64,000 bases of DNA from an uncultured Nitrospiraceae bacterium (lineage in GTDB: Bacteria > Nitrospirota > Thermodesulfovibrionia > Thermodesulfovibrionales > SM23-35), in NCBI GenBank assembly GCA_963727775.1, contig CAVSHB010000001.1, forward strand, positions 960,001-1,024,000, given 5' to 3'. Made by a program: the position numbers and the translations under genes. The notes beneath the pieces are model-generated. The model was not told the DNA's origin and searched no databases. It saw only the letters and a program-made list of their open reading frames with translations. How positions within the stretch are numbered: the first letter of the stretch is position 1; each line of letters starts with the position of its first letter. Below are positions 1-64,000 of this stretch, piece by piece.

Positions 1-93
1 AGGTTGAATCTGCCCGCGGTTCATTGCCATGTGTGGCCATGGTGACTACCAGGTTCCGACCCTTCAATTGCGGAGGACAGACCGTCCACCTAG

Positions 94-1796
94 GAGTCTG
101 TCGGACTTGAATTGCTGTTTTTGACAGCGGTTGGAATCCGAGAGAGTCGATTGTAGTTATTTTTCATGATTTGATCGTCTGTCATCGGTTCTTTCCTGCC
201 GGTGTTTTGTTGGATACATTATGCCATCGCCATTTTCAGGCGCCTACCTGGCTGTTCCTCAATGCATGCAGCCTTTTGATGTTCCATGCAATGCAGATCA
301 TATCCCACTCGCCATTGACTGCAGTAAAACCACGCAACAGGAATCGGTCAAATCCCATAGCTGCCTTGATTACCCCAAACGCCGGCTCCACAGTACTCTT
401 GCGTATCGCATAAATTGCCTTACCGGCAACTGTCTTCAACCGATGTTTCATTCTTGTCACTGCATCAGCATCAACCGGCAATGGAGGCGGTTCGACGAAT
501 CGCTCCCATAAAGGCTGATTATGACTCTGCCGATCTACTGCTATATATGGCTCTATTCCTTTGCTCTCACATTCTTGCACATTTGCTTCGCTGTAATACC
601 CGCTGTCGGCTATTATAGTTTTTACTTTGCCAAGTTGTTCGGGCAGATATGTAAGCGCTTCAAGCGCTGGTTTCATCTGCTGTTTGTCATTGGATTGTTG
701 TGTTACATGCGTTGCGACAATAAGCATTGTTTCTGTATCCACGGCTGCTTGAGCATTATAAGCCTGCTTGAATCCTCCACCCGATGCCGGCATTATGCGA
801 GATTCTTCATCGGTCAGATTGACCTGATCTTTGTCAGTTGGCCCGGCTGCAGGCGGCTTGGGTCCTTTGCCTCGGGGTTTCTTGCCGCTCTGCTTTTGTT
901 TGGCTACACGCTCTGCCTGTTTCTTTTCACTGTCGGCTTGTTCCATTGCATGCCGCTCTGCCGCACGGCGCTCTATCTCAGCTTTTGCTTCAGCTATCAT
1001 TTTCAGCCGCTTCTCTCGCCGCTCCAGCTCTTCCGGGATGTTCATGCCGTCAGGAATGTCAGCTTTGTCAGCAGCCTCAGCTTTCTTCATCAGTTCCGCC
1101 ACTTCCACTTTCAACTTATTCTCTATTTTGCATGCATGCCCGTAGCTCAACGCCTTGTGCTTTGAGGCATTGGCTTTCATTTTGGTCCCATCCAAGCTGA
1201 CCGTGCCTAACTTCAATACCCCGGTTTCTGCTGCTATCATTAGTATCTGCACAAACAGTTCTTTCAGCTTAGGCAAAAACCGACGTCGAAAGGTTGCTAT
1301 TGTGTCATGGTCAGGGTGACTGTTGGCTGCCACATACCGGAATGCTACAGAGTCGTACGTGCTACGCTCTAATTGCCTGCTCGAAAAGACTCCCGTCGCA
1401 TATCCGTAAAATAATAATGCCACCAGCATCTCAGGGCTGTATGCCTCGCTGCCTCGTCCTGCATAATCATTTTTCAACCGGTCAAGATTAAGCTGATCCA
1501 CTATCTCTACGACAAATCTCGCCAAGTGACCCTCGGGCAACCATTCCTGCACCGACGGCGGAAATAAATATATCGTCTCTCTGTCACATTGTTTGAACAT
1601 TATGCTGATCTCCTGTTGTTCATTCTTATGCCGCTTGTCTATTATGCCATAAGGAACGCCCATGCAGGTCTGTCGGACTTAGATAATTACAGGCCGAAAA
1701 GATTTCTGCTGCCCAGTTTGCAATAAAGGTTCTTAAGAGACTGCCGTGTCCTTCAAGAAGTAAACTTTTCAGAAATGTTGAAAGTCCGACAGACTC
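94..1796 (-). mobile_element. IS1182-family insertion sequence
   Basis: 15-bp inverted repeats GAGTCTGTCGGACTT (94-108) and AAGTCCGACAGACTC (1782-1796), both flanked by CTAG (90-93, 1797-1800); encloses a transposase. Confidence 0.85.
236..1600 (-). CDS. IS1182-family DDE transposase
   Basis: Motifs LPEGHLARFV, SSRQLER, PDHDTIATFRRR, DGTK, ADSGY, RKSTVEPAFG; start placed at ATG 1600 (CAGGAG upstream) rather than 1663. Confidence 0.9.
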   Translation of the reverse strand: MFKQCDRETIYLFPPSVQEWLPEGHLARFVVEIVDQLNLDRLKNDYAGRGSEAYSPEMLVALLFYGYATGVFSSRQLERSTYDSVAFRYVAANSHPDHDTIATFRRRFLPKLKELFVQILMIAAETGVLKLGTVSLDGTKMKANASKHKALSYGHACKIENKLKVEVAELMKKAEAADKADIPDGMNIPEELERREKRLKMIAEAKAEIERRAAERHAMEQADSEKKQAERVAKQKQSGKKPRGKGPKPPAAGPTDKDQVNLTDEESRIMPASGGGFKQAYNAQAAVDTETMLIVATHVTQQSNDKQQMKPALEALTYLPEQLGKVKTIIADSGYYSEANVQECESKGIEPYIAVDRQSHNQPLWERFVEPPPLPVDADAVTRMKHRLKTVAGKAIYAIRKSTVEPAFGVIKAAMGFDRFLLRGFTAVNGEWDMICIAWNIKRLHALRNSQVGA

Positions 1797-1902
1797 CTAG
1801 GGTGCACCCAACGACGTTCTTCTCCACATAATCAGCACGAGGGTATGCCGCTCAGGAAAGTGTAATCATCTGATCTTTCTCTGAAGTGGTTCGTGTCAGC
1901 AA

Positions 1903-4900
1903 TCAATTCACCGTTAGGGCATTGCTTACAGTCAGACGCGTGTAGCCATCGTTGGTAAAGAGGCGGAATTCGTAGGTTCCTACAGGGACAGTGGACGGCA
2001 CGGTGTACTGACAGGAGCCGGACGCCCTGGCAGTGCCAGCGGTCTGTGTACAGCTGCTGTCGTAGATCCAGTCTAACCAGAAGGCGTCAGCCGTTCCCTG
2101 GGTGTAGAGGCCTATCCAATCCGTAGTGGTCGGCGAGGAGACTCCGCCAAAGGTGACCGTCACTGCATTCCCTCTGACTACACTGCCAGGGGACACGGTA
2201 AGGGTGACACCCGCAGTGGTGACCGTTAGAGCATTGCTTACAGCCAGGCGAGTGTAGCCGTTGTTGGCAAAGAGGCGGAATTCATAGGTTCCTGCAGGGA
2301 CAGTGGACGGCACCGTAAACTGACAGGAGCCGGAGGCCCTGGCACTGCCCGCGGTCTGCGTACAACTGCTGATGTACCCCCACCCAAGATATGCGCTGTC
2401 AGCCGTTCCCTGGGCGTAGAGACCGATCCAATCCGTAGTGGTCGGCGAGGAGACTCCGCCAAAGGTGACCGTCACTGCATTCCCTCTGACTACACTGCCA
2501 GGGGACACGGTAAGGGTGACACCCGCAGTGGTGACCGTTAGAGCATTGCTTACAGCCAGGCGAGTGTAGCCGTTGTTGGCAAAGAGGCGGAATTCATAGG
2601 TTCCTGCAGGGACAGTGGACGGCACCGTAAACTGACAGGAGCCGGAGGCCCTGGCACTGCCCGCGGTCTGCGTACAACTGCTGATGTACCCCCACCCAAG
2701 ATATGCGCTGTCAGCCGTTCCCTGGGCGTAGAGACCGATCCAATCCGTAGTGGTCGGCGAGGAGACTCCGCCAAAGGTGACCGTCACTGCATTCCCTCTG
2801 ACTACACTGCCAGGGGACACGGTAAGGGTGGTGGTAGGCGACTGAGGCGTTGCCGTAACCTGTCCGGAATTGCCGCTTTCGCCACAGGAGTTGACACCCG
2901 ACACCACATAATAATAGGGAGTTCCGTTTATCAGGCCTGTATCAGGATAACCGGTCGTTGTCACTCCACTGGCGATTGTGCTGTAAGGCCCGCCATTGAT
3001 GGTGGAGCGCTTAACATTGTACGTGGTGGCCCCGGAGCTGGCTGTCCACGTAAGGGTCACCTGGGCGTTGCCAGCTGCTGCAGACAGTCCTGAAGGAACA
3101 GCAGGTGTCGAGCATACCGTTGCGCTTGCCTGGTTTGAGTTAGGACTCGCACCTGCCGAATTCACCGCCTGCACCACATAGTAGTAAGTACCATTGGCCA
3201 AGCCGCTATCGTTATAGCTTGTGGAAGTGACGCCCGCAGCAAGACTGCTGTATGGTCCTCCGTTTACCGTCGAGCGAAACACGGTATAACTGGTGGACCC
3301 GGAGCTGGCTGTCCACGTGAGACTCACTTGCGCGTTATTCGCCGTAGCAGCAAGGTTGGTAGGTGCAGCAGGTGGGGCGGCTGCAACAGGAGCAAGATCG
3401 GCAAAAAGATTGCTTCCGCTGAAAGTTCCCCAGCCCGTAGCGTTATCATAGCCGGCTACGGCAGGATAGTACAGATTTGTGCTCCCATCCTTGATGTCAT
3501 GAAAATCTGCTGAATACTTTGAACTGGTTGCAATTTGATAAATTATGGGGTTGGCAAAACCCAGCGTGGTAATTCCATTGGCAACACGTTGCTGGTTGAC
3601 TAGCGCGGTGAACGCTGCCCAGAGAGGAGATGCACAGCTCGTTCCGCCATAAATCTGCCATTTCTTTTTGTAATAAATGGCATAGCCGGTATATTGGTCT
3701 GCATTGAGTGAAACATCTGGGACGTTCCTCATGGTCTGAGAAGCCGCGGTTGTTACCCCCTGCTGCCAGGAAGGGATACTCCAAACAGAGCTAATCCCGC
3801 CACCGCCTGCCCCTCCGCTTATCGTATTGTTGACATTCCAGGTAGTTTCGGAATTGTACGTTTCGCCTGCATTGACAAAAAGCTGCGTGCCTCCTACTCC
3901 AACCACGTAGGGTTGGGAGGCAGGATCATCAACGCTGAGCGTTGAGCCATTGTCATAGGCTCCGCTGTCACCCGAAGCTGCATATATAGACTGGCCCTGC
4001 GCTGCCATCTGCTTAAAAGCGTTATTCTCTGCGCTCAGCACCGTGGAACCGGTCTGTCCTTCACTAAGTCCCCAGGATGTACTGATCTGTCTGGCCAGAT
4101 TGTCCGTAGCTATACGGTTGTAAGTGTCCACAACCCCTGCATTTGTGTTTGGCCCCTCATAGACGATGATACTGCTGGCTCCCGGTGCAAGAGCTATCTG
4201 AAGTTCTATGTCTAGTGTTACCTCGTCCGCTCCGCTTCCTGCCCTGCCGGAAAAACGATCAACCAAGACATTTCGAAGAGGAACCGAAGGAAGACCGAAA
4301 TAGCTCACATAACTTGCTATATCGGACGATGTATACCCGTCAAGTTCAAAGAGGCCAAGAGTCTGGCCTGAACCGTTTGCCGAGACACTATTGAGATTAT
4401 ATGCGGTTCTTATGTCACCGGGTGTCAGGCCACCGCCGGGGCCGGTACCAATCTGATTAGGAAATGACTGTGCCATTTGTGCCTCCTGGACAAGATGGTT
4501 ATGGGCATGCCAGACGGCAGCGTTGTCCAAGCCGATAACTCCCGTAATTCGTCCGGCGATGAAATCGGGGACCTCAGGGTCGTTGTCAGGGGCATAAAAC
4601 GTACGCCCATCCATAGCCTGGTAGTTATGGAGATGCAGGTTAAAGGCTGCTTCGAATGCTGAAGCAGGACCTGAAACATTCAAAAGAGTTCGGTTTGCAT
4701 GCGTACCTGTCACCATTAAGCCGAGGCTGTGTGCATAAGCGGCAACAGCTTCATAATCAGCCTGAGTCGGGCCAAATCTGTCCGTAAATTCCTGAGAAGT
4801 GAGGAAGTTGCCGTAGAGGGGATCAGCAGGATCATATATACGTCTCAGCAGTTCCTCCAACTCCTGCTGATTGCGCAATGGCAAAGATAAGGTAGCCTTT

Positions 4901-5091
4901 ATTTCCGTAGAAGATGAAAGTCGTTCAAGCAGGACGGCCTTGGCAACAGCCCGGGTCGGTACATGGCCGTGCAGTCGCATAAAGGACTGGGCAGCGATTG
5001 CCTGTCCGGGAATTAGGGTTCCACCAAAAAGGAAAAAAACTGCCATTAGCCCTACGAATAATCTGGTAATCCTATGTGATATAACTTTCAT
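1903..5091 (-). CDS. Secreted S53 (sedolisin/kumamolisin-like) peptidase with pro-domain, two Fn3 domains and three C-terminal beta-sandwich repeats
   Basis: Signal peptide; pro-kumamolisin motif (YGNFLTSQEFTDRFGP); catalytic motifs EVTLD, ASGD, GGTS; Fn3 motifs APTNL..W..Y..YYYVV. Confidence 0.9.
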   Translation of the reverse strand: MKVISHRITRLFVGLMAVFFLFGGTLIPGQAIAAQSFMRLHGHVPTRAVAKAVLLERLSSSTEIKATLSLPLRNQQELEELLRRIYDPADPLYGNFLTSQEFTDRFGPTQADYEAVAAYAHSLGLMVTGTHANRTLLNVSGPASAFEAAFNLHLHNYQAMDGRTFYAPDNDPEVPDFIAGRITGVIGLDNAAVWHAHNHLVQEAQMAQSFPNQIGTGPGGGLTPGDIRTAYNLNSVSANGSGQTLGLFELDGYTSSDIASYVSYFGLPSVPLRNVLVDRFSGRAGSGADEVTLDIELQIALAPGASSIIVYEGPNTNAGVVDTYNRIATDNLARQISTSWGLSEGQTGSTVLSAENNAFKQMAAQGQSIYAASGDSGAYDNGSTLSVDDPASQPYVVGVGGTQLFVNAGETYNSETTWNVNNTISGGAGGGGISSVWSIPSWQQGVTTAASQTMRNVPDVSLNADQYTGYAIYYKKKWQIYGGTSCASPLWAAFTALVNQQRVANGITTLGFANPIIYQIATSSKYSADFHDIKDGSTNLYYPAVAGYDNATGWGTFSGSNLFADLAPVAAAPPAAPTNLAATANNAQVSLTWTASSGSTSYTVFRSTVNGGPYSSLAAGVTSTSYNDSGLANGTYYYVVQAVNSAGASPNSNQASATVCSTPAVPSGLSAAAGNAQVTLTWTASSGATTYNVKRSTINGGPYSTIASGVTTTGYPDTGLINGTPYYYVVSGVNSCGESGNSGQVTATPQSPTTTLTVSPGSVVRGNAVTVTFGGVSSPTTTDWIGLYAQGTADSAYLGWGYISSCTQTAGSARASGSCQFTVPSTVPAGTYEFRLFANNGYTRLAVSNALTVTTAGVTLTVSPGSVVRGNAVTVTFGGVSSPTTTDWIGLYAQGTADSAYLGWGYISSCTQTAGSARASGSCQFTVPSTVPAGTYEFRLFANNGYTRLAVSNALTVTTAGVTLTVSPGSVVRGNAVTVTFGGVSSPTTTDWIGLYTQGTADAFWLDWIYDSSCTQTAGTARASGSCQYTVPSTVPVGTYEFRLFTNDGYTRLTVSNALTVN
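1910..2830. repeat. Three tandem 312-bp coding repeats (104 aa)
   Basis: 312-bp periodicity with no differences seen from 2114 to 2830; the 1910-2113 part is diverged; identical alternate-frame ORFs at 2238 and 2550 support identity. Confidence 0.95.
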
Positions 5092-5394
5092 GATTGACCA
5101 CCTATTGACTGTATCATGTCTATTAACATGGATTTCTGCTTTCAGTGGAGTTAATTAGGTTTGTGTAACAGTTTAGTCCGAATCGCTCAATCATACCACT
5201 ATTTATATTTTTCTTCTTGTTTCTATTGAAAGTCAACAGTGTGTGCTGTGCAACGTTAGGTAAGCTGAATTACGTCGCAAATTGTCTCTCATCGCAGGGA
5301 TGCATATGTGAATCGGAAATCTTGTATCCGCTAAAAGCTGGCCGGCGAGGAGTCGTAGGTGAAAATGGCAAGGCCAGCCTATATAGAAGATAAT

Positions 5395-7608
5395 CTAAGC
5401 TCTCACCGGTTTAAAAATCACAACGGACAAAGGAGGAAAAGTTGCTTTTATCGAATATGGTTTTCCGTGCCAGGGTACTGGATCGGATTTTAATCCTCCA
5501 GCGTTGCCCATATTGCTTCCCCAGTACATCTCGGAATCGCTATTGAGTATCTCTTTGTAAAAACAGTTTGTCGGTACGCCGATCCGGTAACCGATTCTCG
5601 GCACAGGTGTAAAGTTACATATTATTACAAGAAAATCGTCAGGGTCTTTTGCCTTTCGCATGAATGAGATAACGCTGCTCTCGGCGTCGCGGAAGTCGAT
5701 CCATTCAAAACCGCCGGGATCGAAGTCTACCTCATACAAAGCGGGTTCGGTATGATGGATGTTATTCATATCCTTAACAAACTTTTGGAGACAGCTGTGG
5801 GATGTGAATTGCAGGAGGTGCCAGTCAATGCTTTTGTCATGGTTCCATTCATCCCATTGCCCGATTTCTACACCCATGAATAGTAATTCCTTGCCGGGAT
5901 GGGTGAACATGAATCCATAAAGAAGCCTCATGTTTGCAAATTTCTGCCACATGTCCCCGGGCATCTTGTTTAACAGAGACCGTTTCCCGTGTACGACTTC
6001 ATCATGGGAAAGGACGAGGATAAAATTCTCGGAAAAGGCATAGAGGAGGCTGAAGGTAAGGTGGTTGTGATGGTATTTTTTGTGTATCGGCTCTTTCGAA
6101 ATGTATTCGAGAGTGTCGTTCATCCATCCCATATTCCACTTGAAGCTGAAACCGAGGCCTCCTAAATATGTCGGCTTTGATACGCCGCCCCAGGCTGTCG
6201 ATTCTTCAGCAATGGTAAGTATGCCGGGATGGCGCTGGTGGACAATCTCATTGAAATTTTTAATAAAAGCAATGGCCTCTATGTTTTCTCTGCCGCCGAA
6301 TTCATTGGGGATCCATTCTCCTTCTTTACGGGAATAGTCAAGATAGATCATCGATGCCACGGCGTCTACGCGCAGCCCGTCTATGTGGTATTTTTCGAAC
6401 CAGAAAAGGGCATTGGAGAGTAGGAAGTTCGTGACTTCTTTCCTTCCGTAATTGAATATCTTTGTGCCCCAGTCGGGATGAAACCCTTGTCTCGGGTCTT
6501 CGTGTTCATAAAGGCATGTGCCGTCGAAAAAGCCGAGGCCGTGTCCGTCAGTAGGAAAATGGGCCGGGACCCAATCGAGGATAACGCCTATGTTGCTTTT
6601 ATGACATTGATCTACGAAGTACATAAAATCTTCAGGTTTTCCATGCCTGCTTGTCGGTGCGAAATACCCTATAGTCTGATAACCCCATGACGCATCCAGA
6701 GGATGTTCCGTTACAGGCAAAAGTTCTATATGGGTGAACCCCATTTCTTTTACATATCCGATCAGTTTTTCTGCAAGCTCCCTGTAGGTGAGGTACCTTC
6801 CGCCTTCCTCAGGGGCTCTCATCCATGAGCCGAGATGCACTTCGTAAATGGACAAAGGCGATTCGAACCAGTTCTTTTTTTGCCGCGCCTTCATCCATTC
6901 GGTGTCGTTCCATCGATATTTGTTGATGTTATAAACAATTGATGCGCTCTTGGGTCTTATTTCGGCATAAAAAGCATAAGGGTCCGCCTTCTCAGCCATA
7001 TTTTTTTTGTATTTCGATTTTATCTGGAATTTATAAATTTCTCCTTCCTGAAGACCGGGGATGAATATCTCCCATATGCCGGAGGAGCCGAGAATTCTCA
7101 TGGGGTGCCTTCTTCCGTCCCATTTATTAAAATCCCCGATAACACTGACACATTTTGCATTCGGGGCCCAGACAGCAAAATGGACACCTTTTATGTTGTT
7201 TATTTCCATTATATGAGCGCCGAGTTTCTCATAAATATTGTAATGGCTGCCTTCTCCGAACAGATGAAAATCAAAATCAGTGAGCACGGGCAGAAAAGAA
7301 TACGGGTCGTGAAACTCCGAGATTAAACCTTCATGGGATTGCACTCTTATAAGATAGGGAAAAACTTCTTTCTTACCCGGAATGATCGACTCGAAAAAGC
7401 CGGCTTTGTGGATTTTTTCCATTTGATATAATTTTTTAAGCTTTATATCAACTATCCATGCCGTTGCTGCTTCAGGCAGAAACGCCCGGACAGCGACTGC
7501 CTTTCCTTTATCCGTCTCAACGATATGGTTGCCGAGCACCTGGAAAGGGTCCCAGTGCGCCGCATTTACGATAAGCCTTATTTGGTCTTTTAAAGAATCT
7601 CTTGGCAT
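5395..7608 (-). CDS. glgB: 1,4-alpha-glucan branching enzyme
   Basis: [47 protein letters not shown] motifs. Confidence 0.97.
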
Positions 7609-7617
7609 GTGGGAAAA

Positions 7618-7767
7618 TTATGGATGCGGAGATGGAGAGCAGGAAGGGCCTGTGTAGTGCCTGTATTCAGCATAAGGGAAACAGGAGGATTCCGGTTGAT
7701 ACTTATAGGTTGCGCATCCGCAAAAAACCAGTAAAGATATAATTAATATGATGATTTTTAATTTCAT
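7618..7767 (-). CDS. Small putative lipoprotein, 49 aa (below ORF-track cutoff)
   Basis: MKLKIIILIISLLVFCG-CATYKY...: basic N-terminus, hydrophobic stretch, lipobox-like FCGC; AAGAAGG upstream; TAA at 7618-7620. Confidence 0.55.
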   Translation of the reverse strand: MKLKIIILIISLLVFCGCATYKYQPESSCFPYAEYRHYTGPSCSPSPHP

Positions 7768-7854
7768 TATAGCCTTCTTTTGTAAATACTATAAAACAAA
7801 GTTTTATAAAATACAATCAAACCACATTGATAATATAAATTATTGAGGCATATA

Positions 7855-8050
7855 TTATTAACCCGGCAACAAAATATCTCAAGCCATCATCCTCGCTTGT
7901 CGGGGATCAGACGGTGCAACAGATTGAAAGCAAAGAAAGATTCTCGATGCGAGTCTACGCTGAGAGTCGCTTCGACCGGACAAGCCCGCCGTAAGTCTGG
8001 CGGGCAAGCCGGAATGACAAAATTCAAGTATTTGATTGCCGGTTTAATAA
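7855..8050. mobile_element. MITE-like element A with nested palindromes
   Basis: About 22-bp imperfect terminal IRs TTATTAACCCGGCAACAAAATA / TATTTGATTGCCGGTTTAATAA; internal hairpin GCCCGCC..GGCGGGC. Confidence 0.6.
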
Positions 8051-8159
8051 ATGAGTAAAACTGAGGCCATTACAAAACCTTTTGAATTTATTGGAATTTG
8101 AAATAGACGGGCTGTTCTTTTCAGGACAAATTGCCTTGTAAGAAAACCTATATGAGTAG

Positions 8160-8381
8160 GGGGTCTGCGACAAATTTATTGGTAAAGTTACCTTTAAGTA
8201 CGTAAAGGCTTGAGAACTTCCCTCTTGGGTTAAGGGGGATTGAGGGGGTTACTTTAATATTTGTCTTTAATTTCAATAAAATAACTCCCCCTTGCCCCCT
8301 CTTATCCCAAGAGGGGGAACTCGGAACGGTTCTGCTTTAAATAAGCTGAAACACGGTTACCTATAAATTTGTCGCACACCC
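8160..8381. mobile_element. MITE-like element B with target-site duplication
   Basis: 25-bp IRs GGGTCTGCGACAAATTTATTGGTAA / TTACCTATAAATTTGTCGCACACCC (2 mismatches); direct repeat TATGAGTAG at 8151-8159 and 8382-8390. Confidence 0.8.
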
Positions 8382-8397
8382 TATGAGTAGCCGGCGA

Positions 8398-8427
8398 TTG
8401 ACGCCGGGTATCGCTACATTTTAATAT
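8398..8427 (+). promoter_or_regulatory. Putative sigma70 promoter of tyrS (probably leaderless)
   Basis: TTGACG-N18-TAATAT-N7-ATG with no Shine-Dalgarno. Confidence 0.55.
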
Positions 8428-8434
8428 ACTGCTT

Positions 8435-9649
8435 ATGCTGAAACCCGATAAACAACTTGAGGTTATAAAAAGAGGCGCTGTCGAGGTCATTATCGAGGCC
8501 GACCTTCTTAAGAAGCTCGAAAGGTCATATGACGAAAACAAGCCGCTGAGGATTAAGGCGGGCTTTGATCCGACTGCTCCGGACATCCATCTCGGCCATA
8601 CTGTATTGCTCGAAAAGATGAGGCAATTCCAGGAATTGGGACACGAGATCGTATTCCTCATAGGTGATTTTACGGGCATGATAGGTGATCCGACAGGCCG
8701 ATCGGAGACGAGGAAGCCGCTCACCAAAGAAGAGGTCGTGAGGAACGCAGAGACGTATAAAAAACAGGTGTTCAGGATTTTGGACCCTGATAAGACACAG
8801 GTCAGGTTTAACAGCGAATGGCTTTCGCAGATGGCTGTAATGGACTTTATCAAGCTCGGCACGATGCAGACTGTTGCAAGGATGCTGGAACGGGAAGATT
8901 TTAAAAAAAGATATGAGAACCGGCAGGACATAACTATACTCGAATTCTATTATCCGCTGTTCCAGGGATACGACTCGGTCTATCTTAAATCGGATGTTGA
9001 ACTCGGCGGTACCGACCAGAAATTCAATATACTGATGGGAAGGACACTCCAGAGAAAGATGGGCGTTGAAGAGCAGACCGTTGTTCTAATGCCTTTGCTT
9101 GAAGGTCTCGATGGCGTAAATAAGATGTCCAAGAGCCTCGGCAATTATATAGGCATAAGTGAATCTCCCAAAGAAATGTTCGGAAAGATAATGTCAATAA
9201 GTGACGATCTCATGCTCAGGTATTATGAGCTGCTGAGCCATGTTTCCCTGGACGAACTGAAGTCTCTGAAAGATGGGATAGAGAAGGGCAGTGTTCACCC
9301 AAAACATGCAAAAGAAAATCTTGCCCTTGAGATTGTTGGAATATATTGGGGTGAAGAAGGAGCGTTAAAAGCAAAAGAAGAATTTGAACATATCTTTACT
9401 CAAAAAGGTCTTCCCGATGAGATCCTTACGTTTGAGCTTGAATGGGACAGCGATGAAATCTGGGTCCCGAAACTCATGAAGCTCTCCGGCTTAACATCAA
9501 GCACGGGCGAAGCAATACGGCTTATAAAGCAGGGCGGGGTGACTATTAATGATCACAAGCATAGCGATCCGGATGTAAATCTTGCCCGGGGAAGTTATTT
9601 ATTTAAAGTCGGGAAAAGAAAATTCTTAAATATAAAATCAAAGACGTAG
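8435..9649 (+). CDS. tyrS: Tyrosine--tRNA ligase
   Basis: [26 protein letters not shown] motifs and C-terminal S4 domain. Confidence 0.97.
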
Positions 9650-10174
9650 ATGTTTTTTTGCAAGCTCCATAAGTCCGGCGACCTTTAAGTCAACATAGTC
9701 GCCCTCTGATCTAAATTTTTCCAGTGTCTGATAAAGCCCGTCTATCGGAAGTTTCATGACCTCAATGTCTTCCGTCTCGTCCCTTTGGCCGATACCTTTA
9801 AATTCGAGTCCCTTTGCGAGGAACACCGAGAGTATTTCTCCTGAGGCGCCGGATGACAGGGGCCCTTCTGCAAGGAAAATTATATCTTTTGCAGAATAGC
9901 CGGTTTCTTCCAGCAGTTCTCTCTCAGCCGCGCCCAAAAGAGAATCTCCCTTGTCATTCAACCCTGCGGGAAATTCGATCACATAGGAATTTACGGGCGG
10001 CCTGAATTGCCTTATCAGCAGCACATCGTGATCTATTACAGGCACAATTGCAACTATACCCTTGCAATTGACCCGTTCAATGTATTCCCATTCTCTTTCC
10101 ACTCCCGCTGAATCGGAGTATCTGACAATAACACAACTAAGGAAATTGCCTCTCCAGAGGGTCTTTTTATCCAA
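9638..10174 (-). CDS. NUDIX hydrolase (ADP-ribose pyrophosphatase-like)
   Basis: [24 protein letters not shown]udix box. Confidence 0.9.
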
Positions 10175-10223
10175 TAGTGTGATTTTCTTTTTCAGGACGC
10201 ACCTTTCCGGTCGGCAATATGGA

Positions 10224-12029
10224 TCAATGATGGATGGGGATCATGATGAAGAAGGTTGTGGATCCGGCGTCTGTGAGCACTTCGAGTTTTCCATGAATCG
10301 CCTGGATGAAACGGTAGATAATATTCAGGCCGCGGCCTTTGACTTCACCTCTTCTGATCTGCTCGATATTTTCTTCAGGTATTCTGCCGGTATTGCGGAT
10401 CTCGAACGAAGCCATGTCCCCTTTCCGGACACTCTTAATGCACAACTCTCCCCCTTCTTCCGGGATGGCCTTTGTGGCGTTATCGAGAAGATTGTCCAGT
10501 ACCCTTTCGAGACCGAAAGGAGAACAATAGATGAACAATCCCGGCTGTAATTCATCCTTAATAAGTCTTATGTTGGATCTTTTCTGCTCTTTAATTGCTT
10601 CTTCATTAATCCTGAACCTGTTTCTAATGACTTCAGTGAGGTCGACGATCCTTTCCCTCCCTTCAATATTCGGATTGATAGCCAGCTCCTGCATCCTGAC
10701 GGTCTCCTGTGCAATAATGTCAAGGTACTCAGTCATCTTATCCTTTATACTGTTAAGGTCCTCCGTCTCAAGGAGTTTTTTTGCCCTTTTTGCAAAACCG
10801 GCAATAGCAATGCCCGGATTCTTGAAGTCGTGCAGGACATCGTCCAATTTCTCAATCCGCAGTGCCTTCATGATCTCTTTTCCAAAAAAGCTAAGCAACT
10901 CTATCTCGTGATCGGTAAATTCCTGTCTCCTGTCTTTAGCGTAAAAAACCAGAAAATAATTTATTTCATCCATGGCCTTAAGAGGAATCAGAAGTACGGA
11001 ATTGACATTGTATTTGGAGGCATATCTCTTCAGCTCATCATTAGACAAGCGGCTGTTGAAAGGATCTTTTATCAAAATGTACGCCATATCGATTTTCTCG
11101 TATTCATAATCCCCGCGTTGTTCCATGCCTGTTATAAGCGCATCAAAGTATGGATGCTCTTTCAGTGAAAACATGCAGCTTATCTCATGGCTTTCCTGTC
11201 CAACAGGATATTCAAGCTCAGTCTGGACATGCTTTCTGTCCGGTGATATGGAAAAGAGCGTACAGCTCTGCACATGCATAACGTCTATCAGCTCAGGGAT
11301 CATCATTCTGAAGACATCCTTCATCTTAATCCCTTCACGATGGCTGAGTTTAACAAATATTTTTTCCACAATCTTCTCTTTCTGACGATTAAGCTTCTGG
11401 AGGTCCAGTATCCGTTTCTTTGCCAGTACATAACTGACCCTTCTTGCCAATAACTCGGCGTTGGCTACCTCCAACGGGTCGAATTCCTTGTTGTTCTCTT
11501 TGTAGTAAATCTGTATCGTCCCCTGGACTTCAGATTCTTTCTTAAGCAGTCCGGGTATATTCATCGGCACGGCCATCAGTGAGTTGAACCCGTGTTCTTT
11601 GACAATGTCCTTGTTTGCATAATCGGGCTCCAGAAGAATACTCGGAACAAGATAGCTTTTGCCGCTCGTTATGACCTTTCCAGCTACAGACCTTTCGACA
11701 GGAATGCTTTTTACCCTGCCTGTCTCGGAATACTGATATGATCCGAAAGAGACAAGTTTACCCGTCTCAGGGTCCACAATGCGTATTGAGGCCGCCTCCG
11801 CATGGAGGAACTCGACAATCTTCTTTGCTGCAGCTTCAAGTATTTCTTTCCACTCCAGGGCGGGGTTTATGCTTATTACTTCTTCCACCATCCTGACGAC
11901 CCGCTCTACATGCGCTGAAATACAGTGCTTTCTAAGGTACACAGCGAGATCGTTTATCTCCTGTTCGGACAGGTTATATCTGGCAAGAACAGGACTTGAG
12001 GTGAGAAATTTTATTAGGGTTTCATCCAT
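10224..12029 (-). CDS. Cytoplasmic GAF-domain sensor histidine kinase
   Basis: Two GAF-like regions, H-box LHDFKNP, N-box NLLDNATKA, GRGL. Confidence 0.8.
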   Translation of the reverse strand: MDETLIKFLTSSPVLARYNLSEQEINDLAVYLRKHCISAHVERVVRMVEEVISINPALEWKEILEAAAKKIVEFLHAEAASIRIVDPETGKLVSFGSYQYSETGRVKSIPVERSVAGKVITSGKSYLVPSILLEPDYANKDIVKEHGFNSLMAVPMNIPGLLKKESEVQGTIQIYYKENNKEFDPLEVANAELLARRVSYVLAKKRILDLQKLNRQKEKIVEKIFVKLSHREGIKMKDVFRMMIPELIDVMHVQSCTLFSISPDRKHVQTELEYPVGQESHEISCMFSLKEHPYFDALITGMEQRGDYEYEKIDMAYILIKDPFNSRLSNDELKRYASKYNVNSVLLIPLKAMDEINYFLVFYAKDRRQEFTDHEIELLSFFGKEIMKALRIEKLDDVLHDFKNPGIAIAGFAKRAKKLLETEDLNSIKDKMTEYLDIIAQETVRMQELAINPNIEGRERIVDLTEVIRNRFRINEEAIKEQKRSNIRLIKDELQPGLFIYCSPFGLERVLDNLLDNATKAIPEEGGELCIKSVRKGDMASFEIRNTGRIPEENIEQIRRGEVKGRGLNIIYRFIQAIHGKLEVLTDAGSTTFFIMIPIHH

Positions 12030-12096
12030 TGTCCTTAAGATAATATCAAAGAGGGCGGGTCTTATTCAACTATGCAAAAAGCCTTGTGTGAAATGC

Positions 12097-12123
12097 AAAA
12101 GGCCTGCGCGTTATGCGCAGGCC
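12097..12123 (-). terminator. Intrinsic terminator after carbonic anhydrase
   Basis: 9-bp stem GGCCTGCGC/GCGCAGGCC followed by T4 on the minus strand. Confidence 0.7.
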
Positions 12124-12152
12124 CTCAGAGCATGCAGGAAATAAATATAATT

Positions 12153-12839
12153 TTAATGAGATTTCTTGGCCGGAGCAGCCTTGGGAAGCTCTATCATTGC
12201 TACATTGCCTGTAGAAATGTCGTACTCACCCGCAACTATCTTTAACTTGCCTTCGCCGGAGAGATGGCTGATAAGAGCGCTTTGTTTCATAATATCTTTA
12301 TATACGTTTTTTACATTCTCTTTGATGGCTGTTTCCAGGATTTCATCCTTGGTGCCGCCTTCCTTCTTTGCCGCCTTAGCAGCAGGGGTAATCTTTTTCA
12401 CGATTGCCCCGATATTCCCCTCGGGTTCTCCCGTTGTTTCAAGTGACGCTGTGACCGCGCCGCATTTTGAATGCCCGAGTATGAATAACAGGGGGGCGTG
12501 CAGATGTTCAGCGCCGTATTCGATGCTGCCGAGTGCTATGGGATCGACGACATTCCCTGCGACCCGAATGACGAAGATGTCCCCAAGTCCCTGGTCAAAC
12601 AATATTTCCGGCGGGACCCGCGAATCGGAACAGGCGATCACGATTGCAAAAGGTTTCTGACCTTTCGTCAATTCCTGTCTCTTGGTGCTGCCCACGTCTT
12701 TCTTTAACAGATTGCCTGACACATACCTCTTGTTACCGTCCATCAGTTTTTGCAGCGACTCGTCGCTGACCCCTGCAAAAACAAATCCTGAAAAGACAAC
12801 TACTACGAGTAAAGCCAAAAGAATCCGGCATCGTTTCAT
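12153..12839 (-). CDS. Beta-class carbonic anhydrase with signal peptide
   Basis: CSDSRV, RVAGN, GHSKCGAV zinc ligands; N-terminal signal peptide. Confidence 0.93.
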   Translation of the reverse strand: MKRCRILLALLVVVVFSGFVFAGVSDESLQKLMDGNKRYVSGNLLKKDVGSTKRQELTKGQKPFAIVIACSDSRVPPEILFDQGLGDIFVIRVAGNVVDPIALGSIEYGAEHLHAPLLFILGHSKCGAVTASLETTGEPEGNIGAIVKKITPAAKAAKKEGGTKDEILETAIKENVKNVYKDIMKQSALISHLSGEGKLKIVAGEYDISTGNVAMIELPKAAPAKKSH

Positions 12840-12894
12840 AAAACCCCCTCCTTATGAAAGATATGAAGGCTCCTCAAAGAGGGTGCCCTAGTTT

Positions 12895-14049
12895 TTAAGC
12901 TGCTTTTGTCTTTTTCTTTGCCGCGGAAAAGACCGCAGCAGCATTAAATGTGCCGTCTATGGCCTGAACAGGACACTTGGCGGTACATATTCCGCAGCCG
13001 ACACATTTCGGTTGGTCAATGATATGCATCTTCTTAAGCTCACCTGAAGGAGCATTGACAGGGCATACTTTAGCGCATATCCTGCATCCGATACAATTAT
13101 CCATCACAAAGGCTTTTGGTCTTTGCGGAATGAAATCGGTTATGGCTTTTGTGGGGCATTTGGGTACACAAAGACCGCACGCCGTGCATTTATTGAGATC
13201 TATCTTCGAAAGATTGTTCTCGACGGAAGGCGCATCGAAGGGACAAACCTTAACACAGGTGCCGCATGCAGTGCAGCCTACCCGGCAGTTTTTCCTTGTA
13301 TCAACACCCTTATCCTTTGAATGACAGGTCACGAGTACCTGCCTTGAAGCAGGAAGTACCTCTATGACCTTTGTGGGGCATACCGCTTCGCACTTTCTGC
13401 AGCCGGTGCATTTTGTGATGTCGACATACGGGAGATGATCATCGGTCATTGTGATGGCGTCAAAAGGGCATACGCGTGAACATGTTCCATAGCCCAAACA
13501 GCCGTACCTGCATGCTTTGTCTCCGCCGCCCGCAAGAATGACTGCCCTGCAATCCTGAACACCTTCATAGGTAAATTTCTTCACAGACCGGTTCCATCCA
13601 CCGGTGCACATGATTCTCGCAAAGATAGGCTCTTTGGCTTCGGCCTTCTTCCCGGTGATCGATGCAACCGCTTCTGACCCTTTTATGCCCGCGGGGACGC
13701 AAAGGTTGGGAGCGACCTCGGGCCTGTTGACAACCGCATCAGCATACTGTTCGCAACCTGCGAACCCGCAGGCGCCTCAATGCGCGTGCGCGAGCACATC
13801 CATTACCTTTTCTATCCTGGGATCAATCTTTACAGCAAACTTTTTTGCGGTTAAGGCAAGGCCTATGCCGAATACTATGCCGACACCAGATAGGAAAAGC
13901 AAAGTGAACTTAATCAAGGGGACTAATTCGACATGTTCTTTGACTTCAACCCCCCCGCCGACACCAACTAAGGGGATCAGAAAATGGGATGCATCAATCA
14001 GGTGAAGCAACCCGGCTATGTCTCTCAGCAGATAATGGATTTCGACCAT
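12895..14049 (-). CDS. rnfB: Rnf complex subunit B, polyferredoxin type, with in-frame UGA (probable selenocysteine) at 13777-13779
   Basis: ORFs 13777..14049 and 12895..13611 share one frame; readthrough gives LAHAH-U-GACGFAGC..NLCVP matching the RnfB CxxCxxxxC..C motif; several CxxCxxCxxxCP motifs follow. Confidence 0.88.
13749..13776 (-). promoter_or_regulatory. Putative bacterial SECIS element
   Basis: UGA, 11-nt spacer, then perfect stem GTTCGCA-GGT-TGCGAAC with loop G at +19. Confidence 0.75.
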
Positions 14050-14067
14050 AAAATTTATTTTAGCATA

Positions 14068-14661
14068 CTACAGTTTTATTAATCCCGAAAACCCCGTGAA
14101 CGCGAGGGCAATCAGTCCTGTAACTACGAACGCGATCGGCGTGCCCTTGAAAGGCGCCGGGATATCGGCAAGCTCAAGTTTTTCACGGATGCTGGCCATT
14201 ATGATTAAGGCCAGTGCAAATCCGAGTCCGGAACCGAACGCAAAGGCGATGCTCTCGATGAAACTGTAATGCTCACGCGCATTGATCAAAGGCACCGCGA
14301 GAATTATGCAGTTTGTCGATATGAGGGCGAGGTAAATACCGAGCTTGTAATAAAGGTCCGGTGAGACCTTTCTCATAATTGTGTCGGACGCCTGGACAAA
14401 ACCGGCCACGATACCGATGAAGATAATTATCTTCAGGAAGGCGATGTCGAGCGGCACCATGACATAATTGAAAACAATCCAGCTCAGTGCCGCGCTTATC
14501 ATCATCACTGATGTGAATGTGATGCTCATTCCTACAGCGGTTTCCATTTTCCGGGAGACACCGAAGAAGATGCAGAGACCAAGAAACCTGGTGAAAACAA
14601 AGTTGTTGATCAATGATGCTGCGATTATGAGTTCAAAAAGTTTTGCGAAATCATTGCTCAT
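14068..14661 (-). CDS. rnfA: Rnf complex subunit A
   Basis: NNFVFTRFLGLC, LGIYLALISTNC, IREKLELAD motifs; operon position. Confidence 0.93.
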   Translation of the reverse strand: MSNDFAKLFELIIAASLINNFVFTRFLGLCIFFGVSRKMETAVGMSITFTSVMMISAALSWIVFNYVMVPLDIAFLKIIIFIGIVAGFVQASDTIMRKVSPDLYYKLGIYLALISTNCIILAVPLINAREHYSFIESIAFAFGSGLGFALALIIMASIREKLELADIPAPFKGTPIAFVVTGLIALAFTGFSGLIKL

Positions 14662-14698
14662 TTTCTTTTCCCTTCATAGCGAACTTTGTTCTAATGGT

Positions 14699-14890
14699 TG
14701 TCATTATCCGGCTTGACCGGATAATCCATTCTCTATTCTGGATTCCCGTCTGCGTGGAAATCGGCACGAACCTTTGGCTCGCAAACGAGCATAAAAATAA
14801 CTCCCCCTCGCCCCCTCTTAATCTAAGAGGGGGTTGGGGGGCGTTATTTAATTCGTTCAATTGAGTCATTTTTGGGTCAATGACAAAAAG
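14699..14890. repeat. Cluster of REP-like palindromes between rnfE and rnfA
   Basis: ATTATCCGG-CTTGA-CCGGATAAT hairpin; long hairpin 14794-14849 whose first 40 nt match 8278-8317 at 36/40. Confidence 0.75.
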
Positions 14891-14909
14891 AGACTTATCC
14901 TTTCCGTAA

Positions 14910-15521
14910 CTAATGACTTTTTTTATCACTCATGCTCATCCAGTTGAAAAATCCCATTAATATTCCAACGGCAAAAAAACCGCCGGCCGGCAGAATCATG
15001 ATAAGAAGGGGTTTTGCATTGATGATCTGATGTCCCCATAATGATCCTTTCCCCAACAGTTCCCTGCAAAAACTAATTACTGAAAGGGCAAGCAAAAAAC
15101 CGAGACCCATGCCGATGCCGTCAAACATGGAAGGAACAAACTTGTTTTTACTTGCAAACATCTCGGCCCTCGCAAGGATCGACGCAAAGGCCACAATCAA
15201 TTGTATGTAGAGGCCCATCTGTTTGTAGGCCTCCGGCGCGAAAGCCGCCATTGTCATATCGGTAACAGTCACCCATCCCGAAATAACAAGCATAAAGATA
15301 GGGAGCCTTATCCTGGGGTGAATAAGCCCCCTCATAAGCGATATAGTGAGATTGACCATAACCTGGACGAAGAGCACGGCAGCGCCCATTAGAACGCCGT
15401 TCTCCAATTTATTCGTCACCGCAATAGAAGGGCAGAGGCTGAGCGCAAGCTTGAAAATAGTGTTTTCTTTAAATATCCCGTTTTTTATGAGTTCGAAATT
15501 AGTTGTGTTTGTCTGGGACAT
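14910..15521 (-). CDS. rnfE: Rnf complex subunit E
   Basis: GIFKEN..LSLCPSIAVT, RELLG, ILPAGGF motifs. Confidence 0.92.
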   Translation of the reverse strand: MSQTNTTNFELIKNGIFKENTIFKLALSLCPSIAVTNKLENGVLMGAAVLFVQVMVNLTISLMRGLIHPRIRLPIFMLVISGWVTVTDMTMAAFAPEAYKQMGLYIQLIVAFASILARAEMFASKNKFVPSMFDGIGMGLGFLLALSVISFCRELLGKGSLWGHQIINAKPLLIMILPAGGFFAVGILMGFFNWMSMSDKKSH

Positions 15522-16092
15522 TGTCTCTTCCCTTTTCTTTTATTTTCTTCATGAGGAATTCAACGCCGTTTTTTACAGCATCCTCGGTAACAGCTCTGCT
15601 GGAAATGGTGGCCCCTGATATTGCCTGAATATACTCTGTTGTGTCCGTCTTTAATACCTTAAGATGCTCCAGGTCTTTACCGCTGAACTGGTTCCTGAAG
15701 CTGTCGGTCTCGATCTCATCTCCGAGCCCGGGTGTTTCATTCTGTCCGAGGATAGCTATCTTACGGACCTTGAAATCATTGTCCGTTGCGATAAGTGTGT
15801 TGATATAACTCGAATAGCCCTTGCCAAAGGACTGGATAATATATCCGATGACAACGTCTCCCTTTTTGGCGATAAAATACTCTGAATGTTTTTCGTGCGC
15901 CGACCAATCGCCTAATTTTTCAATCTTGTCGGCTTCGGGTATAAGCTTCTTTAAGGCCGCCTCTTTTTCAAGAACTGCATTTTTATACATGACAGGCGAG
16001 GTCTTGGCATAAACCAAAGCAAGGATAAGGCCCCCTACAATATATATAATTACGAGGTTCAGGGTTATCTTAATTATATCTTTGCCTGTCAA
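15499..16092 (-). CDS. rnfG: Rnf complex subunit G
   Basis: N-terminal TM helix, ETPGLG, FMN-attachment motif SGATISS. Confidence 0.93.
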   Translation of the reverse strand: MTGKDIIKITLNLVIIYIVGGLILALVYAKTSPVMYKNAVLEKEAALKKLIPEADKIEKLGDWSAHEKHSEYFIAKKGDVVIGYIIQSFGKGYSSYINTLIATDNDFKVRKIAILGQNETPGLGDEIETDSFRNQFSGKDLEHLKVLKTDTTEYIQAISGATISSRAVTEDAVKNGVEFLMKKIKEKGRDNVPDKHN

Positions 16093-16119
16093 TCTCTTAT
16101 TCCCTTATTTTTTTGGCCC

Positions 16120-17115
16120 TTATTTCTTTTTGGACCCGAATATCCTTGTTTTCAAACCTCTGTCAATAAGAGGCGCAAAACAGTTCATTATCAATATCGC
16201 GAACATCACACCCTCGGGATATCCTCCCTTAAGACGTATGAGCATAGTAAGAAAACCACAGCCGGCCCCGAAGACTATCTGACCGTTTTTTGTCGAAGGA
16301 GATGTAACGTAATCGGTCGCCATAAAAAAAGCGCCGAGTATCATGCTGCCGCTCAGAATGTGCAACAACGGGTCCCCTGCAAAAAGGGAGCCTTTAGTCC
16401 CGAATATCCATGCTATCAATGCGGCTGTCCCGATAAACGAGACCGGGATGTGCCATGTGATGTACTTCTTATATATAAGAAATGCAGCTCCGATGAGCAG
16501 GGCAATAACCGATGTCTCGCCGATTGAGCCTGCCCTGTGGCCGATTAAAAGTTGCGTATAAAGGCTTGTCCTGTCACCGAAAAGTTCTATTAGTTTTGTT
16601 ATTCCTTCTTCTTTGAGAATACCCAGGGGGGTTGCGGTTGTTTTAGCATCCAAAAAGACGAAGGCTGCTGTGGGCTCACTCCAGATAGTCATAAGTTTGG
16701 GGAAGGAGATGAGCAGGAACGCCCTTCCGATTAAAGCAGGATTAAAGATATTGTAACCGAGCCCCCCGAATAATTGTTTTGTAATTATGATGGCGACAAC
16801 AGAGCCTATAACGGGAATATAAAAGGGGACGGCCGGCGGCAGGTTCAGTCCGAGGAGGAGACCGGTAAGAAAGGCGCTGCCGTCATTAATATCAACTTTC
16901 TTTCCCAAGGCTTTCTGAAATACATACTCTGAAAGTACAGCGGAAATAATACAAAGCGCCATGGTGAAAACCGCTCTGGGCCCGAAGAAGTAATCCCCCA
17001 TTATTGCGGCAGGCACAAGTGAAGCCGACACACTCCACATAATCCTGCCGGTTGTTTCCTCGCTCTTGACATGTGGACTTACCGAGACAACGAGCGGTTT
17101 TTTTATTACCTCCAT
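16120..17115 (-). CDS. rnfD: Rnf complex subunit D
   Basis: KQLFGGLGYNIFNPA, TTATPL (FMN Thr), GAFFMATD, GYPEGV. Confidence 0.95.
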   Translation of the reverse strand: MEVIKKPLVVSVSPHVKSEETTGRIMWSVSASLVPAAIMGDYFFGPRAVFTMALCIISAVLSEYVFQKALGKKVDINDGSAFLTGLLLGLNLPPAVPFYIPVIGSVVAIIITKQLFGGLGYNIFNPALIGRAFLLISFPKLMTIWSEPTAAFVFLDAKTTATPLGILKEEGITKLIELFGDRTSLYTQLLIGHRAGSIGETSVIALLIGAAFLIYKKYITWHIPVSFIGTAALIAWIFGTKGSLFAGDPLLHILSGSMILGAFFMATDYVTSPSTKNGQIVFGAGCGFLTMLIRLKGGYPEGVMFAILIMNCFAPLIDRGLKTRIFGSKKK

Positions 17116-17128
17116 AAGACCTTTGTCT

Positions 17129-18439
17129 TCACGGTTTTACCTGAGATTTTGCAAGCCGTACAAGCTGAACTATCGGCCTTTTTGACGGGCATACGAAAGC
17201 GCATGAACCGCATTCAAAACAATCGAACAGGTTATATTCTTTCGCCCCTTCGTACATCCCCTTTTCCGAATAGACACTGAGCATTGAGGGCATAAGTCCC
17301 ATCGGGCATACATCGATGCATCTGCCGCACCTTATGCACGGCCCGAAATCTTCTGAGTGGACTATCTCTCCCTCTGTCAACGCAACTATGCCGGAAGTCC
17401 CTTTTGTTACAGGGATATCGAGATCTGAAACTGCAAACCCCATCATTGGACCGCCTGAGATGACCTTCACGTTTTCACTTTTCAGGCCGCCGCATTCTTC
17501 AATAAGATGGGAAAGCAATGTGCCGATTTTTACCTGGAGATTCTTAGGTTCGTTGATCCCTTCGCCTGTTACCGATACAACCCTTTCTATTAAAGGCTTT
17601 CCATATCTGACTGCCTCGAATATGGCAAAGGATGTGCTGACATTCTGTACAACAACCCTTACATCCATGGGTAGGGCCTTTGGAGGGACCTCTCTGTCGG
17701 TTATCGACCGGATGAGCATCTTTTCAGCGCCCTGAGGATATTTTGTAGGCAGTGCACAGACCTTGATATTGTCCTGTCCCTGAACTGCTTCTTCCATCGC
17801 TTTTACGGCGTCAGGCTTGTTGTCTTCTATCCCGACAAACCCCTTGTATACCCCTAATACTTTCATCAATATCTTAAGGCCTTCTATTATCTCATGCGGC
17901 CTTTCGAGCATAAGCCTGTAATCCCCGGTCAAATACGGTTCGCATTCGGCACCGTTAAGGATTACCGTATCGATAGGTTTTTCCTTCGGGGGTGAAAGCT
18001 TTACCACGGTAGGAAAGGCCGCGCCCCCCATCCCGACTATGCCGGCGTTCTTTATCTTCTCCTTCATCTCGTCCGGAGAAAGGCCCATATAATCAGGATT
18101 GTCTTTTAGGATTGTCCATTCCTCTTTATTGTTGTTTTCTATGACAACCGATGTTACCATCCTTCCCATAGCATTGGGGAATTCCCCGATTGCGAGCACT
18201 TTACCGGACACGGAAGAATGCACAGGTGCGGACACAAATCCCGTTGCCTCGCCTATCAACTCACCTTTTTTCACCTCCTGGTCGATGGTCACTACAGGTT
18301 TGCAGGGAGCGCCCAAATGCTGGCTTAACGGTATTACTACTCTGACGGGTGATCTTGTTTCCGCTATCGGCTTGGCTGCAGAAAGCTCTTTCCTGTCAGG
18401 TGGATGTATTCCTCCCCTGAAATTCGAAAAACTTATCAA
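17129..18439 (-). CDS. rnfC: Rnf complex subunit C
   Basis: GGIHP, GMGGAAFPT, NGAECEP, YPQGAE, two 4Fe-4S motifs; start placed at TTG 18439 after AGGAG. Confidence 0.95.
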   Translation of the reverse strand: MISFSNFRGGIHPPDRKELSAAKPIAETRSPVRVVIPLSQHLGAPCKPVVTIDQEVKKGELIGEATGFVSAPVHSSVSGKVLAIGEFPNAMGRMVTSVVIENNNKEEWTILKDNPDYMGLSPDEMKEKIKNAGIVGMGGAAFPTVVKLSPPKEKPIDTVILNGAECEPYLTGDYRLMLERPHEIIEGLKILMKVLGVYKGFVGIEDNKPDAVKAMEEAVQGQDNIKVCALPTKYPQGAEKMLIRSITDREVPPKALPMDVRVVVQNVSTSFAIFEAVRYGKPLIERVVSVTGEGINEPKNLQVKIGTLLSHLIEECGGLKSENVKVISGGPMMGFAVSDLDIPVTKGTSGIVALTEGEIVHSEDFGPCIRCGRCIDVCPMGLMPSMLSVYSEKGMYEGAKEYNLFDCFECGSCAFVCPSKRPIVQLVRLAKSQVKP

Positions 18440-18514
18440 TATCGTCTCCTGTTCATTAATCTGAATAGACAGATACAAAATTCTGTAATTAATAACACAG
18501 GGCAAAGATGAAAA

Positions 18515-19546
18515 TCAAGATAAACCTGTAATTTTATCCCACCCTTTCTTTTTTAACCCTTTTTTTACGATGTCTCCCAGCGCTTGTATAAAAACAGGAT
18601 GGATATTCAGAGAAGCCGTCCTTCGAAGATCCACGCCAAGTTTTCCGGCAAGATTCTTGTAAAGAATGTCTATCTCATATAGTGTTTCGATATGGTCGGA
18701 GACGAAGCTTATCGGAACAACGAGAATGTTTTTTATACCTTCCCCGGCGATTTCCCTGAGTTTTTCTTCAGTAGATGGCTCAAGCCATTTAACGGGACCG
18801 CTCCTTGACTGGTAGCTTAAATGCTTTTTTATCTTTATTCGACGGGTAATCTCGTCAATCGTTTCCATAGTCTGACGAACGTATGGATCACCTTCGTCGA
18901 TTATTTTTTGCGGCAGACCATGAGCACTGAAAAGGACATGAATATCAGCAGCGGAATTTGAACCCCGACCGAAGGATCCAAGTCCTTTGTTTATGACATC
19001 TGCCAACGCATCGATATATAGAGAATGATTGTGCCAGGACGGAATACAGTAAGTCTCTAATTCATACTCTGCTGCAACCTCGCTGAACTTTGCAAGTGAT
19101 GAGCCCGATGTTGCAACAGAATACTGCGGGTATAGGCTTAAGGCTACAATTTTCCTTATACCGTTTTTGTGCATTTCAGGAATGACATCTTCGATGAACG
19201 GGTGCCAGTAGCGCATGCCGGCATAGACCCTGAATGAAAGCCCATCTCCTTGCTTCACATCTTTAGTAAGTGCGGGGCAGGTGGCTTGTTTATTCAGCAA
19301 TTCTTCAAGCGTCTTTGCCTGTGCCTTAGTTATTTCCGCGATCGGGGATTTCCCGCCGATAAGGCTGTACATCTTTTTTGTCTTTCCGGAGCGTATCTGT
19401 GATATAAGCCACGCCAATGGCCTTTGCATAAAAGACGGCCCAAGCCGGATAATCTGTCTGTCTGAAAACAGGTTATAAAGGAACGGCCTTACTGCCTGCA
19501 ACGAGTCGGGGCCGCCGAGGTTAAGCAGGATGATTCCTATGGACAT
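18515..19546 (-). CDS. hemH: Ferrochelatase
   Basis: LLNLGGP, MRYWHP, LYPQYS, FSAHGLP, FVSDHIETLYEID. Confidence 0.96.
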   Translation of the reverse strand: MSIGIILLNLGGPDSLQAVRPFLYNLFSDRQIIRLGPSFMQRPLAWLISQIRSGKTKKMYSLIGGKSPIAEITKAQAKTLEELLNKQATCPALTKDVKQGDGLSFRVYAGMRYWHPFIEDVIPEMHKNGIRKIVALSLYPQYSVATSGSSLAKFSEVAAEYELETYCIPSWHNHSLYIDALADVINKGLGSFGRGSNSAADIHVLFSAHGLPQKIIDEGDPYVRQTMETIDEITRRIKIKKHLSYQSRSGPVKWLEPSTEEKLREIAGEGIKNILVVPISFVSDHIETLYEIDILYKNLAGKLGVDLRRTASLNIHPVFIQALGDIVKKGLKKKGWDKITGLS

Positions 19547-19555
19547 TTCGGGATA

Positions 19556-20587
19556 TTAATTTTCCCTTCCATAGGCATGGACTGCTTCAACCATTGCTAT
19601 GACGTTTTCGACAGGTGTCTGAGGCAAAATACCGTGTCCCAGATTAAAGACATGACTCTTGGCAGTTTCACCTTTCCAGAGAATCTCTTTCACCCTATCC
19701 TCAAGTTTTTCTTTCGGCAGAAAGAGTGCGCATGGATCAAGGTTCCCCTGTACAACCATGTTTTTACCGAGTTTTTTTATCGCGTCGGCGATATCGATCC
19801 TCCAGTCAATTCCCGTCACATCCGCGCCGGATTTCTTGACCTCTTTAAGAATCCCCGCGCAGTCATTCACAAAATAGATGATGGGAACACCTTCTTTCTT
19901 AAGTTCGGAAATAGCCTTCTTAACATAAGGGAAGGCAGATTTCTTATAGTCGGAAGGTGAAAGTATGCCAGCCCATGTATCAAAAAGCTGGACTGCCTGA
20001 GCGCCTGCCTTAATCTGGGCGGAGAGATACGAGATAACGGTTTCCGTAATCTTTTCCATTAAATAATTGAATACGCCGCTGTTCTGAAACATCAGTTTTT
20101 TTGTATTAAAAAAATTCTTTGAAGTCCCGCCTTCGATCATATACGTAGCCAGTGTGAAAGGAGCGCCTGAGAAACCGATCAGGGGGACCTTGTCTTCGAG
20201 TTCCTTCCTCAATATCTTTATGGTATCTAAAACAAAAGGCAGGTCTTCCTCGATATCAGGGACAATCAATCTTTCGACGGCAGACTTGCCTCTTATCGGC
20301 TCGCTGAGCACCGGTCCTTCCTTATCCAAGAATTCAAGACGCATACCCATCGGTTCAACAGGAATAAGGATATCGGAAAAAAGAATTGCCGCGTCGACGC
20401 CGAGTATGTCGACGGGTTGGAGCGTCACCGCCGCAGCGAGCTTCGGGTTTTTACAGAGAGTGAGAAAATCAATATTTGACCGGACAGCCTGATACTCCGG
20501 AAGGTATCTCCCGGCCTGGCGCATGAGCCATACCGGTGTATAATCCACTTCTTTGCCCCGGCATGCCTTAAGGAACGTATTATTCAT
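19556..20587 (-). CDS. hemE: Uroporphyrinogen decarboxylase
   Basis: PVWLMRQAGRYLPEY, AAILFSDIL, FNLGHG. Confidence 0.97.
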   Translation of the reverse strand: MNNTFLKACRGKEVDYTPVWLMRQAGRYLPEYQAVRSNIDFLTLCKNPKLAAAVTLQPVDILGVDAAILFSDILIPVEPMGMRLEFLDKEGPVLSEPIRGKSAVERLIVPDIEEDLPFVLDTIKILRKELEDKVPLIGFSGAPFTLATYMIEGGTSKNFFNTKKLMFQNSGVFNYLMEKITETVISYLSAQIKAGAQAVQLFDTWAGILSPSDYKKSAFPYVKKAISELKKEGVPIIYFVNDCAGILKEVKKSGADVTGIDWRIDIADAIKKLGKNMVVQGNLDPCALFLPKEKLEDRVKEILWKGETAKSHVFNLGHGILPQTPVENVIAMVEAVHAYGREN

Positions 20588-20635
20588 AACCCCCCTCCTA
20601 AATAGGAGCAAGTAATCAGCGTAGCAGGTAAGTAA

Positions 20636-21721
20636 CTACGAACTACCGCTGCTTACTCCTTTCTTTTTTAACCTAACGGGCATATAACCGCAAAAAGGCT
20701 CTTCTTCGAGATAATCTCCTTTAACGGCATAGGCCCTTGCCCTGCATCCGCCGCATACGGTCACATATTCACATGAACCGCACTTCCCTTTATATTTTTT
20801 GAAATCGCGCAATTCCTTGAAAAGTTCCGAATTTTCCCATATGTCCTTGAAAGACTGAGTCCTGATGTTCCCGGCAGGCTTTGGGAAATAACTGCACGGC
20901 AGCACATTTCCGTCCACGTCAATGAGCGCGATAAGCTGCCCTGCAATGCACCCCTTTGATCCGCCTGTAGAAAATTTGAGCGTTCTCCTCTCAAATTTCG
21001 AACTCTCTTCTTTTGATTTCTGTAAAACGATCCTGTAATAATGCGGGGCGCATGTCGGCCGCACCAGTAGTTTGTCTTCATCTTTTTCCATCCGGTAGTG
21101 CCACTCCAGGATTTTTTCATAATCTTCCTTGGAGATAAGTTCGTTCATAATCTCTTCACCCCTTCCCGTAGGGACTATCATAAACAGATACCAGGCAGTC
21201 GCACCGAGTTCTTTTGCGAGCCTGTATATCTTCGGAATCTCTTCCTGGTTCCTTTTTGTAAAGGATGAATTAATGATAAACTCGATGCCGTATTTCTTGA
21301 ATAACTTCGCGGCATTTATTGTGCCGGCGAACGCGCCCTTCTGGCTCCTGAAATCGTCATGCACCGCTTCTTCAGACCCGTCAAGGCTGAGAGAAACAAT
21401 TTTGATCCCCGAGTCCTTTATCTTCTCGCATATGCCGTCTGTTACGACAGTGCCGTTTGTTGCAAGACACATCCTCAGGCCTTTGTTCGTGCCGTACCTG
21501 GCGATCTCAAATACATCCTCTCTCAGCAAAGGTTCTCCGCCGGAAAGGACAATAACAGGTTTCGCATAACTCGTAATATCGTCAATGACCCTGTAGGCTT
21601 CCTCAGTAGGGAAATCCGGATGGGCCTTTACTTCAAGCTCTGAAGAAGAACGGCAGTGGACGCATCTGAGATTGCATCTCCTTGTTATTTCCCATGCTAT
21701 CCATTTGGGTGTAAATTCCAT
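20636..21721 (-). CDS. Radical SAM/SPASM heme-biosynthesis protein (AhbD-like)
   Basis: [27 protein letters not shown] cysteines ending CGGCRARAY; adjacent to hemE/hemH. Confidence 0.8.
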
Positions 21722-21740
21722 TTAATCTCCGATCTTTAAA

Positions 21741-23378
21741 TTAATCATATTTATTAACCTCTGCCAAATTCCTGTCCCATACGTATTCCTCCAGCGCCTT
21801 GAGCAACGGCCCGAATGTCGACGTATCGAGGGCGGATATTGTGACGGCATTATAGCGCACAGCGAGATTTTGCGCCTCTTCATTGCTGATTTTGTCCGTT
21901 TTGTTAAAGACAATGAGCCTCGGTTTTTCATAGAGCTGCAAGTCCCTGAGAACGTTTTCAACAGATTCTATGTGCCGCTCATAGCGAGGATTTGAGGCAT
22001 CGACCAGGTGCAGTAATAAATCCGCATCTTCAAGTTCCTCAAGCGTCGCCCTGAATGCAGCCATGAGATCTTTCGGCAGATCCCGGATGAAACCAACCGT
22101 ATCAGTGACAACGACGTCCCTTTCCCTCGGCAGTCTCAGCCGTCTGCTCGCGGTATCGAGCGTTGCAAACAGTTTGTCTTCAACAAATACATAGCTTTTT
22201 GTGATGGAATTCAGGAGAGTTGATTTCCCTGCGTTCGTATATCCCACGATTGATACGATAGGGATGCCGGCTTCGACCCGCCGGTGTTTTCTCTGTTTCC
22301 TCGCTTCTACCAGGGATTTGAGTTCTTTTTCAAGAAGGGATATCCTGTCGCGTACGCGCCGTCTGTCGATCTCGAGTTTCATTTCACCGGGACCCCTCCC
22401 GCCGATGCCGCCCATAAGCCGGGACATGGCAGTACCTTTTCCCGTCAATCTTGGAAGCCTGTATTTAAGCTGCGCGAGTTCGACCTGGACCTTTCCGTCT
22501 CTGCTGTGGGCGCGCCTTGCAAAGATGTCCAGTATCAGCTGAGAACGGTCTATTACTTTAAGCTCCGTAAGCTCTCCGACTGCCTTTACCTGTGAAGGGC
22601 TTAATTCCTGATCGAATATCAGGAGAGTCGCCCCTTTATTAAGGGCGTTGATAATTAACTCCTTTAATTTCCCCTCACCCATGAGATACCTCGGGTTTAT
22701 ATCTTTCGGCCTTTGGATGACCGTATCAAGCACGAGGACGTCGCTTGAGCGGGCAAGCTCTCTTAATTCTTCGATGGAATCTTCCTGTTCATACCTGGAA
22801 GATTTCGAAACACTTACGAGTATTGCCCGTTCCCGTTTTTCATCCGGACTGAAAACCCTGTGTCTTTCCATCTCATCCTCCAAAGAACGTATAAAGGATG
22901 GAAAGTCGAAATCAAAGGTATAGAAATTCTGTTCACGCATGATTTCGAATGGCTTTGTCCCGGTAGGCATCAGATGGGCAGTAAAAATGTTTCCGGGAAG
23001 ACCGTTCCTGACTCCTATCGCCGCGAGGAGGTCGAGCCTGAGAAGGGAAAGGTCCGTAAGGTCATCCTGGTTCAAGGCTTCTTCATCCAGGTGGGTATGA
23101 ACGAGCCGGATTCCCCTCAATGCCTTCCTGCCAAGGGGATAATCTTCAAGTCCGGGTATAAATATTCCCTTAGCATCTCCGACAATGACATGCGTGACCT
23201 TGCCTGCCCTATTAATAAGAACGCCTATCTGCCGGTTTATTTCAGCGGAGAGTTCCGTTAAGTATCTTGCAAGCTCATGGGTTATTAATTCGTGTGGTAT
23301 CTTCCTTCTGTATATTCTTTCAAGAGAGTTCAGATAACTGGACTTAAGCCCTGACAAATTTCCGTAAAGTGCTGGTAT
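21741..23378 (-). CDS. hflX: GTPase HflX (long N-terminal form), probable ATA start
   Basis: LILDIFA, GYTNAGKS, LFATLD, DTVGF, NKTD; GGAGG 5 nt before an in-frame ATA at 23378 (ORF track starts at TTG 23357). Confidence 0.93.
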   Translation of the reverse strand: MPALYGNLSGLKSSYLNSLERIYRRKIPHELITHELARYLTELSAEINRQIGVLINRAGKVTHVIVGDAKGIFIPGLEDYPLGRKALRGIRLVHTHLDEEALNQDDLTDLSLLRLDLLAAIGVRNGLPGNIFTAHLMPTGTKPFEIMREQNFYTFDFDFPSFIRSLEDEMERHRVFSPDEKRERAILVSVSKSSRYEQEDSIEELRELARSSDVLVLDTVIQRPKDINPRYLMGEGKLKELIINALNKGATLLIFDQELSPSQVKAVGELTELKVIDRSQLILDIFARRAHSRDGKVQVELAQLKYRLPRLTGKGTAMSRLMGGIGGRGPGEMKLEIDRRRVRDRISLLEKELKSLVEARKQRKHRRVEAGIPIVSIVGYTNAGKSTLLNSITKSYVFVEDKLFATLDTASRRLRLPRERDVVVTDTVGFIRDLPKDLMAAFRATLEELEDADLLLHLVDASNPRYERHIESVENVLRDLQLYEKPRLIVFNKTDKISNEEAQNLAVRYNAVTISALDTSTFGPLLKALEEYVWDRNLAEVNKYD

Positions 23379-23515
23379 AATAGCCTCCGATAATATTTAT
23401 AATATATTCTATCATAAGAATTTTTGAAATTATCAAAAAAGTAGACTCTCTTTATATTGCAGGACGAAAGTTTGTCATGAAGGATTACCTGGATTGAATT
23501 CGGAAGGAGGGTGAT

Positions 23516-24058
23516 ATGAAAATTATTGCGGAACGTACTGTGGATGGAAAAACTTTGCGCCTTATCCAGGGTGATATAACGGAAAGGGACGCAGAGGCAA
23601 TAGTAAACGCAGCCAATTCATATCTCCAGCACGGCGGGGGAGTCGCCGGCGCCATTGTGCGAAAGGGCGGGCAGATTATCCAGGAGGAGAGCGACAAAAT
23701 CGGATACGTTCCGGTTGGAGGAGCTGCCGTCACTGTTGCCGGCAAACTGCCTGCGAAATTCGTTATCCATGCAGTGGGCCCGAGAATGGGGGAGGGAGAC
23801 GAGGACAACAAGCTGAAAAGCGCGGTCCGCAGCAGCCTGCGGCTTGCATCGGAAAAAGGATTGAAGAGCATCTCCATCCCGGCCATAAGCTCCGGCATAT
23901 TCGGGTTCCCAAAGGACAGATGCGCGCTGATACTCATTCAGGAGACCCTGAAATATATCAGGGAGAATCCTCACAGCAGCATAGAAACAATCGAATTCTG
24001 TATTTATGACGATCTTACCATCGGTTACTTTCAAAATGAGTTTCAGGGAATCGGCTAA
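23516..24058 (+). CDS. Macro domain protein (O-acetyl-ADP-ribose deacetylase-like)
   Basis: GDIT, IVNAAN, GGGVAGAI, VIHAVGP, PAISSGIFGFP. Confidence 0.93.
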   Translation: MKIIAERTVDGKTLRLIQGDITERDAEAIVNAANSYLQHGGGVAGAIVRKGGQIIQEESDKIGYVPVGGAAVTVAGKLPAKFVIHAVGPRMGEGDEDNKLKSAVRSSLRLASEKGLKSISIPAISSGIFGFPKDRCALILIQETLKYIRENPHSSIETIEFCIYDDLTIGYFQNEFQGIG

Positions 24059-24141
24059 AGTTTAAGTTGAAAAAAAGCATAGGATTTGTGAAAATTATAC
24101 TCGCCTTTTAAAGAACAGTTGCAGGAGAATATTTACCAAAG

Positions 24142-25290
24142 ATGAAAAATAGAATGCATGACATAATTATAGTCGGAAGCGGTCCGGTAGGCGGGTATAC
24201 CGCATATTTACTGGCAAAAGAGGGTTTTGATGTAGGCATATTCGAGAAAAATCCATTTATAGGGAAGGATATAAACTGTACCGGCATTATTAGTGTCGAA
24301 TGTCTTAATAAACTTAATCTTGGAAGTGATGTCGTTGTCAGACCGATAAATTCCATTAAGGCGGTCTCTCCATCGGAAAACTTCCTGAGATATCAATCCT
24401 TAACCCCTTTGGCATACGTTGTGGATAGAAGTCTTTTTGACACAAAGATGAACAGTATGGCTGTGAGAGAAGGAGCAACAACCTATCTCAATTCTAAAGT
24501 CGTTATGGTCGATATTTCTGATAGTGCTTTTAAAATAAAGGTAAAGTCGGAAGGCGGGGAGCAAATATTCAGTTCAAAAATAGGGGTTATCGCTTCCGGG
24601 TTTGAAGTAAATTCTTTTCGGGGTGTGATCGAGAAACCAAAAAATATTCTGTTCGGTGCACAGACAGATGTGGAAATGTGCGATGTCGATGATGTCGAGG
24701 TCTACTTTGGAGAGAACATTGCACCCGGATCATTCGGATGGGTTGTGCCGACAAGCGATATGTCGGCAAAAATCGGCCTCATTGTGAAAAAAAATCCGGC
24801 GGGCTTATTAGGGAAATTCCTGAAAAATCCGTTAATTTCCCGCAGGCTCGGCTCCTTTGCCGGAAATATAAGATGCAGCCCCATTCCGGTCAGGAGGGTC
24901 CCGAAGAGTTACGCGGAAAGGCTTGTTATTGTAGGGGAAGCAGCAGGTCAGGTCAAAGCCACGACAGGAGGAGGGATTTATTTCGGGCTTCTCTGCGCGG
25001 AGATTGCGGCAGACACTATCATTAAAGCGTTCACGAGCGGAGATTTCAGTGAAAAGATGCTCAAAGAATACGAGTTGGCATGGAGGAAGAAGCTTGATCC
25101 TGAATTAAGGGCGGGAATTATGCTGAGGAATATATTTTCAAAATTGTCGGACAGTCAGATCGATTTCCTCATGGACCTCGCAAAGAGAGACGGTGTCCTG
25201 CCGTTGATCCAAAAGGCCCACTTCGACTGGCACCGGGATCTTATCACCTATCTCATCCGCCATCTCATCAAGAAAAATCTTTTCAGATAA
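24142..25290 (+). CDS. Geranylgeranyl reductase-family FAD oxidoreductase
   Basis: GSGPVG Rossmann motif, DRSLFD, FGWVVP, GEAAGQVKATTGGGI. Confidence 0.85.
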   Translation: MKNRMHDIIIVGSGPVGGYTAYLLAKEGFDVGIFEKNPFIGKDINCTGIISVECLNKLNLGSDVVVRPINSIKAVSPSENFLRYQSLTPLAYVVDRSLFDTKMNSMAVREGATTYLNSKVVMVDISDSAFKIKVKSEGGEQIFSSKIGVIASGFEVNSFRGVIEKPKNILFGAQTDVEMCDVDDVEVYFGENIAPGSFGWVVPTSDMSAKIGLIVKKNPAGLLGKFLKNPLISRRLGSFAGNIRCSPIPVRRVPKSYAERLVIVGEAAGQVKATTGGGIYFGLLCAEIAADTIIKAFTSGDFSEKMLKEYELAWRKKLDPELRAGIMLRNIFSKLSDSQIDFLMDLAKRDGVLPLIQKAHFDWHRDLITYLIRHLIKKNLFR

Positions 25291-25327
25291 CAGATCGTCA
25301 ATATCCCAATCCGGCGGAGGGATTTGT

Positions 25328-25666
25328 CTATTCAGGAATTATAATAATCGCGGTATTCACTCCCCTGGTGATATATTTTACCGTTACCCTGTCCCCCCTT
25401 TTAATATCGGCAAGCATCCGCTGATCGGCCATGATGGTAATCCCATCTACTGTCAGATACTTTGCTGCCGCATCAGTTGCCGTAACCCTACCGGTAACCT
25501 GTTTTATCTTCTTATGACTCGTGGCCTTCTTTTTCTTTTTATCCTTGTCTTTAGCTTTATCCTTATCTACGATCGCAGTTGAGTCATCAGCCCCTGCCAC
25601 AAAGGAGGGCGGGGTAAGTGTAAATATAAACAGTAAGGAAATTACAACTGCCATTGCTTTCCGCAT
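25328..25666 (-). CDS. Exported hypothetical protein (Lys-rich linker, small beta-barrel-like C-terminus)
   Basis: Signal peptide; C-terminal pattern VTGRV..IKRGDRVTVKY. Confidence 0.65.
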   Translation of the reverse strand: MRKAMAVVISLLFIFTLTPPSFVAGADDSTAIVDKDKAKDKDKKKKKATSHKKIKQVTGRVTATDAAAKYLTVDGITIMADQRMLADIKRGDRVTVKYITRGVNTAIIIIPE

Positions 25667-25739
25667 TATAATTGCTCTTTTTTTTTACACATAAAACGTG
25701 AACTATGACAGGCAATCGACTGTCCGCACGAGTGAATTG

Positions 25740-25961
25740 CTATGCCTGTTCTCTGGATTCGCGTAATGCTTCTAATATTTCCTTTCGGGTTATCTTCTTG
25801 CCTAAGCCCAAAACATCAAATGGAGACCGCAGACCCTTAGATTTTGGGACAATGGAAAACATATCACCCTTACGACGACGAATTACAACTTCTTCTTTCT
25901 TTGATTCTTCAAGAATATCCGCCAGTTTTTCCCGCGCCTTAGAATACGTATATATTTTCAT
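25740..25961 (-). CDS. Phd/YefM-family antitoxin
   Basis: MKIYTYSKAREKLADILE..EVVIRRR pattern; directly follows a PIN gene. Confidence 0.8.
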   Translation of the reverse strand: MKIYTYSKAREKLADILEESKKEEVVIRRRKGDMFSIVPKSKGLRSPFDVLGLGKKITRKEILEALRESREQA

Positions 25962-25964
25962 AAA

Positions 25965-26354
25965 TCATTCCACCACCTTTATTCCAAGATTTCTTGCAAC
26001 ATCACACATGCGGTTATCAAGGCTGATAAGCGGCAATCTGTTTTCAATACAACATTGCACATAATAAGCATCATATGCATATATATTGAACCGAAGGGCA
26101 ATTTTCATAGCATCAGATATCTGCACCGGCACTATCTTAACCGGAATTTTCTGAGAGATATCGAATGCACGAAGGATTTCACGGTCGGTGAGACGCCCTT
26201 TTCTTCTCACAGCGATTAAAGCATTGCCAATCTCATAGGGCAAGACTTCCGGAGAAATTATGCTATATCCGGCTGTCTTTTCAATAATCCATCCACGATC
26301 ATTCTCGTCAAGGGCAATTGATAAAAATACGCTTGCATCCGAAACAATTTCCAT
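25965..26354 (-). CDS. VapC/PIN-domain toxin
   Basis: Acidic PIN motifs VSDASV, PYEIGNAL, YAYDAYY, LISLD. Confidence 0.88.
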   Translation of the reverse strand: MEIVSDASVFLSIALDENDRGWIIEKTAGYSIISPEVLPYEIGNALIAVRRKGRLTDREILRAFDISQKIPVKIVPVQISDAMKIALRFNIYAYDAYYVQCCIENRLPLISLDNRMCDVARNLGIKVVE

Positions 26355-26483
26355 GATTTAATTGTACAACTCATCTTTATAGTTGTCAATATGCGTTGCT
26401 GTTGAATAGTTGAGGTCTTATAGGCCGCAGTTGGGGTGTCTCAATGGACTAGCGGTACTGGAAAAGACGTACCTATCTTCAGC

Positions 26484-26801
26484 GATGATGAACTACTTCG
26501 GTATCGCTGTGAAGTATAACGATGTCGTTGAACTGGCTCACTGGTTCAGAAGACGTATCCGCATGTGCTATCACGAAAGCTTTCGGGATGGCGCAGGGCG
26601 AAGGAGCGAATCGGTGAACTGATTAAGCTCGGCGCGCCAAGATATCATGCGATTCTTACTGGGTTGAGCAGTAAAGGCTATTGGCATCTTGCGAAAACTC
26701 TGTCGACGAATTGCGGTTTGGGCAACGACTGCTTGCAGAAGCAGGGGCTCACTTCCATACGAACATTGTGGATTGGGATTCACTATCCGACCAAGACGTG
26801 A
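26484..26801 (+). pseudogene. C-terminal (maturase/domain X) fragment of a group IIC intron reverse transcriptase, frameshifted
   Basis: MNYFG..HWFRRRIRMCY in one frame, WRR..LIKLG..SSKGYWHLAKT..GLTSIRTLWIGIHYP in another; RT core absent. Confidence 0.85.
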
Positions 26802-26826
26802 TCAGGTCTTTGCCGGGGATTTCTAC

Positions 26827-26886
26827 GAAACGCCCATTGCGGACCCGCACGATGGGTGTTGTGGGGAGGGACGGTTAATTATCGCC
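26827..26886 (+). ncRNA. Group II intron domains V-VI remnant (class IIC-like)
   Basis: GAAACGCCCATTGCGGACCCGCACGATGGGTGTTGTGGGGAGGG: short domain V hairpin with CGC triad; domain VI 3' arm eroded. Confidence 0.8.
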
Positions 26887-26907
26887 TTCGGTTAAATATT
26901 TACCAGG

Positions 26908-28026
26908 CTATATGCGTCTCAGCCCGGGGATCGCCGGATAAAGGAACCAGAGATAGCGCTGATGAAAACCCGCTCTGGATTTAATAATCGGTTTATATAT
27001 TAAATCCGTGCTGTATGGGTGCGTTGCGTTAAAAAATTTTTTTGCAAGATAGCACAGCCACCACCATTGGTTCACGCGGCGGAATTCCTGCAAAGCTTTA
27101 TCTTTGTCTTTTATTGCGATTGTGGCGATTTTCCCGGACACGAGCGCGCCATGAACGCCTAAAACCCAGGAGGGATCCTGAACACCCGCCAGCGTTCCCG
27201 TGAGAATAAACCGATCATGAAAAAGCCGTGGATTGAGCAATGAACCCGTGGGCGTACCCACATAATCCTCGATTATTCTCCAATCGCTGAAATCCAATCC
27301 CTCGTCCTCTTTCAGCCGCCTTGGAAACCACTCCTGGGCCGCTGCGGAAATGCTCGCTCCCCGCTGAAAGAGAATCGCGGCCCCTATGCCGTTGATAATG
27401 GTGAAATAGCCGTAATCTTTCGTATATTTATCCAGATATACGATTGCTTCCGGTCCTTGATATTGCTTGAATTCTTGAATGGCAAAATACGCATACGCCG
27501 GCACGAACGGCACATCGAGAGCGATAAAGGACTGACGGAACATGCCGGTCGCGATAATGCTTCCCGAAGGGAGTTCGGAAAAATCCTTCTTGGACTCCAC
27601 GGCCACGTTATATCGGAATTTTACTCCCGCATTGCGGGCGGTATGATACAGATGGGAATCAAGCGAGGATGACCGCGCACCGCGTTCGACGAGTTTCATG
27701 TGCAAAGCCTCCGGGAAATGCATTTCGCATTTTGTTCCAGAAATATAAAAACGCGCCGAGGGTAACGGGGTAAAATAGTCGATATGATTGCTTTTTTCTG
27801 TATCGGGCAAGAGATCAAACCCAAGATAGTGCGATAGCCGTTCGATATCGAATGGTGTCATGTCGGCAATCGCAAATGGTCTTTTCAGTCTTGCTTCCTG
27901 GTCCAGGGCGACACCGCCGATAGCATTTCCCTTGTCCCAGATTTCAACTTCATAGCCGTCGCGGGCCAAACAGATTCCCGCGGTCATCCCCGAAAGACTG
28001 GCGCCGACGATAAGTATTTTACTCAT
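26908..28026 (-). CDS. FAD/NAD(P)-binding oxidoreductase
   Basis: N-terminal ILIVGASLSG Rossmann motif, ERG..SLD, GTLAGVQDP..GVHGALVSG. Confidence 0.75.
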   Translation of the reverse strand: MSKILIVGASLSGMTAGICLARDGYEVEIWDKGNAIGGVALDQEARLKRPFAIADMTPFDIERLSHYLGFDLLPDTEKSNHIDYFTPLPSARFYISGTKCEMHFPEALHMKLVERGARSSSLDSHLYHTARNAGVKFRYNVAVESKKDFSELPSGSIIATGMFRQSFIALDVPFVPAYAYFAIQEFKQYQGPEAIVYLDKYTKDYGYFTIINGIGAAILFQRGASISAAAQEWFPRRLKEDEGLDFSDWRIIEDYVGTPTGSLLNPRLFHDRFILTGTLAGVQDPSWVLGVHGALVSGKIATIAIKDKDKALQEFRRVNQWWWLCYLAKKFFNATHPYSTDLIYKPIIKSRAGFHQRYLWFLYPAIPGLRRI

Positions 28027-28151
28027 AATTCTTCACCATTGCTTTGATTCGGCTCTTTCAGGCATTACTCCGCTGGCGCTTATCAGCCTTGTCTCTATAC
28101 GACTTGCTGCGCTCTTGCCCCCCTCCTACTCGCCGAGCAACCTACGCCAAC

Positions 28152-28310
28152 GAGTCTGTAGAATAAGTCCTCTTTGATACCAAGTACCGAAATTTAGGGG
28201 GTCTCTTACCCCTTCGACAGTCCGAGATCGTTTAATATAGCGCATTCTACGCATTCGATTTTTTCAATCTCATAACAAATATTTTGTCAAGTGGCTTTTT
28301 CTACAGCTTC
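28152..28310. mobile_element. 159-bp IR-bounded non-coding element inserted in an attC core site
   Basis: Ends GAGTCTGTAGAATAAG / CTTTTTCTACAGCTTC; AAC on both flanks (28149-28151, 28311-28313). Confidence 0.6.
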
Positions 28311-28396
28311 AACGTGATAAATCAGCGGCGCAGGCAACTACCTTTGTGAAAATTAAACAGAGGCTAATCTGCGTCCGCTGGATTTTTTTGTTAGAT
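28307..28396 (-). other. attC site of cassette 2
   Basis: Minus strand ATCTAAC..CAGCGGACGCAG..CTGCGCCGCTG..GTT; ATCTAAC is the exact complement of the cassette start GTTAGAT. Confidence 0.85.
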
Positions 28397-28661
28397 GAGT
28401 ATTTGTCTTAAATTGCAAGGGATATTTCTCAGGGTTTTCGAGATTGTCAATTTCTAAATCAACATCTAAATCTGGCCAGTATAAATGAAAACCATGGAGC
28501 AATTGAACATTTTGAATGGAATGCAATGTTTGATCTTTAAAGTAAGGATATTGTTTATAGCTCAGAAAATATTCCTTTTCTTTTACAAAAAGCCATATGC
28601 CGAAAGGTGTTATATTTTCAACGCTTACTGAAATGCTTTTGCCAGGCTTTGATAATTTCAT
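28353..28661 (-). CDS. DUF2442-family protein (putative antitoxin)
   Basis: GIWL..EYFLSYKQYPYF..HLYWPDLDVDL..LENPEKYPL; reading frame runs into the attC. Confidence 0.8.
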   Translation of the reverse strand: MKLSKPGKSISVSVENITPFGIWLFVKEKEYFLSYKQYPYFKDQTLHSIQNVQLLHGFHLYWPDLDVDLEIDNLENPEKYPLQFKTNTHLTKKSSGRRLASV

Positions 28662-28859
28662 TTTTCTGCTCCTCGACAATTTCTTTAATGTCATATAATT
28701 TTTTTGTATTTAACCCATGATATACAGCTAATGATATTATAGGTTCTATCCAAAATTAGCCTCTCCATCCTCACATGTCACATGGATATGAATCCTTTCC
28801 TCTTCATTTGACAGGAAATAAAATCTATATCCCTTTTCCCTAAATATCGTCGGACTCAT
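28618..28859 (-). pseudogene. DUF4160-family gene with a 1-bp deletion
   Basis: MSPTIFREKGYRFYFLSNEEERIHIHV..GEA, then frameshift near 28755; adding one base restores FWIEP..EIIKAWQKHF. Confidence 0.85.
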
Positions 28860-28896
28860 ATTACTGTCATTTAATACAAATTATGATTTTTTTTCA

Positions 28897-29002
28897 ATCT
28901 AACGGAAAGCTCACCTGCGCGGCGGGTAGGAAGATAGACACCAGAAGCCTTCTCGGACATGGCACGATATTCCTCCGCGTCAGGTGCAGCGCCGGGTTAT
29001 GA
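28897..29002 (-). other. attC site of cassette 1
   Basis: Minus strand TCATAAC..GCT(G)CACCTG(A)CGCGG..CCGCGCAGGTGAGC..GTTAGAT with two extrahelical bases; the gene's TAA stop lies in the inverse core. Confidence 0.9.
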
Positions 29003-29683
29003 CCCCGCCTTTGCTCCTTTCTGCTGTGTCGCCTTCTGCAAATAAGAATACAGCTTTATCTTCTCTTGACCTTCGCTTTCGCTAAGAAGCTGATCAAACG
29101 CTATGCTGTTGAAGAGGCATTTTTTAAAATCGATCACATCACCGGGTGCAGCTAACAGTAGCTGGCCGAAAACGCTGCCAAAACACGCCTCGTGTGCTAT
29201 GTTGCATATTTCTTCCAATGTCTTCAGAAAAGCCTCGTCCTCTCCTTCAGGAAAGGCTCCCAACGGCTTTCCCGCCAGAAAGGCTTCCTTATCCGAATGC
29301 GCCAACAACTTGTTTCTTGCTTGAAGCACATAGCCTCGAAAAACTTTTGTCTTTTCACTCAACACCCTGAGTTTGTCCTTTGCAGGAGGAGGCCAGTCAA
29401 TACTCATTACAAGATTCTCGACCGTGAAATTCTCGTTCTTGCCGCTTTTTGGAGGGTCTGTTATCTTTACGAATTCCAACAGCAAGTAATTCTGCAGAAT
29501 CGTATTTAGATGAGAAAAGAAAGACGATGCCGTCTTTTTCACGAGGACACGGGAATCCTCTTTCTCGAAGAGCTCTGCATACATATGATGTGTAATTCGT
29601 AGCCAAAAGACCTGGTTGCAAAACGTCTCAACCATGTCCTTTGCGTTCTTATCGCTATGCAATGTTATCTTGAGCATGGTCAT
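28997..29683 (-). CDS. HEPN-domain protein (AbiU2-like), integron cassette
   Basis: Helical protein with RNKLLAH (R-x5-H) motif, plus ASSFF and LLEFVKITD patterns. Confidence 0.7.
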   Translation of the reverse strand: MTMLKITLHSDKNAKDMVETFCNQVFWLRITHHMYAELFEKEDSRVLVKKTASSFFSHLNTILQNYLLLEFVKITDPPKSGKNENFTVENLVMSIDWPPPAKDKLRVLSEKTKVFRGYVLQARNKLLAHSDKEAFLAGKPLGAFPEGEDEAFLKTLEEICNIAHEACFGSVFGQLLLAAPGDVIDFKKCLFNSIAFDQLLSESEGQEKIKLYSYLQKATQQKGAKAGS

Positions 29684-29689
29684 TCTCGA

Positions 29690-29725
29690 TCATAACAATA
29701 TTATTAACTGGTTTCTCGTTATCAT
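29690..29725 (-). other. Putative attI site
   Basis: GTTATGA core (29696-29690) is the exact complement of cassette 1 inverse core TCATAAC; lies upstream of the divergent intI remnant; full extent uncertain. Confidence 0.7.
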
Positions 29726-29750
29726 ACGCAACGACTAAAGATAATGCAAT

Positions 29751-29795
29751 AAATTTGAACAATTATTAGGCATATGCTTATAATTGTTCAAATTT
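29751..29795. promoter_or_regulatory. 45-bp palindrome containing a putative intI promoter
   Basis: Perfect 16-bp arms AAATTTGAACAATTAT / ATAATTGTTCAAATTT; TTGAAC-N18-TATAAT on the plus strand. Confidence 0.6.
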
Positions 29796-29928
29796 CTAAC
29801 TCGTTATGCATGCAAAATGAGTGGATAATGAGTTAACTTGTTATCTATTTATAAATATTACACCATGCGGTCTCTGCCGCATGTCCTTTTTATAGCGACC
29901 CACAGGGTAAACGCCCTGCGGTGTCGCA

Positions 29929-30148
29929 ATGAATTTATTTACGAGAGACATTCCCTCCGACATATTGAAACAGTTCAGCGACATGTTGAAGATACGTTCG
30001 GTCCCAACGATCTCTCACTCATACTATCTCAAGTGGCTTCGATACTACTTGGACTGTTGCTCGAAATACAGTAAGGACTACGATGATCTATACCCACTGC
30101 ATACCGAGCAAGACAGTGAAGGAGGCGAAGAGCCCTCTGGATTTCTGA
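29929..30148 (+). pseudogene. intI: Integron integrase remnant with large internal deletion
   Basis: N-terminal part (..YYLKWLRYYLDCCSKY) joined out of frame at about 30070 to VRTTMIYTHCIPSKTVKEAKSPLDF*, the IntI C-terminal signature with the catalytic Tyr. Confidence 0.85.
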
Positions 30149-30174
30149 AAACTTCAAGGACAAGAATACGTCAT

Positions 30175-30439
30175 CTACTTTCTATAAATATCTTTCCTGT
30201 GTCGCGCATGATAAATAGTCACAATCTTTTTTTCGGTGTCGACATGATAAATCACGCGGTAATCTCCAACCCTTAATCGATAACTTGATTCCGAACCTGT
30301 CATTTTTCGTGATTGAGGGGGGGAAAGGGTTCTCTGAAAGACTTTCAATGGCCTCAAAAATCTTTGGAATAAACTGCCTGTCAATCCTTCCGAGATCACG
30401 TTCTACGGAACCTTTCGTGTCTATCCTAAATAAGCCCAT
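30175..30439 (-). pseudogene. RelE/ParE-family toxin, frameshifted in a C7 run
   Basis: N-half ..IESLSENPFP and C-half YRLRVGDYRVIY..HRKDIY are in different frames; removing one base at 30317-30323 fuses them. Confidence 0.85.
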
Positions 30440-30608
30440 CAGCCTTTAGTTTTTTCTTAAGTTCTTCGATGCTGAGTGCCGGCTCACCTTTTCTCTCGGC
30501 AATGACTGCCAGGTCATGAATATCTTCCAGTAGCTCTTCATATTCTCCGACCGGCAGGATCACAGCTGTCTTCTTGCCTGACTCGTCGACCACATACTGT
30601 GCCTTCAT
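30426..30608 (-). CDS. Antitoxin partner of the RelE-like toxin
   Basis: QYVVDESGKKTAVILP..YEELLEDIHD; overlaps the toxin start; GGAGG SD. Confidence 0.75.
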   Translation of the reverse strand: MKAQYVVDESGKKTAVILPVGEYEELLEDIHDLAVIAERKGEPALSIEELKKKLKADGLI

Positions 30609-30673
30609 CTCATACCTCCATTACTAAATCTATTCAAATAATAACAAAATATCGACCTGATTTAGCAAGGAAT

Positions 30674-30709
30674 AAAAAAAAGGGGCAGGATGTTCTCCTG
30701 CCCCTTTTT
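30674..30709 (-). terminator. Intrinsic terminator after atpE
   Basis: Stem GGGGCAGGA/TCCTGCCCC flanked by A8 and T5 runs. Confidence 0.85.
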
Positions 30710-30729
30710 ATAGTCTTTCGAAAGCTCTC

Positions 30730-31092
30730 TTACTGAAGGAGTTTCCCGAACGGGTTAACGAATATGAGAATGAGGACTACGACGAGCGCGTAAATTGCGA
30801 GAGACTCGATCATGGCGAGACCGATGATAAGGGTTGTGGTGATTTTACCTGATGCACCCGGATTCCTTGCGACACCTTCGCAAGCACCCCCTAAACCGAT
30901 ACCCTGACCAATACCTGTGCCGAGAGCTGCGAGCCCGATTCCAAGACCGCAACCGAGAGCTGCTAATGCATAGTACAGGACGTTCGAGGTTTTTTCGGCT
31001 GTAGCTGCAGCTGCCTCTTCAGCAAAGCAGAGAGGGGCCAAAAGCCACATCATTGCGAGAGCAAGAAGAATTACTGCCAAAGTTTTCTTCAT
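30730..31092 (-). CDS. atpE: F0 ATP synthase subunit c with N-terminal extension
   Basis: GxGxG glycine zipper, ARNP loop, IESLAIY. Confidence 0.95.
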
Positions 31093-31122
31093 TTTACTTC
31101 CTCCTTTCGTGAAATTATAGAA

Positions 31123-31806
31123 TTAATGTGCGTGTTCTACCGCACCAGCCAAATACAGTGTTGCCAAAAGTGCAAAGACAAAAGCCTGCACAACGCTTAC
31201 AAGTACGCCAAGTCCGAGAATCGCCGTCGGGAGCACCCAGGGAGAAATAATTCCAAGAACAAGGAGTATGATGTGTTTGCCGGTCATGTTACCGAACAAC
31301 CTGACGGTAAGGGTCAAAGGTCTTGCGAAATGGCCGATAACCTCTACAAAAAACATGAGGATCATGAGCGGCAATGCCGCTATAGAACGGATAGGACCAA
31401 GAAAATGGTTTAAATATTTGACACCGTGGACCCTTATCCCGAAATAGTGAGTTGCCAGGAACACGGGGATTGCCATGGCCGCGTTTGTATTGACATTGGC
31501 TGTAGCCGAAGCAAAACCAGGGACAAGTCCCATAAAATTGCAGAGCAGGATGAAAACAAATATGGTGCAGATAAAAGGAAATAACTGTCTGCTCCAGTGA
31601 TGTCCTATATTTTCATCCACCAGTTTCCACATTGCATCGATAATCATCTCCATAAAATTCTGGAGGCCTGTCGGCACCAGACGCAGAGAACCTCTTACCA
31701 TCAAAGCCGCAACTATAAGGATTATTGAGACAAGAAAGGCGTGTGTGACATTGTGAGGTATCACCTCGGGATTCACGATAGCATCCATTAAAAGGGTTTC
31801 TTCCAT
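31123..31806 (-). CDS. atpB: F0 ATP synthase subunit a
   Basis: NFMGLVPG, RPLTLTVRLFGNM, QAFVF. Confidence 0.95.
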   Translation of the reverse strand: MEETLLMDAIVNPEVIPHNVTHAFLVSIILIVAALMVRGSLRLVPTGLQNFMEMIIDAMWKLVDENIGHHWSRQLFPFICTIFVFILLCNFMGLVPGFASATANVNTNAAMAIPVFLATHYFGIRVHGVKYLNHFLGPIRSIAALPLMILMFFVEVIGHFARPLTLTVRLFGNMTGKHIILLVLGIISPWVLPTAILGLGVLVSVVQAFVFALLATLYLAGAVEHAH

Positions 31807-31900
31807 ACGACCTCCTTATGAGGATTGAAAATCGGAGTTATATTACATAACCTTTTTCTGAAAAGTCAATAGGAAAGACGATTAATTTGAAAATTATTAT

Positions 31901-32227
31901 TTACTTTTTTGCAGATATATGCTTCTTTACGGACAGGTATGAGATATTCGGATCGAGAGTATACGCCTCTTTAAAATATTTTACTGATTCCGCATGGTTC
32001 TTTAACTCATAATATGCATACCCGATAAGATAGTAAGCATAAGGGTCGGCGTTCTTCTCTACATATTCTTTCAGATAGGGAATGGCTGTTTTATAATCTT
32101 TCTTCATATAGGCATTGACAGCCTTATCATAGGGACTGCCCTGTGCCGTTGCGGATACAGCCATTAATAAGACAACGGAGATACAAAGAAAAAATCTGAC
32201 TATCCAACTATTTCTTATTACTTTCAT
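31901..32227 (-). CDS. Exported TPR-repeat protein
   Basis: Signal peptide; AYYLIGYAYY..YFKEAYTLDP. Confidence 0.75.
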   Translation of the reverse strand: MKVIRNSWIVRFFLCISVVLLMAVSATAQGSPYDKAVNAYMKKDYKTAIPYLKEYVEKNADPYAYYLIGYAYYELKNHAESVKYFKEAYTLDPNISYLSVKKHISAKK

Positions 32228-32240
32228 AGTTAGTTGCCCC

Positions 32241-34550
32241 CTAATCAAAATTAAGGTTTTCGCCTTTCTCTTTTATCTTGCGTACCGAAGTGGTCGGCGC
32301 AAATTGTTTTGGTTCCGTACCTTCTCTGAAATATTCTTTTATCCCCGCAGTTTCATCTCTTGAAAGAAGGCCTGTTGCCGGGTCTATTACGCGGGTGGTT
32401 ATCCCTTCAGGGACAGGGAAGTCTGCCGGGTCTCCGGTTACGACGTTTTTCATGAATGTCACCCATATAGGTGATGCGGCGCGCGCGCCTGTCTCCTGGG
32501 GACCCAGCGGTCTTGTATTGTCAAAACCGACCCACACTGCAGCAACCAAGTTGGGTGTATACCCTACGAACCACGCATCTTTGTATTCGTTTGTAGTTCC
32601 TGTTTTCCCTGCAACCGGTCTGCCGAGCGCCTTTGCCTTCCATCCTGTACCGTATTTCACAACATCTTCCATCATTGAGGTAATCTGGAAAGCAGTCTGG
32701 GGGCTGATGACCTCTACGGCTTCCGGTTCATTGCTTTCAAGAATCATGCCCTTAGAATCCGTAATATATTTAATTGCAATGGGAGTCACCTTCATCCCTT
32801 CATTTGCGAATGCACTGTAACATAGGGCAAGCTCAAGCGGAGTAATACTCAATGAGCCGAGCGCGATCGTCAGGTCTCTCGGTACGTCTCTGTCAATCCC
32901 GAGATTATTTACAAAGTCCAATATGTTGCCTATTCCAACTGCGTCAACCAACTTAACGGTGACCACATTTCTTGAATATGTCAAGGCTTCTCTCAGACTT
33001 GTAGGTCCATAAAATTTGTGGTCAAAGTTTTCAGGTGTCCATCTTCCGTTCGGTCCTCCGGGATAGGTTACAGGTTCATCCATTATGACGCTCGCAGGAG
33101 TAAACCCATGTTCCAGTGCCGCTGCGTAGAGAATCGGCTTGAATGCGGAACCGGGCTGGCGTCTTGCGAGCACGGCCCTGTTGAAGTCACTCCTCAAGTA
33201 ATCATACCCGCCGATAAGTGCCCTAATGAACCCCGTGTCTTGCTCTATAGCTACCAATGCGCCTTCAACGTCCGGCTCCTGCTCAAGCGACAGCTGGACA
33301 TTGCCGCCGCGCACATTTTTTATGCTTACTCTTATGATATCTCCGGGGCTGAGAATCTGAGGCAGAGTGAAATCTTTCAGGAACTTTACGGTGCCTTTCC
33401 TGGAGTCAATGAGCCTTGAGGCCCACCGTGCATCCTCGATCGAGAGTCTCCCCAGGATACCACGTGTCTTTATAACAGCCTCTCTGTTGCTCACCTTAAC
33501 GACGAGTCCGGAGTATATATCACCCGGGTTTGTAACAACCTGAGAAGTGAAACCCTTTGTCTGCAGCTCTTTTTCAATGTCGATATCTTTTTTATGTTCC
33601 AGTACTCCGCGCCATCCCCTTCTTTTGTCAAGTTCTCTGAGCCCTTCCTGGACCGCCCTTGCCGCAGATAATTGTGCCCTTCTATCCAATGTCGTGTGTA
33701 CCTTTAAGTTGCCCTTATATACCGTCTCTATTCCATATTTATCTTCAAGGTATTTCCTGACATAGTCTATGAAGTAGTTATTCGCTTCTATTCCCTTTCT
33801 TGTGCTTGAAAGATACAAAGGCTGCCTTGAAGCGTTCTCTTTCTCAGACTTTTTAATAAACCCTTCTTCTTCCATCCGCGAGAGCACAATCTGCTGTCTT
33901 TCTTTGGCCCTTGTCATGTCATTATACGGGGAATAGAGCGTCGGCGCTTTAACAAGACCGGCAATGAGCGCCGCCTCCGAAAGGGTTATCTCCTTCACTG
34001 ATTTTCCAAAGTAAGTCCGCGAGGCCATTTCAACACCATACGCTCCGTGCCCGAAATAGATCCTGTTCAGATATAATTCGAGGATCTCTTTTTTGTCCAG
34101 GTTCTTCTCTATTTTTATTGCGAGCGCAGCTTCCCGCAGCTTCCTGCTTAAAGTCTTTTCGGGAGTAAGGAACATTACTTTGGCAAGCTGCTGTGTGATC
34201 GTGCTTCCTCCCTCTTTCAGCCCGGCGTGTATAATATCCTTAACGATAGCCCGCGCTATAGCAATATAATCGATCCCTTTATGCCTCCAGAACCTTGAGT
34301 CTTCAACCGCTATTAAGGCATTTATCATATGCTCGGGGATATTTTTTATTGGTACAAATATGCCTTTTTCCGCTTTGAGTTCGCCGATAAGGACATCGTC
34401 GTCCGCATATATTTTCGTGCCGGCTAACGGATGGAACTGCTTCATCTCCTCTATGGACGGCAACCCCATGCCGAGCGCAAAATAGACGCCGGCGGAAGTC
34501 CCGAGTAAGATGGAAAGCACTGCGAGGATAATGATAGGTTTAAATTTCAT
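32241..34550 (-). CDS. mrcA: Penicillin-binding protein 1A
   Basis: EDSRF..H.G, GGSTITQQL, SAFK, SRN, KTG motifs. Confidence 0.93.
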   Translation of the reverse strand: MKFKPIIILAVLSILLGTSAGVYFALGMGLPSIEEMKQFHPLAGTKIYADDDVLIGELKAEKGIFVPIKNIPEHMINALIAVEDSRFWRHKGIDYIAIARAIVKDIIHAGLKEGGSTITQQLAKVMFLTPEKTLSRKLREAALAIKIEKNLDKKEILELYLNRIYFGHGAYGVEMASRTYFGKSVKEITLSEAALIAGLVKAPTLYSPYNDMTRAKERQQIVLSRMEEEGFIKKSEKENASRQPLYLSSTRKGIEANNYFIDYVRKYLEDKYGIETVYKGNLKVHTTLDRRAQLSAARAVQEGLRELDKRRGWRGVLEHKKDIDIEKELQTKGFTSQVVTNPGDIYSGLVVKVSNREAVIKTRGILGRLSIEDARWASRLIDSRKGTVKFLKDFTLPQILSPGDIIRVSIKNVRGGNVQLSLEQEPDVEGALVAIEQDTGFIRALIGGYDYLRSDFNRAVLARRQPGSAFKPILYAAALEHGFTPASVIMDEPVTYPGGPNGRWTPENFDHKFYGPTSLREALTYSRNVVTVKLVDAVGIGNILDFVNNLGIDRDVPRDLTIALGSLSITPLELALCYSAFANEGMKVTPIAIKYITDSKGMILESNEPEAVEVISPQTAFQITSMMEDVVKYGTGWKAKALGRPVAGKTGTTNEYKDAWFVGYTPNLVAAVWVGFDNTRPLGPQETGARAASPIWVTFMKNVVTGDPADFPVPEGITTRVIDPATGLLSRDETAGIKEYFREGTEPKQFAPTTSVRKIKEKGENLNFD

Positions 34551-34559
34551 GAATTATAA

Positions 34560-34638
34560 ATTATACCCTTGCCGGAGAAGGACTGTCAAAAGCACTTCAC
34601 TGTTTACGTTGACTTGAATCTGTTCATAAGGTTAATAT
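34560..34638. promoter_or_regulatory. Divergent sigma70 promoters of mrcA and dnaE
   Basis: Minus: TTGACA-N18-TATAAT-N9-ATG; plus: TTGACT-N18-TAATAT-N7-ATG; no SD for either gene. Confidence 0.65.
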
Positions 34639-34645
34639 TTTTATT

Positions 34646-37600
34646 ATGCATCAGCATTCAGATTATGTTGCCCTTCATCTGCATTCTGAATATAGCTTAC
34701 TCGACGGAGCAATAAAGATAAAAGAGCTTATCGAACAAGCTACGGCTTTCAGGATGCCTGCAGTGGCGATAACAGACCACGGCAATCTTTTCGGGGCCGT
34801 GGAATTTTACAGGCTCGCTATCAAAGCCGGTATAAAACCGATCATCGGCTGCGAGGTTTATATGGCGCCGGGCAGCCGTTTTGATAAAAGACAGGGGCAG
34901 GACAATGAAGGGTCGTTTTTCCACCTAATATTGCTTGCCAAAGATAACAGCGGCTACCGCAACCTTGTCACGATGGTGACAAAGGCATATACAGAGGGTT
35001 TCTATTATAAACCGAGAATAGATATCAACCTTCTCGAACAATACAGCGGCGGGCTGATAGGTCTTACCGCATGCCTGAAAGGGGAGGTGCCTTATTATCT
35101 TCAGAAAGGGATGGTAGATAAGGCAAGGGAGAAGGCGCTCGAATACAAGCATATACTCGGTCCGGAGAATTTTTATATCGAGGTCCAGGACAACGGGCTA
35201 CCGGAACAGGAAGAGGTAAACAAAAAACTTGTAGAGCTTGCTAATGAGCTGCATATCGGCATCGTGGCCACCAACGACTGCCATTACCTGAGGCGGGAGG
35301 ACGCAAAGGCGCATGATATCCTGCTTTGCATCCAGACAGGCAAAACAGTGAACGACAGAGAACGCCTGCGGTTTCATTCGGACAACTTCTATTTTAAGTC
35401 GCCCGAAGAAATGAAAAATGCTTTCAAAGACATGCCGGAGGCAGTCCTGAACACGAGGGTGATTGCCGAGAAGTGCAACGTGGAATTCAGGCTTGGCGCA
35501 AACATGCTTCCGAAATATGAGCTTGAAAACGGCGGTTCACCGGATGTTCTGCTTGAAAAACTTGCCTATGAAGGGCTGTCGAACAGGATGGGAGAGCAAA
35601 CGGACACTTTCTATAAAGAAAGACTCGTCAGGGAGCTCGATATAATCAAAAAAATGGATTATGCATCATATTTTCTTATCGTGTGGGATTTTATCAGCTA
35701 TGCGAAAAGCAAAGGCATCCCGGTCGGTCCTGGAAGGGGCTCAGCGGCAGGCAGCCTTGTATCATTCTGCCTCGGCATTACCGATATTGATCCGGTCAAT
35801 TACAACCTTCTCTTCGAGCGGTTTCTCAACCCTGAAAGGATAAGCATGCCGGATATAGATGTCGATTTTTGCAAAGACAGAAGGTCTGAAGTCATTGCAT
35901 ACGTTTCCGAGAAATACGGTAAAGACCATGTTGCCCAGATAATTACCTTTGGAACCATGGCGGCAAAGGCCGCGATAAGAGACGTCGGCAGGGCTCTTGA
36001 CTTTCCATATTCCGAGGTGGACAAGATTGCTAAACTGGTGCCGAACACGTTGAACATTACGATTGAAGAGGCCTTGAAGGCCGAACCTCAACTGAAAGCT
36101 TTGTACGAAAATAATCCGAGGATAAATGAATTGCTGACCATTGCCATGAGGCTCGAAGGGCTCAGCAGACATGCGTCAACCCATGCAGCCGGGGTTGTAA
36201 TTTCGCCCGCGCCTTTAACAGATGTTACACCCCTTTACAAGAACCCCTCGGATGACAGTATCGTGACACAATTCGATATGGGGTCTATCGAGAAGATAGG
36301 CCTTCTAAAATTCGATTTCCTGGGTTTAAAGACGTTGACGGTGATTGATAAGGCCCTTAATTATATCAGGGATAACGGCAAGGATTTTTCGCTGAAAGAA
36401 ATATCTCTCGATGATGAAAAGACGTATGAGCTTTTGAGTTCCGGGCACACGACAGGTATCTTCCAGCTTGAAAGCGCCGGCATGAGAGATCTGCTTGTCA
36501 GGATCACTCCGAACAGGTTTGAAGACCTCATAGCCATTGTCGCGCTTCACCGTCCCGGCCCTATGGGCAGTGGTATGGTAGATGAATTCATAAAGAGGAA
36601 AAAAGGCAAGATCCCCGTTAGGTACGACCTGCCTCAACTGAAAGAAATTCTCGATGAGACCTACGGCGTGATCCTTTATCAGGAACAGGTCATGAGGATC
36701 GCGAATAAGCTCGCAAATTTCAGTATGGGACAGGCTGATATACTCAGGAAAGCCATGGGAAAGAAAAGACCCGAAGATATGGAGAAACAGAAGGAGGCGT
36801 TTATACAGGGCGCGCTGGCAAACGGGATTTCTGAGAAGAAGGCCAAAAAAATCTTTGACTTAATGGCATATTTTGCCGAGTACGGCTTCAATAAATCGCA
36901 CTCCGCGGCATACGCTTATGTAACTTATCAAACGGCATATTTAAAAGCGCACTTTCCGGTTGAATTCATGGCTGCTACCCTAAGCGCTGATATGGACAAC
37001 ACCGACAAGATCGTTAAATCGATAGCTGGATGTTTCGAAATGGGGATCCAAATCCTACCTCCTGATATTAATTTTTCAGGCAAAGAGTTTAAGGTTGTCG
37101 GAAACTCTATCCGGTTCGGGCTTGAAGCGGTCAAAGGAGTCGGATCATCGGCGATAGAATCTATAATCGATTCGAGGAATACCGCCGGAGTATTTTTATC
37201 TCTATCCAATTTCTTCGAGAAAGTGGATCAAAGGAAAGTAAATAAGAAAGTAGTCGAAAGCCTGATAAAGTCAGGCGCATTCGATTCGCTGGATATAACA
37301 AGGGCGCAAGCAATAGAATTAATGACCAGGGTCCTTAACGGAAGCTCAAAGATTTCCACTGCGTTGTTTCTCGGCCAGCAGAGCATTTTTGGCGAGTCCC
37401 CTGAGGAAACAGGAACTGCGCAAGAGTGGAGCGAGGAAGAACGCCTGAAATATGAAAAAGAGGCGCTCGGTTTTTACATAACAGGCCACCCTTTAACAAA
37501 ATATGACAGGCTGCTCGATAAAATAGGTACAAAAAAGACATCGGAACTCGATGAAATACCCGACGGCCAGGAAATAAAGATAGGCGGTATACTGACGAGC

Positions 37601-38062
37601 ATAAAGAAAGTTCAGACAAAGTCAAAGGCTGAGATAATGGCGTATTGCACGCTTGAAGACCCTGTCGGCCATGTTGAGATAATTGTTTTCCCTGATCTGT
37701 ACAGGGCAAAATTATCCGTTCTCCAGAAAGACACGCCGCTCCTTGTAGAAGGGACTCTTGATAAAACGGAAAAAGGAGTAAAGATCGTCTCTACGGAGAT
37801 ATCGAAGCTGGATTCCGTTGACACAAAGATGGGTCGGAAAGTCGAGATAAGTCTCAGGCTTCCAATGACGGGGGAATCGCATCTTCAGACATTAAAGTCC
37901 CTGCTGCTTTCAAACGGCAAAGGAAAATATCCTTTGCACCTGAGAATATTCCATAACGGCATCGAAACATTGGTTGCTACCGGGATGACAGTTTCCGGAA
38001 ACGGAGAGATCATAAGCAGAATAGAAGAAATTGCGGGAAAGGGGGCTGTGACTTTTCAATGA
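34646..38062 (+). CDS. dnaE: DNA polymerase III alpha subunit
   Basis: [37 protein letters not shown]; no intein seen. Confidence 0.98.
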
Positions 38063-39039
38063 TCAGATCTTACCTTGAATTCGAAAGGCCCATCGAAGAA
38101 CTTGAACTGAAAATAGACGAGCTCAAACGTATATCTGACGGGAAAGATATTGATCTATCGAGCGAGATAAGGAAACTTGAAAAGAAGGTAAAGGACCTTC
38201 GTTCAGAGATATTCTCTGCGCTTACTCCCTGGCAAAGAACTCTTATCGCGAGGCATCCGGACAGACCGTATACATTGGATTATATAAGCATGATGACAAA
38301 TGACTTTGTTGAATTGCACGGCGACAGAAGATTCTCGGATGACCCGGCTATTGTAGCCGGCGCCGCAAAGATCAATAATATTCCGGTAGTGATTGCAGGC
38401 CACCAGAAGGGGAGGGGGACAAAGGAAAGGATATATCGCAACTTCGGACAGCCAAACCCGGAAGGATACAGAAAGGCGCTCAGGGTGATGAAACTCGCAG
38501 AGAAATTTAAGAGGCCGGTCATAACCTTTATTGATACACCCGGTGCATATCCGGGCATAGGCGCTGAAGAGAGGGGCCAGGCGGAAGCCATAGCCGTGAA
38601 CCTGATGGAGATGTCAAGACTGAGGACCCCGGTTATTTCAGTGGTAATAGGGGAAGGTGGAAGCGGAGGGGCCCTTGCGCTCGGCATCGCAGACCGTCTT
38701 TTTATGCTCGAACACTCGAGTTATTCCGTTATCTCTCCCGAAGGGTGCGCTGCGATACTCTGGAAAAAGAACGGCGATCTCGGTACAGAAGATTTCTCAA
38801 AAGCGGCGGACGCGCTTAAACTTACTTCGCAGGACCTGCTGAATTTCAAGATTATAGATGGTATTGTACCTGAACCGCTCGGAGGGGCACACAGAGACCC
38901 CGATGCGGCGGCAAAAAATATATCCGAATATATTGTAACCGCACTTGAAGAATTAAAGACGAAGACACCGGGAAAACTTTTGGAAGAAAGATATAAGAGA
39001 TACAGAAGAATAGGGAGTTTTGTTGAAGAAGCGGAATAA
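38059..39039 (+). CDS. accA: Acetyl-CoA carboxylase carboxyltransferase alpha subunit
   Basis: [28 protein letters not shown]. Confidence 0.97.
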
Positions 39040-39066
39040 CCGGCAGCATGAAAGGAGATCTTATTA

Positions 39067-39291
39067 ATGGCGGTAGTTTTATTAGATACGACCGGGCTTA
39101 AATGCCCTCAGCCGGTATTAAAGATAGCGGCAAAATCGCCTGATATGAAGCCCGGCGAGACACTTGAGGTTATCGGGGATTGTCCTACCTTTGAAAGAGA
39201 TATCCGTGCCTGGTGCACCAGGTTGAAAAAAACACTCCTCTTTTTAAAGGACGAAGGCTCTGGAAAGATGAGATGCCAGATTCGGTTTTAG
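39067..39291 (+). CDS. TusA-family sulfurtransferase
   Basis: LDTTGLKCPQP motif, 74 aa. Confidence 0.88.
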   Translation: MAVVLLDTTGLKCPQPVLKIAAKSPDMKPGETLEVIGDCPTFERDIRAWCTRLKKTLLFLKDEGSGKMRCQIRF

Positions 39292-39335
39292 CGTTGGATT
39301 CAGTGGGTTTCTGAAGACCTGCGCAAGCCTTAGAG

Positions 39336-41147
39336 ATGGCGGATACAAGCAGTAAAACGGGCATGCTGACAAAACTCTCCACTTTACCGGTGAAACCGGG
39401 CATTTATATCTTTAAAAACGCGCGGGAACGGACACTATATGTTGGTAAGGCAAAGAACCTTAGGAATCGGGTAAGAAGTTATTTCCGCAAATCTTCGGGG
39501 CTCGACGCCCGCAAAACAGCCATGATGAGAGAAGTCAGGAACTTCAGTTATATAGTGACCGGGAATGAACTTGAAGCCTTTGTGCTCGAAGCAAACCTGA
39601 TAAAACAATACAAACCCAGGTTTAACGTAATCCTGAAAGATGACAAGAATTATCCTTACCTTAAATTAACTGTCAACGAAGAATGGCCACGGCTCGAAGT
39701 CGTAAGAAAAATTACAAAGGACGGCGCTTTATATTTCGGACCTTATGTGCCGGCAGGCACAATGTGGAAAACTCTGGACTTCATAAGGCGAAACTTTCAG
39801 ATAAGGGATTGCAGTTATACACTCGGCAAGAAAATGAGGCCGTGCATCCAGTATCAGATGGGCAGGTGTCTTGCCCCGTGCGACGGACATATCACCAGGA
39901 AAGAATATCTGAAGCTTATCAATGAGATCAGACAGTTCCTGAGCGGAAAAAAAAGAGACTTGACCGCCAAGCTCGAAAAAAGGATGGTAAGGCTTTCCGG
40001 AGAATTAAAATTTGAAGAAGCCGCGGGGGTAAGAGACAGAATTAGGGCGATAGAGAAGGCATGGGAATCACAGAAGGTCGTTGACCCCGAACTCGGAGAC
40101 ATAGACGTAATTGGTTTTTACAGAGAATTGGATGAGGTATCATTTAAAGTTTTTTTTATAAGGAACGGAGTTATGATCGGTTCAAAAGATTTCTTTATCA
40201 GGCACACTGAAGATGTATCTGATAAAGAGTTATTTCATGCTTTTATTACACAGTTCTACGCGAAAGAGATTATCCCGCCATCGGAGGTAGTTTCCGCTGT
40301 TATGCCCGAAGAAGCGCGGTCCCTTAAGAGATGGCTTGGCGGTCGAAGGGGTGGCGTTGTAAAGATCCCGGCTCCAAAATCGGGCAAGAAAAAAGAACTG
40401 GTGGATATGGCATCGGAAAATGCCCAACTTATATTTAAATCGCAGAGGGATGTAAAGACGGATGAAATCCTGCGGGAGATACAAGAAAGGTTCAGGCTTG
40501 AGAAGGTCCCGAAGTCTGCGGGCGCGTTAGATGTCTCGAATATCTCGGGGGAAATGGCTGTGGGCGCATTTGTTTACTGGGCTGGAGGGATGTTCAGGAA
40601 AGATATGTACAGGAGGTTGAAGATAAAGACAGTAAAAGGGATTGATGATTATTCGATGATGGCTGAAATAGTCGGAAGGACCATAAATAATCTTAAGGAC
40701 AAATTACCCGAGGTTGTTATTATTGACGGCGGTAGGGGACATCTGGAAACGGCCAGGAAGATTTTTGAAAAGAATATGGGGGTATTGAGCAGCCTTCCTG
40801 CGCTGATTGCCGTTGCGAAAGACCCGGACAGGGCCTATATGACAACTTCAGCTGAACCGTTAGACCTTGAAGACCGGCGGCTGTCATCGCTTTTTTTGCA
40901 AAGGATGAGGGACGAGGCGCACAGATTTGCCGTGGGCTATCACAGAAAATTGCGGGAGAAGGGGCTGTTGCAGTCGCCTCTGGAAAATATTCCCGGCATC
41001 GGCAGAAAACGACGGCTTGAACTTTTAAGGGTTTTTGGTAGTATAGAAGACATGCGGAATTCAAACGTCGATGAGATCAAGAAAATCAGGGGATTCAATA
41101 AGAAGGTAGCAGAAGAGCTTTTAAACGCTTTGAGAAAGACGTCATGA
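39336..41147 (+). CDS. uvrC: Excinuclease ABC subunit C
   Basis: YVGKAKNLRNRV, IDGGRG, RDEAHRFA, HhH tail. Confidence 0.97.
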   Translation: MADTSSKTGMLTKLSTLPVKPGIYIFKNARERTLYVGKAKNLRNRVRSYFRKSSGLDARKTAMMREVRNFSYIVTGNELEAFVLEANLIKQYKPRFNVILKDDKNYPYLKLTVNEEWPRLEVVRKITKDGALYFGPYVPAGTMWKTLDFIRRNFQIRDCSYTLGKKMRPCIQYQMGRCLAPCDGHITRKEYLKLINEIRQFLSGKKRDLTAKLEKRMVRLSGELKFEEAAGVRDRIRAIEKAWESQKVVDPELGDIDVIGFYRELDEVSFKVFFIRNGVMIGSKDFFIRHTEDVSDKELFHAFITQFYAKEIIPPSEVVSAVMPEEARSLKRWLGGRRGGVVKIPAPKSGKKKELVDMASENAQLIFKSQRDVKTDEILREIQERFRLEKVPKSAGALDVSNISGEMAVGAFVYWAGGMFRKDMYRRLKIKTVKGIDDYSMMAEIVGRTINNLKDKLPEVVIIDGGRGHLETARKIFEKNMGVLSSLPALIAVAKDPDRAYMTTSAEPLDLEDRRLSSLFLQRMRDEAHRFAVGYHRKLREKGLLQSPLENIPGIGRKRRLELLRVFGSIEDMRNSNVDEIKKIRGFNKKVAEELLNALRKTS

Positions 41148-41728
41148 GAAGAATAATTTTAATTTTTTTACTGCTGATGCTTTGTCCTGTTTATGCAGGA
41201 GCGGAATATAATATCTACCTTAAGAACGGTTCCGTCATATCGGGTGTACGCTCATACGAAGCATCCGACGAAGAAGTTGCCGTTTATTTTGGGGCAGGTT
41301 CAATGACGATATCCAAAAAAGATATTTTGAAGATCGAAGGGAGCGAAGCTCCCGATAAAGATATCCGGACGGAAGACACAGGGAAAAAGCAGGCGCAACC
41401 GGAAAAACAGGATACGCCCGCAAACATGGCGGCCCCATCCCGGGGCGCAGAGAACAAGAGTGATCGGCTGAATACGTTGAGGTCTGAAATAGATACGCTT
41501 AATTCGGAGATTGCAGCCGTAAATGAACAGGAGAAACGGCTGGTTACAGAGATAAATGAAAGAATCGGTAGGAGGTCTAATTATGACACTATGCAGCTCA
41601 GACTGTTGGAAAAGGATCTGGAGCCGTTGCGCCGGGAGTTGTCCGGAGTACAGCAGAAGAAACAGGGACTTATGCAGAGAAAATCCGCACTTGAAGCTGA
41701 ACTCAGACCACCGGAGCAAAAAGAATGA
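41144..41728 (+). CDS. Exported hypothetical protein with C-terminal coiled coil
   Basis: Signal peptide, IYLKNG..I.G motif, heptad-rich tail; ATGA overlap with uvrC. Confidence 0.7.
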   Translation: MRRIILIFLLLMLCPVYAGAEYNIYLKNGSVISGVRSYEASDEEVAVYFGAGSMTISKKDILKIEGSEAPDKDIRTEDTGKKQAQPEKQDTPANMAAPSRGAENKSDRLNTLRSEIDTLNSEIAAVNEQEKRLVTEINERIGRRSNYDTMQLRLLEKDLEPLRRELSGVQQKKQGLMQRKSALEAELRPPEQKE

Positions 41729-41774
41729 AGATGTGGTTCTCTTGTAATAATTTATTGCTGGGCGAGGAGATATC

Positions 41775-42707
41775 GTGAACATATATATTTCAGGTTCTAT
41801 GGCGTATGACAGGATTATGGACTTCCCCGGAAAGTTTTCAGACCACATCCTTCCGGACAAGATACACATACTGAATGTCTGTTTTAATGTGAACGGGATG
41901 TATGAAAAATTTGGAGGTACGGCGGGAAATATAGCATATTCACTCAGCCTTCTGAACGAACGCCCGCGTATTATTGCTACGATAGGCAAGGACTATCATA
42001 ATTATTTTGATTGGCTGAATAAGAACAATATACCTGTAGACGGTATCAGGATCATTCAAGAAGAACTTACCGCCGGGGCGTATATAACAACTGATATGTC
42101 GGATAATCAGATAACCGGGTTTAATCCCGGAGCAATGAAATATCCTTCAAAGTACAGGTTTGCTGATGAAGTTTCTGAAAACGCAATCGGCCTTATAGCC
42201 CCGGGAAACATCCAGGATATGATCGAATATGCAGATACATGGCGGAATAAAGGCCTACAGTATATCTGTGATCCGGGACAGTCCCTCTCAAAATGGGAAG
42301 GGAAAGCCATGAGGGATTGGATCAAAGGCTCGAGGCTTCTGATATCCAACGATTATGAGCTTGAGATGATTATGAAGATGACCGGCCTGGATAAAAAAGG
42401 GCTCTTGGGTCTTACAAAGACAATCATCACGACACTTGCTGAAAAAGGGTCTTTGATAAGCGCTTTAGGGTTTGAAGTTCACGTTCCCGCATCAGGGGTC
42501 CAGAATGTTAAAGATCCGACAGGCGCGGGCGATGCTTACAGGGCCGGACTGATCAAGGGGATTGTTATGGGAAAGGGTCTTGAGACTGCTGCGAAGATCG
42601 GGACGGTCGCGGCTGCATACGCGATAGAGAAATACGGGACCCAGGAGCATCGATATACATACGAAGAGTTTGTTGAAAGATACAGGTCCAATTTCGGTGA
42701 ATTATAA
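41775..42707 (+). CDS. PfkB-family carbohydrate/nucleoside kinase
   Basis: GSMAYD, GGTAGNIAY, DPTGAGDAYRAG. Confidence 0.9.
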   Translation: MNIYISGSMAYDRIMDFPGKFSDHILPDKIHILNVCFNVNGMYEKFGGTAGNIAYSLSLLNERPRIIATIGKDYHNYFDWLNKNNIPVDGIRIIQEELTAGAYITTDMSDNQITGFNPGAMKYPSKYRFADEVSENAIGLIAPGNIQDMIEYADTWRNKGLQYICDPGQSLSKWEGKAMRDWIKGSRLLISNDYELEMIMKMTGLDKKGLLGLTKTIITTLAEKGSLISALGFEVHVPASGVQNVKDPTGAGDAYRAGLIKGIVMGKGLETAAKIGTVAAAYAIEKYGTQEHRYTYEEFVERYRSNFGEL

Positions 42708-42724
42708 ATTGTTGCGATCTTACC

Positions 42725-43846
42725 GTGATCAATGAAACAGCGCTAAAAGCCTACCTTCTTAACAGCTTCAGCGATGCTATCCAGGTGGATATCAATAAAC
42801 TTGGTTCAGGTGTACAGGGGTCCGGTTTTCTCGTTGATTTGAAAACATCGGCCGGTATCCGGTCGTATGTAGTAAAAACACTCCTTTCAGAAGGCCTGGG
42901 ACATGATTATCCTTCCGACAGGGCGTCGGTATTTCTTCTCGACCTGGATGAATACAAATACCTGCCGAGGCACGTTAAGGCGCTGGATGTGCTGTCCGAG
43001 ATGGAAGACGGTTCGATAAAGTCTGTCGGCGGGGGAAAAGAATATTACCTCTTGATGGAGAGGGCGGAGGGTAAACATTATTTCAATGACCTGACGGAAT
43101 TTTCAAGAAAAGACCGCCTTAATGATACAGATATCAACAGGATAAAAAAGATGGCCTCATATCTTGCCGATATACACGCAATTAAGAAGGATTCCAAAGC
43201 GCTCTACTGGCGGAAGTTAAGGGACACGGTCGGCCATGGCGAATGCCTGATGGGGGTATTCGATACATACCCTGACGGAACGCTTACCTATAAAGAAATG
43301 GCTGATATCATCAAAAAATCGGTTGATTGGTATGCGATGCTGAAACCGAGATACAATAGGTTGGCGCAGATACACGGGGATTTCCATCCGGGAAATATAT
43401 GGTTTAAAGAAGCATGCAAACAGGGGTCGGTAGGCAGCAGTCAGGAGATTTCATCCGATTTGTCCTCCTCCGGCAATGGAGAGACTGGAGAGGCGGATTT
43501 TATTCTCCTTGACAGGAGCAGGGGGCCGTGGGGTGAGCCGGCAGATGACATTACCGCACTTGCAATAAATTATATATTTTTCTCAATAAAGAACTACGGA
43601 GATGTAAGAGGGACATATCTTGAAGGGTTGAATTTGTTTTTTTATGAATACATTAAGGCTTCGGGAGATAAAGCTCTGACAGAAGTTGTTGCGCCTTTCT
43701 TTGCATTCAGAGGCGTCGTTGTTGCAAACCCGGTTTTTTATCCTGAACTTACATCGGAACAGAGAAGGCTTATTTTCCGGTTTGTCAATAATGTTCTTCA
43801 AGACGACAGTTTCAAACTCAACAGGATAAATGATTATTTGAAGTGA
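42725..43846 (+). CDS. APH/choline kinase-like phosphotransferase
   Basis: HGDFHPGNI and LLDRSRG motifs. Confidence 0.8.
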   Translation: MINETALKAYLLNSFSDAIQVDINKLGSGVQGSGFLVDLKTSAGIRSYVVKTLLSEGLGHDYPSDRASVFLLDLDEYKYLPRHVKALDVLSEMEDGSIKSVGGGKEYYLLMERAEGKHYFNDLTEFSRKDRLNDTDINRIKKMASYLADIHAIKKDSKALYWRKLRDTVGHGECLMGVFDTYPDGTLTYKEMADIIKKSVDWYAMLKPRYNRLAQIHGDFHPGNIWFKEACKQGSVGSSQEISSDLSSSGNGETGEADFILLDRSRGPWGEPADDITALAINYIFFSIKNYGDVRGTYLEGLNLFFYEYIKASGDKALTEVVAPFFAFRGVVVANPVFYPELTSEQRRLIFRFVNNVLQDDSFKLNRINDYLK

Positions 43847-44032
43847 GCACCGGCGGCAGTCTATGTGCCGGAAATATTTTTGAAATTACAAAAATTCTTC
43901 AGGCGCATGAGCATGGAACCCTTCAAGTGAAAACAAGAGGAACTGGATAATGTTAGATACAGTAGCCAACGGATCAAGTTGGCCGGTATATCGAGCCCAG
44001 TGCAAGGATAGTGGCCTTTAGCGACCTCGCTC

Positions 44033-45481
44033 TCACGCGCCCCCACCCAGCACTTTATAGAGTGTCACCAAATTGGTGAGACGGGAGAGACGAACCTCGA
44101 CCAGACCCTGTTGCGCACTGTAAAGTGAGCGTTGCGAATCCAGGACATTCAGGTAGCTTGCTATACCTTTTTCGTAGCGTGCTCGCGATAAGCGATAGCT
44201 CGCCGCCGTTGCATCCGTCAGAGACTGATGAGCTTCCAGTTGATTGCCAAGGGTGCCATGCTGCGCAAGGGCATCGGCTACTTCCCTGAACGCGCCCTGG
44301 ATGGTCTTCTCATATTGGGCCAGGAAGATTTCACGATCGTCTTCACTCACTTTCAGGTTGGCCCGGTTTCGCCCCGCATCGAAAATCGGCAGGGTAATTT
44401 GAGGAGCAAAGCTCCATGCCCGGGATGAGCCATTGAAGAGTCCAGATAGCTGCTCGCTCGAAATACCGATGCTCGTCGTGAGGGTGATGCTCGGGAAAAA
44501 AGCAGCACGTGCCGCGCCTATGTTGGCATTGGCGGCCTTGAGCAGGTGTTCTGCCTGCATGATGTCTGGACGTCGCTGCAGCACCTCAGACGGCAACCCT
44601 GCACTGAGTTCTTTGAGTGCTGTAATATCACTAAGCCCGGAAGGCAGAAGATCCGCTGGGACCGGCACGCCAATAACGCGCGCTATCGCGTTTTCGTCCT
44701 GGGCCACCTGGCTAGTGAAGCGGGCGATGTCCACCCGCGCTGACTCAACGCTGGTCTGGGCCTGACGGAGATCAAGCTCAGAGGAGGCGCCGGCTTCAAA
44801 ACGGCGCTTGATGAGGTTATATGACGCCTGCTGGCTATCGAAAGTGTCATGCGCAATCTTCAGGTGCTCTTTATCGGCGGCCAGGGCAAGATAGCTGCTC
44901 GCGACCTCGGCCACCAGGCTGATCTGCACGCTGCGTCGCGCCTCTTCAGTGGCGAAAAATTCCTCGAGTGCCTGGTCCTTAAGACTTCTTACACGGCCGA
45001 AGAGATCGAGCTCGTAAGAGCTGAATCCGAGGTCGATGCTGTATTGATGAAGCGACAGTGACTGTGAAGTGCCGGAGACGCCAGCCGGCTCCCGCTGCAC
45101 CAGCACGCTACCGGCTGCAATAACCGTCGGAAAGAGATCGGCGCGCTGGATACGATACAGTGCCTGCGCCCTCTCGATATTGCGTGCGGCTATTCGAAGG
45201 TCGCGGTTGTTTTCAAGGGCAAGTGCAATCAGCTTTTGCAGCTGTTTATCCATAAAGAATTCTTGCCATGTGACGTCGGTAGCGCTTCGCTCGCCCATCT
45301 TGGCTGCGTTTTCTTTGTAGGCAGCGCCGCTAGGCCATTCGGTCGGAACCGGTGCTGTGGGGCGTGTATATTTTGGAGCCATGCTGGCACAGCTGGAGAA
45401 GACAAGCAACGTCATGGCAACGGCTCCTCCGCGTAGTCCTATTCTCTGATTTTCCTTTCGTCTCGATCTTATTGCATTACT
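44033..45481 (-). pseudogene. RND outer-membrane factor (OprM/NodT family) with start codon displaced by ISL3
   Basis: [31 protein letters not shown]; removing the IS restores ATG 46887 in frame. Confidence 0.8.
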
Positions 45482-45489
45482 AAATATTT

Positions 45490-46875
45490 GGGTTCATTCG
45501 TAGAAAAGTTGAAATCAGAGTGAAAGGGTAGGAAGAGTAAGAACAGTAGCCAAGAAAGAGAGATGCATCGAATTTCTGCCGTAGCTGGTATAGTTTTGTT
45601 GCGAAGACAAAACACGACCAAGGAGAAATTCGATGCAATTAGATAGTGTCACGGAACTGCTGGGAATTGCAAACTTTAAAGTGGCTTATATGGTACGTCA
45701 CAGGGAAAGCAGGATAGATTTGGTATTAAGACGTATAGAGGAAAAGCCCTGTGTCTGCTCAGGATGCGGGAAAGTACACCATAGCCCTGTTCACAGCATC
45801 GATACCATTATCGTAGAGGATCTGCCCATAAGCGGTAAGCGAGTGTTCCTGCATGTACCGAAGCGGAGATCGCTCTGTTATGAAGATGAAAGAATCAGGA
45901 CCGAAGAGCTTGCATGGCTGAGGGGGAGGGTCACCCTGAGATTTGCAGAACAAATCTATCGGCTGACTTCTATCACTACAAACAAGGAAGCTGGCTGGTT
46001 TCTGGGGTTGGATGACGAGAAGGTATATCGGATAGACAAAGGCATGCTTGAAGAACTATCGTTACAGCGACTTGAGAAGATTATACCTCCCCGGCATATG
46101 AGTGTTGATGAAGTAGCGTGGCAGAAGTGGCATAAGTACGTCACGAATGTTATCGATATCGATAAACGGAAGGTCATTTGGAATCACGAAGGCCGTGGCA
46201 AAACAGTCCTGGATAAGTTCTATCGAAAGATAGGCAAGAAGGGATGCGGCAAAATACAGGCTGTAGCCAGTGATGGCGCCCGAGGGTTTCTGTCATCCTC
46301 AAAAGAGCATCTGAAAAAGGCCCTGATCGTACTGGACCATTTTCACGTAAAGAAGTATCTTAACGACGCGGTTGATACTGTCAGGAAAGAGGAACTGAGG
46401 AAGGCCCGGCAACAGGAGAATGAAGAGGTGACTGCAATCCTGCATTGCAACAAGCGATTTATCCTGATGCAGAACACGGTGACGGATAAGAAAACAGATA
46501 TCCTGAAGAAGCTCGAATCGTTAAACGAAAGAGTCTATCAGGCAATGCTCCTCAAAGAACAGTTTCTCTCGGTTTATGCCGCAGGTAACCGGAAGGATGC
46601 CTATACGAATCTGAGGGCATGGATCGTGGCGGCAATAAAGTCCCGGATACCATCATTTGTTGAGCTTGGATACAAGTTCTTCAGGAAACGGCATTATGTC
46701 CTGAATTACTTTGTATGCAAAATAACGTCCGCCATATCGGAAGGAATCAATAATAAGATAAAGAGGTTAAAGCGCATGGCTTACGGCTACAGAAACGTCA
46801 ACTACTTCTTGCTCAAGATACATCAGCATTGCGGACTGCTAAGCCCTAAGCTTTCAACTTAAACACGAAAGAAGG
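45490..46875 (+). mobile_element. ISL3-family insertion sequence
   Basis: 8-bp direct repeat AAATATTT (45482-45489, 46876-46883); imperfect IRs containing TTCGT....AAGTTGAAA. Confidence 0.88.
45633..46862 (+). CDS. ISL3-family transposase
   Basis: CSGCG zinc finger, VDE, DHFHV, EGINNKIKRLKRMAYGYRN. Confidence 0.93.
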   Translation: MQLDSVTELLGIANFKVAYMVRHRESRIDLVLRRIEEKPCVCSGCGKVHHSPVHSIDTIIVEDLPISGKRVFLHVPKRRSLCYEDERIRTEELAWLRGRVTLRFAEQIYRLTSITTNKEAGWFLGLDDEKVYRIDKGMLEELSLQRLEKIIPPRHMSVDEVAWQKWHKYVTNVIDIDKRKVIWNHEGRGKTVLDKFYRKIGKKGCGKIQAVASDGARGFLSSSKEHLKKALIVLDHFHVKKYLNDAVDTVRKEELRKARQQENEEVTAILHCNKRFILMQNTVTDKKTDILKKLESLNERVYQAMLLKEQFLSVYAAGNRKDAYTNLRAWIVAAIKSRIPSFVELGYKFFRKRHYVLNYFVCKITSAISEGINNKIKRLKRMAYGYRNVNYFLLKIHQHCGLLSPKLST

Positions 46876-46888
46876 AAATATTTTCATA

Positions 46889-49800
46889 TCACTGTTCCTC
46901 CGCAGGAGTAGCAAGAGCAGGTGCAGCCGCCGGCTGTTTGTATTTTTTCCAGCCGAAGATCCTCGACACCATCACAAAGAAAAACGGAATGAAGAACAAG
47001 TCGATGAAAGTGGCCGAGAGCAACCCGCCGGTGACTGCTGTGCCGATGGCGTTCTGGGCACCCGCTCCTGCTCCACGAGTCAAGGCCAGCGGCAACGTGC
47101 CAAAGAAGAAGGCCATCGAGGTCATAATTACCGGACGCAGCCTTATCTTCACCGCGGCGAGGGTGGCCTCAATCAGCTCGTGGCCCTCGTGCAACTGCGC
47201 CTTAATGAACTGGATGATCAGTATGGCGTTCTTGGTGGAAAGCCCGACCGTCGTAAGCAGTCCTATCTGGAGATAAACATCATTGGGCAGACCACGCAGA
47301 GTAACCATCGTAACCGCTCCCACTAAGCCCAACGGCAGCATCAACAGGTTGACGAATGGAATAGTCCAGCTCTCGTACAGTGCCGCTACGGCGAGAAACA
47401 CCACCAGGAGTGAGATAGCATAAAGGGCCGGGGCCTGTTTTCCCGCCTTCTTTTCCTCATAGGAAAGGCCGGTCCACTCGTAACCGATGCCGAGCGGAAG
47501 CTGCGCAGCCATCTTTTCCATCTCTGCCATCGCCTCACCGGTGCTCACGCCGGGGGCTGCCTGTCCCATTATCTCCACTGAGGGAATCCCGTTATACCTT
47601 TCCAACCGGGGCGAACCGTATTCCCATCGTGCCGTAGAAAAGGCCGAAAACGGCACCATATCTCCGTTCTTGTTGGTAACATACCAGCCGTTGATATCCT
47701 CCGGCAGCATCCGATACCTGGCATCGGACTGGAGATATACCTTCTTCACCCGGCCGTTCTGGATGAAATCATTGACGTAGGAGCTCCCCCAGGCGGTGGA
47801 CAGCACATTGTTGATATCAGCCAAAGAGACCCCCAGGGCGCCGGCTCGCACGTCATCGATGTCGAGCTTGAACTGAGGAGCGTCGTCCTGACCGTTGGGG
47901 CGGACAGCAATCAGCTTTTTGTCCTGCATCGCCATCCCCAGGAGCTGGTTGCGCGCTCCCATCAGCGCCTGATGTCCCAAGCCCCCGCGGTCCTGTAATT
48001 GGAAGTCGAAGCCGTTCGCCACCCCCAGTTCCAGCACCGCCGGCGGGACAAAGGCGAAGGCGAGTCCGTCCCGGATCCGGGAGAATGCCTTCATCGCCCG
48101 GCCAGCGATAGCAGGCGCCTTCAGGTCCGGTGAATTGCGCAGCTTCCAATCCTTGAGTTTCACCCAAGCAAGTCCCATGTTCTGGCCGCGACCGGCAAAG
48201 CTGAACCCCGCTACGGTGATGATACCCTCCACCGTTTTGGTCTCGTTCTCCAGGAAGTGCCGTTCTATCTGCCGTATCGCTTGGATGGTCCGCTCCTGTG
48301 TGGCTCCGGCCGGGAGCTGGAGCTGGCAGAGGAGGAACCCCTGGTCCTCGTCAGGTAGGAACGAGGTCGGAAGGTGGAGGAAGAGCCAGGCCATGACCAC
48401 GACGATGGCGCCGTATACTACCAGGTAGCGGACCGGCTTCCCAAAGGAACGGCCGACAATTGACTCATATTTACCCCTTCCGCGGTCGAACCATTTGTTG
48501 AACAAACGGAAAAACCCCTTGAACCACCCGGATTCCCCATGCTTGTGCCCCTTTGCCACCGGTTTCAGCAGCATGCCGCACAGGGCCGGAGTCAGGATCA
48601 TTGCCACGAAGACCGACAGGATCATCGCTGAGATGATGGTGATCGAGAACTGGCGGTATATAACACCGGTGGAGCCGCTGAAGAAGGCCATCGGCAGAAA
48701 GACCGCTGTCAGGACGGTGGCGATGCCCCATAGAGCGCTGGTGATCTGCCCCATGGACTTGATGGTCGCGTCGTGCGGCGACAGTCCTTCCTCGGACATG
48801 ATCCGTTCAACGTTCTCGACGACGACGATGGCGTCATCCACCAAAAAAGGCCGATGACTATAACCAGGGCGAACATGGTTAGTGTGTTTATCGAAAAACC
48901 CGCGGCTGCCAGAACGCCCATTGTGCCCAAAAGCACTACCGGCACCGCGATGGTTGGGATCAAGGTGGCCCGGATGTTCTGGAGGAAAAGGAACATGACG
49001 ATGAAGACCAGGAAGACAGCCTCGACCAGGGTATCGACCACCTCCGCGATCGAGATCTTGACGAATGGAGTGGTGTCGTAAGGGTAGACGACTTTCATCC
49101 CGGGAGGGAAATATTTCGACAGCTCTGCCATCTTGGCCTTGACCCGTTCGCCGGTCTCCAGTGCGTTGGCTCCGGCTGCCAGCCGGATTGCCATGCCCCC
49201 GATGGGTTTTCCGTTGTAGTAAGACTGGATCTCGTAGTTCTCGGTGCCGATCCTGCTCTCGGACACATCCTTCAGCCGGACCGTCGACCCGTCGGGGTTG
49301 GTGCGCAGGATGATGACATCGAACTGGTCCGCTGTCTGGAGCAGAGACCGGGCGTTGATCGTGGCGTTCAACTGCTGGCCCTTGTTTGCAGGGACAGCGC
49401 CAAACTGGCTAGCCGAGACCTGGACATCCTGGGCCTGGAGTGCCGTGATCACGTCGTTGGTGGTGAGATGGTAATTGTTTAACTTGGCTGGGTCGAGCCA
49501 GATCCTCATAGCGTTCTGGGTTCCGAAGAGGAGCAACTCACCGACCCCGTCCAAACGGCTAATGATGTCCTGGAGATTCGAGACCATGTAGTCGGTCAGG
49601 GCGTTCCGGTCCATCGAGCCGTCCTCCGACACCAAACCAACGATCATCAGGTAGTTCCTGGTCGACTTGACTACCTGGATGCCCTGTCGCTGCACGATCT
49701 GCGGGAGGAGCGGCACAGCGAGCTGCAACTTGTTCTGCACCTGCACCTGGGCTATGTTTGGGTCGGTGCCGGCGCTAAAGGTCAGAGTGATGCTGACCGC

Positions 49801-50058
49801 TCCAGACGAGTCGCTGGTGGAGGCCATGTAGATCAGGTTGTCGATCCCGTTCAGCTTCTGTTCGATAACCTGGGTTACGGTATCCTGCACTGTCTGGGCC
49901 GAGGCCCCCGGGTATACGGCGTTGATGGCGATCTGCGGCGGAGCGATAGGAGGATACTGGGAGATCGGCAGCGTCTTGATCGCCAACAGACCGGCAAGCA
50001 TGATCATGATGGCGATCACGATTGCGAAGATCGGACGATTTATGAAGAATCTTGGCAC
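46889..50058 (-). pseudogene. acrB: AcrB/MexB-family RND permease, frameshifted
   Basis: The conserved [14 protein letters not shown] is split between ORFs 48709..50058 and 46889..48844 at an A6 run (48843-48848). Confidence 0.9.
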
Positions 50059-50070
50059 GAAGCGTCTCCT

Positions 50071-51294
50071 CTATCTCTTCGCTGCTGCTGCTTGCGGTGC
50101 ACCGGCAGGGCTTCCATCCGCCTTGCTGACGAACGAAACCGCCTTGACGGGCGTTCCAGGGCGGGCCTTCTGTATTCCTTCCAGGATGACACGGTCACCC
50201 GCCTTCAGTCCTTCACTGACCAGCCAGTTGTCGCCAATTGTCCGGGACACCTTGATGACCCGAGGCTCCACCTTTTCTTCAGCTCCTACCAACATAACCA
50301 TAGCGTTGCCGGCAGGGTCACGTGTGACCCCCCTCTGCGGAACAAGTATAGCCCGCTCACTAACACCTTCCTCCAGGATGGCGCGGACAAACATACCAGG
50401 CAAAAGGGTCTTCTTCGGGTTAGGGAAGATCGCCCGCATAGTGATAGAGCCGGTGCTCTGGTCCACAGTAACCTCTGAAAACTTCAGAGTGCCCGGCAAT
50501 GGATAGGCGCTGCCGTCCTCCAACAGCAGCTTGACATGCGCCTGGGCTGACCCGTTGCTTTTTAGCAAGCCGCTGGCCAGACTCTGCTTCAGACGCAGTA
50601 GTTCGGAGCTGGATTGGGTGACATCCACATAAATGGGGCTGAGTTCTTGGATGGTCGCAAGCGGTGCAGACTGGCTTGCGGTCACGAGAGCGCCGTTGGT
50701 CACTGATGAGCGGCCGATTCGCCCGGAGATGGGAGCAGTAACCTTGGTATAGGCCAGGTTAATCCGGGCGGTCTCGAGTGCTGCATTGCCGGCCTCTACA
50801 TCGGCCTCGGCCAGCTTGAGTGCCGCGCTTGCATCGTCATAGTCTTGCTGACTGACAGCGTTGATTTTAACCAGGTCCTTATATCGCTCGGCCTTAAGCC
50901 GGGCGGGAATAATATTGGCCTCAGCCCTGGCAAGCGCTGCCCTTGCACTATCGTAGGCCGCTTGGTAGATGGCAGGGTCGATCTGATATAGCACCTCTCC
51001 CGCTTTGACGTCCGCACCTTCAGTAAACAGACGTTTCTGTATGATGCCCCCTACCTGCGGCCGCACTTCAGCAATGAGGTAGGCAGAAGTCCGGCCAGCG
51101 AGTTCCGTTGTAAGCGCCACGCGTTGCGGCTTTATAGTGACGACTCCAACTTCGGGCGGCGTGTTCTGCCCCTTTGCGACTGCGGTGCTCTGTTTTCCGC
51201 ACCCTGTCAAAATTAGGTATACGGCCAAAATACCCATGCCAAGCATGAGTTTGCCTCTGCCATTGGTTTGCTTGTAAATCTCTGCGAATGTCAT
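50071..51294 (-). CDS. acrA: RND periplasmic adaptor lipoprotein (AcrA/MexA family)
   Basis: Lipobox LTGC, AEVRPQVGG, APISGRIG, LLPGMFV. Confidence 0.92.
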   Translation of the reverse strand: MTFAEIYKQTNGRGKLMLGMGILAVYLILTGCGKQSTAVAKGQNTPPEVGVVTIKPQRVALTTELAGRTSAYLIAEVRPQVGGIIQKRLFTEGADVKAGEVLYQIDPAIYQAAYDSARAALARAEANIIPARLKAERYKDLVKINAVSQQDYDDASAALKLAEADVEAGNAALETARINLAYTKVTAPISGRIGRSSVTNGALVTASQSAPLATIQELSPIYVDVTQSSSELLRLKQSLASGLLKSNGSAQAHVKLLLEDGSAYPLPGTLKFSEVTVDQSTGSITMRAIFPNPKKTLLPGMFVRAILEEGVSERAILVPQRGVTRDPAGNAMVMLVGAEEKVEPRVIKVSRTIGDNWLVSEGLKAGDRVILEGIQKARPGTPVKAVSFVSKADGSPAGAPQAAAAKR

Positions 51295-51393
51295 GTCAGG
51301 TTTCTCCTGTTTCTGAAAGATGTAACTAACCGGTAATTTATGTGATCTTCATTGATCATTTCTGCTTTCGGGTGATTAAGAGGCCTACGAAAA

Positions 51394-52002
51394 TTACTTC
51401 TGGTAACCTCTCAGCAATGCATCGACTAGTGAGCGGGCAATAACATCACTCCTCTTATTGAAAAAATCCGGCCGATATAAAAGCATTGTTACAAGCCCAT
51501 GAGATGCAGTTGCCAAGACGGGCGCAATCACGTCCTCATCGAGCTCCCGTAGTCGCCTTGCCTTAATGCAGTCCCGAATCATTTCCTTGAATACGAGATG
51601 GGTGTTTCGGGCCATCGATTCCTGTTCAATAAATTCACCCATTGTTCCATAAACACTCTTTGTAAAAAAAATTACCTTATATTGATTTGGGTGCTTCAGC
51701 CCAAACTCTATGAGATAGAGAAAAGCTTGACGAAGGGTCTCGATCGGATCTTGAGAAACCGATCTGATTCGCTTCAACTCAGCGAAAAAATGCGCGAAGA
51801 ACTCTTCACAAATGGCAAAGAGCAGATCATCTTTGTTCTTGAAATAGATATAAATCGTAGTCGGAGAGTAGTCTATTTTTTCGGCGAGTTTTCGCATAGA
51901 GAATCCATCGTACCCGTCATTTATGAATATCTCTCGGGCCGAATCTAGAATCTCCCTTCGAAACTCCTCTTTGCGCTTTGCCCGCTTTTCTATAACTCCC
52001 AT
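51394..52002 (-). CDS. TetR-family regulator
   Basis: ILDSAREIF..SMRKLA..YSPTTIYIYFKNKDDL; start placed at ATG 52002. Confidence 0.92.
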   Translation of the reverse strand: MGVIEKRAKRKEEFRREILDSAREIFINDGYDGFSMRKLAEKIDYSPTTIYIYFKNKDDLLFAICEEFFAHFFAELKRIRSVSQDPIETLRQAFLYLIEFGLKHPNQYKVIFFTKSVYGTMGEFIEQESMARNTHLVFKEMIRDCIKARRLRELDEDVIAPVLATASHGLVTMLLYRPDFFNKRSDVIARSLVDALLRGYQK

Positions 52003-52013
52003 CGATCTTATCC

Positions 52014-52072
52014 TAACATTGTTATGTTGTATTAACACTGTTAATTTAGCAAACCGGGCTGAGCTTTGTCAA
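52014..52072 (-). promoter_or_regulatory. tetR promoter with two palindromic operator candidates
   Basis: TTGACA-N18-TAAATT; palindromes ATTAACA-C-TGTTAAT (52031-52045) and TAACA-T-TGTTA (52014-52024). Confidence 0.7.
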
Positions 52073-52324
52073 CCTTGATTTCTATTCGAAGGACTCCCTG
52101 TGCTTCGATCTCGAAAGAGTTCAGTATCGGATAAATGTCTCAATGCGGGTCAATCATTACGAGATGAATTCCCCATTTGTTGTGAAACTGCTCGGCTATA
52201 GGGAGAATTTAACGTCAGCGCCGATTTCCCGATTCTGAGGAGTAGAAACGGTACTACTCAGATCTCAAGAAGTGAAGCGCGCGTTGATTACAAGGAAGGA
52301 ATTGATCATCTTGCGATATTGAAA

Positions 52325-52927
52325 CTACGTCTTCTGCTTACTTCTGCGAGAGGCTTTCATCTTTTCACTGCCCTTATCCGCGTTCGCCTTCGCCTTAGAA
52401 GAGTATAGGAGGGTACGCATTAGTCCTGTTCTGTTATCAACACCTGTTTTTATATAAATGTTGCTCAGATGGTCCTTTACGGTTTGCTCAGATATCTCAA
52501 GATCCTCAGCAATTTCAATTTTTTTACGGCCGTCAAGAACTCTTCTAAGAATATCGTTTTCTCGCCTCGACAGCCTGAACTGTTGTCGGACTTCGTCCAT
52601 GTTCAGCTTATTGGAAATGGTTTCTTCAATAATGACAAGATAGATAATTGGATCCGGTTTATCGTAAGTATAGATCCTGAATATCCAATGGCTCGGGGAA
52701 CCTCTGAATTTCTTTGTGAAACATATTTCTCCGGGGAATAGTTCGTTTAATCTCCCGCTGTCGATGGCATCGAATATCCTGTTTTTGATAATTGTTATTT
52801 CAGCGGGAAGATCGAACCGGCCAAGAAAGCTGGTTGCCTTTTTGTTCGTGTAAAAAATGCTCTTTCGATTGAAGATTATCAGACCTATGGGGAGTTTTTT
52901 CAGAATAAACTCTATCTCTTCGTTCAT
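52325..52927 (-). CDS. LuxR-family HTH regulator with PAS-like N-terminus
   Basis: LSRRENDIL..EIAEDLEISEQTVKDHLSNIY. Confidence 0.88.
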   Translation of the reverse strand: MNEEIEFILKKLPIGLIIFNRKSIFYTNKKATSFLGRFDLPAEITIIKNRIFDAIDSGRLNELFPGEICFTKKFRGSPSHWIFRIYTYDKPDPIIYLVIIEETISNKLNMDEVRQQFRLSRRENDILRRVLDGRKKIEIAEDLEISEQTVKDHLSNIYIKTGVDNRTGLMRTLLYSSKAKANADKGSEKMKASRRSKQKT

Positions 52928-53192
52928 TCTCTTCCTCTCTTTTTTATGTTAACTATATCATTTTCAGGAATGAAAGAAAATGTCTTTTTACGTGAAATAT
53001 GTTCAACCATATTGTGGATTTCTATGTGAACGCATGCGCGGCAAGAAGAGACTGCCAATGCAACAAGGAAGAAATAGAAAAACAAGACACATTTTCTCAG
53101 GTTGTTTATTTTCTCCTGAACTATGGCCTCTGAACTTGAAAATCACTTGCAATGGTGTAAGCTTTTAATAAATACAAGAAAGGAGCAAGGCC

Positions 53193-53576
53193 ATGCAAAA
53201 ACCAACTGGGAAAGCCGACCTGAAGAGTTTCAATAGCCCGGATGAGGTCAGGGTATTTACCAAAGGGAAACTGGAACTGGTAAAGATAGGAGGAGCAACT
53301 ATAGGACGTGCGACCTTGGAGCCTGGATGGAGGTGGTCTACTTCCGTTCAACCGCTGGTGAAAACAAAAAGTTGCGAGGCCCCGCACTTTCAATACCATG
53401 TATCAGGGACACTTAAGGTCGTCATGGATGACGGGATGGCGTTCGAGTGTAAAGCAGGTGATGTGTCCTTATTGCCTGTCGGGCATGACGCCTGGGTAAT
53501 CGGCAATGAACCCGTTGTCATCGTAGATTTTCAGGGCATGATAGATTATGCAAAGGAGTCCCCTATCCAAAAATAA
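53193..53576 (+). CDS. Cupin-domain protein
   Basis: EPGWRWS..CEAPH..GHDAWV. Confidence 0.85.
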   Translation: MQKPTGKADLKSFNSPDEVRVFTKGKLELVKIGGATIGRATLEPGWRWSTSVQPLVKTKSCEAPHFQYHVSGTLKVVMDDGMAFECKAGDVSLLPVGHDAWVIGNEPVVIVDFQGMIDYAKESPIQK

Positions 53577-53753
53577 AAAGGGTTATGGGGTTCAATTAAG
53601 ATGCCTTATCCGTGCCGCATGATCGGCTTTTATGCAACGTTAAGGATTATCTCTGTTATCCATTACCAGTTGTACTCAAGACAATTATGTCATGCATGAA
53701 AGGCGTGTGATACGGGAAACGTTTATGCTGCGATATTTACTTCATGCCAATAT

Positions 53754-53996
53754 TTACTTTTTAAGCTTCTTGGATAAATAGACACGGAGGGGATATTTAC
53801 AAAGATGCATAAGGCCAAACGCAAAAGAAAATTGACAGGATAGTGGGTTTTTTTCAAGACATTCAAGGAATGATTCTACCCCAATGTCTTTTGCTCTGCA
53901 AAGCTTTTTAAGTCCTGATGCGTAGCATATAAAATCTTTTGGGCATTTCAGTCCGGCAATGATTTTTTCTATTTCGCGTTTACTTTTTATTTCCAT
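53754..53996 (-). CDS. Small Cys-rich hypothetical protein
   Basis: Six Cys in 80 aa; C-terminus resembles that of 58466..58696. Confidence 0.65.
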   Translation of the reverse strand: MEIKSKREIEKIIAGLKCPKDFICYASGLKKLCRAKDIGVESFLECLEKNPLSCQFSFAFGLMHLCKYPLRVYLSKKLKK

Positions 53997-54103
53997 ATGG
54001 ATTCTTCTTTGTTACCGAATCAGTTGCCCCCGCAGCCATAACTGAAGCTCTTACCGCACTAATAACATATAAACGGGACGATTTCACACTTGACGGGTAA
54101 CTT

Positions 54104-55039
54104 TTAGTCCTTGAAAAGTTCGGTGCTCAGGTAGCGCTCGCCTGTGCTGGGTAAAATCACGACAATCTGCTTCCCTCTGTTTTCGGTCCGCCGGGCTATT
54201 TCGATGGCCGCCCAGACTGCCGCACCCGAGGAGATGCCGCATAAAATTCCTTCCAGTTTGGCCACTGCTCTTGCGGTCTCAAAGGCTTGATCGTTCGTAA
54301 CAGTAATTATTTCATCAATGATTCCAACGTTCATAGCCTTTGGAATGAACCCGGCGCCTATCCCCTGGATCTTGTGAGGTCCCGGTTTGCCGCCGGACAA
54401 CACAGGTGAATCTGCGGGTTCCACCGCTACGGCCTTAAAGGACGGTTTACGACTTTTGATTACTTCCGATATCCCTGTAATAGTCCCGCCGGTCCCTACA
54501 CCGGCTACCAGGATATCTACATTTCCATCTGTATCCCGCCAGATCTCTTCCGCAGTTGTCCGGCGATGGATTTCGGCATTCGCCGGATTGCTGAATTGAT
54601 CCGGTATATAACTGTTCGGCGTTTGTGAGAGGATCTCCCGTGCCTTGTTTATAGCCCCTTTCATCCCTTCACTGCCGGGTGTGAGAATGAGTTCAGCCCC
54701 AAGGTGTTTGAGAAGCTTCCTTCTTTCCATGCTCATAGTTTCGGGCATGGTCAGTACAATACGGTATTTATTGACAGCACATGCGAAAGCAAGCGCTACG
54801 CCGGTATTACCGCTTGTGGGTTCTATGATTACAGTATCCTTATTAATAAGGCCCTGTGCTTCTGCCGCCCTGATCATTGCAAGACCGATCCTGTCTTTTA
54901 CGCTACCCAGCGGGTTTTTCAATTCCAGCTTGGCGAGAACAGTCGCGTGCAAGCCTTTTGTAAGCCAGTTAAGCTTTACTAAAGGCGTGCTTCCTATAGT
55001 GTGAGTAATATCAGAAAATATTTTGCCCATTTTCTCCAC
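54104..55039 (-). CDS. cysK: Cysteine synthase A
   Basis: [35 protein letters not shown]. Confidence 0.96.
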
Positions 55040-55065
55040 AAATCAAATACATTTCAAGAACATAT

Positions 55066-56049
55066 TCAGACGATTTCAGGACCACCGGTTTCTTTGTAAA
55101 TAAGTTCAGGTTTTTTGATCAATACCCTGGTGTCGGGCGGAACAGACTCTGTAATCCAGACGTTCCCACCTATTACCGAACGGGCGCCGATTATTGTCTC
55201 TCCTCCCAGGATCGTTACCCCGGCATAGACGATCACATCGTCTTCGATGGTCGGATGGCGCTTTTTATTCCTGAGCAGTTCACCTGCGTCTTTAGGCAAA
55301 GACAGCGCCCCCAGTGTCACTCCCTGGTAAAGTCTTACGCGGTTTCCGATTTCAGTTGTTTCCCCTATAACGACGCCGGTGCCGTGATCGATGAAAAAAC
55401 TTTTGCCGATCCGCGCACCGGGATGGATATCTATCCCGGTCATGCTGTGGGCATATTCGGTCATGATGCGGGGGATCAATGATATGCCCGTCTCATAAAG
55501 GAAGTGCGCCATTCTGTAAACGGTTATTGCAAAAAGGCCGGGATAGCTGAATATTATTTCATCATAACTTTTGGCGGCAGGGTCTCCATCGTAGGCCGCG
55601 CGGACGTCCGTGCCGAGGACCGTCCTTAACGGTGGAAACTCACCTAAAAAATTTATGGCGATTTCCTGGCCGAGTTCTTCGCAATTTTTACAGGTCAGTT
55701 TACGGCGGAGACATTCATGGCGCAATGCGAGGGTTATCTGCTCGGACATGGAATTAAAAAGCACTGTGATTTCCTGCCCCAGGTAATAATTAAGATTCAC
55801 GGAATCAATGCGCGCACGGGTGAAGTAGCCCGGATAGAGTACCCGCAATGCGGTATGGATTATGTCGATAATGGATTCCCTGGATGGGATCGGTTCCGCA
55901 TCAACGTGATCAAAGCAATCTTCCTTGCGACAGGACCCGACAAGATGGTCTACGATATCAGGGATATTCTTGCGATGCTGTCTGACGGTTTCAGTGTCGA
56001 TCTTGCAGAGCTCCCTAAATTTATCCAATTCGTCCATTTCATCCCTCAT
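55066..56049 (-). CDS. cysE: Serine O-acetyltransferase
   Basis: GDPAA, TGIDIHPGA, FIDHGTGVVIGET, KRHPT. Confidence 0.93.
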   Translation of the reverse strand: MRDEMDELDKFRELCKIDTETVRQHRKNIPDIVDHLVGSCRKEDCFDHVDAEPIPSRESIIDIIHTALRVLYPGYFTRARIDSVNLNYYLGQEITVLFNSMSEQITLALRHECLRRKLTCKNCEELGQEIAINFLGEFPPLRTVLGTDVRAAYDGDPAAKSYDEIIFSYPGLFAITVYRMAHFLYETGISLIPRIMTEYAHSMTGIDIHPGARIGKSFFIDHGTGVVIGETTEIGNRVRLYQGVTLGALSLPKDAGELLRNKKRHPTIEDDVIVYAGVTILGGETIIGARSVIGGNVWITESVPPDTRVLIKKPELIYKETGGPEIV

Positions 56050-56169
56050 CCTTTCAGGGACGCGACTTTCTCTAATAAAACAAACAATCCCTTGTTTTTT
56101 ATTTTATCGCATCTACATCTAAGGTACAATAGTAAGATCTGAAATATTTTGATTGGGATAGAGTCCGCT

Positions 56170-57774
56170 ATGAATAAATATCTCGTTATTGTAATTATCG
56201 CCGCTGTTGTTGTGTCCTTTTTCGGGCTCGAGTCAGTGACGCTCTTTGATGTGGATGAAGCTGTTTTTGCCGAGGCAACAAAAGAAATGGTTGAAAGCGA
56301 CAACTGGCTGACACCCACATACAATGGAGAAAACCGCTATGACAAACCCATTTTATTTTATTGGGCAATGGCGGTTTCCTATGAGCTTTTCGAAATCAAT
56401 GAATTTGCCGCAAGACTTCCCTCTGCGATTTCAGGCATCTTGCTATCTTTGGCTATGTTTTTTTTTGTAAGGCAATTCTACGATGAGAAAAAGGCTTGTT
56501 ATGCTTCAATTTCATTCATTCTTTCTGCCTATTTCCTTATTTATTCTCATGCAGCGGTTACCGATATGTTGCTGACACTTTTTATAACGTTGTCTCTGTT
56601 TTCGTTTTATCTCTCGCTGAAGAAGGACAGGACCTATATTTGGGGTCTCTATATATTTTCAGCCCTGGCTTTTCTGACAAAGGGACTGATAGGAATAATT
56701 TTTCCTTTCGGTATCGTGTCTGTTTATTTATTTGTTACAGAAGGGTTTAAGGGGCTTAAACATGGATTCAGCTTAAGTGGGATTGTTCTTTTTTCCATTA
56801 TTTCTTTGCCGTGGTATGTTGCGCAATTTATGGTAAACGGCCAGGAATTTATACTGCAATTTTTTATAAAACACCAATTCATGAGATATATGGGAGTTAT
56901 ATCCGGGCATACAGGGCCTTTGTATTATTATATGCCTGTGTTAATTTTGGGGCTTTTCCCCTGGATTTTCTTTTTGCCGGCCGGGATTATGAATATATTA
57001 AAAAATTTCAGGTCCCCGATGCATTACAAAGATGTCGGCACTTTTAGCGACAATCTCGGTTTATTTGCATGTATATGGTTTGCTTTTATATTAATATTCT
57101 TTTCGTTATCAACAACCAAACTCCCAAATTATATCCTTCCCGCTATACCTTCTCTGTCAATCCTTATTTCAGGGGGCATGTTTGCGAATGAAGGGTTTTT
57201 TGTAAACAAACAAATACAGCGTATGATCGCCGGCTGGAAAAGATATGCAAACATCCTGATCGCCTGCTCCGCAGGAACGGCCGGCGCTGCAATTTTGATC
57301 TCTGAAGATTATCTGTCAAAATCGGGCTTTTCTGATTCCAGCCTGCTCTACGGTTTGGTAGTTGCCATGTTTGCATTAGCTTTGCTGAATATCTACGCGC
57401 TGTTTTCCAAAAAAAGGCTCTACGAATATACGGCAATATGTATTGCGGCATTTCTTTTTTTATTTTCAATAAAGGCGATTCCTCTTGCGAATCAGTATCT
57501 TCAGGGCACACTCCACAAGTACAGTTTGTATGCAAAGAACAGATTGGGCGGCGACGAGAGGATAGTTGCCTACAAAATAAATAACCCCAGCATCCTTTTT
57601 TATTCCTGCCATAAAATTATAGACATTGCCTATAAGGAAGATTTATCACCGCTTACAGGCAAGGGCGGGGAAATATTGGCTATAATAAAAACAGAAGACA
57701 TTAATGATTTAAAAGAATGCGGATTCAATTTGTTGGAAAAGGACGAGAAATATGCGTTACTTGAAAGAAAATAA
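56170..57774 (+). CDS. ArnT/GT-C family integral membrane glycosyltransferase
   Basis: DEAVFAE, DKPILFYW, LTKG, TKLPNYILP; many TM helices. Confidence 0.88.
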   Translation: MNKYLVIVIIAAVVVSFFGLESVTLFDVDEAVFAEATKEMVESDNWLTPTYNGENRYDKPILFYWAMAVSYELFEINEFAARLPSAISGILLSLAMFFFVRQFYDEKKACYASISFILSAYFLIYSHAAVTDMLLTLFITLSLFSFYLSLKKDRTYIWGLYIFSALAFLTKGLIGIIFPFGIVSVYLFVTEGFKGLKHGFSLSGIVLFSIISLPWYVAQFMVNGQEFILQFFIKHQFMRYMGVISGHTGPLYYYMPVLILGLFPWIFFLPAGIMNILKNFRSPMHYKDVGTFSDNLGLFACIWFAFILIFFSLSTTKLPNYILPAIPSLSILISGGMFANEGFFVNKQIQRMIAGWKRYANILIACSAGTAGAAILISEDYLSKSGFSDSSLLYGLVVAMFALALLNIYALFSKKRLYEYTAICIAAFLFLFSIKAIPLANQYLQGTLHKYSLYAKNRLGGDERIVAYKINNPSILFYSCHKIIDIAYKEDLSPLTGKGGEILAIIKTEDINDLKECGFNLLEKDEKYALLERK

Positions 57775-58396
57775 AAAAATGGTCTGCCTGGCGGTCATAC
57801 TGCCGGTATTTCTTTTTTACCTTGATAAGATGATAATTGTATGGTTGAAATATTTTCACTCAAAACCCGGCGAAATTAATATTGTACTCACATCTATCGA
57901 CCCCTGTGTGAATTTTATTGCACATGGCGCAACGCTTATCACAGGTGCATTTTTACTTTATATATTCGGCAAAATATATTCCAGAAAAGTACAGATTGCA
58001 GGCGGTTCTTTATTGATGGGGCTTCTATCTACCGGCATTATAGTCCAGGTCATGAAGCATTTTATAGGAAGGGCGCGGCCGAGACTGACTGATAATCTTA
58101 TTTTTATAGGACCGTCATTCAAAGACGGCTATGATTCTTTCCCTTCGGGACATACCGCCCTGATGTTCTGCTTAGCGCATATCCTTTCCCGCTATTTTCC
58201 CAGGTATCGTCTTATGTTCTATCTGTCCGCATTGATTGTCGCGTTTGAAAGGGTGGAGGATTTAGCCCATTTCCCTTCCGATATCCTGGCGGGAGCGCTT
58301 ATCGGCACTTTGATAGCAAAATTGTTATTAGTGAAAATAGTTTGTATTGCAGATTCACCTTCTCCCGGAAATCCCAAAGAACTTATAGATAGTTGA
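57752..58396 (+). CDS. PAP2-family membrane phosphatase
   Basis: K..IGRARP, SFPSGH, RV...AHFPSD. Confidence 0.9.
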   Translation: MRYLKENKKMVCLAVILPVFLFYLDKMIIVWLKYFHSKPGEINIVLTSIDPCVNFIAHGATLITGAFLLYIFGKIYSRKVQIAGGSLLMGLLSTGIIVQVMKHFIGRARPRLTDNLIFIGPSFKDGYDSFPSGHTALMFCLAHILSRYFPRYRLMFYLSALIVAFERVEDLAHFPSDILAGALIGTLIAKLLLVKIVCIADSPSPGNPKELIDS

Positions 58397-58465
58397 TTAT
58401 TTTTTATAAATAATGTATAAAATAACCAGTAGTTGTTTTATTAGTGTCCACAGTGAGGGGCCCCG

Positions 58466-58696
58466 ATGTCTTATCAAATTAGTGATGGGACTAAAAAGCA
58501 GACACTCCGGTGCACACATTGCTTCCAGTGTTTAGATGACTGCTGCAATGTGTGCCCGATTTCAAAGAGCCTTGAAAGCACCCTCATTATTAAAGGTTCG
58601 AAGCATCTTTTCTGTTCTTACTTCCTCTCATATGGGAACATACTCTTCTGCCTCTGCCCCACAAGACACGAACTGTACGACCGATACGGCATATAA
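58466..58696 (+). CDS. Small Cys-rich hypothetical protein
   Basis: Cys-rich 76-aa protein ending C..FLSYG...FCLCPTR; GAGG SD. Confidence 0.65.
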   Translation: MSYQISDGTKKQTLRCTHCFQCLDDCCNVCPISKSLESTLIIKGSKHLFCSYFLSYGNILFCLCPTRHELYDRYGI

Positions 58697-58890
58697 CCTA
58701 TAAACTTTACTGTAGTTTATTGAGGTGGACAGGAAAGCTGACCGATCAAAGTTTGATGATGCTCCATAATAAGTAGATTTATGCCGGACATTTGAAAGCA
58801 AAATCATAATAGGATAGAATAATGGGACAAGTTCGATTTCAGCATAGAGTTATAGTGGTTCTTTTATAAGTACTTTAATAATCGAGGAGG

Positions 58891-59244
58891 GTGGAAATGA
58901 GGAAAATTGTAATCCTGCTTATATCATGTTTTTTTCTTTTAAACACAAATGCTGCGTTGGCTGATGATTTTGACGAGGGGTTGGTGACCGTAGGAGACCT
59001 TGCTATTTCGCGGCCTTTGGGGATTGTTGCTACTGTAATCGGCGGTGCGGTATTTATTACGTCCTTACCGTTCTCTTTGCCCAGTGGAAGTGTAAAGAAT
59101 ACCGCGGATACACTTATAGGCGAGCCGTTCCGGTTTACTTTTAAAAGACCCCTTGGGGATTATAGACATTATAGTTCCGATAGCGGATCATCCGATAAAA
59201 AACAGAAACGCCAGAGTAATTCAGAAAACTCTTCCGGAAAGTAA
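58891..59244 (+). CDS. Exported/membrane hypothetical protein
   Basis: Signal peptide; DLAISRPLG..SLPFS..PFRFTFKRPLG pattern; GAGGAG SD. Confidence 0.75.
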   Translation: MEMRKIVILLISCFFLLNTNAALADDFDEGLVTVGDLAISRPLGIVATVIGGAVFITSLPFSLPSGSVKNTADTLIGEPFRFTFKRPLGDYRHYSSDSGSSDKKQKRQSNSENSSGK

Positions 59245-59257
59245 AAGCTGCGTATAT

Positions 59258-59285
59258 AAAAAGGGCGAGATATTTATCTCGCCCC
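59258..59285. terminator. Hairpin terminator between convergent genes
   Basis: GGGCGAGAT/ATCTCGCCC stem with A5 on the left (T5 on the minus strand). Confidence 0.7.
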
Positions 59286-59333
59286 ATGTTTTGCCGCCCT
59301 GATAATTCAGGCGTTTCAATGCCTGTCAGAAGA

Positions 59334-60614
59334 TCAAAACTTCCATGCATAACCTATAGAAAATTCCCATTGGTTCATAGTGAGTTTGATCGTCTGCTGG
59401 CCGGGAATATCAAGCGGATTAGGTCCTGTAACACTATGGCTGAATGCGCGCACTATTGCCAGTTTCAGTTCACTGTTGCCGAAAGCCTTGGTGACGCCCA
59501 CAGTAGCATGCTGCTTGACGACACCCGGCGCAAGGATGTTAAAAAGCACCTCACTATTGGGGACCGGCTGATCTCCGGTTGAATAACCGGCCCGCCATGT
59601 CCAATCCTTGCTGCTCTTCCACTGTACTCCCAATTTGAGGACAGTAACATCATCCCAGCCGAAGCCAGCCCCATTGTCTTTCCCGAGAGCACTCGTTTGA
59701 ATATTCGGCAGCAATGGATTATTTATAGATTTAACATCACTGTAATAAATCTCCTGCACATCTACCAGGAACGTCAGGTCCGGAGTGGCTTTAATTGCCA
59801 CTCCAATGGTCCATGTCGGAGGGATGTCAAACCCGCCTTGCTCGGCAAACAGGCCTGCATACTTGTCAAGTCTGTTCATAAGGATTTTCGTCTGGTACGA
59901 TGCTCCTATGTTCAAGAAAGGAAGGACCTCTCCAAAATAGCCTATTCTAGCGCCGTACCCGACTGACCCATTGTGCTCTCTGTTTGTCAGATTATTGGGA
60001 TCGCTTGAAAATGCTGAAAACGCCTCAAGTCCTGTTGCGGCAAAGCGTTGGTATGCAAAAATCGGGGAAATACCGATCGAGTGGTTAGGCGCAAGTTTTC
60101 TGGTGTAAGTGGGTGTGATAAACAACTGCGTTAGGTCTACACCGGTCGGCGTGGACCCGTAAAAGGTATTAGTATGATAATCGGTATTCATGCCGCCGTT
60201 TCCGAAGATTGATATGCCCAAAGTGTCTTTGTCGCTCAATTGCCAGTTGACCCCGATAGAAGGAATAAAAAACCACTGCCTATGGCTTTTCTCTTCCCCG
60301 GGAGTCAACCCAAAAGTGCCGGGTAGTCCTGACGGGCTTCCCTCTACCGAATATTTTCTGTTGGGGTTAAAAAAAGACAGTGCGACATCGAGACGGTTAC
60401 CGACGAATGCCATTTCAGCAGGGTTAATGGATGCGTCAAGAGACCCCTGAGGCAGAGCCACGCCTGCGCCACCCAGACTTTGGCTTTCAATGCTAAAGCC
60501 ATTGGAAAAATAACCGTTTGTAGCATAGGCATTACCGGCGGCAAACCCTGATAGAATCAACAGAGATAACAAAAATAATAAATGCTTTAAAAGAATACAT
60601 TTTCTCCTTTTCAT
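59334..60614 (-). CDS. FadL/OmpP1-family outer-membrane transporter
   Basis: Signal peptide, TNGYF..GGAGVA..NPA hatch motif, GNGGMNT, C-terminal Phe. Confidence 0.88.
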   Translation of the reverse strand: MKRRKCILLKHLLFLLSLLILSGFAAGNAYATNGYFSNGFSIESQSLGGAGVALPQGSLDASINPAEMAFVGNRLDVALSFFNPNRKYSVEGSPSGLPGTFGLTPGEEKSHRQWFFIPSIGVNWQLSDKDTLGISIFGNGGMNTDYHTNTFYGSTPTGVDLTQLFITPTYTRKLAPNHSIGISPIFAYQRFAATGLEAFSAFSSDPNNLTNREHNGSVGYGARIGYFGEVLPFLNIGASYQTKILMNRLDKYAGLFAEQGGFDIPPTWTIGVAIKATPDLTFLVDVQEIYYSDVKSINNPLLPNIQTSALGKDNGAGFGWDDVTVLKLGVQWKSSKDWTWRAGYSTGDQPVPNSEVLFNILAPGVVKQHATVGVTKAFGNSELKLAIVRAFSHSVTGPNPLDIPGQQTIKLTMNQWEFSIGYAWKF

Positions 60615-60637
60615 CGCATTCCCTCCTTTTCTTAAAA

Positions 60638-61090
60638 CTATGTGAACAAGCAGATGTTACAATCTTTGGCGTACTTCAGGAATTCCTCTGCAGCCTGTAT
60701 TTGGACCCCCTCGATGAAATCATCCTGAGTAAAGCCCATCATGTCTATCGTCATTTTGCAGGCTATGAATTTTACCCCCTCACACTGCGCCATTTCCTGA
60801 AGATCGCCCAGACATGGTACGTGGGCTTTTTTGATTTTCGACTTCATCATCCATGTGGCAATAGCCGACATACCGGGAATAGCTCCCATAAATCCGGGAG
60901 GTTGAAATTTTGCTTTTTCAGCCCAGCCTTTACGGATTACGTTAATGCCCATAAAGGTATAAAAAACGCTTGTTTCCATGCCTAACCGTACTGAGTTGAT
61001 GCCTAAAACCAGACCGGGATACGCGCCGTCAAGAGTATCCCTTGACGTAATGAACGCTGCTGATTCTTTTTTATTTTCCGCTCTGTTCAT
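60638..61090 (-). CDS. DsrE/DsrF-like sulfur-relay family protein (DsrE2-like)
   Basis: VFYTFMG, FIACKMTIDMMG motifs. Confidence 0.8.
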   Translation of the reverse strand: MNRAENKKESAAFITSRDTLDGAYPGLVLGINSVRLGMETSVFYTFMGINVIRKGWAEKAKFQPPGFMGAIPGMSAIATWMMKSKIKKAHVPCLGDLQEMAQCEGVKFIACKMTIDMMGFTQDDFIEGVQIQAAEEFLKYAKDCNICLFT

Positions 61091-61373
61091 TTACCTCTCC
61101 TTTCTTGATTGATTAGATACTTTTAAATCTAAGCGTAGCAGATATATAAAAATTGTCAACGTTTCACGTTTCCCTATGCGCAATTTGGTAGCATAATTAG
61201 AGACATAATATTCAGAGGTGAAAAGATGAGCATATTGCAATAAGTATTCAGTTGATAGCATTGATTATAATTATCCCGGTCAACGGAGATCAAATAAGGG
61301 ATGTCCAATTGATTTAATATATAGATGTAACTATTTCTTTTCGTATTTTGTAGTATAATTTTAAAATAAGGCA

Positions 61374-62066
61374 ATGAGACATTCCCTGAAATTACTGCAT
61401 ATGTTCTCCTTCATAGTAAGCTTGTTATTATATCAAGCAGTTTTCCCACTGCCCAAGTTATCTGCTGCAAGTAACAACACGATGACTTTCCCACAAGGAA
61501 ATGAAACGTACCCTCAAGAAGAAAAGATTCATCTTAGATGGAAAAATCTCGGAGAGGGAGTTACCTATCAATTTCAAATGGCCAAGGACAGGGATTTTCA
61601 AAAAATAATAATTGAAAAGATATGCGAAAAATCCGAAATTACCTTCCCTCAGCCGGATGTATCAGGACTGTACTATGTACGTACAAGACCTACATATCCG
61701 GATGGCAGAATAGGTAAATTTTCCTCGGTACAGAGCTATGAGATAAGCTTAAAACTTCAGCCTCCAATCATAACCTTTCCCAAGGAGATTTCAGAATTCA
61801 GAGGGATACATGATATTACTTTCTCATGGCAGTCTGTCCCGGGTGCGGCAGGCTATCATTTTATGCTTGCGAGAGACAGGGCCTTCAAACGCATAATCCG
61901 CGAAATTGCCAAAGCAGACGGTAATTCCCTATTTATTACGCATCTCGATTATGGGATTTACTATCTCAAAGTCAACTCGGTTGCAAATGACGGGACAGAA
62001 GGTCCATTTTCAGACACGGTATCCTTTGTTATTACACTCCCTCCCCCTGAGGGAGATTATTATTAG
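61374..62066 (+). CDS. Exported protein with two Fn3-like domains
   Basis: Repeated W...Y.F..A.D..F..II..G.YY pattern, also seen in the C-terminus of the next gene. Confidence 0.7.
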   Translation: MRHSLKLLHMFSFIVSLLLYQAVFPLPKLSAASNNTMTFPQGNETYPQEEKIHLRWKNLGEGVTYQFQMAKDRDFQKIIIEKICEKSEITFPQPDVSGLYYVRTRPTYPDGRIGKFSSVQSYEISLKLQPPIITFPKEISEFRGIHDITFSWQSVPGAAGYHFMLARDRAFKRIIREIAKADGNSLFITHLDYGIYYLKVNSVANDGTEGPFSDTVSFVITLPPPEGDYY

Positions 62067-62130
62067 CTTAGCTTTTATTTTGCGCATTTTTGTACTGAAA
62101 AAGAATCCATAAAGAAAGAGGAAGATAGAA

Positions 62131-63471
62131 ATGCCTAAAAAAACTTTTTCGTTTCTTTTATCTTGTATTCTTTTCTCCTTTATCTGTGTATCTGCGTTTG
62201 CGTATGATGAACCATCTGTGAAAATAGTAGTGCAAAAGGACGATAATCTCATCAATCTTGGGGAAAAGTATCTTGAAGATCCTCATAAATGGAGGGAAGT
62301 TGCGAAAATCAACAGGATACAAAATCCGGATTTAATTTATCCTGGTCAGGTCGTACTCTTCCCCTTAAGTCTTTTAAAAGGGGCGCCTTCTTATGGTGTA
62401 GTTAGTTTTGTAAAAGGCAAAGTGGAGTTTCAGTCAGAAGGGAGTAAAGAATGGAGAACTTTTCACCTAAATGATCGCGTTACAGAGGGAACGGGGATAA
62501 GGACAAGCGATGACAGTGCAGTTGAGATTATTTTTGAAGATGGGCATTCTTCTTTTCTTCAGAGTTCAAATACGACTTTAGGCCTGTCTGCTGCCCAAAA
62601 AAAGGAAGGTAATCATACAATATATAAATTGTTTCTAAAGACTGGAAGGGCCATCACAAAAATAAAAGGCGCTACCGGAAGGGAGTCACGGTTTGAGATA
62701 GAAACTCCCTCTTCCATATGTGCAGCTAGAGGTACAGTTTTCAGGACTGCGGTCGATTCGACTGATTCTACACGATCTGAAGTGCTAAAGGGTATTGTGG
62801 ACGTTGAAGCAATGCACCAGATAGCTAAACTACAGGAAGGTGAAGGAACGCTTGTCAGAAAAGGTGAGCCACCCATGGAGCCGAAAAAACTTCTCTCCCC
62901 CCCTGTGCTGATGAATTTTATGCCGATATATAAAACTATCCCGCTTCATTTTGAATTCGGAGGGGCAGAGGGTGCCGTCTCTAATAGAGTTATGTTCGCG
63001 AAAGACAGCGACTTTAAGGATATCCTGAAGGAGCAGATCATAAAACCTTCCGAGCCTTTTAAAATCTATGATATAGATGATGGCACGTATTTTTTACAGA
63101 GTCGGAGCATAGACGATTTGGGAATTGAGGGATTACCTTCAGAAACGTCTATAATCAAGGTAAGAATGAATCCAATGCCGCCCTTTATTGAATCGCCTGT
63201 TGATAAAACCGTATACATGGGGAAATCTCTGAAATTAAGATGGTTAAGAGTTAATGATGCAGTGCGATATCATGTGCAAATCGCTGAGGATAAAGAGTTT
63301 AGTAAAATAATTGAAACTCGTACTGATATAAAGGATTTAGAGTATGAACCGGAACACCTTGATTTTAAGACCTATTATTTTAGAATTAGTTCAATCGCAA
63401 AAGATGATTATCAGGGTGAGTGGTCCGATATTCTGAGCTTTACTATTGCGCCTCTGACCTCAATATTGTGA
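62131..63471 (+). CDS. LysM-FecR-Fn3 domain exported protein
   Basis: LysM (VQKDDNL..NPDLIYPGQ), FecR-like (FEIETPSSICAARGTVF..EVLKG.V), two Fn3-like domains. Confidence 0.85.
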   Translation: MPKKTFSFLLSCILFSFICVSAFAYDEPSVKIVVQKDDNLINLGEKYLEDPHKWREVAKINRIQNPDLIYPGQVVLFPLSLLKGAPSYGVVSFVKGKVEFQSEGSKEWRTFHLNDRVTEGTGIRTSDDSAVEIIFEDGHSSFLQSSNTTLGLSAAQKKEGNHTIYKLFLKTGRAITKIKGATGRESRFEIETPSSICAARGTVFRTAVDSTDSTRSEVLKGIVDVEAMHQIAKLQEGEGTLVRKGEPPMEPKKLLSPPVLMNFMPIYKTIPLHFEFGGAEGAVSNRVMFAKDSDFKDILKEQIIKPSEPFKIYDIDDGTYFLQSRSIDDLGIEGLPSETSIIKVRMNPMPPFIESPVDKTVYMGKSLKLRWLRVNDAVRYHVQIAEDKEFSKIIETRTDIKDLEYEPEHLDFKTYYFRISSIAKDDYQGEWSDILSFTIAPLTSIL

Positions 63472-64000
63472 TCCCGGCGTATATCAAAAGAACCGGTTTT
63501 GTCCTGATAATTCTCACCGGTATCCTCCTCATTTTTTTTTCGGACTATCTCGGTTTCTTTGAAGGGATTGATGCGTATGTTTATGATATGTTTTTTAGAA
63601 TCAGGGGTAGTCACAAACCTTCCGACAAAATCGTGATCGCCGCAATAGATGAAAAATCTCTTGAACAACTTGGGAGATGGCCTTTCAAAAGGATTTACTA
63701 CGCAAGGCTCCTCGATAAGATGCAGCAAGCTGCGGTTGTAGGTTTTGACATAATTCTGACCGAACCGTCAGACGATGATGTCATCCTTGCAAAAGCTATA
63801 AAAAGATACGGCAGGGTCATATTACCTCTGTACATCGACCGCACATTGACTATGGCAAAACCGTCAGAATTATTGTCTGCATACGGGACCGGCCATGTTC
63901 ATATCGAACAGGGCATTGATAATGTTGCAAGAGAGGTATTTCATACCCTTTATTATAAGGATGTCCAATTGTATTCATTGACATCAGTTATGTATGAAAT
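63468..64000 (+). CDS. CHASE2-domain sensor protein, runs off the window end (not in ORF track)
   Basis: GTG overlaps the upstream TGA; TM helix then YDMFFR..IVIAAIDEKSLEQLGRWP..VVGFDII. Confidence 0.88.
   Translation, partial: MIPAYIKRTGFVLIILTGILLIFFSDYLGFFEGIDAYVYDMFFRIRGSHKPSDKIVIAAIDEKSLEQLGRWPFKRIYYARLLDKMQQAAVVGFDIILTEPSDDDVILAKAIKRYGRVILPLYIDRTLTMAKPSELLSAYGTGHVHIEQGIDNVAREVFHTLYYKDVQLYSLTSVMYE

Follow-up and report, generated by a model that had tools for sequence, protein, structure and literature searches.

A predicted selenocysteine at an iron–sulfur ligand position of RnfB in an uncultured Nitrospirota bacterium

The rnf operon and its interrupted last gene

The window (the whole stretch of DNA analysed here, 64,000 nucleotides from an uncultured Nitrospiraceae bacterium) carries on its minus strand an rnf operon with the gene order rnfC-D-G-E-A-B, in which the final gene, rnfB, contains an in-frame TGA. 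The features concerned, in window coordinates, are these.

17129..18505, minus strand: rnfC (TIGR01945, 574 bits, cut-off 246)
16120..17115, minus strand: rnfD (TIGR01946, 360 bits, cut-off 207)
15499..16092, minus strand: rnfG (TIGR01947, 102.2 bits, cut-off 102)
14910..15521, minus strand: rnfE (NF009070, 209.5 bits, cut-off 184)
14068..14661, minus strand: rnfA (TIGR01943, 225.5 bits, slightly below the cut-off of 229.3)
12895..14049, minus strand: rnfB (NF005503, 292.9 bits, cut-off 252; TIGR01944, 145.9 bits, cut-off 68.7)
13777..13779, minus strand: in-frame TGA, codon 91 of rnfB, predicted to specify selenocysteine (Sec) as first Fe-S ligand, the others being C94, C99 and C117
13749..13765, minus strand: SECIS-type hairpin, +12 to +28 after the UGA, with six core Watson-Crick pairs and a variable seventh
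Residues 88-119 of RnfB: Pfam match to PF04060, containing U91

Under the standard code rnfB (14049-12895) falls into two ORFs, of 90 aa (13777-14049) and 238 aa (12895-13611); as originally predicted, though with the strand then unstated, they share one frame and the single TGA separates them. Translation with TGA read as U gives a protein of 384 aa in which codon 91 is the only internal TGA, and it bears out the further claim that this codon, in the context H-U-G-A-C-G-F-A-G-C, stands where the N-terminal Fe-S motif (C-x2-C-x4-C-x17-C) has its first ligand. The protein is identified as RnfB by its TIGR01944 score and by its place in the operon; it comprises PF04060 and Fer4 domains, arranged (from alignment to 9ERI_B) as a membrane helix, a single-cluster domain and a polyferredoxin, and its nearest named relatives are from Nitrospirota. 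The remaining five rnf genes are open frames, and no in-frame TGA was found in rnfC, rnfA or rnfE. There is one rnf operon and one rnfB in the genome, with no Cys-type copy, in an assembly that is 96.8% complete, so that a second rnfB may have been missed. One other assembled contig covers 12850-14612 with 74 differing letters, among which, in the rows listed, there is no change at 13777-13779.

Several features of the surroundings may be recorded here. The N-terminus of RnfB (13920-14049, minus strand) has some 40 residues ahead of the membrane helix that are absent from Acetobacterium woodii RnfB; the extension is kept in close relatives, and elsewhere looks (by eye) like a signal peptide ending before G-V-G-G-G. 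A carbonic anhydrase family gene (12153-12839, minus strand; NF011765 match below cut-off) follows on the same strand, its start lying 55 nt beyond the stop codon of rnfB, with which it may share a transcript. Directly upstream of rnfC, again on the same strand, are three genes (18515-21721, minus strand), which from their motifs we take to resemble those for ferrochelatase, uroporphyrinogen decarboxylase and a radical SAM haem-synthesis enzyme.

The hairpin downstream of the UGA

A hairpin was originally described as beginning 11 nt after the UGA with a G at +19, and this is what is found. How much weight can it bear? Comparable hairpins follow 1158 of the 128,627 TGA triplets of this genome (0.9%), and when the same ten residues were synonymously recoded, all six core pairs arose in 3.1% of 100,000 draws; the hairpin is thus more than would be expected by chance, and taken alone it carries modest weight. 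The fold of the region is no more stable than that of shuffled sequences (z 0.10, -1.17 and -0.42), and in all three segments tried the minimum-energy fold uses a competing stem. Pair probabilities for the stem were 0.73-0.77 over +1 to +60 and 0.98-1.0 over +10 to +45, the stem being dominant only when the first nine bases are omitted, a stretch that would be covered by a ribosome paused at the UGA. A search of 13500-14100 against Rfam gave three chance matches and no SECIS family.

The resemblance to the SECIS element of fdhF (taken from the annotated Escherichia coli gene) holds in part. Both have an 11-nt spacer, a stem from +12, GCAGGU at +16 to +21 and a loop starting with G at +19. In fdhF, however, the U at +15 is bulged, the loop is 4 nt long and there is a lower stem, whereas the rnfB hairpin has an unbroken stem of 6-7 bp, no bulge and a loop of 3 nt (3-5 nt across genes). 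The bulged U of the upper fdhF stem has a role in SelB binding. Because it is absent, we class the rnfB hairpin as a bacterial SECIS and not as one of the strict fdhF type. Nor does the loop G, which had been offered as a SECIS feature, count as independent evidence: a Gly codon begins with this base and so forces it, and it is found in 141 of 141 aligned rows, Cys genes included.

Conservation of the TGA and the hairpin among relatives

A first sample of 30 loci from 41 genomes contained seven TGA genes (the window's own among them) and 23 with TGC or TGT. Across the family, 34 of 57 genomes have an rnfB match and 13 of these 34 have TGA, that is, 12 besides the present genome, spread over several genera; in these genes the TGA is the sole stop reported in the matched stretch. 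Class-wide, 208 of 251 genomes have a match, with TGA in at least five of the 150 matches listed, all in this same family. Further afield, 67 of 80 named loci could be scored, and five have TGA; they group with Desulfobacterota genes, and the one that was inspected lies inside an rnf operon. No U appears in any of 120 database homologues.

The recurrence of TGA is accompanied by that of the hairpin. For the pooled comparison 148 loci were assembled, of which 143 were scored and two duplicates dropped; one (G010) has a run of N across the site, and a divergent locus labelled Nitrospiraceae (L096) was tallied with the distant group. Watson-Crick pairing at all six core positions is seen in nine of nine Nitrospirota TGA genes and in none of 70 Cys genes. 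The loci fetched later behaved as predicted (4/4 TGA genes, 0/7 Cys genes), giving 13/13 against 0/77 for Nitrospirota overall, counts that overstate the number of events, since kin are not independent and the 13 carriers do not represent 13 separate events. Among the distant TGA genes only one of five has six Watson-Crick pairs, three of five have six if G-U is allowed, and all five have at least five; six Watson-Crick pairs occur in none of the 57 distant Cys genes. Four codons that vary among Cys genes are invariant in the Nitrospirota TGA genes (GGG, TTC, TGC and GAA, each 9/9). The hairpin is closed by G-C in 9/9 Nitrospirota TGA genes and by C-G in 5/5 distant ones. Thus in Nitrospirota the alignment of homologues, proposed originally as a check, shows the hairpin to be kept only where there is TGA.

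Three Cys-codon rnfB genes, L018 (G012), L041 (G014) and L036 (G007), keep five of the six core pairs, and are likely to be relics of reversion from Sec to Cys.

Where would the selenocysteine lie in RnfB?

RnfB aligns over residues 53-365 to the A. woodii protein (9ERI_B, E 1.5e-81) and over residues 47-306 to 7ZC6_B (E 4.3e-68; PDB 7ZC6 is from Clostridium tetanomorphum according to PMC12174285), and in both the counterpart of U91 is the first Cys to follow the membrane helix. These proteins resemble the window RnfB in having a membrane helix, a mobile single-cluster domain, a polyferredoxin and 32 ligands, and differ from it in having Cys at the U91 position and in lacking its extra N-terminal residues, about 40 in number. 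According to the available part of PMC11889175, the A. woodii helix leads to a mobile domain with a single cluster, B8, by way of which electrons from the polyferredoxin chain reach the [2Fe-2S] centre in RnfA/E; when the B8 cysteines are mutated, four irons and the activity are lost and growth is abolished. The ligand numbers of B8 are absent from the main text of that paper, as far as it was available, so the mapping of U91 to B8 rests on alignment and counting. From homology, then, it is a sound inference that Sec would be a ligand of the membrane-proximal cluster equivalent to B8. (A structure prediction for the N-terminal 97 residues, made without an alignment, had a mean pLDDT of 58.9.)

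Might Sec instead be inserted and serve, free of iron, as a redox-active selenol? The portions of the selenoprotein catalogues available to us give the motif as UxxC and regard most uncharacterized selenoproteins as likely to be redox-active; in HdrA, Sec probably forms a selenylsulfide and is not a cluster ligand (PMC13518236, in the part available); and the solved structures resolve the B8 domain poorly. However, the 31 Cys of RnfB and U91 make exactly 32 residues, enough for eight [4Fe-4S] clusters as in A. woodii RnfB, and the domain offers only four candidate ligands, U91 included, which is to be set beside the loss of four irons from the A. woodii B8 variant (as reported in the available text). 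We regard the iron-free selenol as very unlikely.

Selenocysteine machinery and a second selB

The genome has the genes needed for Sec insertion, all four of those that the original prediction proposed to look for being found: selA, two copies of selB, two of selD, and selC, specifying a tRNA-Sec with UCA anticodon. Throughout the family, selB is present in 13 of 13 TGA carriers. selA was found in all seven TGA carriers of the first sample, yet also in 37 of its 41 genomes overall, so that its presence is necessary and does not discriminate between TGA and Cys carriers; of the five distant TGA carriers, four have selA and the fifth has selB.

Other probable selenoprotein genes were seen in passing. 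The two selD genes (G000:C1:1546371-1547294 and C4:188434-189357) each have one in-frame TGA with a downstream hairpin. Four long frames on C1, near 955131, 957770, 1354353 and 1432506, have an in-frame TGA in U-H context with a hairpin, and from this motif they are likely to encode formate dehydrogenase alpha subunits. A short frame near 518375 (C1, plus strand) reads ...GKEG-U-PFT, also followed by a hairpin, and resembles a glutaredoxin-like UxxT selenoprotein. Genome-wide, TGA-plus-hairpin candidates number 481, a list too noisy to serve as a selenoproteome.

The second selB (C1:1564881-1566725) lies between two near-identical 95-nt tRNA-Cys(GCA) genes, in a selC*/selB* module outside the window (G000:C1:1561763-1566859; L125:6764-11860), with multihaem cytochrome genes nearby. 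These tRNAs have a long variable arm and pass the Rfam cut-off for tRNA-Sec. The pairing of a second selB with a long tRNA-Cys is found in nine further genomes of the family; among 16 selB regions from ten family genomes (each with at least two selB), such a tRNA was present in nine, always with GCA. The available part of PMC5389517 describes the selC* arrangement, reports a second selB in two deltaproteobacterial groups, and records an E. coli assay in which UGA was decoded as Cys by selC* tRNAs whose anticodon is UCA. Could this module then insert Cys, at least at times, at the rnfB UGA? Two selB matches occur in 7/13 TGA carriers and 4/21 Cys carriers, an association that is weak (Fisher p 0.06, with kin not independent). 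But all 11 long tRNA-Cys genes have GCA, and none UCA, and such a tRNA cannot read UGA by normal pairing because GCA reads UGC and UGU; moreover, six of the 13 TGA carriers have a single selB, and the module is found also among Cys carriers, as well as in a genome without an rnfB match. Decoding as Cys is accordingly very unlikely indeed.

Is the gene genuinely continuous?

Two further readings would leave the UGA as a stop. One is a programmed split, in which an anchor peptide would be made apart from a soluble polyferredoxin initiated at the ATG at 13611. The 238-aa ORF does start with ATG, and 151 database members cluster with that piece. Residues 91-146, with three of the cluster ligands, would then be untranslated, yet they are conserved and open in all TGA genes, and there is (by eye) no obvious Shine-Dalgarno-like stretch before the ATG at 13611, although the same is true of the main start; a split of this kind seems extremely unlikely. 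The other, a nonsense mutation or sequencing error that leaves rnfB broken or mis-sequenced, is barely credible: the 90-aa and 238-aa pieces from this genome are both deposited separately in public records, each of the seven sequences in the 90-aa cluster has as its last residue the one just ahead of the TGA, and most relatives have Cys at the site, but it is largely refuted by conservation, in that TGA recurs in the 12 other family genomes and in the five distant ones, the hairpin-keeping codons are fixed, and the other five rnf genes are open.

A selenium-dependent Rnf complex?

It is very likely that the rnfB UGA is decoded as Sec by way of the hairpin, yielding full-length RnfB with Sec as predicted first ligand of the mobile, B8-type cluster, because the sel genes are present, the TGA recurs in the family and, in Nitrospirota, the hairpin is kept only with TGA. 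The original proposal of a probable selenoprotein is in this way well supported, and of the three findings named with it as refuting, none emerged.

By analogy with the established bacterial pathway, SelB would bind the hairpin and bring Sec-tRNA to the UGA, and Sec would replace the first Cys ligand of the mobile membrane-proximal [4Fe-4S] cluster. To judge from the A. woodii structure, the Sec-ligated cluster would serve as the electron relay that links the polyferredoxin chain with the RnfA/E [2Fe-2S] centre. Translation lacking selenium would be expected to give a 90-residue stub and an inactive Rnf complex, and, since there is no Cys copy of rnfB in the genome, its Rnf probably depends on selenium. 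By homology, the complex would be expected to couple ferredoxin:NAD+ oxidoreductase activity to ion transport. Sec at this site appears to be an optional substitute, because most relatives have Cys, and we hypothesize that its most likely role is to tune or protect an exposed cluster. Closely related Sec and Cys forms make a natural pair in which the effect of a selenolate ligand on a [4Fe-4S] cluster gating ion pumping might be studied.

A practical consequence is that gene callers split rnfB, so that Rnf looks broken in the 13 TGA carriers among the 34 rnfB-bearing family genomes; it looks likewise broken in some sulfate reducers and syntrophs.

Origin of the Sec codon

In a tree of 140 rows the TGA genes of Nitrospirota are placed among Cys genes from the same class and away from the deltaproteobacterial TGA group; the TGA label needs four changes, at least three of them forced by starred branches. 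The Cys gene L018, whose hairpin is nearly intact, has a TGA gene as its sister, a placement that suggests reversion from Sec to Cys. An AU test on 48 chosen rows, with groups named after the tree was seen, did not reject the joining of the Nitrospirota and deltaproteobacterial TGA groups (p 0.295). Whether the Nitrospirota gained Sec independently of the deltaproteobacterial cases is, in our judgement, evenly balanced. A much more elaborate combination, in which an independent gain placed the sole Rnf under selenium control and the selC*/SelB pair inserts Cys by near-cognate reading at low selenium, is very improbable; if true, it would mean that a cluster gating respiratory electron flow is switched between Sec and Cys. 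As a fallback for when selenium runs out, Cys insertion is a long shot.

Relation to catalogued selenoproteins and to other RnfB proteins

The caution expressed at the outset, that Sec-RnfB might already sit in existing selenoproteome surveys, proved justified: the same Sec site is already catalogued under another family name, and the selenoprotein itself is not new. Table 1 of PMC13188914, in the part available, includes among predicted families NF005503, with the motif UxxC and the representative WP_258165141.1, and the supplement of PMC12013277 prints that protein with U at the same column. NCBI's present name for NF005503 is RnfABCDGE subunit B, and the window RnfB passes its cut-off. Nitrospirota members may already be in BSepDB.

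The name used in the selenoprotein catalogues hides RnfB, and in the papers searched the selenoprotein and Rnf fields are unjoined. 'Rnf' is absent from the main text of PMC9312934, PMC13188914, PMC13326102 and PMC12013277, as 'selen' is from a 2025 review of Rnf (PMC12174285). The available main text of the GOS paper (PMC2398784), which the catalogue cites for the family, has neither 'Rnf' nor 'Fe-S', and the portions available of PMC5109826, PMC2702500, PMC13518236 and PMC10779653 contain nothing on Sec-RnfB. Titles and abstracts on RnfB with selenoprotein or selenocysteine yielded none on Sec-RnfB, in a search that covered mainly the openly accessible literature. What is added here is that the catalogued family is RnfB, that the site is in the mobile B8 domain, that within Nitrospirota it belongs to one family, and that no Cys copy accompanies it in this genome.

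How does the window protein compare with those known from elsewhere? Sec has been catalogued in other Rnf-related proteins, namely an RnfC-like family (PMC5029168, in the part available) and the PF02508 'NADH:ubiquinone oxidoreductase subunit E' family, which, as far as the accessible entries go, represent other subunits and other sites. The catalogue representative WP_258165141.1 has U-G-G-C where the window protein has U-G-A-C, at the same place (by eye) after the membrane helix, but it is shorter and of deltaproteobacterial type, whereas the 384-aa window protein, from Nitrospirota, has the N-terminal extension and more ferredoxin modules. In Syntrophus aciditrophicus, ABC78901.1, whose accession adjoins that of an older representative, has its last residue immediately ahead of the U column. 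That organism thus appears to have a split Sec-type rnfB together with a gene for a full Cys RnfB (ABC76019.1), a natural test case for selenium-dependent use of isoforms, whereas the genome described here has no Cys RnfB.
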